Under the pieces are notes generated by a model. That model was not told the DNA's origin, made no database searches, and saw only the letters and a list, made by a program, of their open reading frames with translations. From an uncultured Candidatus Saccharibacteria bacterium (GTDB taxonomy: Bacteria; Patescibacteriota; Minisyncoccia; Phycocordibacterales; UBA2100): a stretch of 55,085 bases of DNA. Position 1 is the first letter of the stretch; each line of letters begins with the position of its first letter. Positions 1 through 55,085 of this stretch are shown piece by piece. Position numbers and translations under genes: made by a program. Location of the stretch: contig CAZZHR010000001.1 of the NCBI GenBank assembly GCA_964654205.1, positions 131,953 through 187,037 on the forward strand, read 5' to 3'.

Positions 1-591
1 CTTCCTATCCCGGTCTTCCTGGATTCACCACTTGCGATACGCATCACCGACGTATTCCGTTCGCATCGCGCACTTTTCAATGATAGGACGCGCGAGCGCT
101 TCGAGCGAAGCGACGACCCGTTCGCGTTCCCAGGCCTCAAAGTCACGTTGAGTACGGAGGAATCACATCGCATTTTCGGCGCGCCCGAGCCCAAAATCAT
201 CATTGCGGGTGCTGGGATGTCGGAGGGCGGGCGCATCCGCGCCCATGAGAGGGAGTATTTGCCACGCAAGGAAGCCGCGATTCTCTTCGTGGGCTACCAG
301 ACTCCGGGAAGTCTCGGACGACGCATTCTCGATGGCGAAAAGAAGGTGAGGATAGAAGACGAGTACGTGCGTGTGCGTGCGTCGGTGGGGATGCTGACGG
401 GGTATTCAGGCCACGCCGATCGAGAACAGCTCCTCTCATTCGTAGAGAGCGGGGGGAATCCACTGAAGAAAGTGTTCGTAACAATGGGCGAACCGCGCTC
501 GTCCATGTTTTTCGCACAGCGGATCAAAGATTTCCTCGGTGTCGAGGCAATAGTACCCCGCAAGGACGATTCGTACGACATAGAACTCTAG
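1..591 (+). CDS. MBL-fold beta-CASP RNA-metabolising hydrolase, C-terminal part (5' end lies outside the window)
   Basis: Frame 1 is open from nt 1 and continuous with ORF 148-591. GYSGHADREQL matches the beta-CASP His motif, and the C-terminus is typical of RNase J/CPSF-like MBL hydrolases. Confidence 0.75.
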   Translation, partial: LPIPVFLDSPLAIRITDVFRSHRALFNDRTRERFERSDDPFAFPGLKVTLSTEESHRIFGAPEPKIIIAGAGMSEGGRIRAHEREYLPRKEAAILFVGYQTPGSLGRRILDGEKKVRIEDEYVRVRASVGMLTGYSGHADREQLLSFVESGGNPLKKVFVTMGEPRSSMFFAQRIKDFLGVEAIVPRKDDSYDIEL

Positions 592-600
592 CGGGGGTGC

Positions 601-606
601 TATAAT
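601..606 (+). promoter_or_regulatory. -10 box TATAAT, 9 nt upstream of the ATG at 616 (leaderless-type promoter)
   Basis: TATAAT-ttctatcaa-ATG with no Shine-Dalgarno. The same layout recurs across the window. Confidence 0.5.
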
Positions 607-615
607 TTCTATCAA

Positions 616-1299
616 ATGGCGAAGAAAATCCTGCACCCCAACCACACGGCCGTACCGCGCAATTTTTGCCGTCTGCCCGACGGCTACGGCGTCGTAAAAA
701 TCGGCGTCTCCGGCGCAGCCGATACAAAATACTCGGGACTCGATGCGTTTGAAAAGGGAAAAGAGCTCGGTCGTGAGATAGCGAAGCAGGGCGGAATCAT
801 CACGACAGGTGCCACGACCGGATTCCCGATGTATGCAGCCATGGGCGCAAAAGACGAGTGCGGCTTTTCTATTGGATTTTCTCCCGCCTCAACTGAGCGC
901 GAACACGTCGAGACGTACAAGCTCCCGCTGGACTACATGGATGTCGTGGTCTACACGGGTTTTGGGTACTCTGGTCGCGACCTGCTTTTCGTGCGCTCAT
1001 CCGATGCGATGATCATCGGTCCCGGCCGGGTCGGTACCATCAACGAGTTTGCGGTCGCCTTCGAAGACAAGCGCCCTATCGGCATCCTGCAAGGTGAGGC
1101 GGATACCGACGAACTCCTCGCGCTCATTATCGATGCTGCGCACAGGCCGAATCCCAATATCGTTTTCGACACCGACCCAAAGCGGCTCATCCAGAAGCTC
1201 ATAGAGATGGTGCGCAAGCAAAAGGAAACCTCGATGCTCGTGTATCGCAATCACGATGGCTGGAGCGCGACAGGGAAGAACGCGGAGGTCATCCTATAG
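616..1299 (+). CDS. LOG/TIGR00725-family Rossmann-fold protein (lysine-decarboxylase-like)
   Basis: GVSGAA N-terminal loop, TTGATTGFP, and PGRVGTINEF (the PGGxGTxxE-like LOG motif). Confidence 0.7.
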   Translation: MAKKILHPNHTAVPRNFCRLPDGYGVVKIGVSGAADTKYSGLDAFEKGKELGREIAKQGGIITTGATTGFPMYAAMGAKDECGFSIGFSPASTEREHVETYKLPLDYMDVVVYTGFGYSGRDLLFVRSSDAMIIGPGRVGTINEFAVAFEDKRPIGILQGEADTDELLALIIDAAHRPNPNIVFDTDPKRLIQKLIEMVRKQKETSMLVYRNHDGWSATGKNAEVIL

Positions 1300-1401
1300 C
1301 AACCCTTCGGAGTGGGGTATTGTTCTGCTCAAAAATTCATTGTTGCTGGACTGACGGCCTCCGCAACACTCCACAAGCATGCTACAGGATACAAAGGAAG
1401 A

Positions 1402-1421
1402 AGCCCCGCGTTCGCGGGGCT
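1402..1421. terminator. Bidirectional hairpin terminator between convergent genes
   Basis: AGCCCCGC-GTTC-GCGGGGCT, followed on the minus strand by TTCTTCCTTTG just after the rplT stop. Confidence 0.6.
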
Positions 1422-1446
1422 CTGGCTAGGGGGAGGGAGTCGGACG

Positions 1447-1794
1447 TTACGATTTGAGTTGGGTAACAACGCGATTGAAAACTTCAGGATAGTCCTTTGC
1501 AAGCGCTGCGAGGCTCTTTCTATCGAGCATGATGCCTCCCTTCTTGAGAGCACCGATGAATTTGGAGTACGAAAGTCCATTTTCGCGCGCAGCCGCGTTG
1601 ATGCGGAGCGTGAAGAGATTGCGGAAGTTGCGCTTCTTGAGGCGCCTGTCGCGGAACGCATGCGCACCCGCATGGCGTACGGCTTCGCGCGCGACGCGCT
1701 CCTTGCTCTTGCGTCCGAATCGGTACCCCTTGGTCTGCGCGAGCAGGTACTTCCTACGCTTATTCTTGGTTTTTCCTCTTTTGACTCTTGCCAT
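1447..1794 (-). CDS. rplT: 50S ribosomal protein L20
   Basis: MARVKRGKTKNKRRKYLLAQTKGYRFGRK... is the canonical L20 N-terminus. Sits in infC-rpmI-rplT order. Confidence 0.95.
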   Translation of the reverse strand: MARVKRGKTKNKRRKYLLAQTKGYRFGRKSKERVAREAVRHAGAHAFRDRRLKKRNFRNLFTLRINAAARENGLSYSKFIGALKKGGIMLDRKSLAALAKDYPEVFNRVVTQLKS

Positions 1795-1818
1795 AGATTT
1801 TGATGATTAGTTTTACTC

Positions 1819-1866
1819 GCCTGCCCCGTAGCCAAACGAAGCGAAGCTGAGTTTGTGGTACTGGGG
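1819..1866 (-). repeat. Conserved leader hairpin, copy 1 (CCCCAGUACC-variable stem-GGCUACGGGGCAGGC), 24 nt upstream of the rplT ATG
   Basis: One of three copies (also 2075-2114 and 14304-14343). Outer helix and 3' tail are conserved; the apical stem covaries. Confidence 0.7.
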
Positions 1867-1878
1867 TGCCATATGTGT

Positions 1879-2061
1879 TTATCGAGGGAGGAAGCGGCTG
1901 CGGAGGTTGCTGTCCATTGCGAAAGAGGTTGCGCGGCGCTTCTGCTGTCTGCCTGTGCCGGAGTCCTTGGCGTTGAAGTGGTTGTGGCCAGGGGCGCGGG
2001 CGACGATTTTGCCCTTTTTGGTCACCCTTAGTCTTTTCGTAAATGATTTATTTGTTTTCAT
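1879..2061 (-). CDS. rpmI: 50S ribosomal protein L35
   Basis: MKTNKSFTKRLRVTKKGKI...HNH is typical of L35. Lies between infC and rplT. Confidence 0.93.
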   Translation of the reverse strand: MKTNKSFTKRLRVTKKGKIVARAPGHNHFNAKDSGTGRQQKRRATSFAMDSNLRSRFLPR

Positions 2062-2074
2062 ACGGCTTCGATTT

Positions 2075-2114
2075 GCCTGCCCCGCAGCCAGCGCGAAGCG
2101 CTACGGTACTGGGG
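2075..2114 (-). repeat. Conserved leader hairpin, copy 2, 13 nt upstream of the rpmI ATG
   Basis: CCCCAGUACC-GU-AGCGC-UUC-GCGCU-GGCUGCGGGGCAGGC. Same outer helix as copies 1 and 3, with a different compensated apical stem. Confidence 0.7.
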
Positions 2115-2127
2115 TTGGTTTGTGGTC

Positions 2128-2151
2128 GAAAGAAAAGGCCTGTAAGGCCTT
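2128..2151 (-). terminator. Rho-independent terminator or attenuator after infC
   Basis: Minus strand AAGGCCT-TAC-AGGCCTT followed by TTCTTTC, between the infC stop and the rpmI leader hairpin. Confidence 0.55.
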
Positions 2152-2179
2152 GCCGGGCACTATACTTCAAAGCCACGGC

Positions 2180-2809
2180 TTAATCAAGGTTTTCAGCCCC
2201 CTCGGCTTCCCGAGGCTCTGCAGATGTCTGAACTGGTTTCGGGGGCACCTTTGCGTGTCCTTTTTTTGAGGCGTCACGCTCGAGGCTGACCGATAGGCCT
2301 TTGGGACTCTTCTTTATCTCTTCCGCGATCTTGAAGCCCTCGGGAATAATCGCGAGGAAGCGTTCAAGGCGCTCCTTGAGGAAATCAAACTCCATATATT
2401 TGTAGCGACCCCACAAGAAGAGGTCGATCTTCACCCGGTGCCCCTCACGGAGCCACGAGGCGATCTTGTTTGCCTTGATACTCATGTCGTTTTGGCTCGT
2501 ACCTATCTTCACCTGAGCTTCCTTCGTCTCCGTGACCTTCGCCTTCGACTTCACCTCTTTGTCCTTCTTCTTCTGCTCGTATTTAAACTTCCCGTAATCG
2601 GTGATGCGGCAGACCGGGGGATTCGCGTTGGGCGAGACTTCGATGAGGTCGAGCCCCGCTTCCTGTGCTTTCTGTATCGCCTCGCGCGTGGGCAAAATGC
2701 CGAGGTTGCCTCCGTCGGCGCCGATCACGCGCACTTCCTTTGCGCGGATGCCTTCGTTCATGCGGACCTGTTCCTTCTCCGCCTGCGATGTGTATTTCGT
2801 AAAACCCAT
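2180..2809 (-). CDS. infC: Translation initiation factor IF-3
   Basis: INEGIRAKEVRVIG...LDLIEVSPNANPPVCRI.DYGKFKYE is a clear IF-3 match. The ORF track starts at a GTG at 2845. I prefer the ATG at 2809, which lies 10 nt after a TATAGT box; the start is uncertain. Confidence 0.9.
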   Translation of the reverse strand: MGFTKYTSQAEKEQVRMNEGIRAKEVRVIGADGGNLGILPTREAIQKAQEAGLDLIEVSPNANPPVCRITDYGKFKYEQKKKDKEVKSKAKVTETKEAQVKIGTSQNDMSIKANKIASWLREGHRVKIDLFLWGRYKYMEFDFLKERLERFLAIIPEGFKIAEEIKKSPKGLSVSLERDASKKGHAKVPPKPVQTSAEPREAEGAENLD

Positions 2810-2854
2810 TTGTCGCGAAACTATAGCACACACTGGACTTGCCACAATGCGGCG

Positions 2855-4216
2855 CTATTCGTGTGACTGCAAGCCGCTGTCGATAGTCCGTTGTTGAGTG
2901 AATCGGAAAGGCCGGAGTAGGTCGAGGGCTCGCAAGAGAACCTGCCTCATATTCTCAAGCACCCCAAAGACTGCTGTGCGGTCTTGTGGGACGTAGGTTC
3001 CCGTGATGTTCTGGTTCAGATCGGAAGATGTGAAGGTCTGTTGCGCGCCTACGAGCTGCATACTCGCGATACTGCCCGGTGCAACCAATGGGGTTTGGAT
3101 GGTGCTCGTCGGCCTTGCCGTGGTACTCGATTGATTCTGTGTGAGAGCGAGGAGGAGCTGGAGCGGTGTCGATGTCCCTATGTCGGTCGATGTAGCTCCC
3201 GTGTAGGTATTCAGAAAGGAAAGAGTGTCTTGCGCGGTCGTGGAGGAAGTCGTCGCGCCAGTCGCAGGGCTCGTCGTCCCGACACAGGCGCCACTCTGGC
3301 ACCCGCCAGGGCACTCGCGTTGCGCTTGGACTGCACAGAAGGAATTTTTGTACATGAGCGTACTTCCCGAGCACGTGTACTCCGGGAGACAGAACTGCGA
3401 TTGGGTGGGCAACGGAAGATTTGATGGGGCAGGGGTCGCGGCAGGTGCGGCAATCGTCGACGGGGTACCAACCGGGGCGGGCTGTGTCTGCATGCCAATA
3501 GCTTGTCGGAATCTGTCTGCGATTCCCGATGTTGGCGTGGTGGGCGGTAGCGGATAATACTCTCCGCCGGTCTCATCCTCCAACCATGGCGACGGGTCGG
3601 TGGAAGGCTGCCCCGGTGTGATACCGCCCCCGGGACCGCCGGCACGACAAACCTGAACATTGATTGGCTCAATATGATTCCACTCGGGAGAGTATTTCAT
3701 GCGGATATGTAGTCCATCCGCCGGCGCATTCTTTATGACCCACTGACACTGCACCTGTGAACAAGTACTTTGCAGGTACCCAAGGTCTGCTGCGCAACCA
3801 TACGTATGGTTCGACTGGGGGTTTTTCGAACCCTGGCCCTCCGCGGTCCTGTACGCTGACACAATCGTCATGTAGGGTGCCTTACTCAGCATCTTCGCGA
3901 GAGCAACAGCGAAATCGGGGTTAAGTCTGGTAATACCCTCAACCTTCGGATTACGTAGTCCAACCGAGCTGCGTGGCCCCGGAGTATATCTGCTAATCAA
4001 AAACTTGTACGCTGAACAGACCTCTGGGCTCATGACTCGTTTGTCATCGGGCCTCTGCATCTGACCAGCGGGCAGTCCGAAAAGCTCATTGCAAGCCGAT
4101 GGGTTAACCGTGAAAGAATCCGCAGCGCTGGTAATACTTGTGCCAATCGAAAGTAGCACCAAGGCGATGAGCAAGAACAGACACGCTGCCCGTAGCGTTC
4201 GCGATGGAAAAAGCAT
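2855..4216 (-). CDS. Secreted LAS/peptidase-M15-like zinc peptidase with a Thr/Ser/Pro-rich C-terminal region
   Basis: Signal-peptide-like N-terminus. SAYR...HTYGCAADL...EWNHIE matches the HxxxxxxD...H zinc-ligand pattern of VanY/M15-type enzymes. The ATG at 4216 lies 6 nt after TATACT; the ORF-track start at 4222 is a GTG. Confidence 0.6.
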   Translation of the reverse strand: MLFPSRTLRAACLFLLIALVLLSIGTSITSAADSFTVNPSACNELFGLPAGQMQRPDDKRVMSPEVCSAYKFLISRYTPGPRSSVGLRNPKVEGITRLNPDFAVALAKMLSKAPYMTIVSAYRTAEGQGSKNPQSNHTYGCAADLGYLQSTCSQVQCQWVIKNAPADGLHIRMKYSPEWNHIEPINVQVCRAGGPGGGITPGQPSTDPSPWLEDETGGEYYPLPPTTPTSGIADRFRQAIGMQTQPAPVGTPSTIAAPAATPAPSNLPLPTQSQFCLPEYTCSGSTLMYKNSFCAVQAQRECPGGCQSGACVGTTSPATGATTSSTTAQDTLSFLNTYTGATSTDIGTSTPLQLLLALTQNQSSTTARPTSTIQTPLVAPGSIASMQLVGAQQTFTSSDLNQNITGTYVPQDRTAVFGVLENMRQVLLRALDLLRPFRFTQQRTIDSGLQSHE

Positions 4217-4272
4217 ACGCACAGTATATAGGAGCGCTCAGCGCATGCGTTGGTTACTGTGGACGCGTTTCT

Positions 4273-5121
4273 TCACGGAAGAGTCTCGCATGCGTCGCCG
4301 TCGCCGTCGCTGTCGAGTTTGTGGATGTCGCCGGGTCGGCATGCGTCGTACGCGGCCTGTGCCTCTGCGCGCGTCGTGAAGTCCGAGCAGTTGTACGCAT
4401 TGCGACTACACACATACTCGCCGGTTGGCACAGATGTGTGGGGTGCTGGATGTATGGCGCTTGTGGGGTAGTCGGCGCACGCATTCTCTGCCCAGAGTCC
4501 TTTTTTCTGCGCACGCGCGCTCTCTTCTGCCGCTTTGAAGCGGGCTTGGTACGTGTACGGCGTTCCATACGTGTACTCGTGGCCGAATCCTTCCGCAATC
4601 ATGTATTCGTTGAAGAGCGCACCGTCTTCCATATATATGTATGCGAGCGTGCGATTGTACTTGTCGACCGTGCCCTCCGAAGCCTTGGCGGAGGAGGGGA
4701 GACCTTGCGATGGGTCATATTCGAGATGCACCGATGTGCCGGTGAGCAGCCGCTTCGCTTCGTCTGATGCTTCTCTGCCAAAGCACTGCACGGTTGTACG
4801 CGGGTCGACAGTTTCCGGCGTGTCGAGCCCGATGAGCCGGAGTGTCGTGCTCTTGCCTTCGATGTCGACCGCCACTGTGTCGCCGTCGACCACTTTTACC
4901 ACGCGGTAGGGTCCGTGCTGTTGAGGGAGTGTGGATACTTCTTTCAGTACCTCTCGCGGAATTTCTCGCTGCTCGTCCGACGCAGCGATAGCGGCCGCAC
5001 CCGCCTGCTCAAGGCTTGCGCTGCGCGCGACGAATTCAACTGCACGCTCCTGCTCGGGCTGCGAGAAAAAAATAAGGACAGCAACGACGATTGATGTGAG
5101 AACAATCACGAGCGCGCGCAT
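4273..5121 (-). CDS. Membrane-anchored thermonuclease (SNase-like) with a C-terminal Excalibur calcium-binding domain
   Basis: VVDGDTV...LRLIGLDTPE...RTLAYIY is the staphylococcal-nuclease core. The C-terminal DSDGDGDACE is the Excalibur motif. The start at 5121 (MRALVIV, a TM helix) lies 6 nt after TATACT. Confidence 0.85.
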   Translation of the reverse strand: MRALVIVLTSIVVAVLIFFSQPEQERAVEFVARSASLEQAGAAAIAASDEQREIPREVLKEVSTLPQQHGPYRVVKVVDGDTVAVDIEGKSTTLRLIGLDTPETVDPRTTVQCFGREASDEAKRLLTGTSVHLEYDPSQGLPSSAKASEGTVDKYNRTLAYIYMEDGALFNEYMIAEGFGHEYTYGTPYTYQARFKAAEESARAQKKGLWAENACADYPTSAIHPAPHTSVPTGEYVCSRNAYNCSDFTTRAEAQAAYDACRPGDIHKLDSDGDGDACETLP

Positions 5122-5185
5122 GAGTACAGTATAGAAAAGATTTGGGCGTGGGCACCGCATGGTGCCCACGCCCTTGCCTGCGGGT

Positions 5186-5437
5186 TCAGTTGAGCGTGCC
5201 GACGCGTATTTCCCCTTCGGTGCGATAGTCTCCGAAGAGTAGGGTAACTCGCGCGCGCTTCAGGTTGTCGAACACCTCTACCTGATCCGGCATGAAACCG
5301 TTGTCGAGCCCATACTCCTCGAATTTTTTGGTGAGGTATACGGTTGCCTGCGTCATGCTAAGACGCCGTTCGCGCACGAGTGCAAGCTGTTGGGCGAGCC
5401 ACCGCCGCGCGTCTCGCTGTACACGGATTACGTTCAT
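5186..5437 (-). CDS. Hypothetical 83-aa protein, upstream of the nuclease in the same operon
   Basis: ORF with a GGGAGGGG Shine-Dalgarno 5 nt upstream. No recognisable motif. Confidence 0.45.
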   Translation of the reverse strand: MNVIRVQRDARRWLAQQLALVRERRLSMTQATVYLTKKFEEYGLDNGFMPDQVEVFDNLKRARVTLLFGDYRTEGEIRVGTLN

Positions 5438-5543
5438 CAGACCCCTCCCAGGCGTTGTTTGCGGACTCGTTCCAGTATATGTGTGCGAGAGACTATGTGG
5501 CGCGCAGTCGCCGTTTGGTTATCCCCAGACAGTAGTATTTGAC

Positions 5544-5563
5544 TATAGAACGAACGTTCTATA
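5544..5563. promoter_or_regulatory. LexA (SOS/Cheo-type) operator overlapping the lexA promoter
   Basis: TATAGAACGAACGTTCTATA contains GAAC-N4-GTTC. It lies between TTGACT (5538-5543) and TATAGA (5560-5565), 13 nt upstream of the lexA ATG. Confidence 0.75.
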
Positions 5564-5575
5564 GACTGCGGAGGT

Positions 5576-6172
5576 ATGAGCGGCGGCAACATAGAGAGGG
5601 ACAGGGAAGAGGTGCGCGAGTACGGCGAGAAGATGCGGCGCTTCTTCGACTCGCGCCGCCGGATGCCGTCATTCTCCGAGCTCATGGCTCTCTGGGGGTA
5701 CAAGACCAAGAGCGCAGTCCACTACCGCGTCGAACAGCTCCTCCAGGCGGGGTTCATCTCAAAAGATAGGACGGGAAAACTCCTCCCAGGCTGGGAAGAG
5801 GGAGTGAAGCTTCTCGGTCTCGTCGAAGCCGGCTTCCCGTCGCCAGCAGAAGAAGAGCTCCTCGACGTTATGAACTTCGACCAGTACCTCACGCCCAACA
5901 AAGAGTCGAGCTACATCCTGAAAGTAAAAGGCGACTCCATGATAGACGCGGGCATCCAGCCGGGGGACATGGTGATAGTCGAGCGAAAGTCGCAGTACAA
6001 GCCCGGGCAGATAGTGGTGGCAAATGTGGATGGCGAATACACGATGAAGTACTTGCGTAAAGACGGTGAGAAATATTTCCTCGAACCGGCCAACAAAAAG
6101 TATAGGCCGATATATCCCACAGAATCTTTCAGAATCGAAGCTGTTGTGACCGCTGTCGTCCGAAAGTATTAA
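5576..6172 (+). CDS. lexA: LexA repressor (S24 peptidase)
   Basis: wHTH N-terminus, VEAG Ala-Gly cleavage site, GDSM catalytic Ser and MKY Lys. GGAGG Shine-Dalgarno upstream. Confidence 0.9.
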   Translation: MSGGNIERDREEVREYGEKMRRFFDSRRRMPSFSELMALWGYKTKSAVHYRVEQLLQAGFISKDRTGKLLPGWEEGVKLLGLVEAGFPSPAEEELLDVMNFDQYLTPNKESSYILKVKGDSMIDAGIQPGDMVIVERKSQYKPGQIVVANVDGEYTMKYLRKDGEKYFLEPANKKYRPIYPTESFRIEAVVTAVVRKY

Positions 6173-6480
6173 TTGTGCTCAATTATCCGCGTCATCCAAT
6201 CTTAATCACGCTATGAAGAAAATAGACACATGGCTCGACATTCAGAGATTTCTTTCGGGGGCGACTGATACGCCGATTCTCCCAAGGGAGAGCGCTGAAT
6301 TCAAACAAGTAGGTTTATCAGAAATTGCGGAGGTAAGGAGCATGCGCTTCAACCTCTCGGGTCACACAAATTAAATATGTACACGTACCGCACAAGCATT
6401 CTCTATCTGCTCCTGCGTCCCATTTTCGAGGCGCTCCGCGAGAGGCTGAAGCCAAAGCGCGAGCCGACGAGGTATGAAGT

Positions 6481-7080
6481 ATGGAATGTCTGAGGGATAA
6501 GAACCTTGCGATAGTCGATGTGGAGACATCCGGCACGCACTCCGCGTCGAGTCGCATCATCGAGATAGGGATACTCCGCATCGAAGACGGACAATGTGTC
6601 GAGACCTATCGCTCGACAGTAAACCCAGGGAAGCGCGTGCCGGTGTGGATCACCGCGCTCACCGGTATTACGCAAGAAGAAGTGAGCGTCGCACCGTACT
6701 TTGAGGAAATAATCGACGACGTAGAGCGGCTCGTGCGGGACGCGATATTTGTCGCGCACAACGTCGCATTCGACTATGCGTTTCTCGAGCGCGAGTTTGC
6801 GCGGCACGGCCGTCGGTTTGTTTCATCGCGCCTGTGCACCGCACGACTCTCGCGGAGGCTTTTCCCGCATTTCCGCCGCCACAGCCTCTCACATCTCATC
6901 GAGCGGCACGGCCTTATGGTGCTCGACAGGCATCGTGCGTGGGACGATGCGTATGCACTCTGGCAGCTTCTTCAGCTCGTTTCGCCGCATCCGCATTTCA
7001 ACGCTACGTTCGACAGCCTCGTGGGCAGAGCTCCCGCGCGCCTCTTTTCCGACGACAGTGGCGAACCCGTTATCCGTTGA
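6481..7080 (+). CDS. DnaQ/epsilon-like DEDDh 3'-5' exonuclease
   Basis: AIVDVETSG (Exo I), FVAHNVAFDYAFL (Exo II) and HRAWDDA (Exo III, H-x4-D). Confidence 0.85.
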   Translation: MECLRDKNLAIVDVETSGTHSASSRIIEIGILRIEDGQCVETYRSTVNPGKRVPVWITALTGITQEEVSVAPYFEEIIDDVERLVRDAIFVAHNVAFDYAFLEREFARHGRRFVSSRLCTARLSRRLFPHFRRHSLSHLIERHGLMVLDRHRAWDDAYALWQLLQLVSPHPHFNATFDSLVGRAPARLFSDDSGEPVIR

Positions 7081-7091
7081 ATATGCGCTCG

Positions 7092-7181
7092 GTATGTACT
7101 CTCCAGAACCCGAATAATTTTTTGCTAAAAATTTTCTCTGCTCGCCCCGCCGGGCTGCGCAAGGTTCTGGAGAGCACATAC
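7092..7181. repeat. 19-bp inverted repeat (1 mismatch) with a 52-nt spacer, upstream of dinB
   Basis: GTATGTACTCTCCAGAACC ... GGTTCTGGAGAGCACATAC. The arms carry GAAC and GTTC. Confidence 0.5.
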
Positions 7182-7208
7182 ACTCGCTTCGGGCGATAAA
7201 GCACTGCC

Positions 7209-8516
7209 ATGAGCTGGGGTCAGTCGGCACATTTCCCTCGCGCAATCATGCACATCGACGGCGACTCCTTTTTTGCATCGTGCGAAGTCGCCAAGAATCC
7301 CACCCTGCGGGGGAAACCAGTAATCACCGGCAAAGAGCGAGGTATCGTCTCGGCGTGCACCTACGAAGCAAAGCGCCTTGGGGTAAAGCGCGGCATGCAG
7401 CTCCACGAGGTACGCAAAATCTGCCCGGAAGCGGTGATACTGCCGTCGGATTATGAGACGTACAGCCTCTTTTCCAACCGTATGTACGCAATAGTGCGGC
7501 GCTGGACGCCGATGCTCGAGGAGTATTCGATAGACGAGTGCTTCGCCGACCTTACGGGCTTGCGTCGTGTCCATCGTATGTCGTACCCGAAGATGGTGGA
7601 ATGCATCAAACGCGATCTCGAACGTGAGCTCGGTATGACATTTTCCATAGGCCTTTCTTGCACCAAAGTGCTCGCAAAGATTGGCTCGAAATGGAAAAAG
7701 CCCGATGGTCTTACGGTGATATCACTCAAGGATTCCAAAAGCTTTCTCGAAAAAACGAAGATATTGCAAGTGTGGGGCATCGGGCCGAACACCGCCGCAT
7801 ACCTGGAGAAGTGGGGAATCCGCACGGCGCTGGATTTTGCAGCGCGTGAGGAGGCGTGGGTAAAAAAGACGCTGTCGAAGCCGTACCAGGAGATTTGGCG
7901 GGAACTTCGTGGCACGGTGTGCCTCGAACTCGACACTGAAGGTAGAAAGACGTACCAATCGATATCGAAGACGAAGACATTCACGCCGCCATCGCGCGAG
8001 GAGAAGTTCATCTTCTCGCAACTCTCGAAAAACATCGAGAACGCGTGCATCAAAGCTCGGAGATGGAATCTCGCTTCGCCTTCCATTTTCTTTTTCCTTA
8101 AAACACAAGAATTCAAGTACCACGGCTGCGAGATACGACTCTCGCACGCGACCTGCGTACCGCAAGACATCCTGAGGGCGGTATCGGAGCACTTCCCGCG
8201 GGTTTTCCGGAGGGGGGAACTCTACCGCGCGACAGGTGTCACACTCATGCGGCTTCAAGACAGCGGGAGCGCGCAGCTCGACCTTTTTGGTGCGGTGCTG
8301 AAATCGAAATCAATCGAACAGGTCTTCGGGAGTATCGATGCAGTGGCGAAGAAATACGGCAAGCACACTGTGTTCCTTGCATCGAGTTGCGAAGCGATGC
8401 GGCACGGCGCTCATGCGGGGGAGCGTGGCGACGTGCCCGAGAGGGTGGAGCGGATGTTTCGCGGCGAGACGGCGCGCAAGAGACTCGGCGTGGCGTACCT
8501 GGGGGAAGTGAATTAG
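7209..8516 (+). CDS. dinB: Y-family DNA polymerase IV
   Basis: HIDGDSFFASCE, and SIDECFADLTG is typical of Pol IV/UmuC-fold polymerases. Alternative start at 7248. Confidence 0.9.
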   Translation: MSWGQSAHFPRAIMHIDGDSFFASCEVAKNPTLRGKPVITGKERGIVSACTYEAKRLGVKRGMQLHEVRKICPEAVILPSDYETYSLFSNRMYAIVRRWTPMLEEYSIDECFADLTGLRRVHRMSYPKMVECIKRDLERELGMTFSIGLSCTKVLAKIGSKWKKPDGLTVISLKDSKSFLEKTKILQVWGIGPNTAAYLEKWGIRTALDFAAREEAWVKKTLSKPYQEIWRELRGTVCLELDTEGRKTYQSISKTKTFTPPSREEKFIFSQLSKNIENACIKARRWNLASPSIFFFLKTQEFKYHGCEIRLSHATCVPQDILRAVSEHFPRVFRRGELYRATGVTLMRLQDSGSAQLDLFGAVLKSKSIEQVFGSIDAVAKKYGKHTVFLASSCEAMRHGAHAGERGDVPERVERMFRGETARKRLGVAYLGEVN

Positions 8517-8681
8517 CTTTCACCCCGTGAGAGAACGCAGCAGGCGTCATAGAACGAACAGGCACAAGGATTGGCAACCTAATTCATGTGGTTGGAAATA
8601 GGGAGGATTCTCTCATGGGGTTCACCCCGGCTTCACTCCCTCGGCATTACGCTGAGAGCTTATCAGCTCAGAGGAAACTCT

Positions 8682-8936
8682 ATGGCAGATACAGACATCA
8701 ACATGACCGACCGATCGGAGAGCGCGGCGGGATGGGCGATAGCAGCAGTTGTCGTGGTCGCGATAATCATCGGCGCGGTGCTCCTCTTCCAAAACGGTCT
8801 CCCTGGAGTCCCGAACACCGGAACGGTTGATGAGACCAACATCAACATTCCGGCGCCGACGACAGGCACTGGGGGCACCGACATGAGCGGAACAGGAGGC
8901 ACTCAGATGGATATAGACGACACCGTGAGTCCGTAA
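8682..8936 (+). CDS. Small single-pass membrane protein
   Basis: MADTDIN... followed by the TM helix WAIAAVVVVAIIIGAVLLF. A GAGGAAA sequence lies upstream. The longer ORF-track start at 8586 has no support. Confidence 0.45.
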   Translation: MADTDINMTDRSESAAGWAIAAVVVVAIIIGAVLLFQNGLPGVPNTGTVDETNINIPAPTTGTGGTDMSGTGGTQMDIDDTVSP

Positions 8937-8999
8937 CGCACATGGCGATACCAAACAGACCGTCCCTCGGGGCGGTCTGTCGCGTGGTAGTCTGTGTGC

Positions 9000-9683
9000 A
9001 TGCAAAAAGTCCTGACCTACACCATACTGCTCGTGGCGCTCGCGGGAGTGGCATTTCTTGTGTGGAGCTACGCGCCTCGGCTCGAAGAGCCGCAGGTCGC
9101 GACCTCGACCTCGACGGCGCTCGAGATGCGCATCGTTGAAGACAGCGAGGACACCGCCGAGTATTCGATAGACATCCGCTACCCGCAGTTTGGCGACGAG
9201 GTCGTGGACGATGCCGTGAAGCGTGTCGTCGACCAGGCGACAGCGGCGTTCAAACTCTACCCGGCAGAGCGACAGGAGGACTCGGCGATTCCAAAGAACG
9301 AGCAGTCTATTACATTCAACAGTGTCTACACGGGGAGCGATTACGTGAGCGTCGAGCTCATGATTGCCGAATACACCGGCGGCGCGCACCCCAATTCCAT
9401 TCTCATTGGGGTCAATGTGAACAGGTCGACGGGTAAAGAAGTCTCGCTCGATGAAGCACTCACGCTCATAGGAAAAGACCTCGCATCGGTCGCGGCGCAG
9501 ACGAGAGCGGAGCTGAGTGCCAAACTCGGAGACGCGTTTTTCCCCGAAGGCGCGGTCGCATTGTCAGACAACTACGCGACATTCCTCATCGGGAGGGAGG
9601 AAGTTACATTCATTTTCAACAACTACCAAGTCGCGCCGTATGCGGCGGGACCCCAGCAGATTTCGTTCGAACGGGTGAAGTAG
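9000..9683 (+). CDS. DUF3298/DUF4163 (RsiV-like) membrane-anchored protein
   Basis: N-terminal TM helix plus YTGGAHP, the DUF3298 signature. The ATG at 9000 lies 6 nt after TGgTAGTCT. Confidence 0.65.
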   Translation: MQKVLTYTILLVALAGVAFLVWSYAPRLEEPQVATSTSTALEMRIVEDSEDTAEYSIDIRYPQFGDEVVDDAVKRVVDQATAAFKLYPAERQEDSAIPKNEQSITFNSVYTGSDYVSVELMIAEYTGGAHPNSILIGVNVNRSTGKEVSLDEALTLIGKDLASVAAQTRAELSAKLGDAFFPEGAVALSDNYATFLIGREEVTFIFNNYQVAPYAAGPQQISFERVK

Positions 9684-9702
9684 CGGGGTATAATATGCCT
9701 AC

Positions 9703-10488
9703 ATGACGAGCGGTGCGCACGGCATTCGCAGACGCATCGGGGATGCACTGCACAACGAGCACTCGCGCTGGTTTTTCCTCGTCAACGACTCGATTGCAGT
9801 CCTCATCGTTGTTTCAGTCTGTCTCCTCATTTTTGAAAGTGTGCCGACTATCGGCGGCGTGTATGGGCAATTCTTCTGGAACGCAGAGCTTCTCATCCTC
9901 TGCTTTTTCTCGGCCGAGTACCTGCTTCGCTTGTGGACGGCGGAGAGACCGATTCGCTATGCGAGGAGTTTCTTCGGTGTCATAGACGCGGTCGCGATTC
10001 TGCCAGGCCTTCTCGCGGTCTTGCTCCCCGTGCTCTTCCCGTACCACACGCTCGGCGTGCTTCGCATTTTGCGGGTACTTCGTATTCTGCGTGCACTTCG
10101 ACTCGTGCGATTTGTGCTCCCGACGAAGCGCCGGCAGCAAATGGCGAAGGATATGGCGAGCGGCGTCGCACTATTCAACATAGAAATATTCCTGTTCGCG
10201 TTCGCATCGGTCGTTGTTATCGCAGGCGCGCTCATGTACGCGGTCGAAGGCGCAGTACCTGGCTCGGCTTTCGGCAGCATTCCTGACGGCATGTGGTGGG
10301 CGGTCGTGACTATGACTACGGTGGGATACGGCGACCTTGTGCCTGCGACGGCGCTCGGCAAACTCATCGCATCCGCGACGATGCTGTCTGGGCTCGTCTT
10401 TCTCGCGCTCCTCGTCGCTGTCATGGGCCGCGCCATGCAGACGGTGCTCTTCGGCTCGCCCATAGATTCGGGTAAGTCCGCGAACTAG
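9703..10488 (+). CDS. Voltage-gated-type potassium channel
   Basis: S4-like RILRVLRILRALRLVRF and the TVGYGD selectivity filter. TATAAT lies 8 nt upstream of the ATG. Confidence 0.85.
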   Translation: MTSGAHGIRRRIGDALHNEHSRWFFLVNDSIAVLIVVSVCLLIFESVPTIGGVYGQFFWNAELLILCFFSAEYLLRLWTAERPIRYARSFFGVIDAVAILPGLLAVLLPVLFPYHTLGVLRILRVLRILRALRLVRFVLPTKRRQQMAKDMASGVALFNIEIFLFAFASVVVIAGALMYAVEGAVPGSAFGSIPDGMWWAVVTMTTVGYGDLVPATALGKLIASATMLSGLVFLALLVAVMGRAMQTVLFGSPIDSGKSAN

Positions 10489-10504
10489 GTATACTGCTGC
10501 GTAT

Positions 10505-11041
10505 ATGAATACCAATGCAATTATCGCGCTTGTCGCGGGGCTTGTGATTATCGGAGGAGGAGCGTACTACGTAATGAAGTCCGACTCAGTCGCAGTGCCA
10601 GCCGGGAATTCTGCCAATGAAACGATGAATGTTCAGAATGACGGCGCATTCAGCGGCTCCATCGTTGCGCTCTCGGAGCACGGTGGTGAGTGGAAGTGCA
10701 CGGTAGATACGACTTCGCAGACCGGCGGAGGACAAGCGGTATCGTCTGGCATCGTGTATGTATCGGACAACAAGGTGCGCGCTGATTTTGATGTGAGCGT
10801 CGCAGGCAGGGGAGCAATGAAAGCGTACATGATTGCCGATGGCGAATATGTGTATTCGTGGAGCTCGATGGTGCCGCAGGGCGTGAAGGTCGCGCAAGCG
10901 CAAGCAGAAAGTTCACAGGGTGCTGCGACGTCGGGGCAGGGAATGGATGCAAATACGAGTTACAGCTACGACTGTCAGCCGAGCAGTGCAGATGCTTCAC
11001 TCTTCGTACCGCCCTCGAACGTGACGTTTATGGCGTTGTAA
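10505..11041 (+). CDS. Membrane-anchored hypothetical protein
   Basis: N-terminal TM helix. TATACT lies 9 nt upstream of the ATG. Confidence 0.5.
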   Translation: MNTNAIIALVAGLVIIGGGAYYVMKSDSVAVPAGNSANETMNVQNDGAFSGSIVALSEHGGEWKCTVDTTSQTGGGQAVSSGIVYVSDNKVRADFDVSVAGRGAMKAYMIADGEYVYSWSSMVPQGVKVAQAQAESSQGAATSGQGMDANTSYSYDCQPSSADASLFVPPSNVTFMAL

Positions 11042-11070
11042 AAGCGGACAGTGCTCGATTGCTTGGAATT

Positions 11071-11739
11071 ATGATTGAGCGGCCACGAACTCACGATCGC
11101 AAAGCAGCTGAAGAAACTGCCGAGGTGTACCTGAGCAATCTTGGACTGGAATGGAAACAGCTCGAGGGCAAAAAAGTGCTGGATATCGGAGCGATGGATG
11201 CGCAGTTTGCGCACGCGGCTCGCCGCCGAGGCGTCGAAGTGATCTCCATAGATAAGGATTTCATCGAAGACGAGTGGGCTCCGCCGCGCGACAGCACATA
11301 TGCAGTAGCAAACGCTACGAGATTACCGTTTGCGAATGGGACGTTCGACTACGCAATCGCGCATACTTCGGCCATGCATTACATAGAAGACCGATACGAA
11401 TACGACGGGGGCTATGCAATCTATCTTGAAGATGTGCTTCGCGAGGCTTGTAGGGTGTTAAAGGAGGGGGGACAATACAGGTTTACCCCGACCGCTCTTG
11501 AAGAGGAGCTACGTGAACGAGCTGATGAAGCCATACCGGCACACAAGACTGATGCTTATGTACAATGGAAAATTGAGCGGGAATATCGTTTTCTTGAACC
11601 GATGGCGAAACGGGCTGGCTTTGAACGATTAGAGCTCTGTAGATTTGAAGGCGAGCAACTCGAGCGTCTAAAGTACGATTACAACTATATGCTCACACAC
11701 TTCTTCATGGCATTGAAAGGCGAGAAAAAGGCAGACTAG
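11071..11739 (+). CDS. Class I SAM-dependent methyltransferase
   Basis: KKVLDIGA..., and RLPFANGTFDYAIAH is Methyltransf_11-like. Start moved to MIERPR; the ORF-track N-terminal extension overlaps the preceding gene. Confidence 0.6.
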   Translation: MIERPRTHDRKAAEETAEVYLSNLGLEWKQLEGKKVLDIGAMDAQFAHAARRRGVEVISIDKDFIEDEWAPPRDSTYAVANATRLPFANGTFDYAIAHTSAMHYIEDRYEYDGGYAIYLEDVLREACRVLKEGGQYRFTPTALEEELRERADEAIPAHKTDAYVQWKIEREYRFLEPMAKRAGFERLELCRFEGEQLERLKYDYNYMLTHFFMALKGEKKAD

Positions 11740-11871
11740 TCCGTTCCCGAAGTGCGGTGGACTATTTTTTGCCCAGAAGGGAATTGTCTACAAGTTTTGC
11801 CTCGTCGCCACTGGGCAAACTCGCAGGCCGCCGCTGACGGTCGCGCGTGCTCGCGCGACATCGCTGCGAGG

Positions 11872-12111
11872 CTAAATGAGATGTCTGCGCGCGAATGCAG
11901 ACCCAGAGCCGTGTTTCAGATACTTCTCGAATGCGATAGCTTGCTGTTTACTCGGAAACCCGCAGAACCACTTGAGTAGAAATGGACGTTTCGAGTTTGT
12001 ATATTTTGCCTTGCCAGTATTGTGATCAGTAAGTCGCTGCTTTACGTCTTCAGTCGAGCCAACATAATTACTCTTGTCTTTCTGGCTTTGCAGAATGTAG
12101 ACGAAGTACAT
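11872..12111 (-). CDS. Small GIY-YIG nuclease-family protein
   Basis: MYFVYILQS...YVGST.D...R...HN is the GIY-YIG signature. The ATG at 12111 lies 6 nt after AATAAT. Confidence 0.8.
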   Translation of the reverse strand: MYFVYILQSQKDKSNYVGSTEDVKQRLTDHNTGKAKYTNSKRPFLLKWFCGFPSKQQAIAFEKYLKHGSGSAFARRHLI

Positions 12112-12195
12112 ATGTGAATTATTGTCCTGCTTCGCTAAAGCTACGCAGGACACTGCTTCTACTCGCTGCACTCGTGTCGCTGTGCAGTGCCTGCA

Positions 12196-12240
12196 CTGCT
12201 TCGTAAAAAGACCCGCTGATGCGGGCTTTTTACGAAGCAG
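12196..12240. terminator. Orphan 20-bp hairpin with terminator-like features on both strands
   Basis: CTGCTTCGTAAAAAGaCCCGC-TGAT-GCGGGCTTTTTACGAAGCAG. It lies between the starts of two divergent genes, so it terminates no annotated gene. Confidence 0.5.
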
Positions 12241-12483
12241 TGGAGATGTTGCCTGAGAATTGGAACCAGCTAGAGGCTTATATTTTTGATGCTTACGAGC
12301 TAATTAAGGCCCTCACTCTTCAAGAGGGGAGTAGAGCGCCGGCCGCTGCTTAGGGTCACATGGTGGTATTGGAATAGGAGAGATAACCCCGCCGCCGCAC
12401 TCGTTTGATAAAAGTATACCTATGTGGCATAGTGCGGGGCAGATTGGTCAACCTAGTCCCGCGCGACGGGCAGAAAGGATGCT

Positions 12484-13251
12484 ATGGAAACGAAACAGGT
12501 TCTGCGGCCGAACTTCGAGAAGCGCGGCGGGCTGGTGACAGTCGTCGCTCAAAACGCCCATACCCACGAGGTTCTGATGGTTGCCTACACCGACGAGGCT
12601 GGCTGGCGCAAGACACTCGAAACAGGCCTCGGCAGCTATTACTCGACCTCCCGCAAGAAGAGCTGGGTCAAGGGCGAGGAGAGCGGCAACTTCCAAAAAG
12701 TCATCGGTATGCGCATCGACTGCGATGGCGACGCGCTCATCTACCTCGTCGAGCCGAAAGGCCCCGGTGTGGCGTGCCACACCAATGCCCGGTCGTGCTT
12801 CTATCGGGTGATTGCGGGCAAAGGCCGCAATGCTCCAGCCCCTAAGGCCGGCAAGGACGAAGAGCTTCCGCTCGTGGAAGTGGAGGTGCATGAGAACCTA
12901 CTGCCGTACCCCATCAAGCAGGCCAAGTACTTCGAGCATGTCGAGCGGCCAGCAGATGCTGCGCCCGGCGTGCGCGTGGTCGAGTGGCTCAAACTCGCCT
13001 ACAACAAGGATGCCCCGAAGGGGTGGGAAGAGGTGGTGGTCTACCGCCCTCTCGACCAGAACGCGTACGTGTACAGGGTCAAGGGCGGCTGGGACTATCG
13101 ACCTCTCGGCGAGTTCATGCAGCGCTACCACCCCGTGATGGAAGACGAGCGCATCGCCGAACTCGACAAAATCGCGGAGAGGATTTACGCATCCACGGCT
13201 CGTATTGACCTGATTATCGCCGACCGTGACGGCACACAAAAGCAAGCCTAG
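12484..13251 (+). CDS. Phosphoribosyl-AMP cyclohydrolase (HisI) domain fused to an uncharacterised ~140-aa C-terminal domain
   Basis: GLVTVVAQNAHTHEVLMVAYTDE...SRKKSWVKGEESGNFQKV..MRIDCDGDALIYLVEP.GPGVACHTNARSCFY matches the HisI core, including the metal-binding Cys residues. Confidence 0.75.
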   Translation: METKQVLRPNFEKRGGLVTVVAQNAHTHEVLMVAYTDEAGWRKTLETGLGSYYSTSRKKSWVKGEESGNFQKVIGMRIDCDGDALIYLVEPKGPGVACHTNARSCFYRVIAGKGRNAPAPKAGKDEELPLVEVEVHENLLPYPIKQAKYFEHVERPADAAPGVRVVEWLKLAYNKDAPKGWEEVVVYRPLDQNAYVYRVKGGWDYRPLGEFMQRYHPVMEDERIAELDKIAERIYASTARIDLIIADRDGTQKQA

Positions 13252-13274
13252 TACTTGTACTAGGCCCGAACAAC

Positions 13275-13308
13275 AAGGCACGGCTTCGCGGCCGCGCCTT
13301 TTCTTTTT
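13275..13308 (+). terminator. Rho-independent terminator
   Basis: AAGGCaCGGC-TTCGCG-GCCGcGCCTT followed by TTCTTTTT, after the HisI-like gene. Confidence 0.65.
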
Positions 13309-13376
13309 GGTAAATGGTTCCAAATCAAAATCTCCTGGCACTAAAATGCCTTGGAAAATAAAGAGAAAAATACGAG

Positions 13377-13775
13377 TGGAAGTGGCGGGAATCGAACCCG
13401 CGTCCAGAAAGAAGCTACATGTACTCTTCTACGATGCGTAGACTGCCTTGGTCCGCCGGCTGGCGGATTTAGGTAACACGCGTATGAGACAGACAGAATC
13501 GCGTGAGACCGAGCTCTATTCTTAGATACTCCTCGAGCGGGGAGTATCAGTACCCGAATTTGATGACGTCGACTGAATGCCTATCGGATTTCGAGATTCA
13601 GAGACGGCTGGTTAGGCGAAAGCGTAACCAGGCTGAAGGTCTTTCATCTGAATAGGTGAAAGAACTCCGAATGCGGTTTTGGTCGCACTTGAAGATTTGG
13701 AGCAGTTTGAAAAGATACTCCAGCTTTGCATCGCACGTACATGTGCCGATCTTCCTGTCGAAGCCGATCACTCCC
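13377..13775 (-). ncRNA. ssrA: tmRNA (SsrA)
   Basis: The 5' end is GGGAGUGAUCGGCUUCGAC. The 3' end is GGACGCGGGUUCGAUUCCCGCCACUUCC-A. The 7-bp acceptor includes G3-U70. It lies directly downstream of smpB. The candidate tag frame ends ...PGYAFA-UAA (stop at 13612-13614). CCA is not encoded. Confidence 0.85.
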
Positions 13776-13837
13776 CACCCACGACCCATAGATTTCTCTT
13801 TGGGTCACGGGTGGCGATTGACCGACCACAAGATTGT

Positions 13838-14278
13838 TCAGTCTCTCAAAGAACGTCGTATCCTCCTCTTCTCCTCGCGCTCACGTATGGAATGACGTTT
13901 GTCTTCCTTTTTCTTTCCGCGTGCAATCGCGATGAGGAGCTTGAGGTTACGCCCTTTATTATACACCTTAAGCGGCACTATTGTCAAGCCCTTTTCGCCC
14001 TCTGCGGAGGCGATATGGGCGATTTCCTTCTGAGAGAGGAGCAATTTGCGCGTCCGCTCGGGGTCGTAGCTCTTGGGCGCATTGGCTGGCTGCCATGCAG
14101 GGATGGTGGCACCCACGAGGTACGCTTCGCCGCCGCGCGCGACGACGCGCGCGCCTTTGAGCGAGCCATGTCCGGCGCGGAGCGACCTAACTTCGTAGCC
14201 GTGCAACACCAGACCCGCCTCGATTTGTTCGAGGATGGTGTAATCAAAACCTATTCTTTTATTTTCGACTACTGTCAT
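13838..14278 (-). CDS. smpB: SsrA-binding protein
   Basis: ENKRIGFDY.ILE..EAGLVL.G.EV.SLR...L..A is canonical SmpB. Start set at MTVVENK; the ORF-track extension (MATGQA...) is a translation of the leader hairpin. Confidence 0.9.
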   Translation of the reverse strand: MTVVENKRIGFDYTILEQIEAGLVLHGYEVRSLRAGHGSLKGARVVARGGEAYLVGATIPAWQPANAPKSYDPERTRKLLLSQKEIAHIASAEGEKGLTIVPLKVYNKGRNLKLLIAIARGKKKEDKRHSIREREEKRRIRRSLRD

Positions 14279-14303
14279 ATATCGGAATGTGAAATGAGCG
14301 TTT

Positions 14304-14343
14304 GCCTGCCCCGTAGCCAACGCGCAGCGTTGTGGTACCGGGG
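14304..14343 (-). repeat. Conserved leader hairpin, copy 3, 25 nt upstream of the smpB ATG
   Basis: CCCCGGUACC-A-CAACGC-UGC-GCGUUG-GCUACGGGGCAGGC. Confidence 0.7.
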
Positions 14344-14393
14344 TTTTCTAGCGCGCTCATGCGGGCACTATACCCCATGAGATAATTGTCGGC

Positions 14394-14654
14394 ATGTTCT
14401 ATGTGTACGTTCTCCGAGGCCCCAAGCAGATGTACACGGGGTCAACAAATGATTTGGCGCGTCGCGTCAGAGAGCATTGCGTGGGAAAGAATGTTTCCAC
14501 GCGCAACAAGGGTCCGTGGAAGTTGATTTACTACGAAGCGTGCGACGATGAAGGCGATGCACGACGAAGAGAGAAGTACTTAAAGTCTGCTTGGGGCAAG
14601 CGATACCTGAAGCAGCGACTGCAGGGCAGCTTGCGACTATCTCACGGGGCGTAG
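14394..14654 (+). CDS. Small GIY-YIG nuclease-family protein
   Basis: MFYVYVLRG...YTGSTNDL.RR..EH is the GIY-YIG signature. GATAAT lies 7 nt upstream of the ATG. Confidence 0.8.
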   Translation: MFYVYVLRGPKQMYTGSTNDLARRVREHCVGKNVSTRNKGPWKLIYYEACDDEGDARRREKYLKSAWGKRYLKQRLQGSLRLSHGA

Positions 14655-14669
14655 CGTATACTCAGTTAT

Positions 14670-14990
14670 ATGGAATTCGGCGCGAGGCATCGGACGGAGC
14701 GGATAGGGCAGCGGAGCCGGTACAACATCGGTCTCGTGAGCAGCATCGATGTGCTCACGTACGTCGTGAGTTTCATATCACTTACTTTTGCAACGCACCA
14801 AGTGTGGCTCATCTGGTCGCTTCGCGACGCATCAAGCATATCGCTCGTGATGTGGAGCGCGTTTACACTCGGACACTTCGTGTGGGCGCTCTACGGCTAC
14901 GTGCACCACGAGAGACTCATTATGATCGTGCACGCAATCTGGGTGTGCTTCTGCATCCTCATCCTCATCGGCATCGTTGCGTTCTCCTAA
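14670..14990 (+). CDS. Small 3-TM membrane protein, PQ-loop/SemiSWEET-like
   Basis: Three predicted helices. THQVW...RDASSIS resembles the PQ-loop motif, with H in place of P. TATACT lies 7 nt upstream of the ATG. Confidence 0.45.
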   Translation: MEFGARHRTERIGQRSRYNIGLVSSIDVLTYVVSFISLTFATHQVWLIWSLRDASSISLVMWSAFTLGHFVWALYGYVHHERLIMIVHAIWVCFCILILIGIVAFS

Positions 14991-15037
14991 AAAGAACGCG
15001 GTCACGATTCTTTCATAAAGGCATCGGTACTGTATAA

Positions 15038-15180
15038 CCCGGTGACTACACTTTCGGCTTGCGCCCGCCGACACATCGTGCGCGCGCATTTCCAAGAAGC
15101 GTACATCACCCATGGAATTTTTGACCAATCTTTAGCGCGCTCGTGGTGCAAATAAAACTAGCCGAAAGTGTAGTACCGGG
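15038..15180. repeat. Long-range imperfect inverted repeat bracketing ~100 nt upstream of ftsH
   Basis: ACTACACTTTCGGC (15045-15058) pairs with GCCGAAAGTGTAGT (15161-15174). The match extends to about 20 bp with two indels. The right arm abuts the ftsH TATAAT. Confidence 0.45.
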
Positions 15181-15195
15181 TATAATCGTGCGGAT

Positions 15196-17124
15196 ATGAC
15201 TCCTAAACCCAAAGATCCCCTGCAGCAAAAAAAACCGAAAGAAAGCCCCCAGGGAGGCGGGAGTGTCTGGACGCAGCTCACGGTCGCGTTTGCAGTATTT
15301 CTCACGATTTCTATCGGGTATTCGTTCGTGCGCGAATATTTCGTGGGTGAGCCGGAGACTGTCGCAATCTCGCAAATAGCCAACGACATCACAGCGGGTC
15401 GCATCTCCTCGATCGTCGTATCTGGCACCAAGGTGACGGCTACGTACACCGATCAGTCGGAGAAAGTGTCGCGCAAAGAATCGGAGGCGTCGCTCACCGA
15501 GACGCTCGCCGTATACACCATCCCCGCAGAAAGACTCGCCGCGGTCAACATCACCGTAGAAGACGAGGGTGGCTTTCGTTTCTGGTTCTTTTCACTCGCG
15601 CCCATGCTTGTCCCCGTGCTTCTCCTGATTGGTATTATCTGGTACCTCTCGCGACAACTCAGGGGCGGTGGCGGCATGCAGGCATTCACCTTTGGCCGCT
15701 CGATGGCGAGACTCACGAGTCCAGAAGACGCCGGACAGAAGGTCACGTTTGCGGACGTGGCTGGCGCGAAGGAAGCGAAAGTAGAGCTCACCGAGATAGT
15801 CGACTTTCTCAAGAATCCAAAGAAGTTCATCCAGATAGGTGCTCGTATCCCCAAGGGCGTGCTCCTCATGGGCTCTCCCGGTACAGGTAAGACACTGCTC
15901 GCACGCGCCGTTGCCGGGGAAGCTGGCGTGCCGTTCTTCTCGATATCGGGCTCGGAATTCGTCGAGATGTTCGTCGGCGTGGGCGCTAGCCGCGTGCGCG
16001 ACCTCTTCGCTACTGCGAAAAAAAGCGCGCCAGCCATCGTATTCATGGACGAGATAGATGCAGTCGGCCGCGTGCGCGGCACGGGTGTCGGCGGCGGCAA
16101 CGACGAGCGCGAACAGACGCTCAATCAGATACTCGTCGAGATGGACGGGTTCGAGCCCAATGAGAAGGTCATCGTCATGGCCGCAACCAACAGGCCTGAT
16201 GTGCTCGACCCGGCGCTCCTGCGCCCCGGTCGATTCGACAGGCGTGTGATGATAGACCTCCCCGACAGGAAAGACCGCGAGGATATTTTGAAGACGCACT
16301 CGCGCATGAAGCCGATGGGACCAGATGTAAAGCTCTCTGTCATCGCAGAGCGCACACCTGGCTTTAGCGGTGCAGACCTCGCGAACCTCATGAACGAAGC
16401 TGCAATCCTCGCCGCGCGCGAAGATAGGAAAGAGGTGACACAGTACGACCTCATCCGATCGATAGAAAAGGTGATGCTCGGTCCCGAGAGGCGCTCGCAC
16501 GTCCTCAACAAGAAAGAGAAAGAAATCACGGCGTACCACGAGGCGGGGCACGCGCTCGTCGCATCGGTCTTGCCGTACGCCGACCCTGTCCACAAAATAT
16601 CTATCATTAGTCGCGGTCGCGCAGCGGGCTACACGCTCAAGCTCCCGCTCGAAGATAGAAAAATGCAGTCACGCCGTGAATTCCACGACGACATCGCAGT
16701 CTCGCTCGGCGGCTTCATCGCGGAGAAGATGGTGTATGGCGACATCACGACAGGTGCCAGCAACGATCTGCAGGTACTCACCGCGCTCGCGCGCAACATG
16801 GTCGCGCGCTACGGCATGTCCGACAAAATGGGTCCGATAGCATTTGCTGCGTCGGCTCAGCGCGCACTTTTCGGCGAAGGTATCGATGGCGAGCAGTCAC
16901 CGGAGACTGCATCGGCAATAGACGCGGAGGTGCGTAAAATAATCACCAACGCGTACAAGCGCGCCGAGGATGTCATGACGGAGCATCGTGCTGCGCTCGA
17001 CGCCATCGCCGCTAAGCTCATCGAGGTGGAAACAATCGAGCGCGAGGAATTCGAAAAAATCCTCATTGCGCACCACATCGTCCCCAAGAAAAAGGAGGAC
17101 ATCGAGCACGCCCCGTTAGCATAA
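15196..17124 (+). CDS. ftsH: ATP-dependent zinc metalloprotease FtsH
   Basis: Walker A GPPGTGKT-like (GSPGTGKT), the SRH region, and the HEAGHA zinc site. Confidence 0.97.
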
Positions 17125-17131
17125 AAAACAA

Positions 17132-17154
17132 GCGGGCGCCCTTTGGGCGCCCGC
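17132..17154. terminator. Bidirectional terminator between convergent ftsH and the 17176-17574 gene
   Basis: GCGGGCGCCC-TTT-GGGCGCCCGC, a perfect 10-bp stem. Confidence 0.75.
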
Positions 17155-17175
17155 GTCGTTGAGGTTGTAGCTGCT

Positions 17176-17574
17176 TCACGTGTTCCACAACTCGTCGTAG
17201 AGGTACACGACGATGCGCACGAGTGTGCAGGCTCCGAACGTGACGCCGGTCAATGCGGAATACTCCGATGGCGGCAGTGCAAGCCAAAAGCTTGCAATCG
17301 GTTTGATGGCGAGCCACCACACGAGCAGCAGTTCGCATATTAGTCCGACAAAGCACAGTGCGCGGAACGCGAACTCGCCCGCAAAGGAAAATTGCGCACG
17401 GATGTGGTTCTCGTTGCGAAAACCCAGGTACGCCGGCCACCACGGCCAGCGGACGAGCAACAGAGCCGGTCGCCAGACGACCCATTCGACGAATTCGGCG
17501 ACTTGCTCGATTTCACTCAGCTTCTGCTCCGAGGTCTTCGGTGCACCGAACAGCCAGTGTTCGCGCGTGTCCAT
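17176..17574 (-). CDS. Hypothetical integral membrane protein (133 aa)
   Basis: MDTREHW... followed by hydrophobic helices. GGAGG lies 7 nt upstream. The longer ORF-track form overlaps the divergent amidohydrolase gene. Confidence 0.5.
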   Translation of the reverse strand: MDTREHWLFGAPKTSEQKLSEIEQVAEFVEWVVWRPALLLVRWPWWPAYLGFRNENHIRAQFSFAGEFAFRALCFVGLICELLLVWWLAIKPIASFWLALPPSEYSALTGVTFGACTLVRIVVYLYDELWNT

Positions 17575-17652
17575 GAGGAGTCCTCCGGTTTCTGACGGAA
17601 CATTACCGTGCCAAATCTGGCGGTCAATATCGTCGATGGTATGATGCCGGGG

Positions 17653-19044
17653 ATGAAAACGGTGACCGTGGAAGGTCTCATTGCGACGCACGATAAGAAG
17701 CCATTTCGCGGTGTTATCTCCATCGATAGGAAGACGGGTCTCATCGCGGGAGTCTCGAAGCCCTCGCGCAAGGTGGCGGACTACACTTTTGGCGACGACT
17801 GCTTGATTTTCGCGGGTTTTGGCGATGTGCACATACACGCTCGCGAGGACGAGACAGGTAAGCAAGTCTACAAAGAGGAGTACGCGACTGCGGCGGATGC
17901 AGCACTCCACGGGGGCGTGGTGCACGTGAGCGCGATGCCGAACACACCGAATCCCGTTGTCGGCAAAAAAGAATTCGAATGGCATCGCTCTCGCGTCGCG
18001 CAGCTTCAGAAGCCTGTCGCTATTCTCAACTATCTCGGCATCGACTCGAAGACGAAGCCGCTCGGAAAGCCCGGCGAATATTTCTATAAACTGTATTTCG
18101 GCAAATCGGTCGGCGACCTCACGGTGACGTATGGCAGCGAACTCGACGTAATTCTTTCGCGATACAAAGGCCAGCAGGTTTCATTCCACGTCGAGTACGA
18201 ACCGATTGTGCAAGCCTCTGCCGGGGGCAAGACGCATTCGAACAGGCGGCCAGTCGAGTGCGTCAATGAGGGCCTCCGCATCCTCCTGCCGCTTATCGAA
18301 AAATACAAAATCCGGGCAAAGCTCTGTCACTGGTCTACCGGAGGGGAGAGTTTCGAGATGATTGCTGCATATAGGAAGCGCGGATGCGACATCGTGCTCG
18401 AGGTCTCGCCGCTCCACCTTCTTTTCGATACGTCGATGACCGATGCCGACCCGAGCCTTTGGACCAAGATTCAAATGAATCCCGCCGTACAGGCGCCTGA
18501 GCACCGCAAGGCGCTCGTCAATGGACTCAAAGATGGCTTCATTCAATTCATCGCCACAGACCACGCGCCTCATACAGAAGAAGAAAAGTACTCGGCGTTC
18601 ACAAAGTTCCGCGACCAGTATCCGGGGAAGAGCAACAAAGACATCGCCATGGCTGTAAAAGAGAAGGACAGGGAACTCTTTCTCGCCACGTGCTGCGAGA
18701 ACAATCACAGCGGTGCCCCATGGCTCGATACCTACGCGCTTGTCTGTACGTGGCTCATGCGGGAACATGGATTTACGTCGCAGGATATCGCGCGCGTGTC
18801 GGCATACATGCCGGGGAAGTTTGTGAACCCGCACCTCAGAAAGCAATTCGCGAAACAGAAATTTGGAAAAGGATTTGGCGAAATAAAAAAAGGATTCATG
18901 GGCTCTCTCACTGTGCTCAACACCAAGAAGCAGACACTCGTGAAGCGCGAAGACTTGAAGACCAAGGTGGGCTGGTCTGCACTCCAGGGGAGGGTGATGC
19001 CGGGATCCGTCGAGGCGGTATTTATTGGCGGCAAAAAACAATAA
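17653..19044 (+). CDS. Dihydroorotase-like cyclic amidohydrolase
   Basis: GDVHIHARE (the HxH motif) and ATDHAPH, the signature of dihydroorotase/allantoinase-type enzymes. The ATG at 17653 lies 7 nt after TATGAT. Confidence 0.75.
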   Translation: MKTVTVEGLIATHDKKPFRGVISIDRKTGLIAGVSKPSRKVADYTFGDDCLIFAGFGDVHIHAREDETGKQVYKEEYATAADAALHGGVVHVSAMPNTPNPVVGKKEFEWHRSRVAQLQKPVAILNYLGIDSKTKPLGKPGEYFYKLYFGKSVGDLTVTYGSELDVILSRYKGQQVSFHVEYEPIVQASAGGKTHSNRRPVECVNEGLRILLPLIEKYKIRAKLCHWSTGGESFEMIAAYRKRGCDIVLEVSPLHLLFDTSMTDADPSLWTKIQMNPAVQAPEHRKALVNGLKDGFIQFIATDHAPHTEEEKYSAFTKFRDQYPGKSNKDIAMAVKEKDRELFLATCCENNHSGAPWLDTYALVCTWLMREHGFTSQDIARVSAYMPGKFVNPHLRKQFAKQKFGKGFGEIKKGFMGSLTVLNTKKQTLVKREDLKTKVGWSALQGRVMPGSVEAVFIGGKKQ

Positions 19045-19058
19045 TGTGAAGCAATGAT

Positions 19059-20207
19059 ATGAAAAAGAACGATAATACTAAAAAGGCGATGGCGCTCCAT
19101 AAGAAGCTCGGCGGGAAGATACGCATAGTGCCGGCGGCGCCGGTGCGCAATAGGGCAGACCTCGCGCTCGTCTACACGCCGGGCGTTGCCGCAGTGTCGA
19201 GTCTCGTCGCAAAGAATCCGAAAGAGGCAAGGGTGTACACGATGAAAGGGCGCACGGTCGCCGTGATTTCCGACGGCTCCGCAGTGCTCGGACTCGGCAA
19301 CATCGGCGCCCTCGGCGCACTTCCGGTGATGGAGGGCAAAGCGGCACTTTTCAAGACATTCGCCGATGTGGATGCGGTGCCTATTGTCTTAGCAACCCAA
19401 GATGCAGACGAAATAGTGGAGACGGTACTCCGTATTGCGCCCGCATTCGGCGGCATCAACCTCGAAGACATCGCTGCCCCGAAGTGTTTCGATATTGAAA
19501 AGCGCGTCATCGATGCGCTGGACATCCCCGTCATGCACGACGACCAGCACGGCACGGCTGTCGTCGTGCTTGCGGGGCTTATCAATGCGGTGAAAGTCGT
19601 CGGCAAGAATCTGAACAATTGCACGGTAGTTGTTGCGGGCGTGGGCGCTGCGGGCGTAGCCACAGTGAAGCTCGTCCATGCGTATGCCCCAAAAGCGCGG
19701 ATAGTCGCGGTCGACAGCAAGGGTATCGTGGGCACACACCGCGACGACCTCAATAGTACGAAGAAACAACTCTTGAGCGATAAGGTTGCCGTCGGAAATC
19801 GAAAGGGGAGCGTCGCAGATGCGCTCGACGGTGCGGACATTTTTCTCGGTGTCTCACAACCGCGCACGGTGACCGCGGAGATGGTACGGAGCATGGCGAA
19901 AGGCGCAATACTCTTCGCGATGGCGAATCCTACGCCGGAAATCATGCCCGATGAGGCGAAGAAGGGCGGCGCGAGAGTCGTCGCGACCGGGCGTAGCGAT
20001 TTCCCGAATCAAATCAACAACTCGCTCGCGTTTCCCGGGATTTTCCGAGGCGCGCTCGACAATGGCGTACGTAGAATCACCGACAAGCACAAAATCGCCG
20101 CAGCGAAGGCGATTGCGGGGCTTATCAAGAAGCCGACGGCCGGGAAGATAGTGCCGGACATGTTCGACAAACGCGTCGCGAAGGCCGTAGCAAAGGTCAT
20201 CCGATAG
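19059..20207 (+). CDS. NAD(P)-dependent malic enzyme (short, MaeB N-terminal type)
   Basis: LALVYTPGVA...VISDGSAVLGLGNIG...PVMEGKA.LFK.FA.VDA.PI and GVGAAG. Confidence 0.9.
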   Translation: MKKNDNTKKAMALHKKLGGKIRIVPAAPVRNRADLALVYTPGVAAVSSLVAKNPKEARVYTMKGRTVAVISDGSAVLGLGNIGALGALPVMEGKAALFKTFADVDAVPIVLATQDADEIVETVLRIAPAFGGINLEDIAAPKCFDIEKRVIDALDIPVMHDDQHGTAVVVLAGLINAVKVVGKNLNNCTVVVAGVGAAGVATVKLVHAYAPKARIVAVDSKGIVGTHRDDLNSTKKQLLSDKVAVGNRKGSVADALDGADIFLGVSQPRTVTAEMVRSMAKGAILFAMANPTPEIMPDEAKKGGARVVATGRSDFPNQINNSLAFPGIFRGALDNGVRRITDKHKIAAAKAIAGLIKKPTAGKIVPDMFDKRVAKAVAKVIR

Positions 20208-20235
20208 CTCCGACCCACCGCGGTATACTGAGTAC

Positions 20236-20475
20236 ATGGACGCGATGGGGCTCGCGCAGCTCAAAAGGCAGATGGCCTGGCAGGCCGAGCAGGTGAAGCA
20301 CGGCGAAATAGACCTCCACAGCGCCGAGCTCGCCCTCGAGGCTTCCAAGAAGAAAGTGGAAGAACTCAAGAAGAAGATGGAGATGGACAAGCGCCGTCTC
20401 GACCAGCTTAAGATAGAGGTCTCCCGTTCGGAAGAGCAGCTTCGAAAGGAGGCGTTCGATAAGCGAAGAGGCTAA
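20236..20475 (+). CDS. Small coiled-coil protein, hypothetical
   Basis: Heptad-rich, charged 79-aa ORF. TATACT lies 6 nt upstream of the ATG. Confidence 0.4.
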   Translation: MDAMGLAQLKRQMAWQAEQVKHGEIDLHSAELALEASKKKVEELKKKMEMDKRRLDQLKIEVSRSEEQLRKEAFDKRRG

Positions 20476-20503
20476 CGGTATCGCAAAACTCGCGCATTAG
20501 GCC

Positions 20504-20509
20504 TATAAT
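20504..20509 (+). promoter_or_regulatory. -10 box TATAAT of the tRNA-Ile promoter
   Basis: TATAAT ends 9 nt before tRNA position 1. Confidence 0.5.
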
Positions 20510-20518
20510 CTGCGCACT

Positions 20519-20591
20519 CCGCCCGTAGCTCAATGGTTAGAGCACCGAGCTTATACCTCGGGGGTTCCTGGTTCGAGTCCAGGCGGGCGGA
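20519..20591 (+). tRNA. tRNA-Ile, anticodon UAU
   Basis: Hand-folded cloverleaf. Acceptor CCGCCCG/CGGGCGG, D stem GCTC/GAGC, anticodon stem CCGAG/CTCGG with loop C-T-TAT-A-C, T arm CCTGG-TTCGAGT-CCAGG, discriminator A. CCA is not encoded. Confidence 0.85.
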
Positions 20592-20597
20592 CTCACA

Positions 20598-21551
20598 ATG
20601 GAAACACGGACTATTGCCACGGTAAATTCCTGCATTTACTGCGGGTCGACTCAGGCGCTTACAGACGAGCATGCTATCCCCTTGGGACTAAATGGGGTCT
20701 ACGTACTCAAGAAGGCAAGTTGTATCAGTTGTAACACGGTAACAACAAAGTTCGAGCACGACGTGCTCCGGCGTTTGCTCCGATACTTTCGTGCATACAA
20801 AAGTCGATACAAAACGCGGAGAAAGAAAGAGATACCCGAGCTTTTCCCCGTCCAAATTCGCACGAGGAATGGTCAGGTAAAACAAATAAAGATGCCCATA
20901 TCTGATTGGGGTGCAGTTGCATTTGTACCTCATTTTGCTCCACCGCGAATCATATCCGGAAAGGAGGAAACAGAGGGAATAGAAGTGCTCGGTGGCTATA
21001 CCTTGCGTATTGGTGGATTAACGAAGGAGCAACTTGGTGCGAAGTATGGGATTACCGACTTGCATACATCTGCTACGCATAGCCCAGTTGAATATGCGCG
21101 TATGTTGGCGAAGATTGCATATTGCTTTACCGTGGCAGAATTCGGACACATTCCATCGGAGAATTATTACGTCATAGGTGCAATCCTTGGCAAAAAGAAA
21201 GACATTGGTACTTGGGTTGGCTGTAGAGACGCGGATGTAATGCCTAAGCAGAAAGATGTTGTGGTGAATTTGCATCTAAAGGACGATTGCACGATTTTAG
21301 TAAGGATTAAGTTCTTTGGAAAACTTAAGTCACCAACATACGAGGTGGTAGTTGGAAAAGTCAGTAAATTGAGCGCGCGCCAACGATTGAAATGGACTTG
21401 GAGTCGAATTCTAGGAACGCCCTACGCCGTGTGGGTCGTAAATGACCCATCATGGGATGTACTTCCTGCGACGAACAACGATTTTTTTGATGGTGCACAA
21501 TTTACTGACGAGAGCACAGGCAAAGTGGTCGATGCAAAAATGAAAAGCTAA
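20598..21551 (+). CDS. HNH (Cys4 beta-beta-alpha-Me finger) nuclease-domain protein with an unknown ~260-aa C-terminal domain
   Basis: CIYCGS...TDEHAIPLGLNG...CISCN fits the HNH pattern. The gene is visibly AT-richer than its neighbours. Its ATG lies 6 nt after the tRNA-Ile 3' end. Confidence 0.6.
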   Translation: METRTIATVNSCIYCGSTQALTDEHAIPLGLNGVYVLKKASCISCNTVTTKFEHDVLRRLLRYFRAYKSRYKTRRKKEIPELFPVQIRTRNGQVKQIKMPISDWGAVAFVPHFAPPRIISGKEETEGIEVLGGYTLRIGGLTKEQLGAKYGITDLHTSATHSPVEYARMLAKIAYCFTVAEFGHIPSENYYVIGAILGKKKDIGTWVGCRDADVMPKQKDVVVNLHLKDDCTILVRIKFFGKLKSPTYEVVVGKVSKLSARQRLKWTWSRILGTPYAVWVVNDPSWDVLPATNNDFFDGAQFTDESTGKVVDAKMKS

Positions 21552-21560
21552 TATACAGAT

Positions 21561-22028
21561 ATGGCTCCGCACATCCACGAGAAGATTGATTTCACCGTAG
21601 AAGTTTTTATCGTGTACAAAGACAAGGTGTTGCTCCGGAAGCACGACAAATATGGTTTCTGGCTCTCGATAGGCGGCCACATCGAACTCAACGAAGACCC
21701 CGTCGAAGCGGCGCATCGCGAAGTAAGAGAGGAGGTCGGACTCGAGATAGAGCTCTTTGGCAATCCGATGCCGCCGATTTTCGTGGATGATACGTACCGA
21801 GAACTCATGCCGCCGAAATATATGAATAGGCATAACATAGGGAAGAGCGGACATGAGCACGTATCGCTCGTCTACTTTGCGCGCGCCACATCTGACGATG
21901 TCGTCGCCGAAAAGGCTGGCGATGTCTGGAAGTGGCTCACGAAAGAAGATGTGGAAAAGAACACCATAGGCCTCAAGGCAGACATTCAGTTCTACGCACT
22001 CAAAGCGCTCGAGGAACTCGCCTCGTAA
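21561..22028 (+). CDS. NUDIX hydrolase
   Basis: The Nudix box: GGHIELNEDPVEAAHREVREEVGL. Confidence 0.85.
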   Translation: MAPHIHEKIDFTVEVFIVYKDKVLLRKHDKYGFWLSIGGHIELNEDPVEAAHREVREEVGLEIELFGNPMPPIFVDDTYRELMPPKYMNRHNIGKSGHEHVSLVYFARATSDDVVAEKAGDVWKWLTKEDVEKNTIGLKADIQFYALKALEELAS

Positions 22029-22073
22029 GTCTGTGCATAGGACGGGATTGCGCGAGGTAGACCCCGTGCGACA

Positions 22074-23513
22074 ATGTGCCCTATGAGACATTTCGCCTGC
22101 GCACTCGCGCTCTTCGTCGTTCTTACCAGCGTTCCGCTTGTTTCCAATGCGCAAACTCAGAGCGCTGAACAGCTCGCGGCACAGGCAGAATTGCTTTTGC
22201 AGCAGATAGCGGCGCTTCAAGCACAACTTGCCGCGCAAAGTGGCGGCACTGTCGGTTCGACAGCGCCTGTGATTCCGAGTAACGCATCCAGCGCGCTCTG
22301 TCCGAACATCGGGCGCGTCCTCAAGCTTGGCTCCACGGGAGATGATGTTTCCAGATTGCAGAGATTTCTCGCCGCAGACCCGAGTATCTATCCAGAAGCG
22401 CTCATCACGGGCTACTATGGCTCACTCACGGAAGCAGCGGTAAAGAGGTGGCAGACCAAGTTCAATATTGTTTCTTCCGGCGATGCGGATTCTACAGGCT
22501 TTGGCGTGACAGGCCCTCGTACTGCTGCGGCCATAGCGTTGCAATGCTCGACCTCTTCCGGTGGTGGCAACAATGTCACGTCGCCCACTGTCGGAGGATT
22601 CATACAGGTATCGCCAGTCTCCGGCAACGCGCCGCTTTCCGTGAGTGTCACGGCGACGGTGAACACGGTCAACTCGTGCCAGGCCGCGGCCTACACGCTT
22701 GAATGGGGAGACGGTTCTGTAGCACAGACGATACAAGTACCTGCGAATCGTTGCGCGTCTCTTCAACAGACGTTCTCGCATCAGTATGTCTACGGCGGTC
22801 AGTACCTCGTGCGCTTGTCAGCGGGGCAGCACTCGACGACGGCGACGGTGCAGGTGTTTGGCGCTGGTGCGCCCGCAGGCGTCACTCCCGGCATAGGCGT
22901 GACCACCCCGACAACGCCAACGCAGCCGACATCACTCTCGGTCACGATTCCTTTTGAGGGACAGACGGTGCAGCGTGGCAGTACGGTAAGCGTGTCGTGG
23001 AGCGCGAGCGGGGGCATACCCGCGAACTCGCAGGTACAACTCGACCTCATAAATGCATCCGGCCAGCAAGTAGGCAGTCCTCTCATCGCGACCGTGAATA
23101 TGGTCGGGACGCACTCATGGCAGGTGCCGACGAATGTCCCCGGAGGTCAGTACAAAATCCGTGCGAGGGTCTTGCAGGTCGGAGGGAATACCATCGTGAC
23201 GACGGATAGCAATGCGTTTGCCATCTCGGAGCCGTTCTCGTACGGGCCGCTCGCTGTCTCTCCCGGCGTGTCGAGCAATCCGCTCGCTATCGGGGTCTCA
23301 TTCAACATTCCCACATCCTGCACCGGCTACACCCTGAGCTGGGGCGACGGCACACAGAGCGCGACGCAGTCGCACGCGACGTCGTGTGCGGAGACGCCCG
23401 TCACGAGAATATTCACGCATGAGTATGCATCTTCGGGTGTGTATACCATCACGCTTCGCCGAGGTGCGGACCTCTCGCACGTCGACACAGCATCGATTTC
23501 AATCTCGAATTAG
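22074..23513 (+). CDS. Secreted protein with a peptidoglycan-binding (PG_binding_1) domain and two PKD-like repeats
   Basis: Signal peptide. LKLGSTGDDVSRLQRFL...GYYGSLTEAAVKRWQ matches PG_binding_1. WGDG-type repeats occur twice. Alternative start at 22084. Confidence 0.65.
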   Translation: MCPMRHFACALALFVVLTSVPLVSNAQTQSAEQLAAQAELLLQQIAALQAQLAAQSGGTVGSTAPVIPSNASSALCPNIGRVLKLGSTGDDVSRLQRFLAADPSIYPEALITGYYGSLTEAAVKRWQTKFNIVSSGDADSTGFGVTGPRTAAAIALQCSTSSGGGNNVTSPTVGGFIQVSPVSGNAPLSVSVTATVNTVNSCQAAAYTLEWGDGSVAQTIQVPANRCASLQQTFSHQYVYGGQYLVRLSAGQHSTTATVQVFGAGAPAGVTPGIGVTTPTTPTQPTSLSVTIPFEGQTVQRGSTVSVSWSASGGIPANSQVQLDLINASGQQVGSPLIATVNMVGTHSWQVPTNVPGGQYKIRARVLQVGGNTIVTTDSNAFAISEPFSYGPLAVSPGVSSNPLAIGVSFNIPTSCTGYTLSWGDGTQSATQSHATSCAETPVTRIFTHEYASSGVYTITLRRGADLSHVDTASISISN

Positions 23514-25670
23514 CTACTCGCGGTGATGCTCCGACGAGAGTTTCGCAATGCGCTCTCTGAGCGCCGGGTGCCTTGAGAGTTCCGCGTCTTCACCCACGAG
23601 TCGCTGTGCCTCGGTGCGCGCTGCTTGGATGAGCTTCACGTTCTTGAGCGCGTCCATACCAAGGTCGCTCACACCCCATTGCTTCCTGCCGAGAAGGTCT
23701 CCTGCGCCGCGCGTCTCGAGGTCAGCTTCAGCGAGTTTGAAACCATCGTCGGACGTCTCCAGTGCCCGGAGACGCTTCATCGATACGTCGCCCTTTGTCT
23801 CCGGGAGGAGGAAGCAGAGCGGCGGGTGCGCGGAGCGCATGACGCGTCCGCGCAGCTGGTGCAGCTGCGCGAGTCCGAAGCGTTCCGCGCCCTCGATGAG
23901 GATGACGGTCGCGTTTGGGACATTGACGCCGACTTCGACGACGGATGTTGCGACGAGGATATGTATCTTGCCGCTCGCGAAATCCGCCATCACGGCGTCC
24001 TTCTCCTTCGGTTTCATGCCGCCGTGGAGAAGACCTACAGAAAAATCTGGGAAGACCTCTTTTTGCAGACGCTTCGCTTCCGCCTTTGCAGACTTCGCCA
24101 TGACCGCGTTGATTTTTGCGGGGTCTGGTTCGTCGATACGCGGGCAAATCACGTACGCTTGCCGACCTTCTTCGAGCTTCCTCCGTACCTCCTCATACGC
24201 GCCATCGCGGTCGTCTTTTTGCACGATGCGCGTCGTTATCTTCGCTCTGCCCGGCGGCAGTTCGTCGAGAATCGAAATGTCGAGGTCTCCATACATGGTA
24301 AGCGCGAGCGTGCGCGGGATAGGAGTCGCGGTCATCGAGAGGAAGTGCGGCGCAGCGTCGCCCTTGCGCGCGAGAGAGCGTCGTTGCTTCGTGCCGAACC
24401 GGTGCTGCTCGTCGACTATCGCATACGCGAGATGTTGGAACCTGACTGATTTTTGTATGAGCGCGTGCGTGCCGACCAGCATCGCTATCTCGCCATTCTG
24501 TACCCACTTGAGGAGTTGCGCGCGCGAGATGTCGGTCGCTTTGCCCGGCGATACTTTGGAAGGGAACTTCTTGCACCCGCTCCCGGTGATGAGCGCGATG
24601 TTGATAGGAAGATGCTTGAAGAATTCAATGAAAGACAGGAAGTGCTGCCCTGCGAGGATCTCCGTGGGTGCCATATACGCGACCTGGAGCGTACCGCTCT
24701 CTCGCCCCGGCGGACGCGACGTGACGACGCCGTAGCTTGTCGCAGCGGCGACGAGCGTCTTGCCCGCGCCGACGTCTCCCTCGAGAAGTCTCGCCATGGG
24801 GTGGGGCTTTCCGAGGTCGTCGAGTATCTCTGCGATCGCTCTCTTTTGCGCCCCGGTAGGCACGACGCCTACAATCGAGACGAACTTCTCCGTGCGGGCT
24901 TCGGCACCCTCGATCCTGAACGCGGGCTCGTCGTCGTTGCGCTTTCTCTCTTGCGCGCGAGCGACCTGGAGCGCAAATATTTCCTCAAAAGAGAATCGCT
25001 TGCGCGCCGCTTCAGCGTGCCCGAGCTTTTCAGGCTTGTGGACGAATACGAACGCTGTCTGAAGGTCGGGCAGATTGTACTTAGAGCGCAGTGGAGCCGG
25101 GAGCGGGTCTACGACGTGCCCATGTACGCCGGCCGCGAATATTTTCTCGATTGCGTGGAAGAACCATCGTGATGTAATGCCCCGCGTCTCTGGATAGACA
25201 GGAAAGAGTGCGGCGGGCTTCTTTGTGTCCTCGCCCCCGAAGAGTCCCTCGGGTACGACGCCCGATGGGACAGCTTCGACTTCAGGGTTGGCTATATAGG
25301 GATTCGCAGCGCTGCCCGCGACGGTACCGGTGACTTGCACCGCAGTGCCTTGCGGTACGTACGAGGCGATGTACGGTTGGTTGAACCACAACACTTTCAC
25401 GCGACCGCTCGAGTCTTCAAAATAGCCCTCGGTTGCGCTACGGCGGCTCTTCCAGAGTTTTTTCGCCTTTAATTTGGTAATGATGCCGAAGAGCGTGACT
25501 TTCGTCCCCGGCACAAGCGCAGAGGCCTCTCCCGCTGCGCCCGCTTGCTCGTAGCGAGTAGGGAAGTGCCGCAAGACGTCGCCAATCGAGGTGATGCCAA
25601 GTCGCTTGAGTGCCGAGGCCTGTGTGCTCGAGAGCTTAAAGTGTACCGCAACTGCGTCGTCCCATCGCAT
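23514..25670 (-). CDS. recG: ATP-dependent DNA helicase RecG
   Basis: Wedge domain, Walker A GDVGAGKT, DEQHRFG, and a C-terminal helicase domain. TATACT lies 6 nt upstream of the ATG. Confidence 0.95.
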   Translation of the reverse strand: MRWDDAVAVHFKLSSTQASALKRLGITSIGDVLRHFPTRYEQAGAAGEASALVPGTKVTLFGIITKLKAKKLWKSRRSATEGYFEDSSGRVKVLWFNQPYIASYVPQGTAVQVTGTVAGSAANPYIANPEVEAVPSGVVPEGLFGGEDTKKPAALFPVYPETRGITSRWFFHAIEKIFAAGVHGHVVDPLPAPLRSKYNLPDLQTAFVFVHKPEKLGHAEAARKRFSFEEIFALQVARAQERKRNDDEPAFRIEGAEARTEKFVSIVGVVPTGAQKRAIAEILDDLGKPHPMARLLEGDVGAGKTLVAAATSYGVVTSRPPGRESGTLQVAYMAPTEILAGQHFLSFIEFFKHLPINIALITGSGCKKFPSKVSPGKATDISRAQLLKWVQNGEIAMLVGTHALIQKSVRFQHLAYAIVDEQHRFGTKQRRSLARKGDAAPHFLSMTATPIPRTLALTMYGDLDISILDELPPGRAKITTRIVQKDDRDGAYEEVRRKLEEGRQAYVICPRIDEPDPAKINAVMAKSAKAEAKRLQKEVFPDFSVGLLHGGMKPKEKDAVMADFASGKIHILVATSVVEVGVNVPNATVILIEGAERFGLAQLHQLRGRVMRSAHPPLCFLLPETKGDVSMKRLRALETSDDGFKLAEADLETRGAGDLLGRKQWGVSDLGMDALKNVKLIQAARTEAQRLVGEDAELSRHPALRERIAKLSSEHHRE

Positions 25671-25774
25671 GGGAAGAGTATACCGCCTGGGTTATACACA
25701 TGGTGCGTTTGCCCCGCTTGCGCCTCTTCCAATCGTAAGTAGTATAGGCGTGTTAGAAGTTTTATTTCGGCACA

Positions 25775-25909
25775 ATGGTATTCGACGACGAGGAAAAGGA
25801 TAAGGAAGAGGGTGGAGTTTCGGAGGATGCACTCGAGGAGGTCCTCGATGAAGAGGACGACGACGAGGTTCCTGAGAGCGAATCAGACGAGGAAAAGGAT
25901 TGGGCTTAA
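25775..25909 (+). CDS. Possible 44-aa highly acidic protein
   Basis: MVFDDEEKDKEEGGVSEDALEEVLDEEDDDEVPESESDEEKDWA, followed directly by a terminator. Below the ORF-track size cut-off. Confidence 0.35.
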   Translation: MVFDDEEKDKEEGGVSEDALEEVLDEEDDDEVPESESDEEKDWA

Positions 25910-25915
25910 GGAAGG

Positions 25916-25940
25916 CCGCCCCCATGGGGCGGTTTTCTTT
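25916..25940 (+). terminator. Rho-independent terminator
   Basis: CCGCCCC-CAT-GGGGCGG followed by TTTTCTTT. Confidence 0.65.
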
Positions 25941-25971
25941 GAGGCGATTACACGCATGATATAGTATCTAC

Positions 25972-26448
25972 ATGATGACAGACACATCGGTGAGCGGGAA
26001 AAAAGTCATAATCATTGAGGACGACCCGCTTCTCCATAACCTCTTGGCAGACAAGATGAAGCAGTTGCGGGACAAGGGCGTCGAGGTGCATCCAGTCATG
26101 AACGCGGAGGAAGGTTTGCAGACTGCGGGAAGCATCAATCCCGACCTCATTCTCCTCGACCTCGTCCTCCCCAATATGACGGGCTTTGAATTCCTGGAGC
26201 AGCTCAGGAAGCAGCCCGGCCAAGAGAAGACACCCGTTGTCATACTCTCAAACCTCAGCGCCGACTCCGACAGAGAGCGCGCGAAGCAGCTCGGTGTCAT
26301 CGCGTACTTCGTGAAAGCGGATTTTTCTCTGAGTGAAATATCTGGCGCAGTGGAGGAGATACTCCTCGGACATGCGGTGCCCGCCCCCAAGGACACGGTG
26401 CCGGGCATAAAGAAGACGGAAACGGGCGGGTACATGGTGTACCTCTAG
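25972..26448 (+). CDS. Stand-alone response-regulator receiver (CheY-like) protein
   Basis: IIEDD...DLILLDLVLP is the phospho-acceptor Asp context. ...VVILSN...K. Confidence 0.85.
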   Translation: MMTDTSVSGKKVIIIEDDPLLHNLLADKMKQLRDKGVEVHPVMNAEEGLQTAGSINPDLILLDLVLPNMTGFEFLEQLRKQPGQEKTPVVILSNLSADSDRERAKQLGVIAYFVKADFSLSEISGAVEEILLGHAVPAPKDTVPGIKKTETGGYMVYL

Positions 26449-26454
26449 TGGGGC

Positions 26455-26790
26455 ATGAAAACACTCCTTCGATACCTGGGTACTGTCGCCGCGGTCGTGC
26501 TCACCGTCAATATCGTGCCCGGTATAGAGGTCAGTGGTGGCTGGATGACCGTCTTCTTAATCGCGCTCGTGTGGTCGGTCATCACACTCGTGGTGCGACC
26601 CGTGCTTTCGATTCTCACGCTCCCCATCACCGTCATCACGTTCGGCCTCTTTGCCTTCGTGCTCAATGCGCTTCTCTTCTGGGCGATGGAACTCGTCGTG
26701 CCGGGGTTCTCCGTGAGTGGTTTCTTCGCCGCACTTCTCGGAGCAGTCGTCATCTCGGTCATCAGCTGGCTCATCAACAAAGTCCTCTAG
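26455..26790 (+). CDS. Phage-holin-4_2/DUF360-like 4-TM membrane protein
   Basis: Its size and the helix pattern (LLRYL...VPGI.V.G....) are typical of the family. Confidence 0.6.
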   Translation: MKTLLRYLGTVAAVVLTVNIVPGIEVSGGWMTVFLIALVWSVITLVVRPVLSILTLPITVITFGLFAFVLNALLFWAMELVVPGFSVSGFFAALLGAVVISVISWLINKVL

Positions 26791-26854
26791 GTCGCCTCGG
26801 AGTTACCAACGTCTCGTCGTGGAGAGTGGAATTGCCGTCGTATAATGAGCGGTA

Positions 26855-27871
26855 ATGAGATTGCGCACATCAATCATCGTGGCGCTGCTGCTCGTCGCTC
26901 TTGGTGCCGCGTGGTACGCTTTTGCGACCATTTCTTCCGAATTGCCAGCGGTACCAGAACAAAGAGTCCCGAAGATACTGCTTATCCACAACCCGCCCGC
27001 GCTCAACGATGTGGGCGCCAACTTCAAGGTTCGCATGAGCGAGCTCGGGTACGCCGACGGTTCCAGAGTCGCGTATACGGAGATTGACGTCGGGACGGAT
27101 GTGGCTGGAACGAAGTCGCGCATAGCTCAGGCGTTCTCCGAAAGTGATTTCGACCTTATATTCGCGACTGGTGTGAATGCCGCTCGCGCCGCCAAGGACT
27201 ATGTAGATGAGACAGGGCTTGGTACCCCCATCGTTTTCGGGGTCGTCTCCGATCCTGTGGGTGGGGGACTCGTACAGAGTCTGCGTAGTTCCGGCAACAA
27301 CCTCACCGGTATCACCCCCGCAAGCGATGTGACCGCTACCAAGCGCCTCGAATTCCTGAAGGAAATGATTCCTGAAACGAAGCGCGTGGTCATCGCCTGG
27401 AACGATGAGAATACTTCGGGGATATCCAACATCCGAAGCGTCGCGGCTTCCCTCGGTCTCGAGATGGAAGAAAAAAGAGTCAGCAGCGTGAAGGAAATGG
27501 AGGACTTCTATACCACTCTCTCGTACCGCACGGGAGACGCAATATTGCGAGCGGCGGACAGCATCGCAGCGGGCGCGGTGGCTGCAACCATACAGAGCGG
27601 TCTCACAGAGAAAATCCCTGTCATTGGCACGAATGCTGGCGACACACGAAGAGGCGCACTGATGAGTTTTGGGGCTAACTACGGGGACGTGGGACGAGCG
27701 AGCGCGCGCATCGTCGACCTTATACTCAAGGGCACGAAGCCCGCGGACATACCCATAGAGGAGGCGTCGCGCTTCGAAATATCGGTCAACCTCGACACAG
27801 CGCGCGCGATTGGTATCGCCGTCCCTCAGTCGTTCCTACTCAAGACGAATATCGTCATTCCGCAGGAATAA
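26855..27871 (+). CDS. ABC_sub_bind (PF04392-like) periplasmic substrate-binding protein, membrane-anchored
   Basis: N-terminal TM helix. The ...PIVFGVVSDPVGGGLV.SL...GNNLTGI and KRLE.LKE..P... motifs fit this family. Confidence 0.7.
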   Translation: MRLRTSIIVALLLVALGAAWYAFATISSELPAVPEQRVPKILLIHNPPALNDVGANFKVRMSELGYADGSRVAYTEIDVGTDVAGTKSRIAQAFSESDFDLIFATGVNAARAAKDYVDETGLGTPIVFGVVSDPVGGGLVQSLRSSGNNLTGITPASDVTATKRLEFLKEMIPETKRVVIAWNDENTSGISNIRSVAASLGLEMEEKRVSSVKEMEDFYTTLSYRTGDAILRAADSIAAGAVAATIQSGLTEKIPVIGTNAGDTRRGALMSFGANYGDVGRASARIVDLILKGTKPADIPIEEASRFEISVNLDTARAIGIAVPQSFLLKTNIVIPQE

Positions 27872-27874
27872 TCC

Positions 27875-30121
27875 ATGCTCGCACGGCTCTTGGGGAAGCT
27901 TAGGCTGCACACAAAGTTCATCGTGCTGCTCATTCTCGCGTCACTCGTGCCGCTCGTAATCGTGTCCGTCATCACCCAGACGAGGTTTCAGAGTACACTC
28001 CGCACCGATGCTTCGCAGCTGGGTCAGCAATTGGCAGCGACGGCTTCTGCGGAGATCAAATCGTTCATCGTCTCTCAGCTGCGCATTCTCGACAACATTG
28101 CCGCGCTTTACCAGCCGGAATTCCCGATTCGTCCCGAAATAGCAGAGCAGCTACTCGAGAATATCTTGTTCCGCAGCGAGAACTTTTCTGACATTACCGT
28201 CGTCGATGCGAACGGCCAGGAAATTGCGCGCAAGAACAGGCGCCTCGTGCTCTCGGAAAACGAGCGGCGCGACCTCTCTGCGTTCGAGGGATTCGATATC
28301 GTGATGCAGCGGGGGCTCTACGTGGGTCCTGTCATGGTCGAGAGCGGAAGACCGTTCTTTACCTTCGGCATCGAGATACTCAACGCGCGCGGGGAATTCG
28401 TCGGCGCGGTGTTTGCGGAAGTGGACGCGCGCATCATGCCGCGCGTCGTGGGTGAGATATCGGAGATCGTCGGCCCGCCGGGGCGCGTGTACATCGTGGA
28501 CGACGAGGGCATTGTCATCGCGCACCCAGACCTCTCGTACGTACTCGCGCAGAAAGACCTCACCGCTCTGCCAACCGTGCGCCAGGTTGTGGAGGCACCT
28601 GAAAGTATCGGCATATCAGCCGAATACACGAACGAACAAGGTCTCGCGGTGCTGGGGTCCGCCCACACGATGACCATAGAACTTTTCGATGTGCAATCTC
28701 GCGGCTCACCCAGCATCGACTGGTACGTTATAGCGGAACAGCCGGCGGATGTCGTGTATCGTGACGCACGACAGGCAGCGTATTCATCGATGTTTGTTTC
28801 GCTCGTCGCGGTCATTCTCGCCGCGCTCGCTGCCTTCTACTTCGCAGGCCGCGTATCTCGACCGATAGAGTCGCTGCACACCGCGGCGCTCCAGTTTGGC
28901 CAAGGAAACCTCGGGCATCGCGCACCGATCGAATCAGGTGACGAGATAGGAGACCTCGCGCAAAGCTTTAACACAATGGCGGAGACGATAGGAAAAACGA
29001 TGCTCAGTTTGAGGCGAGAGGAAGAGGTTGTGAAAGCAGAGCGCAACAAGCTCGCTCTCATCCTCGGGGGTGTGACCAACGCGGTGGTGGCTGTCGATAC
29101 GGGTGGCAGGATCGTGCTCTTCAACAAGGCTGCCGAAACACTCGTCGGCTTTCCCGCGGCGCAGGTGCTCGGGAAGCACATTGGGGATGTTTTACAACTG
29201 TACGAAGGCGAACATGAGGTGCCTGTGGAAGAGTTCTGTCCGAATGCGCCCAAAACAACCGAGGGCGTCGTATATAGCAAAACCAACCTCCGCATGCCCG
29301 TCGCATCCGGCAAAGACCACATCGTGAATGTGGTGTCGGGTCGTATCAAAGAGGGATTGAGCATTCACCTCGGGTGCGTCCTAACGTTTCAAGACATCAC
29401 GCAGGAGTACGCGGTCGAGCGGATGAAGCGAGAATTCGTTTCTATTGCGGCTCACCAGCTCCGTACGCCGCTCACCGGCATGAAGTGGGCTGTCGACTTC
29501 CTGCTCACTGGCGAGAAAGGTGCGCTCACTGATCCGCAAAAGACGCTGGCGAGCCAGGCGCTCGATGCGGTGAACAGGATGATACACCTCGTGAACGACC
29601 TGCTCGATGTGAATCGGGTAGAGGAAGGCAAGTTCGGCATCCATGCACAGAAGCAGTCGATATTGCCGCTCCTCGACCGCCTGATGACTGCGTATAAACA
29701 AAACGCGGCGAAGAAAGGCGTGGAATTCAAGGCGATGGTGGCGCGCGAGATACCTGAGCTTGTCTTCGATGCGGATAAACTCGAAATAGTTCTCAGCAAT
29801 CTCCTGGACAATGCTATCAAATACACCCCCGCAGGAGGCCAGATCTATGCGAGCGCCGAGATCAGGGCGGGCGCGCTCGTGATATCAGTGCAAGATTCCG
29901 GTATCGGAATTCCTCGCGACGACGCAGATAGGATATTTACGAAGTTCTTCCGCTCGTCGCAAGCATACTTGCACCATACAGACGGCAGTGGGCTCGGACT
30001 CTATGTCGCGAAGAACATTATGGTGCAGCATGGAGGTAATATCTGGTTTGAATCCGCCGAGAATGCAGGGACGACCTTCTACATATCGCTTCCGCTTGAG
30101 ACGAAGCAGACCCGAGTGTAG
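27875..30121 (+). CDS. Sensor histidine kinase (Cache-like periplasmic domain, HAMP, PAS, HisKA, HATPase_c)
   Basis: Two TM helices flank a ~270-aa extracytoplasmic domain. H-box FVSIAAHQLRTPL, N-box LLDNAIKYT, G-boxes DSGIGI and GSGLGL. Confidence 0.9.
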   Translation: MLARLLGKLRLHTKFIVLLILASLVPLVIVSVITQTRFQSTLRTDASQLGQQLAATASAEIKSFIVSQLRILDNIAALYQPEFPIRPEIAEQLLENILFRSENFSDITVVDANGQEIARKNRRLVLSENERRDLSAFEGFDIVMQRGLYVGPVMVESGRPFFTFGIEILNARGEFVGAVFAEVDARIMPRVVGEISEIVGPPGRVYIVDDEGIVIAHPDLSYVLAQKDLTALPTVRQVVEAPESIGISAEYTNEQGLAVLGSAHTMTIELFDVQSRGSPSIDWYVIAEQPADVVYRDARQAAYSSMFVSLVAVILAALAAFYFAGRVSRPIESLHTAALQFGQGNLGHRAPIESGDEIGDLAQSFNTMAETIGKTMLSLRREEEVVKAERNKLALILGGVTNAVVAVDTGGRIVLFNKAAETLVGFPAAQVLGKHIGDVLQLYEGEHEVPVEEFCPNAPKTTEGVVYSKTNLRMPVASGKDHIVNVVSGRIKEGLSIHLGCVLTFQDITQEYAVERMKREFVSIAAHQLRTPLTGMKWAVDFLLTGEKGALTDPQKTLASQALDAVNRMIHLVNDLLDVNRVEEGKFGIHAQKQSILPLLDRLMTAYKQNAAKKGVEFKAMVAREIPELVFDADKLEIVLSNLLDNAIKYTPAGGQIYASAEIRAGALVISVQDSGIGIPRDDADRIFTKFFRSSQAYLHHTDGSGLGLYVAKNIMVQHGGNIWFESAENAGTTFYISLPLETKQTRV

Positions 30122-30186
30122 AGATGTCGCGTCCTATCCACATGTAGTGCGGCCGCGCAGACGCGCATACACTACAATGTGCGTGC

Positions 30187-31302
30187 ATGCCTCCGACGCC
30201 TCCAGCGCAACAAGCGGTTTCTCTGTCAGCTAAGGACCTGGTGCCCGTGCATCCGCCGCACCGGCCGTGGCTCATCTTCGTTGCACTCGTCGCTGCTCTA
30301 CTCGGTCTTGCGACTGGCGCCTACCTGTGGCTTGGCGAGAGCGAGGCAGTCCGCGCCGAGCCGCTCAAAGTGGGGATAGTGCAGAACGTCAAACACCTCG
30401 ACCAGGTCGTCGATGGCTTCAAGCAGGGGCTCTCGGAGCTTGGGTACGCGGATGGGACGGACGTGGTCTACGAATATCAGAATGCCAATGGCGATTCGGA
30501 ACTCGCGAAGACTATTGCCAAAGAGTACATCGCTCAAGGGGTAGATCTCTTTCTCGTCGTGACGGAACAGGCGGCAAAGGCCGTGTACGCGGCGACGCAA
30601 GAAGCTGGAGTGGAGATTCCCATCGTGTTTACCAATGGCCTCGGCATGGTGGAGACAGGATTTCTCGAGAGTTATGCATCGTCCGGCACGTACGTGACCG
30701 GCGTCGTCCCCGACGACGTGGATGTGACCATAAAGAAGCTGGAATTCCTCAAGCAGATAGATCCCGACGCGAAGCGGGTAGGTGTCTTCTACAGCTCGCT
30801 CGTGCCGATATATCCTGCCGTTGCGACGCGCCAGGCACTCGCAGACCAGGCGCCGAAACTTGGGCTCGAGATAGTCGAGTACGATATCAAGACGCCTCCA
30901 GGTCCAGGTTCGACTGCTGCGATGCAGACGCTTGCGGACACCATCACGTCGGGCGACATTGACGCCATCGTGACAATTCCGGAAGTCGTCTCCAACTACC
31001 AGGACAACCCCAAGATCCTTCTCGAGCTCTCTAAGCGCATCAAGGCCCCGATACTATTCCTCACCGTACCGCGCGTCTTCGAAGGAGGACTCCTCTCGTA
31101 CAGCCAGGACTACATCGTTTTCGGCAAGCAGGCTGCAGCGCAGGCGGACAGGATTTTCAAAGGCACGCACCCGAGTCAGATACCGATAGAGTACTCGCGC
31201 GAGAATCTCCTTATCATCAACATGAAGACCGCGAAGGAAATGGGACTCACGATACCGGAGTCGCTCCTCTTCAATGCCGACCAAGTCATACCCGCCGAGT
31301 AA
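30187..31302 (+). CDS. Second ABC_sub_bind (PF04392-like) substrate-binding protein
   Basis: Paralog-like to 26855-27871 (PIVFTNG..., KKLEFLKQI.P). TACAAT lies 8 nt upstream of the ATG. Confidence 0.7.
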   Translation: MPPTPPAQQAVSLSAKDLVPVHPPHRPWLIFVALVAALLGLATGAYLWLGESEAVRAEPLKVGIVQNVKHLDQVVDGFKQGLSELGYADGTDVVYEYQNANGDSELAKTIAKEYIAQGVDLFLVVTEQAAKAVYAATQEAGVEIPIVFTNGLGMVETGFLESYASSGTYVTGVVPDDVDVTIKKLEFLKQIDPDAKRVGVFYSSLVPIYPAVATRQALADQAPKLGLEIVEYDIKTPPGPGSTAAMQTLADTITSGDIDAIVTIPEVVSNYQDNPKILLELSKRIKAPILFLTVPRVFEGGLLSYSQDYIVFGKQAAAQADRIFKGTHPSQIPIEYSRENLLIINMKTAKEMGLTIPESLLFNADQVIPAE

Positions 31303-31318
31303 CGTCGAAAAAAGAAAT

Positions 31319-31343
31319 CGCCCCGAAATGGGGCGGTTTCTTT
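31319..31343. terminator. Bidirectional terminator between convergent genes
   Basis: CGCCCC-GAAAT-GGGGCG, flanked by AAAAAAGAAAT and GTTTCTTT. Confidence 0.75.
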
Positions 31344-31356
31344 AGGGTGATACCGA

Positions 31357-31629
31357 TTAATTGTTGTGTGTCGTGCGCTTCGTGAAGTCGGAGAGCTTGG
31401 CTCCGCTCACGACGAAGAGGTAAATAATCTCGAGGATGCCGAGCGTGTTGAGGAAGAGAAATGCGATGAACCACCACATATCCCCGCGCTTTGCGGCTCG
31501 CCAGAGCGCGAGGCCTTTCCAGAGGAGCGACCACACCGCGACCAATAAAAAGGCGGAGACGACGAGCGGGATACCAAACCCCGCGCCCCATTCCGCACCC
31601 GGACCACCGTAATTCATCATGTTATTCAT
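31357..31629 (-). CDS. DUF5652-family small membrane protein
   Basis: LLWKGLALWRAAKRGDMWWFIAFLFLNTLGILEIIYLF is the family hallmark. TATACT lies 8 nt upstream of the ATG and directly abuts the element junction. Confidence 0.7.
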   Translation of the reverse strand: MNNMMNYGGPGAEWGAGFGIPLVVSAFLLVAVWSLLWKGLALWRAAKRGDMWWFIAFLFLNTLGILEIIYLFVVSGAKLSDFTKRTTHNN

Positions 31630-31646
31630 ATCGCTTCAGTATACAC

Positions 31647-31878
31647 CTGCGGTGAATTATTAGCCCTTGTCCGAACCCACTTCGCACGCGCGGAGCGCGT
31701 GGTGGTTTGATACTTCCGCGTACGCTCCGATTGCGTGGGAACGCGCCCAACCGCGCTCGCAAGCTCGCGCGGGCAAACCCAAAAATGTCCTTTCAATTTT
31801 TTGCGGCTCCCCCCTGACCCCCCGCCGCAAGGCGGAAAAGAAAGAGGAAAGGACATTTTTGGTTTGCTGCGCCGCTTC
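31647..31878. repeat. IR1, left copy (232 bp, perfect inverted repeat of 34634-34865)
   Basis: Verified base by base. Also visible as identical 71-aa translations in ORFs 31667+ and 34845-. Confidence 0.95.
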
Positions 31879-32058
31879 AGAACTCCAAAAAGAGCATACT
31901 AATGATATCAAAATGGATTGCTCTTTTCTCCGTTCCTCGCGGCGCTTTGGGACGCTTTCAACTGCGGTTTGCGCTAACGCACAAGCAAAATCTTTATGTG
32001 CCTTGCCCCAACCCGCCCAGTGCGCGGCACACGCCCGCTTCGCGGGCGGCTCCCTTAC

Positions 32059-32379
32059 TTAGTCTTTCTTCGCATCCAATTTGAAGAAGAAAGTTGTCGC
32101 CAACAAAAAGATTCCGGTTATCAAATCAATCACGACCCAGGTGTCGCGGTCGAGATGGACTGGAAAGAAGGGATTGAAAAGTACAGCGACAAACCCGAAA
32201 ATCCAAACCCATTTTTCTTTTTGTCCCTCGTACGCCATCCACGCGACATATGCAGTCGTCGCGAACACGACAAAACGGAGAATGGTGAAAAATCCGTATT
32301 GCCAGCCGTCAAAGAGAGCGAGGAACAAAATCGTCGCCGCGACGACCAACGCAATATTTTTCTTATTGTTGTTGCTCAT
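32059..32379 (-). CDS. Small 3-4-TM membrane protein (DUF6804-like), last gene of the cargo operon
   Basis: WVWIFGFVAVLFNPFFPVHLDRDTWVVIDLI pattern. Followed by the hairpin CGCCCG-CTTCG-CGGGCG (plus strand, ~32029-32045). Confidence 0.5.
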   Translation of the reverse strand: MSNNNKKNIALVVAATILFLALFDGWQYGFFTILRFVVFATTAYVAWMAYEGQKEKWVWIFGFVAVLFNPFFPVHLDRDTWVVIDLITGIFLLATTFFFKLDAKKD

Positions 32380-33007
32380 AGGTACGTGATTCTTTTTTCA
32401 TTCGCATTTCTCCGATTATGGGAATGATGTTGAGAACTGTTCCACCAAGCAATCCGACGAGGAACAAAATAGAAACCCACGCTCCTTGTCCTGTAATAAG
32501 CATCAAAATAACACCGAGGACGAAACCGAGTTGACCACTGATGACCATAATCGCAGCGTTTTGGTTTCCCGCCTTTTTGTCTTCGTTCGCCAAAAATGCC
32601 CAAGGCGCAAAACTCACCGCATACGCAAAAAGCAGAACTGGAATAAAGTTTGCATATTCTGATAGTTGTACCGCAACACCAAAAACATACATGACTGAAA
32701 AATATACAATCGCTATTGTTACAATTTGATTGAGTAGGAGAAAAATAGACCCAAGTACATATTTTCGTTTTTCAAACAGCGCGGCTCCAGGGGCACCAAA
32801 AACAAGAGTAATCATCATCGCGAAACCCAAAATGTAGTGTCCGAAAATACTGTACAAAAATCCTGCTCCGACTGCCGAAAATAGACCATAAAACAGTAGC
32901 CAAATTCCACCAATCAAACCAGCAGTAAGATTCAGGATGGATATAAACGTCACCATCAACATGTGTGCGGCGACTATATATTCAAGTAAAGAATTTTTGT
33001 TCGTCAT
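32363..33007 (-). CDS. Polytopic (~6-TM) membrane protein, unknown function
   Basis: Hydrophobic helices run throughout. It overlaps the next gene by 17 nt. Confidence 0.5.
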   Translation of the reverse strand: MTNKNSLLEYIVAAHMLMVTFISILNLTAGLIGGIWLLFYGLFSAVGAGFLYSIFGHYILGFAMMITLVFGAPGAALFEKRKYVLGSIFLLLNQIVTIAIVYFSVMYVFGVAVQLSEYANFIPVLLFAYAVSFAPWAFLANEDKKAGNQNAAIMVISGQLGFVLGVILMLITGQGAWVSILFLVGLLGGTVLNIIPIIGEMRMKKESRTYEQQQ

Positions 33008-33010
33008 GTT

Positions 33011-33211
33011 TTAGAAATTACGTTGTAGCTGTATAGCCCTTTCCCAAGTCCAACAATTCAACCCAACAAAACGTCGTGCGATGCTATCTTCTTCAACTCC
33101 CGTTTTTGCACAACCGATGTCGATAACAGTTCGGGTAAAGTAAGTAAGCGAAAGTAGTGAAAAACCAATTACGGCGATAATCAGAATGTTTTTAAGAAAT
33201 TTATTTTGCAT
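33011..33211 (-). CDS. Small single-TM protein, unknown function
   Basis: 66-aa ORF with an N-terminal TM helix, packed 2-3 nt from its neighbours. Confidence 0.4.
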   Translation of the reverse strand: MQNKFLKNILIIAVIGFSLLSLTYFTRTVIDIGCAKTGVEEDSIARRFVGLNCWTWERAIQLQRNF

Positions 33212-33213
33212 AC

Positions 33214-33807
33214 TTATTCGTCAAACAGATTACCTACTTCGACAATATCAACACATGTTCCTGTTGCCGTGAAAAGGTTCGATGAATCAACCTCTATTTC
33301 GACATCATCTTCCGCATACGCAGTCCCCGTAAGAGCGAAAGCCGGTTTTGAAACCTCGTCTATATTTGCGACAACAGCAAACTCGTCAAAGTATTTTAGG
33401 AAGGAACGATCTTCGTCCGCTGGCTGTTTGATAAATTTATCTACAATTGAGCGGTCGCATTGAAGTTCTAAAACATAATCCACTGGACTAGAGTACGAAG
33501 ACATAAAGCGAATATATGTCTTACCGTTACGATTGAAAACGTCGTCAAGATACCCTTGGAACAGAACCGGCTTGTCGCTTACGAGCCGCTCCTGTGCCTG
33601 TATTGTGTAGACCAAATCATTTTCCCAGCCAGTTATTGCTCCGTACTGCTGCGCCAACTCGTTGGCACGCAGTTCTGTACTCGAAACTTCTTTTTGTTCT
33701 TCTTGTGTTGGAGAATACGAAGAATCATTGTTTGAGAAGAAAAAATGATAGCCGCCCCAAAGTGCTACTGCCGCAATAACTATCCAAAAGATATAATTTT
33801 TATTCAT
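33214..33807 (-). CDS. Membrane-anchored extracytoplasmic protein, unknown function
   Basis: N-terminal TM helix plus a ~165-aa soluble domain. No recognisable motif. Confidence 0.5.
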   Translation of the reverse strand: MNKNYIFWIVIAAVALWGGYHFFFSNNDSSYSPTQEEQKEVSSTELRANELAQQYGAITGWENDLVYTIQAQERLVSDKPVLFQGYLDDVFNRNGKTYIRFMSSYSSPVDYVLELQCDRSIVDKFIKQPADEDRSFLKYFDEFAVVANIDEVSKPAFALTGTAYAEDDVEIEVDSSNLFTATGTCVDIVEVGNLFDE

Positions 33808-33809
33808 AC

Positions 33810-34349
33810 TTATATTTCTCTAAAGCTAGAAATAAAGTTTGGATAACGATTTTCGCTCTCAAACTGATTAGTGATGTTGAATGTCCACTCGCCAACATCA
33901 ACAATTCGACCAATGATCGTTTCAGTATTCGGAGATGAATTACTGTACACGCCAGTTATTTCGTAATCTGTCGCGGGCGCGTTCGGGTCTTTTTCCATGC
34001 GAGATACAACGCCACCATAGATTTTTGCTGTCTGATTTATAAAATCTTCTTGGCTACTGTTGTAAGCGTAGAGATTATTTTCCGCTTGGACGAATAGCCC
34101 AACGCGCCCGTCAGGAGAGTTGTCTATGTATGACCACGAGTGTCGCGTAAAGTCCGCGCCGTCTGTTCTGTTGAACTGTGGTTCGGCAGGAAAGGTAATT
34201 TCAAAATTCAAATTGGGGACACTCAACACATACTTATCGTTGGAACTCAAGGTATTTTCTGTGTTTGAATTATTGAAATTACCGAAAGCGAAAACCGATA
34301 CAATTCCGAGAATCACAACACTTGCGAGTACGATTTGATTTTTTGACAT
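33810..34349 (-). CDS. Membrane-anchored or secreted protein, unknown function
   Basis: N-terminal signal/TM segment plus a ~150-aa Asn/Ser-rich domain. Confidence 0.5.
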   Translation of the reverse strand: MSKNQIVLASVVILGIVSVFAFGNFNNSNTENTLSSNDKYVLSVPNLNFEITFPAEPQFNRTDGADFTRHSWSYIDNSPDGRVGLFVQAENNLYAYNSSQEDFINQTAKIYGGVVSRMEKDPNAPATDYEITGVYSNSSPNTETIIGRIVDVGEWTFNITNQFESENRYPNFISSFREI

Positions 34350-34353
34350 AAGA

Positions 34354-34572
34354 TTACTTTACAAAATAATCGAAAGGTTTTCCGTACACTTTCGCGAACT
34401 CCGCAAGCTCGACCGCATCCACGCCTCGCTCGCCACGTTCTATCTTAGAAATGTACGCCTGAGGTTTCTTCAACTTCTTGCCCGCCTCAACTTGCGTCAA
34501 ACCGGCATCGTGGCGAGCTTCACGCAGTTTCTTGACGAGATTTTGATACTTCGGCTGATATTTCTTAGACAT
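34354..34572 (-). CDS. XRE-family helix-turn-helix transcriptional regulator (72 aa)
   Basis: LREARHDAGLTQVEAGKKLKKPQAYISKIERGERGVDAVELAEFAKVYG is the classic Cro/CI-type HTH. The ORF-track N-terminal extension reads through IR1 and is rejected. Confidence 0.8.
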   Translation of the reverse strand: MSKKYQPKYQNLVKKLREARHDAGLTQVEAGKKLKKPQAYISKIERGERGVDAVELAEFAKVYGKPFDYFVK

Positions 34573-34573
34573 A

Positions 34574-34594
34574 ACTATACTAACACGGTATAGT
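34574..34594. promoter_or_regulatory. Candidate operator palindrome in the XRE/cargo-operon leader
   Basis: ACTATAC-N7-GTATAGT lies immediately upstream of the XRE ATG, downstream of an extended -10 TGgTATATT (minus strand, -10 at 34604-34609). Confidence 0.45.
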
Positions 34595-34633
34595 CGGTTG
34601 TGGAATATACCAGTTTGGTTTATTCTGTTTATG

Positions 34634-34865
34634 GAAGCGGCGCAGCAAACCAAAAATGTCCTTTCCTCTTTCTTTTCCGCCTTGCGGCGGGGGGTCAGGG
34701 GGGAGCCGCAAAAAATTGAAAGGACATTTTTGGGTTTGCCCGCGCGAGCTTGCGAGCGCGGTTGGGCGCGTTCCCACGCAATCGGAGCGTACGCGGAAGT
34801 ATCAAACCACCACGCGCTCCGCGCGTGCGAAGTGGGTTCGGACAAGGGCTAATAATTCACCGCAG
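34634..34865. repeat. IR1, right copy (232 bp)
   Basis: Perfect reverse complement of 31647-31878. Its last 6 nt (CCGCAG) are shared with IR2. Confidence 0.95.
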
Positions 34866-34990
34866 AACAGAACTTCAGATTTTGAAAGCCCTGCATGGCG
34901 CGGCAGCAAAGCTGCCGCGCTGGGGAGAAAACGCCGTCGCTCCGCGACGAATTGGAACGGGGCGGGCGCGCCGAAGCGCGCGGATTTGGC
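34860..34990. repeat. IR2, left copy (131 bp, perfect inverted repeat of 36409-36539)
   Basis: Verified base by base. Contains three GC hairpins, for example GCGCGGCAGC-AAA-GCTGCCGCGC at 34898-34920. Ends 26 nt before the recombinase ATG. Confidence 0.95.
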
Positions 34991-35016
34991 TCTTGTTTCG
35001 TATCTAAAACCAATCT

Positions 35017-36588
35017 ATGTCGTTCAAACCAAAATATTTTCTATACGCTCGCAAATCATCGGAAGACGATGATAGACAAGTGATGTCTATCGAAGCGCAA
35101 CTTTTTGAACTACGAGAATTGGCGCGTAAAGAAAAGCTTGAAATCCTAGCGGAGTTTCAAGAGTCGAAAAGCGCAAAGACGCCGGGGCGTGAGCAGTTTG
35201 CGGAAATGATGACGCGCATTGAAGCCGGAGAAGCAAACGGTATTTTGGCATGGCATCCTGACCGTCTTGCTCGCAATTCGATAGACGGCGGGCGCGTCAT
35301 TTATGCCGTTGATACTCGCAAGGTTTCGTCTTTGCGCTTTCCGACATTTTGGTTTGAACCGACCCCGCAAGGGCTCTTTATGTTGCAAGTGGCGTTCGGA
35401 CAATCCAAGTATTACAGCGATAATCTTTCCGACAATATCAAGCGCGGTGTCCGCCAGAAAGTGCGTCGCGGCGAGTGGCTGAACCTCGCTCCCTTTGGCT
35501 ATCAAAACAACCCTCGTATTCGCAATATCGAACCTCATCCAGTCAATTCAAAGATAGTGGTACGCGTATACGAGGAATACGCCAAAGGTTCGCATTCGTT
35601 CGTATCCCTCGCGCACTTTCTGGCGGACTTGGGCGTGGTGTCTCGCAACGGAACGCCACTTGCCAAAGTTTCCATCAAACGACTTCTGACTCATCGCGCA
35701 TATCTCGGCTTCGTGAAGCATGGCGACGAATGGTTTGATGGAAACTTTGAGCCAATCGTTTCTCCACAATTGTTTGAAGCCGTGCAAAAGGTGCTGAAAG
35801 AGAAGGAGCGGCCGCGCAAACGCAAAATCAAGCACGATTTTCCGTTTGTTGGTATTTTTCGATGCGGTGAGTGTGGTGGCATGATTTCCGCGCAGTGGGC
35901 AACAAACCGCTGGGGTACGAAGTATCGCTACTACCGATGCTCGAAAAAGCGCGGCCGTTGCTCTCAACCCTATGTGCGTGAAGAAGCGTTAGCGGAACAA
36001 TTACGAGCACGGCTTCAAACAATCTCGCTCCCCGAAAGATATACAGATTGGATGATGAACAAAGTGGACGAATGGGAAAAAGAAGCAGCTACTCTTTCGG
36101 GAAGCGAGGTGCAACACCTTTCACAATCAATCAAAGCGGACGAGGATCGCATGGAAAAGTTGGTTTCTACCTATTTGGATGGCGATGTGCCAAAAGAGTT
36201 GTACCTCAAAAAGAAAGACACCCTCATGCGCTCTCTCGCCGCTTTGCGACAAAAAGAGAAAGATGTTGCACGCGGAAGAAACGATTGGGTCGAACCCTTG
36301 CGGGAATGGATTTTAGATACGAAACAAGCCGCCTTTTTATCCTCATCCGACAATTTCTCCGAAATTGCCTCCTTCGTCAAAAAAGTCGGAACGAACCCTA
36401 CGGTTCGTGCCAAATCCGCGCGCTTCGGCGCGCCCGCCCCGTTCCAATTCGTCGCGGAGCGACGGCGTTTTCTCCCCAGCGCGGCAGCTTTGCTGCCGCG
36501 CCATGCAGGGCTTTCAAAATCTGAAGTTCTGTTCTGCGGAGAGGGAGGGATTCGAACCCTCGGAACGGTTTCCCGTTCAACACATTAG
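35017..36588 (+). CDS. Large serine recombinase (resolvase catalytic domain, recombinase domain, zinc ribbon, coiled coil)
   Basis: YARKSSEDD contains the catalytic Ser. ...GILAWHPDRLARN. CGECGG...YYRC is the zinc ribbon. The last ~60 codons are encoded by IR2 and by the antisense of tRNA-Ser. Confidence 0.9.
   Translation: MSFKPKYFLYARKSSEDDDRQVMSIEAQLFELRELARKEKLEILAEFQESKSAKTPGREQFAEMMTRIEAGEANGILAWHPDRLARNSIDGGRVIYAVDTRKVSSLRFPTFWFEPTPQGLFMLQVAFGQSKYYSDNLSDNIKRGVRQKVRRGEWLNLAPFGYQNNPRIRNIEPHPVNSKIVVRVYEEYAKGSHSFVSLAHFLADLGVVSRNGTPLAKVSIKRLLTHRAYLGFVKHGDEWFDGNFEPIVSPQLFEAVQKVLKEKERPRKRKIKHDFPFVGIFRCGECGGMISAQWATNRWGTKYRYYRCSKKRGRCSQPYVREEALAEQLRARLQTISLPERYTDWMMNKVDEWEKEAATLSGSEVQHLSQSIKADEDRMEKLVSTYLDGDVPKELYLKKKDTLMRSLAALRQKEKDVARGRNDWVEPLREWILDTKQAAFLSSSDNFSEIASFVKKVGTNPTVRAKSARFGAPAPFQFVAERRRFLPSAAALLPRHAGLSKSEVLFCGEGGIRTLGTVSRSTH
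36409..36539. repeat. IR2, right copy (131 bp)
   Basis: Perfect reverse complement of 34860-34990. It lies inside the 3' end of the recombinase ORF, and its outer CTGCGG overlaps the last 3 nt of tRNA-Ser. Confidence 0.95.
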
Positions 36589-36623
36589 CAGTGTGCTCCA
36601 TTCGACCGCTCTGGCACCTCTCC
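36537..36623 (-). tRNA. tRNA-Ser, anticodon GCU (class II, long variable arm)
   Basis: Hand-folded. Acceptor GGAGAGG/CCTCTCC, D stem CCA/TGG, anticodon stem GCACA/TGTGT with loop CT-GCT-AA, variable arm GAACGG-GAAA-CCGTTC, T arm GAGGG-TTCGAAT-CCCTC, discriminator G. CCA is not encoded. TATACT promoter lies upstream. Confidence 0.9.
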
Positions 36624-36737
36624 CCGGTCGCGCCAGTATACAGATTCCACGACGCCCTCGCTAGGGTGGGATATCTTTACTTGGCCCCTGCTACGTACGA
36701 TGATAAAATGGATTTGAGTGGAATCCATTTGCGCTGC

Positions 36738-38099
36738 ATGAATCACAGATTCACGTTCATCGATTTATACGCTGGCATAGGTGGCTTTAGAATTGCGCTG
36801 GAAAAACATGGTGGGAAATGTCTGGGATTTTCCGAAATCGACAAAGAGGCAGTCAGGGTCTACAAAAATAATTTCGTTCCCGAGGGTTCCGGGGAGGTGG
36901 AGTTTGGGGATGTCACCAAATTGAACAAGTTGCCCGAAGTCGATGTACTTGTCGGAGGCGTTCCGTGCCAGTCGTGGTCTGTTGCAGGCAAAATGCGGGG
37001 ATTCGACGATCCCAGAGGCCGACTCTGGATGGACACTATAAGACTGGTTGAGCTGAATTCACCCAAGGCATTCATATTTGAGAATGTAAAAGGCCTTATG
37101 GATCCGCGAAATAAGGCAAACCTTGATCTAATTCTCGAACGCTTTGCTGCGCTCAACTATGTCACACACCACACACTTCTCAACTCGTCCGATTTCGGTC
37201 TTCCCCAAAACAGAGACAGGATTTACATAGTCGGGATACGCGCGGATATAGCAACAGATACTGAATTCGCATTCCCAAATCCAGTTCCGAGCGAAAGTAG
37301 ACTACACCATTTTCTCGACAACGTGACCTCACTTGGCGCACCGAAACAGAAACTCAAGCCAGAGGAGTTGTTTGGCGGCAAGATTCCGATGGGACGCAAT
37401 AGGTATCAAAGAAATGATCAAATGAACGACTTCTTTATACTCTGTGATACGCGTGACGGGCACACGACCATACACTCGTGGGACATTATCGATACTACGC
37501 TAACGGAAAAGAAAGTATGTATGGCAATTCTTCGCAATCGTCGAAAGAAAATATACGGAACGCGAGACGGTAACCCAATCCCAGTGGAGAAACTCCGAGA
37601 ACTCGTTCCGGGCATGACGATGGGCGATATAGATTCCCTGGTGCAAAAGCGAATCTTGAGGGAAGTTACGCGTGACGCGTTCGAATTTGTGAACTCGAAG
37701 AATTCGTCGGGAATAGGGGGGGTCTACCGCATCTATCTCCCTGAATCGCAGATATTCTCCACACTAACCGCGACGGGCACGAGGGATGCGGTCGCAACCG
37801 AATCGGTGGTGGCAAAATCGCCCAGCGAGTTCAAGGCGCGATTCATAGAACATATCTATAAGCAGGGAAAGTACCGCCGGATTCACGCGCATGAGGCGGC
37901 GAGGCTTCAGGGATTTCCGGATGAATTCAAATTGCATGAAAAGCCACACATAGCTCACAAACAGTTCGGAAATGCGGTTTCTGTACCCGTAGTGTATAGT
38001 GTCATGCATTCGATTCTGAAAACGGGTGCTCTGGGATCGGTGCCGATATGGACGAACAACGGAAGAAGGAAATCATTGCAAAGGCCAAGGATTGGATGA
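36738..38099 (+). CDS. dcm: DNA (cytosine-5)-methyltransferase
   Basis: Motif I FIDLYAGIGG, IV GGVPCQSWS, VI ENVKGL, VIII QNRDRIYIVG, and IX/X RLQGFPDEF...QFGNAVSVPV. Start set at MNHRF, downstream of an extended -10 TGaTAAAAT. Confidence 0.92.
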   Translation: MNHRFTFIDLYAGIGGFRIALEKHGGKCLGFSEIDKEAVRVYKNNFVPEGSGEVEFGDVTKLNKLPEVDVLVGGVPCQSWSVAGKMRGFDDPRGRLWMDTIRLVELNSPKAFIFENVKGLMDPRNKANLDLILERFAALNYVTHHTLLNSSDFGLPQNRDRIYIVGIRADIATDTEFAFPNPVPSESRLHHFLDNVTSLGAPKQKLKPEELFGGKIPMGRNRYQRNDQMNDFFILCDTRDGHTTIHSWDIIDTTLTEKKVCMAILRNRRKKIYGTRDGNPIPVEKLRELVPGMTMGDIDSLVQKRILREVTRDAFEFVNSKNSSGIGGVYRIYLPESQIFSTLTATGTRDAVATESVVAKSPSEFKARFIEHIYKQGKYRRIHAHEAARLQGFPDEFKLHEKPHIAHKQFGNAVSVPVVYSVMHSILKTGALGSVPIWTNNGRRKSLQRPRIG

Positions 38100-38797
38100 A
38101 GTCCGGGCTAATCGCCAGTCATAAGAAAAATACACTCAAGCTGACCGATCTGAGCAGCTTCAATGTGAATCCGTTTCTTTTGCCTTACCTCGGCTACTAT
38201 TTCGAAGGAAACATAGAACCGATCACCTTGGCCAAGGTGCTCGTGTATCCGCGCGTATTGGGTACGTCGATTGCGACGTCTTTCGGCACACAAATGCAGC
38301 GCTTCATCAGCGTAGTCCTTGGAGGGTATGGATCTGTCGTCCCTGGCATGGATATTGAGTTTGAGGATAAAGTCGACGGTCGCAAAAAGTATGCGCAGGT
38401 GAAATCTGGTCCGAATTCCATCAATCGCGATGATGTGACGACTGTTCGGAATCATTTTCGTGCTGCCATCAACAGAGCGCGGACGAACAATATCCCAATT
38501 CAGCTCGATGACATGGTCTTCTGCCTGCTCTACGGCGAGCCTCATGAAAAGAACTCGTTTGTTAAAGAGCTTGAGCAGGACTACACAGTCATCATGGGCA
38601 GGGAATTTTGGCACCGGTTTACGGGTGACGAACGCTTCTATGAGCATCTCATCATAGCCATGGGTGAAGCAGCGATTGAGGTAAATATGAAGGATGTGGT
38701 CGATGAGGTAGTGAATAAATTAGCGCTCCAAATCGAAAAGGAATACACAGATTTGTATAGTGCATCGAAATCGCGCAAGAAAGAAGGGGGCTTATAG
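38048..38797 (+). CDS. Probable type II restriction endonuclease partner of the m5C methyltransferase
   Basis: It overlaps the MTase 3' end. An alternative ATG at 38096 forms an ATGA stop/start overlap. GMDIEFEDK...YAQVKSG is compatible with a PD-(D/E)XK core. Specificity cannot be read from the sequence. Confidence 0.55.
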   Translation: MDEQRKKEIIAKAKDWMKSGLIASHKKNTLKLTDLSSFNVNPFLLPYLGYYFEGNIEPITLAKVLVYPRVLGTSIATSFGTQMQRFISVVLGGYGSVVPGMDIEFEDKVDGRKKYAQVKSGPNSINRDDVTTVRNHFRAAINRARTNNIPIQLDDMVFCLLYGEPHEKNSFVKELEQDYTVIMGREFWHRFTGDERFYEHLIIAMGEAAIEVNMKDVVDEVVNKLALQIEKEYTDLYSASKSRKKEGGL

Positions 38798-38821
38798 AGC
38801 AGCACAGAATCGGGTCTGATG

Positions 38822-39469
38822 TCACGCCCTCGCCAGGGCGATGAGCGATACGGTAGCTCCTGCGCGGCGCAGAGGCGTCGCGGCGTTGGCGAGGGTCGCT
38901 CCCGTCGTGGTGACGTCGTCGATAAGGTACACGTGCGTTTTCGATACATCTGCTCCATCGCGAAGTGCAAAGGCTCCGGCTACGTTGGAGAGACGCTCGC
39001 TCCTCGGCAGCTTTGTCTGCGGTCGCGTCGCACGGGTGCGGACGAGAATGTCTGTCGAAAGAGTGGCGCGCGTGCCATCGCGGAACTCTGGCGGAAGCCG
39101 CGCTAAGACCGACTCTATCTGATTGAACCCGCGTTCACGGCGACGCGATGTGTGGAGTGGGAGGGGGATAAGGAGGATTTTCTTTGTCGAGAACGCGGCG
39201 TCGCCCGCGATTTCTTCTGTGAGGTACTCGGCGACGAGGGTCGCAAGCATGTGCGTAGCTTTTCCGCCGCCGTCGTACTTGAGCGATTGAATGAGGTCTT
39301 GCGCGGCCTCTGCCTTGTAGTCCATGAGTGTCGTTATCCGCACGCCGAGAAGGTCGTGTGTCGTGGGCGATAAAGGGAGATGCTCGATTTCCAGGCTAGA
39401 TATGCGTGCGGTGCGCGCTTTGGGCGGCACGATGGCGTCGAGAATGGTGCTGAGGAGACGCAGAAGCAT
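38822..39469 (-). CDS. comFC: ComF-family (ComFC) phosphoribosyltransferase-like competence protein
   Basis: RGFNQ...L, with the C-terminal PRTase motif VYLIDDVTTTGATL. TACAAT lies 6 nt upstream of the ATG. Confidence 0.85.
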   Translation of the reverse strand: MLLRLLSTILDAIVPPKARTARISSLEIEHLPLSPTTHDLLGVRITTLMDYKAEAAQDLIQSLKYDGGGKATHMLATLVAEYLTEEIAGDAAFSTKKILLIPLPLHTSRRRERGFNQIESVLARLPPEFRDGTRATLSTDILVRTRATRPQTKLPRSERLSNVAGAFALRDGADVSKTHVYLIDDVTTTGATLANAATPLRRAGATVSLIALARA

Positions 39470-39516
39470 GAACTAATTGTACAATCGCTCACGCACATGC
39501 GTGATAGAGTGGCGGT

Positions 39517-39807
39517 ATGTCTGAATTGCTCTCGAGGGAAGAAGCGTCGCGAAGAATCTCGAGCCTCACGGGGTGGCATATCTCGGAAGGTGGCAAGGAA
39601 CTCGAAAAAAGCTACGAATTTCCGGATTTCAAGAGCGCGCTCGCGTTCGTCAATCGCGTCGGCGAGCTTGCCGAGGCGGAGAATCATCATCCGGACATCG
39701 AATTGAAGTGGGGGAAGGTAGACATAGAGCTCTCGACGCACTCTGCGGGCGGCATTACCGACAAAGACATCTCTCTCGCTTCGAAAATTGACGCTCTACC
39801 GCGGTAA
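39517..39807 (+). CDS. phhB: 4a-hydroxytetrahydrobiopterin (pterin-4a-carbinolamine) dehydratase
   Basis: F.DF..A..F.N.V..LAE..NHHPD......V...L.TH is the PCD signature. Confidence 0.88.
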   Translation: MSELLSREEASRRISSLTGWHISEGGKELEKSYEFPDFKSALAFVNRVGELAEAENHHPDIELKWGKVDIELSTHSAGGITDKDISLASKIDALPR

Positions 39808-39826
39808 ACGATGATATAATTTCGAG

Positions 39827-40969
39827 ATGGCGTTCTCTTTGGGAGGCCTCCTCAAGAATTTTGGTGGAAAAAGCGACGAGGGTAGCGTCGTCGGCGTCGA
39901 CATAGGGACTTCGGCGGCAAAAGTCGTGCAACTGCGATCCTCGCGCGGCGTCGCGATACTTGAAACATACGGCGAGATAGCGCTCGGGCCGTACGCCGAC
40001 CAACCAATCGGCAAGGTGGTCAAACTCTCGCCTGAGAAAACTGCGCAGGCGCTCAAAGACCTCATGAAGGAGGCAAACGTGACCGCATCGAGCGCCGGCG
40101 TGTCAGTACCGTTCTCGTCGAGCCTCGTCTCTATTCTCGACCTCCCGAAAGTCGATGCGGAGTCGCTCAAACGCATCGTGCCTATCGAAGCGCGCAAGTA
40201 CATACCCGTGCCGGTTTCCGAGGTCACGCTCGACTGGTTCGTCATCCCGCAAGACGATGCGCCGGACAGTGCATTTGACCAATTGCAGACGAAGACGAAG
40301 GTGCAGGCGAAAGGACAGGAGGTACTGCTTGCGGCAATACACAACGACACGCTCCGTGCCTACCAGACCATCATGGAGGAAGTCGGGTTGAATGCCGGAT
40401 TCTATGAGATTGAGATATTCAGCGCCATCCGCAGCTCGCTCGGGCACGGGCTCGCGCCGATTATGATTGTCGATATGGGCGCGAGTACGACGAAGATGTA
40501 CATCATAGAGCGAGGCATCGTGCGTATGACGCACTTGCTCACCGTCGGAGGTCAGCAAATGACCGAGACGCTCGGTCGGACAATGAGTTGGGAATTCGAG
40601 AAAGCAGAGCGCGTCAAGCGCGAGCGGGGACTCGTGAGCTCGAGCGTGTACGCCGACGAAGAGAATGCGCGCATCAAAGAAGCGCTGTTATCAACATTGT
40701 CCCGAGTGTTTTCCGAGGTGAATCGGGTACTATTGAGCTACGGGCAGCGATACAATAAGAATGTATCGAACGTAGTCCTGACAGGTGGGGGCGCATCGCT
40801 TCCCGGAGTAGTGGATGCAGCTAAAGAGTCTCTGAACGCGCAGGTCGGCCTTGCCGATCCGTTCTCGCACACAGAGGCTCCGGCGTTTCTCGGTGATGTG
40901 CTCCGAGAGATTGGTCCAAGTTTCTCCGTCACTGTGGGGCTCGGGCTCAGAAAGCTGAAACGCGCATAA
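39827..40969 (+). CDS. pilM: Type IV pilus assembly protein PilM (actin-like ATPase)
   Basis: VGVDIGTSAAKVVQL gives the actin-fold phosphate-1 motif. First gene of the pilus cluster. TATAAT lies 6 nt upstream of the ATG. Confidence 0.85.
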   Translation: MAFSLGGLLKNFGGKSDEGSVVGVDIGTSAAKVVQLRSSRGVAILETYGEIALGPYADQPIGKVVKLSPEKTAQALKDLMKEANVTASSAGVSVPFSSSLVSILDLPKVDAESLKRIVPIEARKYIPVPVSEVTLDWFVIPQDDAPDSAFDQLQTKTKVQAKGQEVLLAAIHNDTLRAYQTIMEEVGLNAGFYEIEIFSAIRSSLGHGLAPIMIVDMGASTTKMYIIERGIVRMTHLLTVGGQQMTETLGRTMSWEFEKAERVKRERGLVSSSVYADEENARIKEALLSTLSRVFSEVNRVLLSYGQRYNKNVSNVVLTGGGASLPGVVDAAKESLNAQVGLADPFSHTEAPAFLGDVLREIGPSFSVTVGLGLRKLKRA

Positions 40970-40972
40970 TTT

Positions 40973-41686
40973 ATGGAATCCGGCATACAATCGTCGTTCA
41001 TCCCGCAGGATGCGGCGCGTCCGACCCAGGCGCCGAGGCAGGTTCGCACAGGCGGCCTGACCGAGCTCGGTTTTCTCATCGGCATTGTGCTCTTCGTGGC
41101 ATCCGCCGCCCTCGCTGGCGCGGTATTTCTCTATGAGCAGTACACGATATCAAGCGCGGGCAGCAAGAGTGAGCAGCTCCAGAGAGCTAAGGAGGCGTTC
41201 GAGCCCGCGCTCATTCACGAACTCACCCGGCTCGACGATAGGATGCGCGCTGCAGATCAAGTCCTCTCGGCGCACCTTGCCCCGATAGCGCTCTTCGATG
41301 CGCTGCAGGCTACGACGCTCTCCACTGTCTCGTTCAAGTCGCTCTCGCTCGAAGTCGTGGATTCTCAGAACATCAACATAAAAATGTCGGGCGTAGCGCA
41401 GGGGGTCAATTCCATCGCGCTCCAGGCAGACCTCTTCTCGAAGAGCGGTGTTCTCACAAACCCGATCTTTTCCGACATCAACAGGCAGGCTGACGGCGTA
41501 CATTTCAACCTGAACGCGCTCGTCAATCCCGGTGCGATCAATTATTCCCGGCTCATCAACGCCGCGGGCGCAGCTGTCTCGATTCCCTCGCAGCAAGCGC
41601 CGTCTTCGCCTTTTGGCCCCCAAGCGACAACGCCCGAACAATCTCTCGAACAACCAGTCTCTCCCGCGGCTGAAAGCGCACAATAA
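40973..41686 (+). CDS. PilN-like bitopic pilus assembly protein
   Basis: Single TM helix followed by a coiled coil. It sits in the position after pilM. Confidence 0.5.
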   Translation: MESGIQSSFIPQDAARPTQAPRQVRTGGLTELGFLIGIVLFVASAALAGAVFLYEQYTISSAGSKSEQLQRAKEAFEPALIHELTRLDDRMRAADQVLSAHLAPIALFDALQATTLSTVSFKSLSLEVVDSQNINIKMSGVAQGVNSIALQADLFSKSGVLTNPIFSDINRQADGVHFNLNALVNPGAINYSRLINAAGAAVSIPSQQAPSSPFGPQATTPEQSLEQPVSPAAESAQ

Positions 41687-41688
41687 AT

Positions 41689-42258
41689 ATGTTCAAGACC
41701 ATTATTTCAGTTGTGTGTTTCGTAGCCGCGGGAGCGATATTCTTCCTCTACACGCAGCCGACCTATGACGCGGTGAAGCAGTCGAGCGCGCAGATATCGC
41801 AGTATGATGAGGCGCTGAGTAAGGCCGCGGAGCTCCAACAGCTCAAGCAGTCGCTCCTCTCGAAGTACAACACGTTTAACCCGAGCGATATCGAGCGATT
41901 GCAGAAGCTCCTGCCCGACCACGTCGACAACGTCCGTCTCATTCTCGACGTCGATAGCGTAGCGGGAAGGCACTCCATGGCAATACAGAATGTGGTTGTG
42001 AGCTCGTCGCAGAGTGCAAAGACGTCGCAGACGGCCATCGGTACGGTGAGTTCGTCGAGGCAGAAGTACGATTCGCTCACGATAAAATTCACGACACAAG
42101 GTACGTACGAGAGTTTCCGTGCGTTTCTTGAGGACATGCAGCGAAGTCTCCGCATTGCTGACCTCACGTCGCTTACCATGACCCGCATTGACGCCGCGGG
42201 CGGCGTGAACCCGCTTTACAACTTTGAGGTGGTCATGCGCACGTACTGGCTCAAATAA
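41689..42258 (+). CDS. PilO-like pilus assembly protein
   Basis: N-terminal TM helix, coiled coil and a ferredoxin-like C-terminus. Position in the cluster fits. Confidence 0.55.
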   Translation: MFKTIISVVCFVAAGAIFFLYTQPTYDAVKQSSAQISQYDEALSKAAELQQLKQSLLSKYNTFNPSDIERLQKLLPDHVDNVRLILDVDSVAGRHSMAIQNVVVSSSQSAKTSQTAIGTVSSSRQKYDSLTIKFTTQGTYESFRAFLEDMQRSLRIADLTSLTMTRIDAAGGVNPLYNFEVVMRTYWLK

Positions 42259-42263
42259 TTCTT

Positions 42264-42629
42264 ATGTCCTGGATACGTCAAAACAAACTTGTATTCGCAC
42301 TCATCATTGTAGTGCTCACGGGGGGGATATGGTACGGCCTCTCGAGCGGGAACGAGGCGCCGCCGCTCCTTGCCACTACCTCGCCAGAGGGAGAGACCGT
42401 GCAGCAGCAAAACACCGATCAAGAGATTATTGGTACGCTGCTTGCATTGCGGGCGGTGACCCTTACGGGTTCGATTTTCAACGACGCGAGTTTTAGATCA
42501 CTTCAGGATTTCGGCACGACCCTTGTGCCCGAGCCGATCGGCAGGCAGAACCCGTTCGCTCCGCTATCGACACCCTCTCTAAATTCGCTAGGCGCCACGA
42601 GCACACAGCTCTTCACGCCCACGCAATAG
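42264..42629 (+). CDS. Small membrane-anchored protein of the pilus cluster
   Basis: N-terminal TM helix. Position between the pilO-like gene and pilB. Confidence 0.4.
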   Translation: MSWIRQNKLVFALIIVVLTGGIWYGLSSGNEAPPLLATTSPEGETVQQQNTDQEIIGTLLALRAVTLTGSIFNDASFRSLQDFGTTLVPEPIGRQNPFAPLSTPSLNSLGATSTQLFTPTQ

Positions 42630-42633
42630 CGGT

Positions 42634-44316
42634 ATGGCGGTACCCTCTGCAGCACCGGCACAGACGGAAACACCTGTGCGCGCATTAGGCGACCTCAAAG
42701 TCCCATACGAAGTACTCAAATACATACCGGAAGAATCGGCGGAGCACTATAGGATGGGGCCGATCGCCGTTGCCGACGGAGTTCTCGAGGTCGGCATGGT
42801 AGACCCGGACAACATTCAGGGGATTGATGCGCTCAACTTTATCTCCCGAGCGACCGGCGTCCCGTACAAGACCTTCGCCATATCGCAGCAGGACTTCGAG
42901 AAAATCCTCTCGATGTACCGTGGTTTGCGAGGGGAAGTGGACAGGGCAGTCTCCGATTTACAGACGGAGCAGCACGCGAATCCTTTGCCGAAGTCGGACA
43001 GCGACACGGTAGCGGTAGATCTCGAGGACCCGACGATATCCAAATCGGTGGGTGAAAAAGAGAACATCCAGGAGGATGCCCCCGCAATCAAGATAGTCTC
43101 AACGATACTCCGGTACGCGATAGACGGCCAGGCGTCCGACGTGCACATAGAGCCGCTCCCTACAGGCGTACGCGTCCGGTACCGCGTCGACGGCGAATTG
43201 CATACGAGCGTGGTACTGCCGCCACAGACACACCGGGCTATCGTCGCTCGTATCAAAGTGCTCTCGAGCATCCGCCTTGATGAAAGGCGCAAACCGCAGG
43301 ACGGCCGTTTCTCAGCAAGCATCGACAACCGACAGATCGACTTCCGCGTCTCAACATTCCCTTCGTACAACGGTGAAAAAGTCGTGATACGCATCCTCGA
43401 CAGAAAACAGGGGTTTATCCCGCTCGACCAAATAGGTCTGACCGACAGGAACCTCAAAGTGATGAGAGAGGCCATTCAAAGGCCGCATGGGCTCATTCTC
43501 ATCTCCGGTCCCACCGGCAGCGGTAAGTCGACGACGCTCTATTCGATGCTCGCTGAACTGGATCGTGAGCACAAGAACGTACTCTCGCTCGAGGATCCGA
43601 TTGAGTACTTCGTAGACGGAATCATACAGTCGCAGGTGCATCCCGAGATAGGGTACACATTTGCAACCGGGCTCCGCACGACGCTCCGCCAAGACCCCGA
43701 TGTCATCATGGTCGGTGAAATACGAGACGGCGAGACGGCGAAGCTTGCCATTCAGGCTGCGCTTACTGGACATCTCGTGTTATCGACTATTCACACCAAC
43801 GACGCCGTCGGCACGATACCGCGACTCATCGATATGGGCGTCGAGCCGTACCTGATTCCACCCGTGCTCATCCTCTCGATAGCGCAGCGTCTCACCCGAA
43901 CGTTCTGCGATGGCGGCGCGCAGGAATTCGAACTTTCGGCGAGTGAGAGAAAGATTATAGAAACAGACATGTCGAGCCTGCCCGCGCAGTACCGCTTTCC
44001 AATACCGAATGTGGCGTACGAACCCCAGCGCACACCGACGTGTCCCACAGGTCTCCGGGGGCGTATGGCAGTCTTCGAGCTCATGGAAATGTCCTCGCAG
44101 CTTGAGCGCATTGTGCTCGAAAACCCCGTTGAGTCGAAATTGTGGGATACGGCACGAGCGCAGGGAATGCTGACCATGCGCGAGGATGCTATGATGAAGG
44201 CGTTCGAGAAAAAGATCCCGTTCTCTGAGGTCAACAACTTGAGCAGAACGATGCTCGTGGGTGATCCAATAGAAGTAGAAGAAGCGTCGGCGCCCCCGCG
44301 ACAAAAAGACATATGA
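42634..44316 (+). CDS. pilB: Type IV pilus assembly ATPase PilB (GspE family)
   Basis: Walker A GPTGSGKST, Asp box, Walker B and His box (LVLSTIHTND), plus an N-terminal GSPII_E_N-like domain. Confidence 0.92.
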   Translation: MAVPSAAPAQTETPVRALGDLKVPYEVLKYIPEESAEHYRMGPIAVADGVLEVGMVDPDNIQGIDALNFISRATGVPYKTFAISQQDFEKILSMYRGLRGEVDRAVSDLQTEQHANPLPKSDSDTVAVDLEDPTISKSVGEKENIQEDAPAIKIVSTILRYAIDGQASDVHIEPLPTGVRVRYRVDGELHTSVVLPPQTHRAIVARIKVLSSIRLDERRKPQDGRFSASIDNRQIDFRVSTFPSYNGEKVVIRILDRKQGFIPLDQIGLTDRNLKVMREAIQRPHGLILISGPTGSGKSTTLYSMLAELDREHKNVLSLEDPIEYFVDGIIQSQVHPEIGYTFATGLRTTLRQDPDVIMVGEIRDGETAKLAIQAALTGHLVLSTIHTNDAVGTIPRLIDMGVEPYLIPPVLILSIAQRLTRTFCDGGAQEFELSASERKIIETDMSSLPAQYRFPIPNVAYEPQRTPTCPTGLRGRMAVFELMEMSSQLERIVLENPVESKLWDTARAQGMLTMREDAMMKAFEKKIPFSEVNNLSRTMLVGDPIEVEEASAPPRQKDI

Positions 44317-44711
44317 CCGATGAAAAGAAAGCCAAGGTGTTGCTTGTCGATGACGATAAGTTTTTGCTTGATATGTACGCCATGAAATTCGCACAGCAGG
44401 GGTATGAGGTGCAATCGTCGCTCTCGGGCACCGATGCGGTTGCACAGCTCAAGCAAGGATACGCGGCCGACGTCATCATCTTTGATCTCATCATGCCCGA
44501 GTGCGACGGGTTCCAATTCTTGCAGGATGTGCGCGAAAGCAAGCTTGCGGACAATGCCCTCAAAATTGCGCTTACCAACCAAAGTACGGATGCGGAGAAG
44601 ACGAAGGCCAAAGAACTCGGCGCCGACGAGTTTATCGTAAAGGCGACCATGATCCCTTCGGAGGTTGTCAACACGGTGGATTCGATGCTTTCGAAGCGAA
44701 AGACGTCATAA
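44313..44711 (+). CDS. Response-regulator receiver protein embedded in the pilus cluster
   Basis: VLLVDDD...DVIIFDLIMP...K is a CheY-like fold. It overlaps the pilB stop by 4 nt. Confidence 0.85.
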   Translation: MTDEKKAKVLLVDDDKFLLDMYAMKFAQQGYEVQSSLSGTDAVAQLKQGYAADVIIFDLIMPECDGFQFLQDVRESKLADNALKIALTNQSTDAEKTKAKELGADEFIVKATMIPSEVVNTVDSMLSKRKTS

Positions 44712-44828
44712 TAGAAGTATGCCCGAACACACGAAACGTCATGGTACGCACTGCGAATCTACGTTGCGGATTCTTGATGTGAAATATTTTGATGACTCAT
44801 TAGCACATAGCCGCGGCATACGAAAGCT

Positions 44829-45911
44829 ATGCCGTTTCGTGTGACGGGTATGGACTACGCAACTCTTCTAAAAAAATACATCAATATCGTGGTCAACGAG
44901 GGCGCATCGGACTTGCACCTCTCAGTCGGGGCCCACCCTACACTCCGCGTAGCCGGCGTACTCTCGCCGATGCTGAAGGAAGATGTGCTCAAACCGGAAG
45001 ACACAAAAGGTTTCGTAAGTGCCATGCTTACGCCCGAGCAGCAAAAACAGTTTGAGGCGGCACAGGAAATGGACTTCGCCTACCAGACCGAAGACAATAA
45101 CCGATTCCGAGGCAACGCGTTCGTGCAGCGCGGTTCGATCTCTATCGCACTGCGCCTGATACCGAAAAAAATCCGTACCATCGCGGAGCTAAACCTCCCG
45201 GAGGTACTCACTTCCTTCGCGAGGCGTAGTCAGGGCTTCTTCCTCGTGGTAGGCCCCGTGGGACAAGGGAAGACGACCACACTCGCGGCGCTCGTAGACC
45301 TCATCAATACCGAGCGCATGGAACACATCGTGACCATCGAAGACCCCATCGAGTACGTGTTCGAGCCGAAGCAGTCGCTCATCGACCAGCGAGAGGTACG
45401 CATCGATACTAAGGATTTCGCGACCGCGCTTACCTCCGCATTCAGACAGGATATCGACGTGCTTCTCGTGGGGGAGATGCGCGATGCTGAGACGACCGCA
45501 GCGGCCGTGTCTGCCGCCGAGACGGGGCATCTCGTGTTCTCCACCCTTCACACGAACAATGCTGCGCAGACCGTCGACCGCATCATTGATATTTTTCCCG
45601 CAAGCCAACAAGACCAGATTCGTCTCCAGCTTGCCTCTTCGCTCGCGGGCATCTTCTCGCAGCGCCTGATTCCGCGTATCTCCGGCGGTCAAATTCCCGT
45701 GTGCGAACTTCTCATCAACAACAAGGCAGTTGCAAACCTCATCCGCGAGAAGCGCACGCACGAGATAAACACGGTCATCGAGACATCCTCGCAGGACGGC
45801 ATGATAGACATGAACAGAAATCTCGCGGAACTCGTCGCTCGCGGCGAGATTACGACAGAGACCGCGTACCAATATTCGCTCAACCCGAATGCCCTTGAAA
45901 AGCTGATGTAG
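44829..45911 (+). CDS. pilT: Twitching-motility (retraction) ATPase PilT
   Basis: ASDLHL..G..P..R, Walker A GPVGQGKTT, LVGEMRD and LVFSTLHTN. Alternative start at 44850. Confidence 0.92.
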   Translation: MPFRVTGMDYATLLKKYINIVVNEGASDLHLSVGAHPTLRVAGVLSPMLKEDVLKPEDTKGFVSAMLTPEQQKQFEAAQEMDFAYQTEDNNRFRGNAFVQRGSISIALRLIPKKIRTIAELNLPEVLTSFARRSQGFFLVVGPVGQGKTTTLAALVDLINTERMEHIVTIEDPIEYVFEPKQSLIDQREVRIDTKDFATALTSAFRQDIDVLLVGEMRDAETTAAAVSAAETGHLVFSTLHTNNAAQTVDRIIDIFPASQQDQIRLQLASSLAGIFSQRLIPRISGGQIPVCELLINNKAVANLIREKRTHEINTVIETSSQDGMIDMNRNLAELVARGEITTETAYQYSLNPNALEKLM

Positions 45912-45912
45912 T

Positions 45913-47121
45913 ATGGCCGTCTTTAATTACACGGCTCTTGATAGTCAGGGCAATGAAAGACAGGGTACGATAGATGCCGTAACGCAGGACGTCGCCATCA
46001 CAGCGTTGCAAAGGCGCGGGCTCATCGTTTCGTCCGTCTCTCCCGCGGCTTCAAAGGCGGTACTCGACACGCGCATTTCTTTCACTGAACGCATTACGAA
46101 TGCGGACGTAGTCATGCTCTCGCGGCAGATGACGACTCTCTTTGAAGCGCAGGTCTCCGCGCTCCGGGCGTTCCGACTCCTCGCGGCGGAAGCGCGGACT
46201 GTCTCAATGGGGGAAAAGCTCACGGAGATTGCGAACGACATCCAGAGCGGGAGCACGATATCTGCCGCGCTCTCAAAACACCCGCGAGTGTTCTCCTCAT
46301 TCTACGTAAATATGGTGCGTGCGGGCGAAGAGTCGGGCAAGCTCGATGAGACGTTCGCCTTCCTTGCCGACTATCTCGACAGAAACTACGAGATAGCCCA
46401 GAAGGCGCGCAACGCGCTCATCTACCCTGCATTCATCATGGTCACGTTTATCGCCGTGATGATACTCATGCTTACGCTCGTCATCCCGAACCTCTCAAGC
46501 ATGCTCGCAGAATCAGGTCAGGCCATACCGATTTATACGAAAGTCGTTATCGCGCTGAGCGAATTCTTCCGGCAGTATATCGTTCTCATCCTCGTCATCC
46601 TCGTCATGGGAGGCATATTTCTCATCCGCTATGGGCGAACCAACGCAGGCCGGGAGCTTTTTTCCCGGGCGCGACTTGAGGCTCCTGCTGTCGGCTCTAT
46701 TTACCAGAAGATTTATCTTTCTCGACTTGCGGACAATCTCTCGACAATGCTCAAGAGCGGCATACAGATACTCCGCGGGCTCGAGATAACAGCGAACGTA
46801 GTGGAAGATGCGACGTACGAACGCATCCTGACCGCAGCAGCAGCCGATGTGAAGGCGGGTCTGCCCGTATCCGAGGCGCTCCGCAAGCATCCCGAGATAC
46901 CCGGCATCATGGTGGCCATGATGAAGATCGGCGAGGAGACCGGAAACATGGGGCAAATTCTCGAGACGATAGCGCGTTTCTATCGTCGTGAGGTCAACAA
47001 CGCAGTCGACACACTCGTGGGACTCATCGAACCTCTCATGATTGTCTCACTCGCAGTAGGTGTGGCCGTGCTCCTTGCATCGGTGCTCATTCCTATCTAC
47101 AACATCGCTTCAGGATTCTAA
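45913..47121 (+). CDS. pilC: Type IV pilus platform protein PilC (GspF family)
   Basis: Two T2SSF repeats, polytopic, about 400 aa. Confidence 0.9.
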   Translation: MAVFNYTALDSQGNERQGTIDAVTQDVAITALQRRGLIVSSVSPAASKAVLDTRISFTERITNADVVMLSRQMTTLFEAQVSALRAFRLLAAEARTVSMGEKLTEIANDIQSGSTISAALSKHPRVFSSFYVNMVRAGEESGKLDETFAFLADYLDRNYEIAQKARNALIYPAFIMVTFIAVMILMLTLVIPNLSSMLAESGQAIPIYTKVVIALSEFFRQYIVLILVILVMGGIFLIRYGRTNAGRELFSRARLEAPAVGSIYQKIYLSRLADNLSTMLKSGIQILRGLEITANVVEDATYERILTAAAADVKAGLPVSEALRKHPEIPGIMVAMMKIGEETGNMGQILETIARFYRREVNNAVDTLVGLIEPLMIVSLAVGVAVLLASVLIPIYNIASGF

Positions 47122-47213
47122 TTTCTTGTTATCCACAGAGCGGCGCTCCAGAAGCCGCATCCGAGATACAATTGTCTTACTTACTAGAACAGAAGTTTAT
47201 TTATAATGACATT

Positions 47214-47669
47214 ATGATGAAAACTAACGCACGTGGCTTCACGCTCATCGAGCTCCTTGTCGTGATAGCCATCATTGGCATTCTCTCGTCGGTCGTGCTG
47301 GCGTCGCTCAACAGCGCCCGCGAAAAAGGACGCGACGCGCGCCGTATTGCAGACATCAAGCAGCTTCAGCTCGCGCTTGAGCTCTACTACGACGCCAACG
47401 GCAGCTATGCTTCAACTACGGCGGGTTTGGTCGGTCCCTACATTGCGGCTATTCCGGTGGATCCCCTTACCGGCAATCCCTACGACTACGCCGGTCTCGG
47501 CAGCGGCGATACCTGCACAAGCTACCACCTCGGTACGACGCTTGAGCAGGATAGCCATTCTGCGCTCGACGGAGACAACGACTTCAATTCGACCGGCGCT
47601 GGAAAGTGCACGGGTGGAGGTGATGGTTTTGATGGAACAGCAGCCGCTGTTTACGACGTCAGACCGTAA
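47214..47669 (+). CDS. Major type IV pilin (prepilin)
   Basis: MMKTNARG|FTLIELLVVIAIIGIL is the class III signal peptide, with G-1 and E+5. TATAAT lies 6 nt upstream of the ATG, and a strong hairpin follows the gene. Confidence 0.85.
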   Translation: MMKTNARGFTLIELLVVIAIIGILSSVVLASLNSAREKGRDARRIADIKQLQLALELYYDANGSYASTTAGLVGPYIAAIPVDPLTGNPYDYAGLGSGDTCTSYHLGTTLEQDSHSALDGDNDFNSTGAGKCTGGGDGFDGTAAAVYDVRP

Positions 47670-47693
47670 AGGATTCGCTCGTATCTGTGCGAT

Positions 47694-47724
47694 ATGCAAA
47701 CGGCACGAAAGTGCCGTTTTGCAT
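47694..47724 (+). terminator. Hairpin terminator or attenuator after the major pilin gene
   Basis: ATGCAAACGGCAC-GAAA-GTGCCGTTTTGCAT. Confidence 0.55.
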
Positions 47725-47825
47725 GTGTATTACGACTCCTGTATACCGCGAATGTTGTAAACGTCTGCTGCGCGATGTGTGCAGTCGAACAGATGATCCG
47801 TTCGGGAGCAGGCGGGGTATACTAC

Positions 47826-48650
47826 ATGGCAATGTTCCCCCTGCTTGCGTTCTTTTTTGGGACAATCGTCGGAAGCTTTCTCAATGTCATGGTCATGCGG
47901 CACGGCGCGAAGCCGGTCACAGGCCGCTCCGCGTGCCTTTCGTGCGGTTACCGAATCCCGTGGTATGACAACGTGCCCATTATCTCCTGGTTCGCGTTGG
48001 GGGGGCGTTGCCGCCACTGCGGGAGCCGCATATCGATCCAATACCCACTCGTCGAGGCGCTGACCGGTGTTCTTTTTGTGGCGGCAGCGTTCACCCTCCT
48101 ACCGCTCCATGGCACGATGAGTCTTCAAGACGTTCTCGTACTCATACTTTATGGGGTAGTGACATCTCTTTTCGTGGCGATAGCGGTGTACGACATACGA
48201 CACACGATTATCCCCGACGCGTGGGTGTACATCGCATCTCTTGTCGCTCTCACGATTGTGCTTACGACGAGTTATGCTGCGCCGTACCTCACACTCCTCT
48301 CGGGTCCCGCCGCTGCACTACCGCTCTTGGTCTTGTGGATAGTCTCGAGGGGTGCGTGGATGGGTCTCGGCGATGTGAAGCTCGCACTCGCCATAGGATG
48401 GATGCTCGGCCCCTTGTACGGGGTAGCAGCCGTATTTCTCGCGTTCGTCATCGGTGCATTCGTGAGTCTCTTCATACTTCTTCCTATGCCGCAATACCTT
48501 GCTATCCTTCGTCAGACGGGGATAGCGCGATGGCGAGTAGCGCCCGCGAGCTTTACAATGAAGAGCGAAGTGGCGTTCGGTCCGTTCCTCGTCGCTGCAT
48601 TCTTCATCGTATGGCTCGCACTTCTCTACGAAATACCGCTTCCGCTATGA
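47826..48650 (+). CDS. pilD: Prepilin peptidase PilD (A24 family)
   Basis: GSFLNV...CLSCGYRIPWYDNVPI.SW..L.G.C..C is the zinc-binding N-terminal motif, followed by polytopic A24 helices. The start is uncertain (47826 or 47832); the ORF-track start at 47694 lies inside the pilin terminator hairpin. Confidence 0.88.
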   Translation: MAMFPLLAFFFGTIVGSFLNVMVMRHGAKPVTGRSACLSCGYRIPWYDNVPIISWFALGGRCRHCGSRISIQYPLVEALTGVLFVAAAFTLLPLHGTMSLQDVLVLILYGVVTSLFVAIAVYDIRHTIIPDAWVYIASLVALTIVLTTSYAAPYLTLLSGPAAALPLLVLWIVSRGAWMGLGDVKLALAIGWMLGPLYGVAAVFLAFVIGAFVSLFILLPMPQYLAILRQTGIARWRVAPASFTMKSEVAFGPFLVAAFFIVWLALLYEIPLPL

Positions 48651-49216
48651 TGCGGAGAGTACGTGCGCGCGGGTTCACTCTCATCGAAATGCTCGTTGTC
48701 ATCGGGGTCATGGCTGTCATATCGGCGCTCATCTTGGCCAACAACAACCGATTCGGTGGCGTCGTATTGCTCCAGAATCTTGCCTACGACATCGCACTCT
48801 CAATTCGTCAGGCGCAAGTGTACGGCATCGCGGTCGCACGCTTCAACGAATCCTTCGACGCAGGGTATGGCATGCATTTTCAGATAGACACCAATCCGTC
48901 GGCGCAATCCGCGTACGTACTGTTTGCCGATGTAAACGACAACGGTGTATATGACCCTCCGGGCGAGCTCGTGCAATCCACCTTTATCGCGGGCGGGTAT
49001 CGTATCGCGCAGCTCTGTGTCACGCCTGCGAGTGCGTCGGATCGGTGCGACATAACTTCGCTCGACATTCTCTTCGTCCGACCAGAGCCGGATGCGTACA
49101 TCCGGTCGCCGCAAGTCTCGGGACTCAATGAGGCAGGTTCTATCACGGTCATTTCGCCGCGAGAGGACACGAAGACTATTCGCATTTACGCGAATGGTCA
49201 GATATCTGTCGAATAG
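48647..49216 (+). CDS. Minor pilin / pseudopilin
   Basis: MMRRVRARG|FTLIEMLVVIGVMAVI. ATGA overlap with the pilD stop. The 402-aa ORF-track form overlaps pilD out of frame. Confidence 0.75.
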   Translation: MMRRVRARGFTLIEMLVVIGVMAVISALILANNNRFGGVVLLQNLAYDIALSIRQAQVYGIAVARFNESFDAGYGMHFQIDTNPSAQSAYVLFADVNDNGVYDPPGELVQSTFIAGGYRIAQLCVTPASASDRCDITSLDILFVRPEPDAYIRSPQVSGLNEAGSITVISPREDTKTIRIYANGQISVE

Positions 49217-49217
49217 T

Positions 49218-49808
49218 ATGAAAGCCACACGACGCACTCGCGGATTCACTCTGGTAGAGCTCATCGTCGCGGTGGGGCTCTTTGCCGTCGTGATGCTTGT
49301 CTCCATCGGTGCGCTCCTCTCACTCGTCGAGGCGAACCGTCGCGCACAAGCGCTTCAGTCTGTCATGAACAACCTCAACGTTGCTGTCGACGGCATGGTC
49401 CGCTCTATTCGCGAAGGTTCCAATTACTACTGCGGCTCGATACCTGTTGACCCGGACGCGACCCTCGATTGCGCCGACAATGGGGAAGAAATCGTCGCGT
49501 TCACACCATTCACCGCGGGCGTCACCGATCCCCCGCGATGGATTTATTGGTACGACCAAGACGCAAATGGGGTGGGGCGACTGTGGAAGTCCGAAGACGG
49601 TACGCTCGATGGCGGGCTGCCCATCACGTCGCCAGAGGTTTCGATAGATTCGGTCACCTTCTACGTAATAGGTTCGTCGCGAGGCGGCGGGGATGTCATT
49701 CAGCCGAAAGTGATGGTTGTCATCAAGGGAACTGCCGGGCAGAAAGTAACGTCCCGCACGAGTTTCCATATCCAGGCGACAGCGGCACAGCGTTTATTAG
49801 ACCTGTAG
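49218..49808 (+). CDS. Minor pilin / pseudopilin
   Basis: MKATRRTRG|FTLVELIVAVGLFAVV. Confidence 0.75.
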   Translation: MKATRRTRGFTLVELIVAVGLFAVVMLVSIGALLSLVEANRRAQALQSVMNNLNVAVDGMVRSIREGSNYYCGSIPVDPDATLDCADNGEEIVAFTPFTAGVTDPPRWIYWYDQDANGVGRLWKSEDGTLDGGLPITSPEVSIDSVTFYVIGSSRGGGDVIQPKVMVVIKGTAGQKVTSRTSFHIQATAAQRLLDL

Positions 49809-49844
49809 TTCGTAGAACGCAGAATGTAGCGAAATGCGCAAGCC

Positions 49845-50435
49845 ATGAAAAAAGAAAAACAACGACACTCCACGCACCACGTACCACGCACTCATGCTGG
49901 GTTCACGCTCATCGAGACGCTTGTTGCGGTTTCGTTCCTGACGATAGCGATAGTCGCGCCCATGACCCTCACACAACAGAGCCTCTCGAGTGCCTACTAT
50001 GCACGCGACCAAATAACGGCGTACAATCTTGCGCAAGAAGGCATCGAATCCGTGCGTGCTATTCGGGACGGCCAGATACTCACGATTTCACAGTCTGCAG
50101 ACGCCGAGGCGATAGACCTCTTCGGAGCCATACCCGTGAATCAGGACTTCACTATCGACGGTCTCGATACGAATCCAGAGACAGCGATGGAGACATGTTC
50201 GGGCGCATGTCCGAATTTGCAGCTCAGCCCAGACGGCACGCTGTACGGGTACGGCGCTGGCTGGACTCCGACGAAATTCATCCGTACGCTCCGCGCATCG
50301 TACGTGGGAGAATCAACTGACGAGATACAACTGTCAGTGACAGTCTCATGGCAAACAGATGCGGGGCGGATCCGTAGCTTTTCGATCTACGAGAATGTCT
50401 ACCGGTGGATTATTGACGGGAGCGCTGCCATATAA
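49845..50435 (+). CDS. Minor pilin / pseudopilin
   Basis: ...RTHAG|FTLIETLVAVSFL. Confidence 0.75.
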   Translation: MKKEKQRHSTHHVPRTHAGFTLIETLVAVSFLTIAIVAPMTLTQQSLSSAYYARDQITAYNLAQEGIESVRAIRDGQILTISQSADAEAIDLFGAIPVNQDFTIDGLDTNPETAMETCSGACPNLQLSPDGTLYGYGAGWTPTKFIRTLRASYVGESTDEIQLSVTVSWQTDAGRIRSFSIYENVYRWIIDGSAAI

Positions 50436-50437
50436 GT

Positions 50438-50995
50438 ATGAAGCAGTACGAACACAGCACGACGTACGAAAAGCGAATATCACGTCCCGCTCGTCTGCGG
50501 ACGCAGCGAGGGTTCACGCTCTTGCTCGCGGCACTCGTCGCTTCCATTGTGCTCGCTCTGGGAAGCTCGATATTCCTCATCGCACGCAAGCAGGTGACGC
50601 TCTCGTCGCTCGGTCGTGATTCGCAATTTGCGTTCTACGCCGCGGACACGGGTGCCGAATGCGCTCTCTACTGGGATATCCGACAGAGCGCATTCGGGAC
50701 ATCAACCCCGGAGACGCCGCCTCAGTGCGCTGAGCAGGTGCTCGGTGAGATTGTCACCGAAGGCGACCGTGCGACCGGGGCGCCCTACACGATTGAGTTT
50801 GAAATAGACCTATTCGTCGATGCAGACGGGCAACAAGGCACGTTCGACGATTTGGGATACTGCGCGCGCGTATCGGTGCAGAAGAACACGAGCAATCCTT
50901 TCACGGTCATCCACGCAGACGGGTATTCCACCCCGTGTGACACCATCACGACAAGCCCGCGCGCGCTGCAGCGCTCCGTACAGTTGCGGTACTGA
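50438..50995 (+). CDS. Pilin-like protein lacking Glu+5 (PilX-like)
   Basis: ...RTQRG|FTLLLAALVASIV. Last gene of the cluster. Confidence 0.55.
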   Translation: MKQYEHSTTYEKRISRPARLRTQRGFTLLLAALVASIVLALGSSIFLIARKQVTLSSLGRDSQFAFYAADTGAECALYWDIRQSAFGTSTPETPPQCAEQVLGEIVTEGDRATGAPYTIEFEIDLFVDADGQQGTFDDLGYCARVSVQKNTSNPFTVIHADGYSTPCDTITTSPRALQRSVQLRY

Positions 50996-51235
50996 TCTTG
51001 CCCAGTTACTAGAATCTGCCCTAGGCGGGCAACTACAGGTGAGGTGCAATAATCAGACGCGCGTTCATACTTCCGGGAAAGATAGGTACTCTCGCCGCGG
51101 AAAGACGACATGTCGCTTTCCGCAAGGGCAGATTGCAGTACTTGGTTTGCTATGATGGCGCCATGAATCCCGTTAGAGGCTGCGGAAGTCGTCGGTCGTA
51201 CGAACTGCCCTTCGCGAGCGAAGCTCAGCGGGTAA

Positions 51236-53616
<2,381 letters not shown>

Positions 53617-53619
53617 GAT

Positions 53620-55035
53620 ATGGATCTCTCTTCGCTCACGCTCGCATCGGCGCGCGCATCACTCGACAAGAAGGAATACTCTGCCGTCGAGCTCACTGAG
53701 GCGTATCTTGCTGAAATCGGGAAACGCGATGTGGACATTCATTCGTACCTTGAAGTATGGGCAGAATCAGCTCGCTCCGAAGCGAAATCCGCAGACGAGC
53801 GCATTGCGCGCGGCGATGCTGCGGCACTCACAGGCATTCCGATGGCCTTGAAGGACAATATTCTCATTGAGGGCAGGATCGCAAGCTCTGGGTCGAAGAT
53901 GCTGGAGCACTATGTGGCGTCGTACGACGCACATGTGACCGAGAAGCTTAAGGCGTCGGGTGCAGTCTTCCTCGGTCGCACCAACATGGACGAATTTGCG
54001 ATGGGGAGTTCGACGGAAAATTCGTCGTTTGGCCCGACGAAGAATCCTCTCGACACCTCGCGCGTTCCCGGCGGATCCTCCGGTGGATCAGCTGCTGCCG
54101 TGGCTGCGCACCTCGCGCTCGCTGCGCTCGGGTCGGACACGGGCGGCTCTATCCGCCAGCCTGCATCGCACTGCGGCATTGTGGGACTGAAACCGACATA
54201 TGGCTCGGTGTCGCGCTACGGACTCATGCCGATGGGCAGCAGTCTCGATGTCATCGGACCTCTCACGAAAACTGTGGCAGATGCACGTCTCGTGTTCGAT
54301 TCAATATGTGGGCGTGATGTGCGAGACAGCACCTCTGTCGCGGCGGATTTCTACCCTAATAATCCAGAGAGGAAAATTGTGGGTGTGCCACGCGCTTTTA
54401 TACAAAAGGGCGTCGACGCCGATGTTCTCACGCGATTTGAGGAAACTCTGAGAAAGCTGGAAGCATCCGGGTACGCAATCCGCGACGTAGAGATGCCCAA
54501 CCTTCCGTATGCACTTCCGGTGTACTACATAATCTGTCCAGCAGAAGTGTCGACCAATCTTGCGCGCTACGACGGTGTCCGGTACGGGCTCTCAGTACCG
54601 GGCGATACGGTGGGCGAGATGTACGAAAAATCACGTGCGGCGGGCTTTGGCGCAGAAACACGAAGACGCATCATCATTGGCACATTCGTACTCTCTTCCG
54701 GCTATGCGGAGGCGTACTACCGCAAGGCACGGGCCGTGCGCGAGCTCGTGCGACGGGACTTTGTACAGGCGTTTGGGACGGTTGACGCGATAGCTATGCC
54801 TACCGCACCCGGGCCGGCCTTTAAACTCGGAGAGAAAACGAACGACCCGCTCGCGATGTATCTCGAAGACATCTACAGCGTGACGGCAAATCTTGCTGGC
54901 ATCCCTGGTATTTCCGTCCCATCGGGCACTGTTGAGCGCGAAGGGAAGGCACTGCCAGTCGGATTCCAGTTGCTTGCGCCGCATGGGGGCGAAGAAACTT
55001 TGTTTGCAATCGGTTCTGAAATCGAGAGGATGTAG
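53620..55035 (+). CDS. gatA: Asp/Glu-tRNA amidotransferase subunit A (amidase)
   Basis: The amidase signature GGSSGGSAAAVAA and the Ser-cisSer-Lys context. Confidence 0.95.
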   Translation: MDLSSLTLASARASLDKKEYSAVELTEAYLAEIGKRDVDIHSYLEVWAESARSEAKSADERIARGDAAALTGIPMALKDNILIEGRIASSGSKMLEHYVASYDAHVTEKLKASGAVFLGRTNMDEFAMGSSTENSSFGPTKNPLDTSRVPGGSSGGSAAAVAAHLALAALGSDTGGSIRQPASHCGIVGLKPTYGSVSRYGLMPMGSSLDVIGPLTKTVADARLVFDSICGRDVRDSTSVAADFYPNNPERKIVGVPRAFIQKGVDADVLTRFEETLRKLEASGYAIRDVEMPNLPYALPVYYIICPAEVSTNLARYDGVRYGLSVPGDTVGEMYEKSRAAGFGAETRRRIIIGTFVLSSGYAEAYYRKARAVRELVRRDFVQAFGTVDAIAMPTAPGPAFKLGEKTNDPLAMYLEDIYSVTANLAGIPGISVPSGTVEREGKALPVGFQLLAPHGGEETLFAIGSEIERM

Positions 55036-55058
55036 TTTTTTCGGGATATAATTCCGTC

Positions 55059-55085
55059 ATGGAAGGTGATGCTTCACTCACAGGC
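55059..55085 (+). CDS. Start of the next gene, probably gatB (3' end lies outside the window)
   Basis: An ATG 6 nt after TATAAT (55047-55052) and the expected gatCAB order. Only 9 codons are visible. Confidence 0.3.

Follow-up and report, generated by a model that had tools for sequence, protein, structure and literature searches.

A mirrored attachment site in a family of tRNA-targeting serine recombinase elements of Patescibacteria

Patescibacteria (CPR) host a very large family of small integrative elements that carry cargo genes, and the 4.9-kb element at the tRNA-Ser(GCU) gene of an uncultured Candidatus Saccharibacteria bacterium belongs to it. Comparison of the loci indicates that the family is mobilised by a large serine recombinase (LSR) aimed at the 3' ends of tRNA genes. 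The common layout, found in 136 of 160 independent related loci and at at least ten tRNA types, comprises the recombinase gene between repeats of about 131 bp, abutting a variable cargo between repeats of 60-330 bp. An intact attP, inverted, is retained inside the element; our best guess is that it serves the recombinase as a lock or as a regulatory site in cis. The element is neither a phage, a plasmid nor a conjugative element. A sequence-only reading of the locus knew of no such architecture for an LSR; likewise, we found no published description of a mirrored-attP element family in the literature, and the family is apparently undescribed.

All coordinates are positions in the window, a 55,085-nt stretch of contig CAZZHR010000001.1. 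The two repeat pairs, IR1 and IR2, abut in an internal unit X. The junction hexamer, read directly from the sequence, is CCGCAG in the middle (34860-34865) and CTGCGG at both outer ends, and the length of the element closes (1,418 + 2,755 + 2 x 357 = 4,887 bp). The repeats, the common CCGCAG, the tRNA and this arithmetic, all proposed beforehand, are exact to the base. Perfect inverted repeats of this length cannot have arisen by chance. As the tRNA ends at 36536 or 36537, the outer hexamer overlaps its last 3-4 nt, namely two acceptor-stem bases and the discriminator. The 23-nt block just 5' of the recombinase ATG is 91% identical to its mirror inside the gene, so the mirror extends, with interruptions, beyond IR2, which is its perfect part. 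The element is compositionally foreign, with cargo of 37-45% GC against 56-60% in the flanks.

Table 1. Features of the element and its target (window coordinates)
Feature	Position	Strand	Remarks
IR1	31647-31878 / 34634-34865		232 nt, 100% complementary; arms 2,755 nt apart
IR2, perfect part	34860-34990 / 36409-36539		131 nt (self-BLAST)
IR2, long version	34857-34990 / 36409-36542		134 nt at 99%; arms 1,418 nt apart
Left junction core CTGCGG	31647-31652		Outer end of IR1; attL = host flank + core + a'
IR1 left arm a'	31647-31878		P-type half site; holds conserved hairpins
Cargo segment U1	31879-34633	-	2,755 bp, 43% GC; every gene on minus strand
DUF6804 protein gene	32059-32379	-	In U1
XRE-family HTH repressor gene	34354-34572	-	First gene listed of U1
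U1 genes after XRE		-	179-aa, 197-aa, 66-aa and 214-aa membrane/secreted proteins
Unit X	34634-34990		357 bp; a arm 34634-34865, core 34860-34865, b arm 34860-34990
23-nt block 5' of recombinase ATG	34992-35014		Consensus TTGTCTCTTGTTTCGTATCTAAA, family-conserved; mirrors 36306-36328
LSR gene	35017-36588	+	523 aa; Resolvase, Recombinase and Zn_ribbon_recom domains
GGAACGAACC	36388-36397		Invariant in DNA sequence across 55 related genes, even at third codon positions
IR2 right arm b' + core CTGCGG	36409-36539		Core 36534-36539; attR = b' + core + tRNA
tRNA-Ser(GCU), intact, target	36536-36623	-	ARAGORN; Rfam gives 36537-36623, 55 bits

The recombinase domains and the ARAGORN and Rfam tRNA predictions bear out the earlier identification of a serine-recombinase element at the 3' end of tRNA-Ser. 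At E<=1e-20 the LSR has more than 5,000 homologues, with 68-89% identity among the 120 matches listed. It distantly matches the SPbeta YokA/SprA structures (E = 1e-15), and its identity to any phage or plasmid LSR is only about 25%. The last ~45 codons of the gene constitute the b' arm, and the reading frame crosses the attR core into the tRNA; in the predicted excised form the protein would have 526 aa and an altered tail. The GGAACGAACC element adjoins b', has no counterpart beside b, and holds the CGAACC that also occurs in the tRNA T-loop and in the a' motif.

Comparison of the family supports an attP of the form b'-core-a', which integration would split into attL (flank-core-a') and attR (b'-core-tRNA). 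The predicted excision junction, b'+core+a', is the reverse complement of X at 357 of 357 positions, and the interpretation of X as an intact inverted attP between the divergent XRE and recombinase genes is well supported. The cores are non-palindromic, hence the polarity of X is opposite to that of attL and attR. The proposal that the three junctions are an attL, an inverted attP and an attR thus stands on good ground, since the family comparison confirms the ends and the crossover region. Strand exchange would occur in a core of 4 bp (G, the complement of the discriminator, G and N), matched in each element to the target tRNA: CCGC for Ser, TCAC for Glu, GCAC for Arg, Gly and Leu, and CCAC for Ala. 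Cores equivalent to the left junction core fit the target tRNA in 26+16 related loci, and the b' consensus (...GAAGTTTC..TG) precedes the discriminator in 50+ loci.

The family alignments point to the tRNA T-arm and acceptor as the specific target half site of the LSR, the other side being apparently free of sequence requirement; the flank half of the target shows no conservation in the family comparison. The tRNA-Ser(GCU) is a B-type half site with the T-loop TTCGAACC, and its CGAAC lies 13 nt from the core, while the a' arm has a CCGAACC motif whose CGAAC begins 19 nt past the core. The same offsets prevail in the family (+19 in 71 of 89 a' arms, +13 in 53 of 62 tRNAs). This 6-bp displacement of a tRNA-like CGAACC corresponds to the zinc-ribbon-motif offset between attP and attB of LSRs, established as a 5-bp shift for the LI integrase (PMC3783163). 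The attR is likely to stay a usable target: tandem arrays exist, and hybrid b1'-core-a2' junctions are found in four of them (L001, L009, L110, L118). The b' arm contains a terminator-like hairpin at 36449-36465; the distal hairpin of a' (31775-31865) gave only a sub-threshold chance match in Rfam.

The two-repeat architecture noticed at this locus is real and conserved across related loci. IR2 was found in 70 of 80 loci of the genome set, with an abutting IR1 in 26, and in 66 of 80 loci of the metagenome set, with IR1 in 16. All 61 tRNAs in the former are encoded on the strand opposite to the LSR gene, at its 3' end, and all 52 in the latter are arranged identically. Among 33 loci with no detectable IR1 partner, a strict motif test found the a arm beside the internal core in 24, and it was seen by eye in most of the remaining ones. 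In 52 of 57 related loci, a homologue of the XRE gene has the same place and orientation beside the internal site. In the locus studied, X lies between a promoter-like site for XRE (34604-34631) and the LSR ATG. The cargo other than XRE is unrelated between elements; no conserved replication, transfer or directionality gene was found in the family cargos examined, and no replication or partition gene in any of them.

It is barely credible that the long inverted repeats are chimeric assembler joins. Many related contigs do break at the repeats, and a few may be mis-joined through them (L122, L102, L147), but the 136 independent loci have differing sequences and tRNAs and come from many studies and assemblers. 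The layout is present in two complete chromosomes (L033, CP060229.1; L032, OY970382.1) and in contigs of 0.6-0.8 Mb (L024, L026, L104). Moreover, arms that differ from each other by 1-10% cannot be collapsed-repeat artefacts. We regard this explanation as already effectively refuted. The predicted empty attB was sought in related genomes and metagenomes and not recovered: an exact metagenome search gave 0 matches, and no empty site was found for the tRNA-Ser/DUF5652 locus, which is also occupied in the nearest relative, L087. More distant relatives have tRNA-Ser beside DUF5652 in other arrangements.

In 113 of 114 loci the recombinase gene is oriented toward the tRNA, and the standard configuration is seen in all large or closed contigs and in all XRE-bearing contigs above 170 kb. 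The six exceptions, one with a flipped LSR gene (L122) and five with flipped cargo (L121, L140, L124, L123, L098), are all short-read metagenome contigs, where a segment can be placed either way round if its flanking repeats exceed the word size (k-mer) of the assembler. The elements of L124 and L125, from two samples, are 99.95-100% identical and have opposite cargo orientations; both contigs break within the repeat, at a homopolymer. The XRE gene of L121 lies about 68 bp from the left arm, a mirror of the standard spacing.

We lean towards the explanation that the element belongs to a tRNA-targeting LSR family of fixed configuration in which X serves as a cis-acting LSR site and self-lock. 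The LSR gene would converge on the tRNA and the XRE/cargo operon would diverge from it, with no free flip-flop. X would most likely bind the LSR and act, within the region that controls the recombinase gene, as an operator or decoy in the manner of res for Tn3 resolvase. As attR would still be a usable target, recombination of X with attR could invert the LSR gene and regenerate both sites. Of the four isomers, the observed one alone spares the LSR gene read-through from the tRNA promoter or the cargo operon, and so would be a self-locking end state. The repeats would probably stay similar through gene conversion and the exchange of modules between elements; the X+LSR module is 92-94% identical in many genomes whose cargo is unrelated. 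Several points count against parts of this proposal. An operator needs only ~50 bp, which leaves the arms of 110-330 bp unexplained, as well as the need of the left end for the whole a arm. Were X fully competent as an attP in the excised circle, which is itself predicted from the junctions, one half of integrations should have both segments flipped. Removal of these requires a cargo flip by the LSR or by homologous recombination, and canonical LSR rules forbid such a flip via attL x attP. If X x attR alone were enzyme-catalysed, one would naively expect flipped LSR genes to outnumber flipped cargos, yet the flipped-LSR isomer (L122) is the rarer. The search for an empty site of this locus was negative, and a dual motif, of B- and P-type, was present in the b arm of only 18 of 92 loci.

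An unlikely alternative, for which the sequence-only reading had likened the element to the 2-micron/FLP system, is that the mobile form is a circle of 4.9 kb carrying two equivalent attP units of 357 bp in inverted orientation; the LSR or homologous recombination would invert one unique segment relative to the other, and either unit could serve for integration. The geometry fits exactly, the cores, like the cix sites of P1, occupy the outer ends of long repeats, and the six candidate inverted isomers, the L124/L125 pair and the mirrored spacing of L121 are in its favour. However, two equivalent crossover sites should give mixed isomers, and the bias to one of the four is overwhelming (113/114 and 52/57); the large and closed assemblies are all standard, and the exceptions are short-read contigs, with L124 and L125 broken inside the repeat. 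The likeness to a flip-flop is therefore unsupported. Also, since the cargos have no replication or partition gene, there would be no copy-number amplification for a flip-flop to serve, and LSR rules do not allow attP to pair with another attP (PMC3783163).

We likewise doubt that X is a functionless relic, an ancestral inverted attP duplication fixed in the family founder and kept similar by intrachromosomal gene conversion. The repeats do decay: IR2 pairs are 100% identical in 59 of 125 loci, with continuous decay in the others, and 22% fall below 98% identity. Their mismatches look neutral, without wobble bias. As expected of RecA-type conversion, the two pairs homogenise independently; the divergence of IR1 shows no correlation with that of IR2 (r = -0.02, n = 39), and some loci have one perfect pair and the other 3-10% diverged. 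Against a relic, X is kept in essentially every member, in genomes under strong reduction and with LSRs diverged to 58-60% identity, so that the LSR gene and the cargo each remain between near-identical inverted repeats with a core at every boundary. The core of X follows retargeting to new tRNAs, its attP-proximal ~60 bp are the most conserved non-coding sequence of the element, and in the family alignment the block before the ATG co-varies between elements with its coding partner at 36306-36328. Very improbable, in our view, is movement of the element as single-stranded DNA, for example after natural transformation, with X splinting the ends: a' would pair with a, and b with b', to rebuild one duplex attP, and panhandle repair would keep the repeats identical. 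The exact complementarity of X and the two ends, the strong single-strand folding of X (z = -4.7), the perfect repeats in many copies and the high mobility of an element without its own transfer or replication genes agree with it. But serine recombinases cut both strands of duplex DNA, and a stem with large single-stranded loops would give hairpin-capped chromosome ends and extra replication or resolution steps. The mismatches show no wobble bias, there is no nickase or Rep gene, and the fixed orientation would be unexplained because either strand could be taken up.

Canonical LSR elements (phiC31, Bxb1, Listeria A118/LI, SPbeta SprA) share with this family the resolvase, recombinase and zinc-ribbon domains, a short core common to attP and attB, a zinc-ribbon-type motif farther out in attP (6 bp here, 5 bp in LI) and an integrase gene adjoining attP. 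Unlike them, the present elements target a tRNA 3' end with one half site recognised, have attP within the last codons of the integrase gene and a second full-length inverted attP at its promoter end, keep the arms identical over 110-330 bp, and are neither phage nor conjugative, without a conserved directionality factor. The suggested likeness to the P1 C segment holds for geometry and not beyond it. In P1/Cin, as in Mu G/Gin, Hin and Pin, crossover sites bound an inverted-repeat-flanked segment beside the recombinase gene, and the P1 cix sites reportedly (Hiestand-Nauer and Iida, in 1983) lie at the outer ends of 0.6-kb repeats. Those invertases are small (~190 aa), depend on Fis and an enhancer, and toggle tail-fibre or flagellin genes, whereas the enzyme here is an integrase-type LSR, the orientation is essentially fixed, and the outer two of three alternating sites are chromosome junctions. 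The predicted excised circle resembles the 2-micron circle in having two unique regions and inverted repeats each with a recombinase target. However, FLP is a tyrosine recombinase and the 2-micron circle an autonomous replicon with REP/STB and equimolar isomers, while the present element lacks a replication function, has one dominant isomer and was not observed as a circle.

The favoured analogy for X is the res site of Tn3/gamma-delta, likewise a serine-recombinase site within the divergent promoter region of its own gene. This res lies between the divergent tnpA and tnpR, and the recombinase also acts as a repressor; by this analogy, the LSR may regulate its own gene through X. The Tn3 site is a three-subsite cointegrate resolution site that is not duplicated at the transposon ends, and its resolvase is a small serine recombinase. 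Prochlorococcus tycheposons, of which 474 of 501 use tyrosine recombinases, are flanked by direct partial-tRNA repeats, and many have replication or PICI-like modules; neither a mirrored attP nor an inverted-repeat architecture has been reported in them (bioRxiv 10.1101/2020.12.28.424599). As in the present family, they are small cargo elements at tRNA genes of streamlined genomes without classical transfer systems, and they build variable islands beside the tRNA and can stack there (bioRxiv 10.1101/2020.12.28.424599).

Self-comparison of the window bore out the repeat structure that the sequence-only reading had assigned to the element behind tRNA-Ser(GCU). Two inverted repeats, IR1 with arms a' (left end) and a (internal) and IR2 with arms b (internal) and b' (tRNA side), abut at an internal hexamer, and the outer ends of the remaining two arms carry the same hexamer in the opposite orientation (see table). 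The arithmetic also closes, since the unique segments of 1,418 and 2,755 bp and 714 bp of repeat units add up to 4,887 bp, and joining b' with its core to a' reproduces, in reverse complement and without a mismatch, the internal 357-bp unit a-core-b, hereafter X. The GC content falls by 12-20 points within the element relative to the flanks, which gives it a foreign composition.

Features of the element and of its surroundings (positions in the window)
Feature	Position	Strand	Remarks
IR1, arm a' (left end)	31647-31878		232 nt, perfect inverted repeat of arm a
IR1, arm a (internal)	34634-34865		
IR2, arm b (internal)	34860-34990		131 nt, perfect inverted repeat of arm b'; 134 nt at 99%
IR2, arm b' (tRNA side)	36409-36539		
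Internal core CCGCAG	34860-34865		point where IR1 and IR2 abut
Outer cores CTGCGG	31647-31652 and 36534-36539		outer ends of a' and b'
LSR ORF	35017-36588	plus	Resolvase, Recombinase and Zn-ribbon domains
Cargo			XRE gene, four small membrane/secreted proteins, DUF6804 protein
tRNA-Ser(GCU)	36536/7-36623	minus	intact
Block directly 5' of the LSR ATG	34992-35014		23 nt, mirrors 36306-36328
Coding block ILDTKQA in the LSR gene	36306-36328		80 bp before b'
GGAACGAACC	36388-36397		inside the LSR gene
CAGTATAC (TATACT, coding strand)	31636-31643 and 36633-36640		6 nt before the start codon of DUF5652; ~10 nt before tRNA-Ser
C5 cytosine methyltransferase and EcoO109I-like restriction endonuclease	36690-38797		5' side of tRNA-Ser
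tmRNA gene	13376-13775		
tRNA-Ile (anticodon UAU)	20519-20592		

The large serine recombinase (LSR) of the element contains the domains PF00239 (aa 8-154, E = 5e-21), PF07508 (aa 176-262) and PF13408 (aa 276-329), all matched above the curated cut-offs, and has a YARKSS motif at its N-terminus. It is a bona fide integrase-type LSR. In contrast to the invertases Hin, Gin, Cin and Pin, which are small (~190 aa) and have a C-terminal HTH, the protein is 523 aa long with integrase-type C-terminal domains. Its homologues form more than 5,000 clusters, the best 120 of which show 68-89% identity; those with a named source come nearly all from MAGs of Patescibacteria, and the exact LSR of the window has no other record. 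None of the named subfamilies (CcrA/B/C, XisF, SprA) was matched above the NCBIfam equivalog cut-off. The best scores were 87 bits for CcrB against a cut-off of 900 and 76 bits for XisF against 375, and kinship to SprA of SPbeta is distant. By sequence comparison, the LSR forms a clade separate from the named subfamilies. No relative was found in IMG/VR, and identity to the LSR of any INPHARED phage or PLSDB plasmid stayed below 27%, at about 25%.

The extent of the family was assessed by comparing each of 160 related loci (L-numbers below), 80 from species-representative genomes and 80 from JGI metagenomes, with itself. An inverted repeat of ~110-145 bp brackets the LSR gene in 136 of the 160 loci; in 42 of those it is abutted by a second repeat (60-330 bp) around 1-9 kb of cargo, and in loci with no visible second repeat the upstream sequence is mostly too short. 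The conserved a arm stands beside the internal core also in loci that have no detectable outer partner, therefore X is essentially universal in the family. The same layout is present in the complete chromosomes OY970382.1 and CP060229.1 and in contigs of 0.6-0.8 Mb. The searches yielded at least 547 loci from species-representative genomes and at least 577 from JGI metagenomes, and among small mobile elements of Patescibacteria the family is probably the dominant one.

The cargo is highly variable. Beyond the LSR, no gene is conserved in all elements, and an XRE gene is present in about 70% of them (58 of 82 loci). The smallest cargos (1.1-1.7 kb) comprise one or two unrelated genes; cargo contents include restriction-modification systems, AAA_15/OLD-type ATPases, surface proteins and assorted enzymes. 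Genes of replication, partition or origin type were absent from the window cargo, 26 further cargos and the ten largest cargo proteins scanned. Judging by the cargo and by comparison with IMG/VR, INPHARED and PLSDB, the element is not a temperate phage, a conjugative element or a plasmid. It has the attributes of a tRNA-targeting island, namely an intact tRNA-Ser, foreign GC content, variable cargo and 113 related insertions at tRNA 3' ends. The closest ecological analogue of the family is the tycheposons, which mostly have tyrosine recombinases and direct tRNA repeats (bioRxiv 10.1101/2020.12.28.424599).

In 113 loci the LSR gene is followed at its 3' end by a tRNA gene, whose own 3' end is turned toward the element in every case. 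The targets are tRNAs for Ser (four isoacceptors), Glu, Arg, Leu, Ala, Lys, Val, Gly, Met and Ile, and the core varies with them: CCGC(A) for Ser, TCAC(A) for Glu, GCAC(A) for Arg, Gly and Leu, and CCAC(A) for Ala. The shared core of 4-9 bp matches the target tRNA; its minimal 4 bp comprise the first trailer base, the discriminator and the last two bases of the acceptor stem. The host flank at attL (flank-core-a') is not conserved in sequence across loci. The conserved end of the b' arm reads ...GAAGTTTC..TG, and the a' arm bears CCTTTGCGCGAACC, with CGAAC starting 19 nt from the core in 71 of 89 loci; in the tRNA, the CGAAC of the T-loop starts 13 nt from the core (53 of 62). In serine integrases, the distal motifs of attP and attB are offset by roughly half a helical turn, the shift being 5 bp for the LI integrase (Rutherford et al., PMC3783163). 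The sites described here likewise combine a short shared core with a distal motif that is nearer the centre in attB. Core matching and the P/B motif offset therefore identify a' and b' as attP half sites and the tRNA as a specific attB half site, and the proposal that the three junctions are an attL, an inverted attP (X) and an attR (b'-core-tRNA) is sound. A dual B/P-type motif in the b arm was also considered and was set aside, being present in only 18 of 92 loci.

Since the cores are mostly non-palindromic, the polarity of the internal site is opposite to that of both ends. We also considered that the element could consist of two independent circle modules with palindromic attP sites, an LSR cassette with the b arms and a cargo cassette with the a arms. 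This model was rejected because, at Glu, Arg and Ala targets, reverse-complementing the internal core gives exactly the end cores, a relation that conservative recombination of two modules cannot yield. The absence of LSR-only insertions among the loci compared also counts against it.

The two arms of IR2 are identical in 59 of 125 pairs, and the others decay continuously, down to 77%. Divergence of IR1 is unrelated to that of IR2 in the same element (r = -0.02, n = 39), and several elements combine one perfect repeat pair with another diverged by 3-10%. This independence points to independent gene conversion and/or module exchange. Pairing of RNA, as a panhandle or antisense, was rejected as the cause of repeat identity: the mismatches (47 G.U-compatible versus 67, plus 79 of transversion type) show no wobble excess, so RNA pairing is not under selection, and Rfam gave no matches. 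The module of X and LSR (a-core-b-recombinase-b') has 92-94% nucleotide identity over many genomes, at several tRNA-Ser isoacceptors and next to unrelated cargo, in a group that includes L004, L005, L006, L008, L010, L021 and L092-L100. The cargo is therefore turned over at the inner edges of the a arms, and the comparison indicates a very recent spread of the module with frequent cargo replacement at these boundaries. Tandem arrays of two to four members are present beside one tRNA (L009:870-14400, L001:7567-17889, L110 and L118), their members being joined by hybrid b1'-core-a2' junctions from different elements. The simplest account of the arrays is that new copies insert at the tRNA despite the resident b' arm downstream, in which case attR stays a competent target.

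The orientation of the parts is almost invariant. The LSR gene points at the tRNA in 113 of 114 informative loci, and XRE lies on the opposite strand beside X in 52 of 57 elements, with other cargo following toward the flank. All large or closed assemblies have this standard isomer. A flipped LSR gene (one of 114 loci) and flipped cargo (five of 57, namely L121, L140, L124, L123 and L098) were found only in short-read contigs, in which assembly may place a segment in either direction when the inverted repeats around it exceed k. At L122:2478-2720, tRNA-Ser(UGA) is followed on the same strand by the core, the b arm and the LSR start, the only such locus of the 114; this is a genuine inversion or else a chimera assembled through the 131-bp repeat. 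One element is present in two metagenomes (L124:1-2105 and L125:1-2205, 99.95-100% identical, 148-bp repeats) with opposite cargo orientations. Both contigs end inside the repeat, at a G/C homopolymer, so that a real flip and assembler ambiguity look the same here; arm variants were tried as a discriminator of enzymatic versus homologous inversion, and the sole difference was in homopolymer length. The exceptional contigs are candidates for real inversion and lend no support to a 2-micron-like equilibrium. That the assembler itself made the long inverted repeats, a possibility raised by the sequence-only reading, has next to no probability: recurrence in closed chromosomes and repeat pairs with diverged arms speak otherwise and rule out an artefact. 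Contigs ending within or just outside the repeats are expected of real repeats that exceed assembler k-mers. A true flip-flop between isomers is unlikely. A circle with two identical inverted attPs would be expected to integrate via either copy and to give scrambled orientations, whereas one dominant isomer is seen. Among the 80 metagenome contigs tested for free circles none had a terminal overlap, and the small high-abundance contigs P0069 and P0027, considered as candidates, are ordinary fragments. The suggested likeness to the yeast 2-micron circle holds for the geometry; the replicon, FLP and equimolar isomers of the latter have no equivalent in a family with nearly fixed LSR and XRE positions and no replication genes in the cargos examined. 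The C segment of phage P1 is also alike in geometry; its small Fis-dependent invertase is not shared, and its mixed orientations would have a counterpart here only in the candidate inversions of the short-read contigs.

We take as demonstrated the family and its architecture, the targeting of tRNA half sites, core matching, the P/B offset, the fixed configuration, the arrays and the modular cargo. We infer that excision would produce a circle with two inverted attPs and that the LSR would bind X. Our preferred reading, which is tentative, combines a cis-regulatory role of X, inversion by X x attR recombination and the observed isomer as a stable sink. X would be a putative LSR cis-regulatory site in the divergent XRE/LSR control region, resembling res between tnpA and tnpR. 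Recombination of X with attR would invert the LSR gene and regenerate both sites, since identical half sites are exchanged. Of the possible isomers, the one observed would alone spare the LSR gene read-through from the tRNA promoter and from the cargo operon, and would thereby act as a stable sink. This reading leaves the great length of the arms unaccounted for and depends on cargo inversion by some route. The arrangement could also be a recombinase-only device, in which the X x attR toggle is reversible without a directionality factor and the element locks itself into a quiescent isomer, although we regard this as improbable. As X and attR share an identical half site, an attP x attB-type reaction would invert the LSR gene with regeneration of the substrates. 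When ON, the gene would be driven by read-through from the tRNA promoter, mobilising the element; when OFF, it would converge on the tRNA and diverge from the repressor operon, and rearrangement would continue until the element locks into the single quiescent isomer found in genomes. X might also stand in for a directionality factor in excision. It is doubtful that the arrangement is a functionless relic kept by gene conversion, one of the processes to which the independent decay of the two repeats points, and a single-strand 'splint' mechanism seems very improbable. Compared with these, the preferred reading of X as a regulatory and inversion site remains the one we favour.

The predicted empty site did not materialise: its exact junction had no match in the metagenome collection, and a BLAST comparison of the flank with unoccupied tRNA sites among related loci gave nothing usable. 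The element ends are placed by family comparison rather than by an empty site. The contig L083, with an identical DUF5652 protein, represents the same occupied site, and in the closest orthologous locus (L087, neighbour protein 81%) the a' arm also lies beside DUF5652. In the more distant relatives L084 and L088-L091, tRNA-Ser(GCU) lies 55-65 bp from DUF5652 and points away from it, opposite to the window's orientation; the contigs of L089-L091, from one lineage, end at the tRNA 3' end, and L088 ends within the tRNA. Fragments of the tRNA 3' end occur downstream in both orientations at L084:9593-9960. In L086, the tRNA is oriented as in the window, with 1.6 kb separating it from DUF5652, and a degenerate remnant resembling the tRNA 3' end abuts the DUF5652 -10 box. 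The tRNA-Ser locus is evidently a rearrangement hot spot that has been inverted and reused repeatedly. On the other side of the tRNA, the methyltransferase and endonuclease region has a GC content of 46-50% compared with 56-60% in the host flanks, and L084 and L086 have other genes between tRNA-Ser and the ComF-like gene; the region is therefore a second, independent variable island. The octamer CAGTATAC found upstream of both DUF5652 and tRNA-Ser is kept in relatives and, in this organism, is probably the -10 box of promoters with a short leader or none.

The family is a large, coherent and structurally unusual group of LSR elements. To our knowledge, the conserved attL / inverted-attP / attR design is without parallel in the serine integrases characterised so far, and it raises the question of how an element made of recombinase plus repressor controls integration, excision and spread without directionality, replication and transfer genes. 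Neither a serine-integrase element containing an inverted attP in its interior nor this CPR element family turned up in full-text literature searches, in agreement with the initial impression that the architecture is undescribed for an LSR. We know of no plasmids or conjugation genes, and of few phages, in Patescibacteria genomes. The elements ferry restriction-modification and other defence or accessory genes between such genomes. Their enzymes read a universal tRNA T-arm half site and a programmable 4-bp core, and if X does allow factor-free reversible inversion, it would offer a new tool principle for synthetic biology. The repeats are also a systematic source of contig breaks in CPR assemblies, possibly of mis-orientation too; about 60 of the 160 loci have contig ends 0-150 bp upstream of the LSR start or inside the repeats.

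Several smaller features were noted in the LSR gene and its surroundings. The 17-23 nt before the LSR start codon are the reverse complement of the block encoding ILDTKQA; the two blocks co-vary among family members, although blocks this short and isolated are not amenable to ordinary gene conversion. The nearby GGAACGAACC is nucleotide-invariant, third codon positions included, occupies the equivalent position in 55 loci, and shares CGAACC with the tRNA T-loop and the a' arm. It adjoins b' and lacks a counterpart beside b because the mirrored blocks leave a gap of 80 bp there; it may serve the recombinase as an accessory binding site. A conserved hairpin beside b' was considered as an asymmetry between the two attP copies and dismissed, only GGAACGAACC being universal and its partner not. 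A protein-level account of the b' arm was also rejected, codon periodicity there being weak. The window further contains a tmRNA gene and a tRNA-Ile(UAU) gene, the latter present in several related loci as well.
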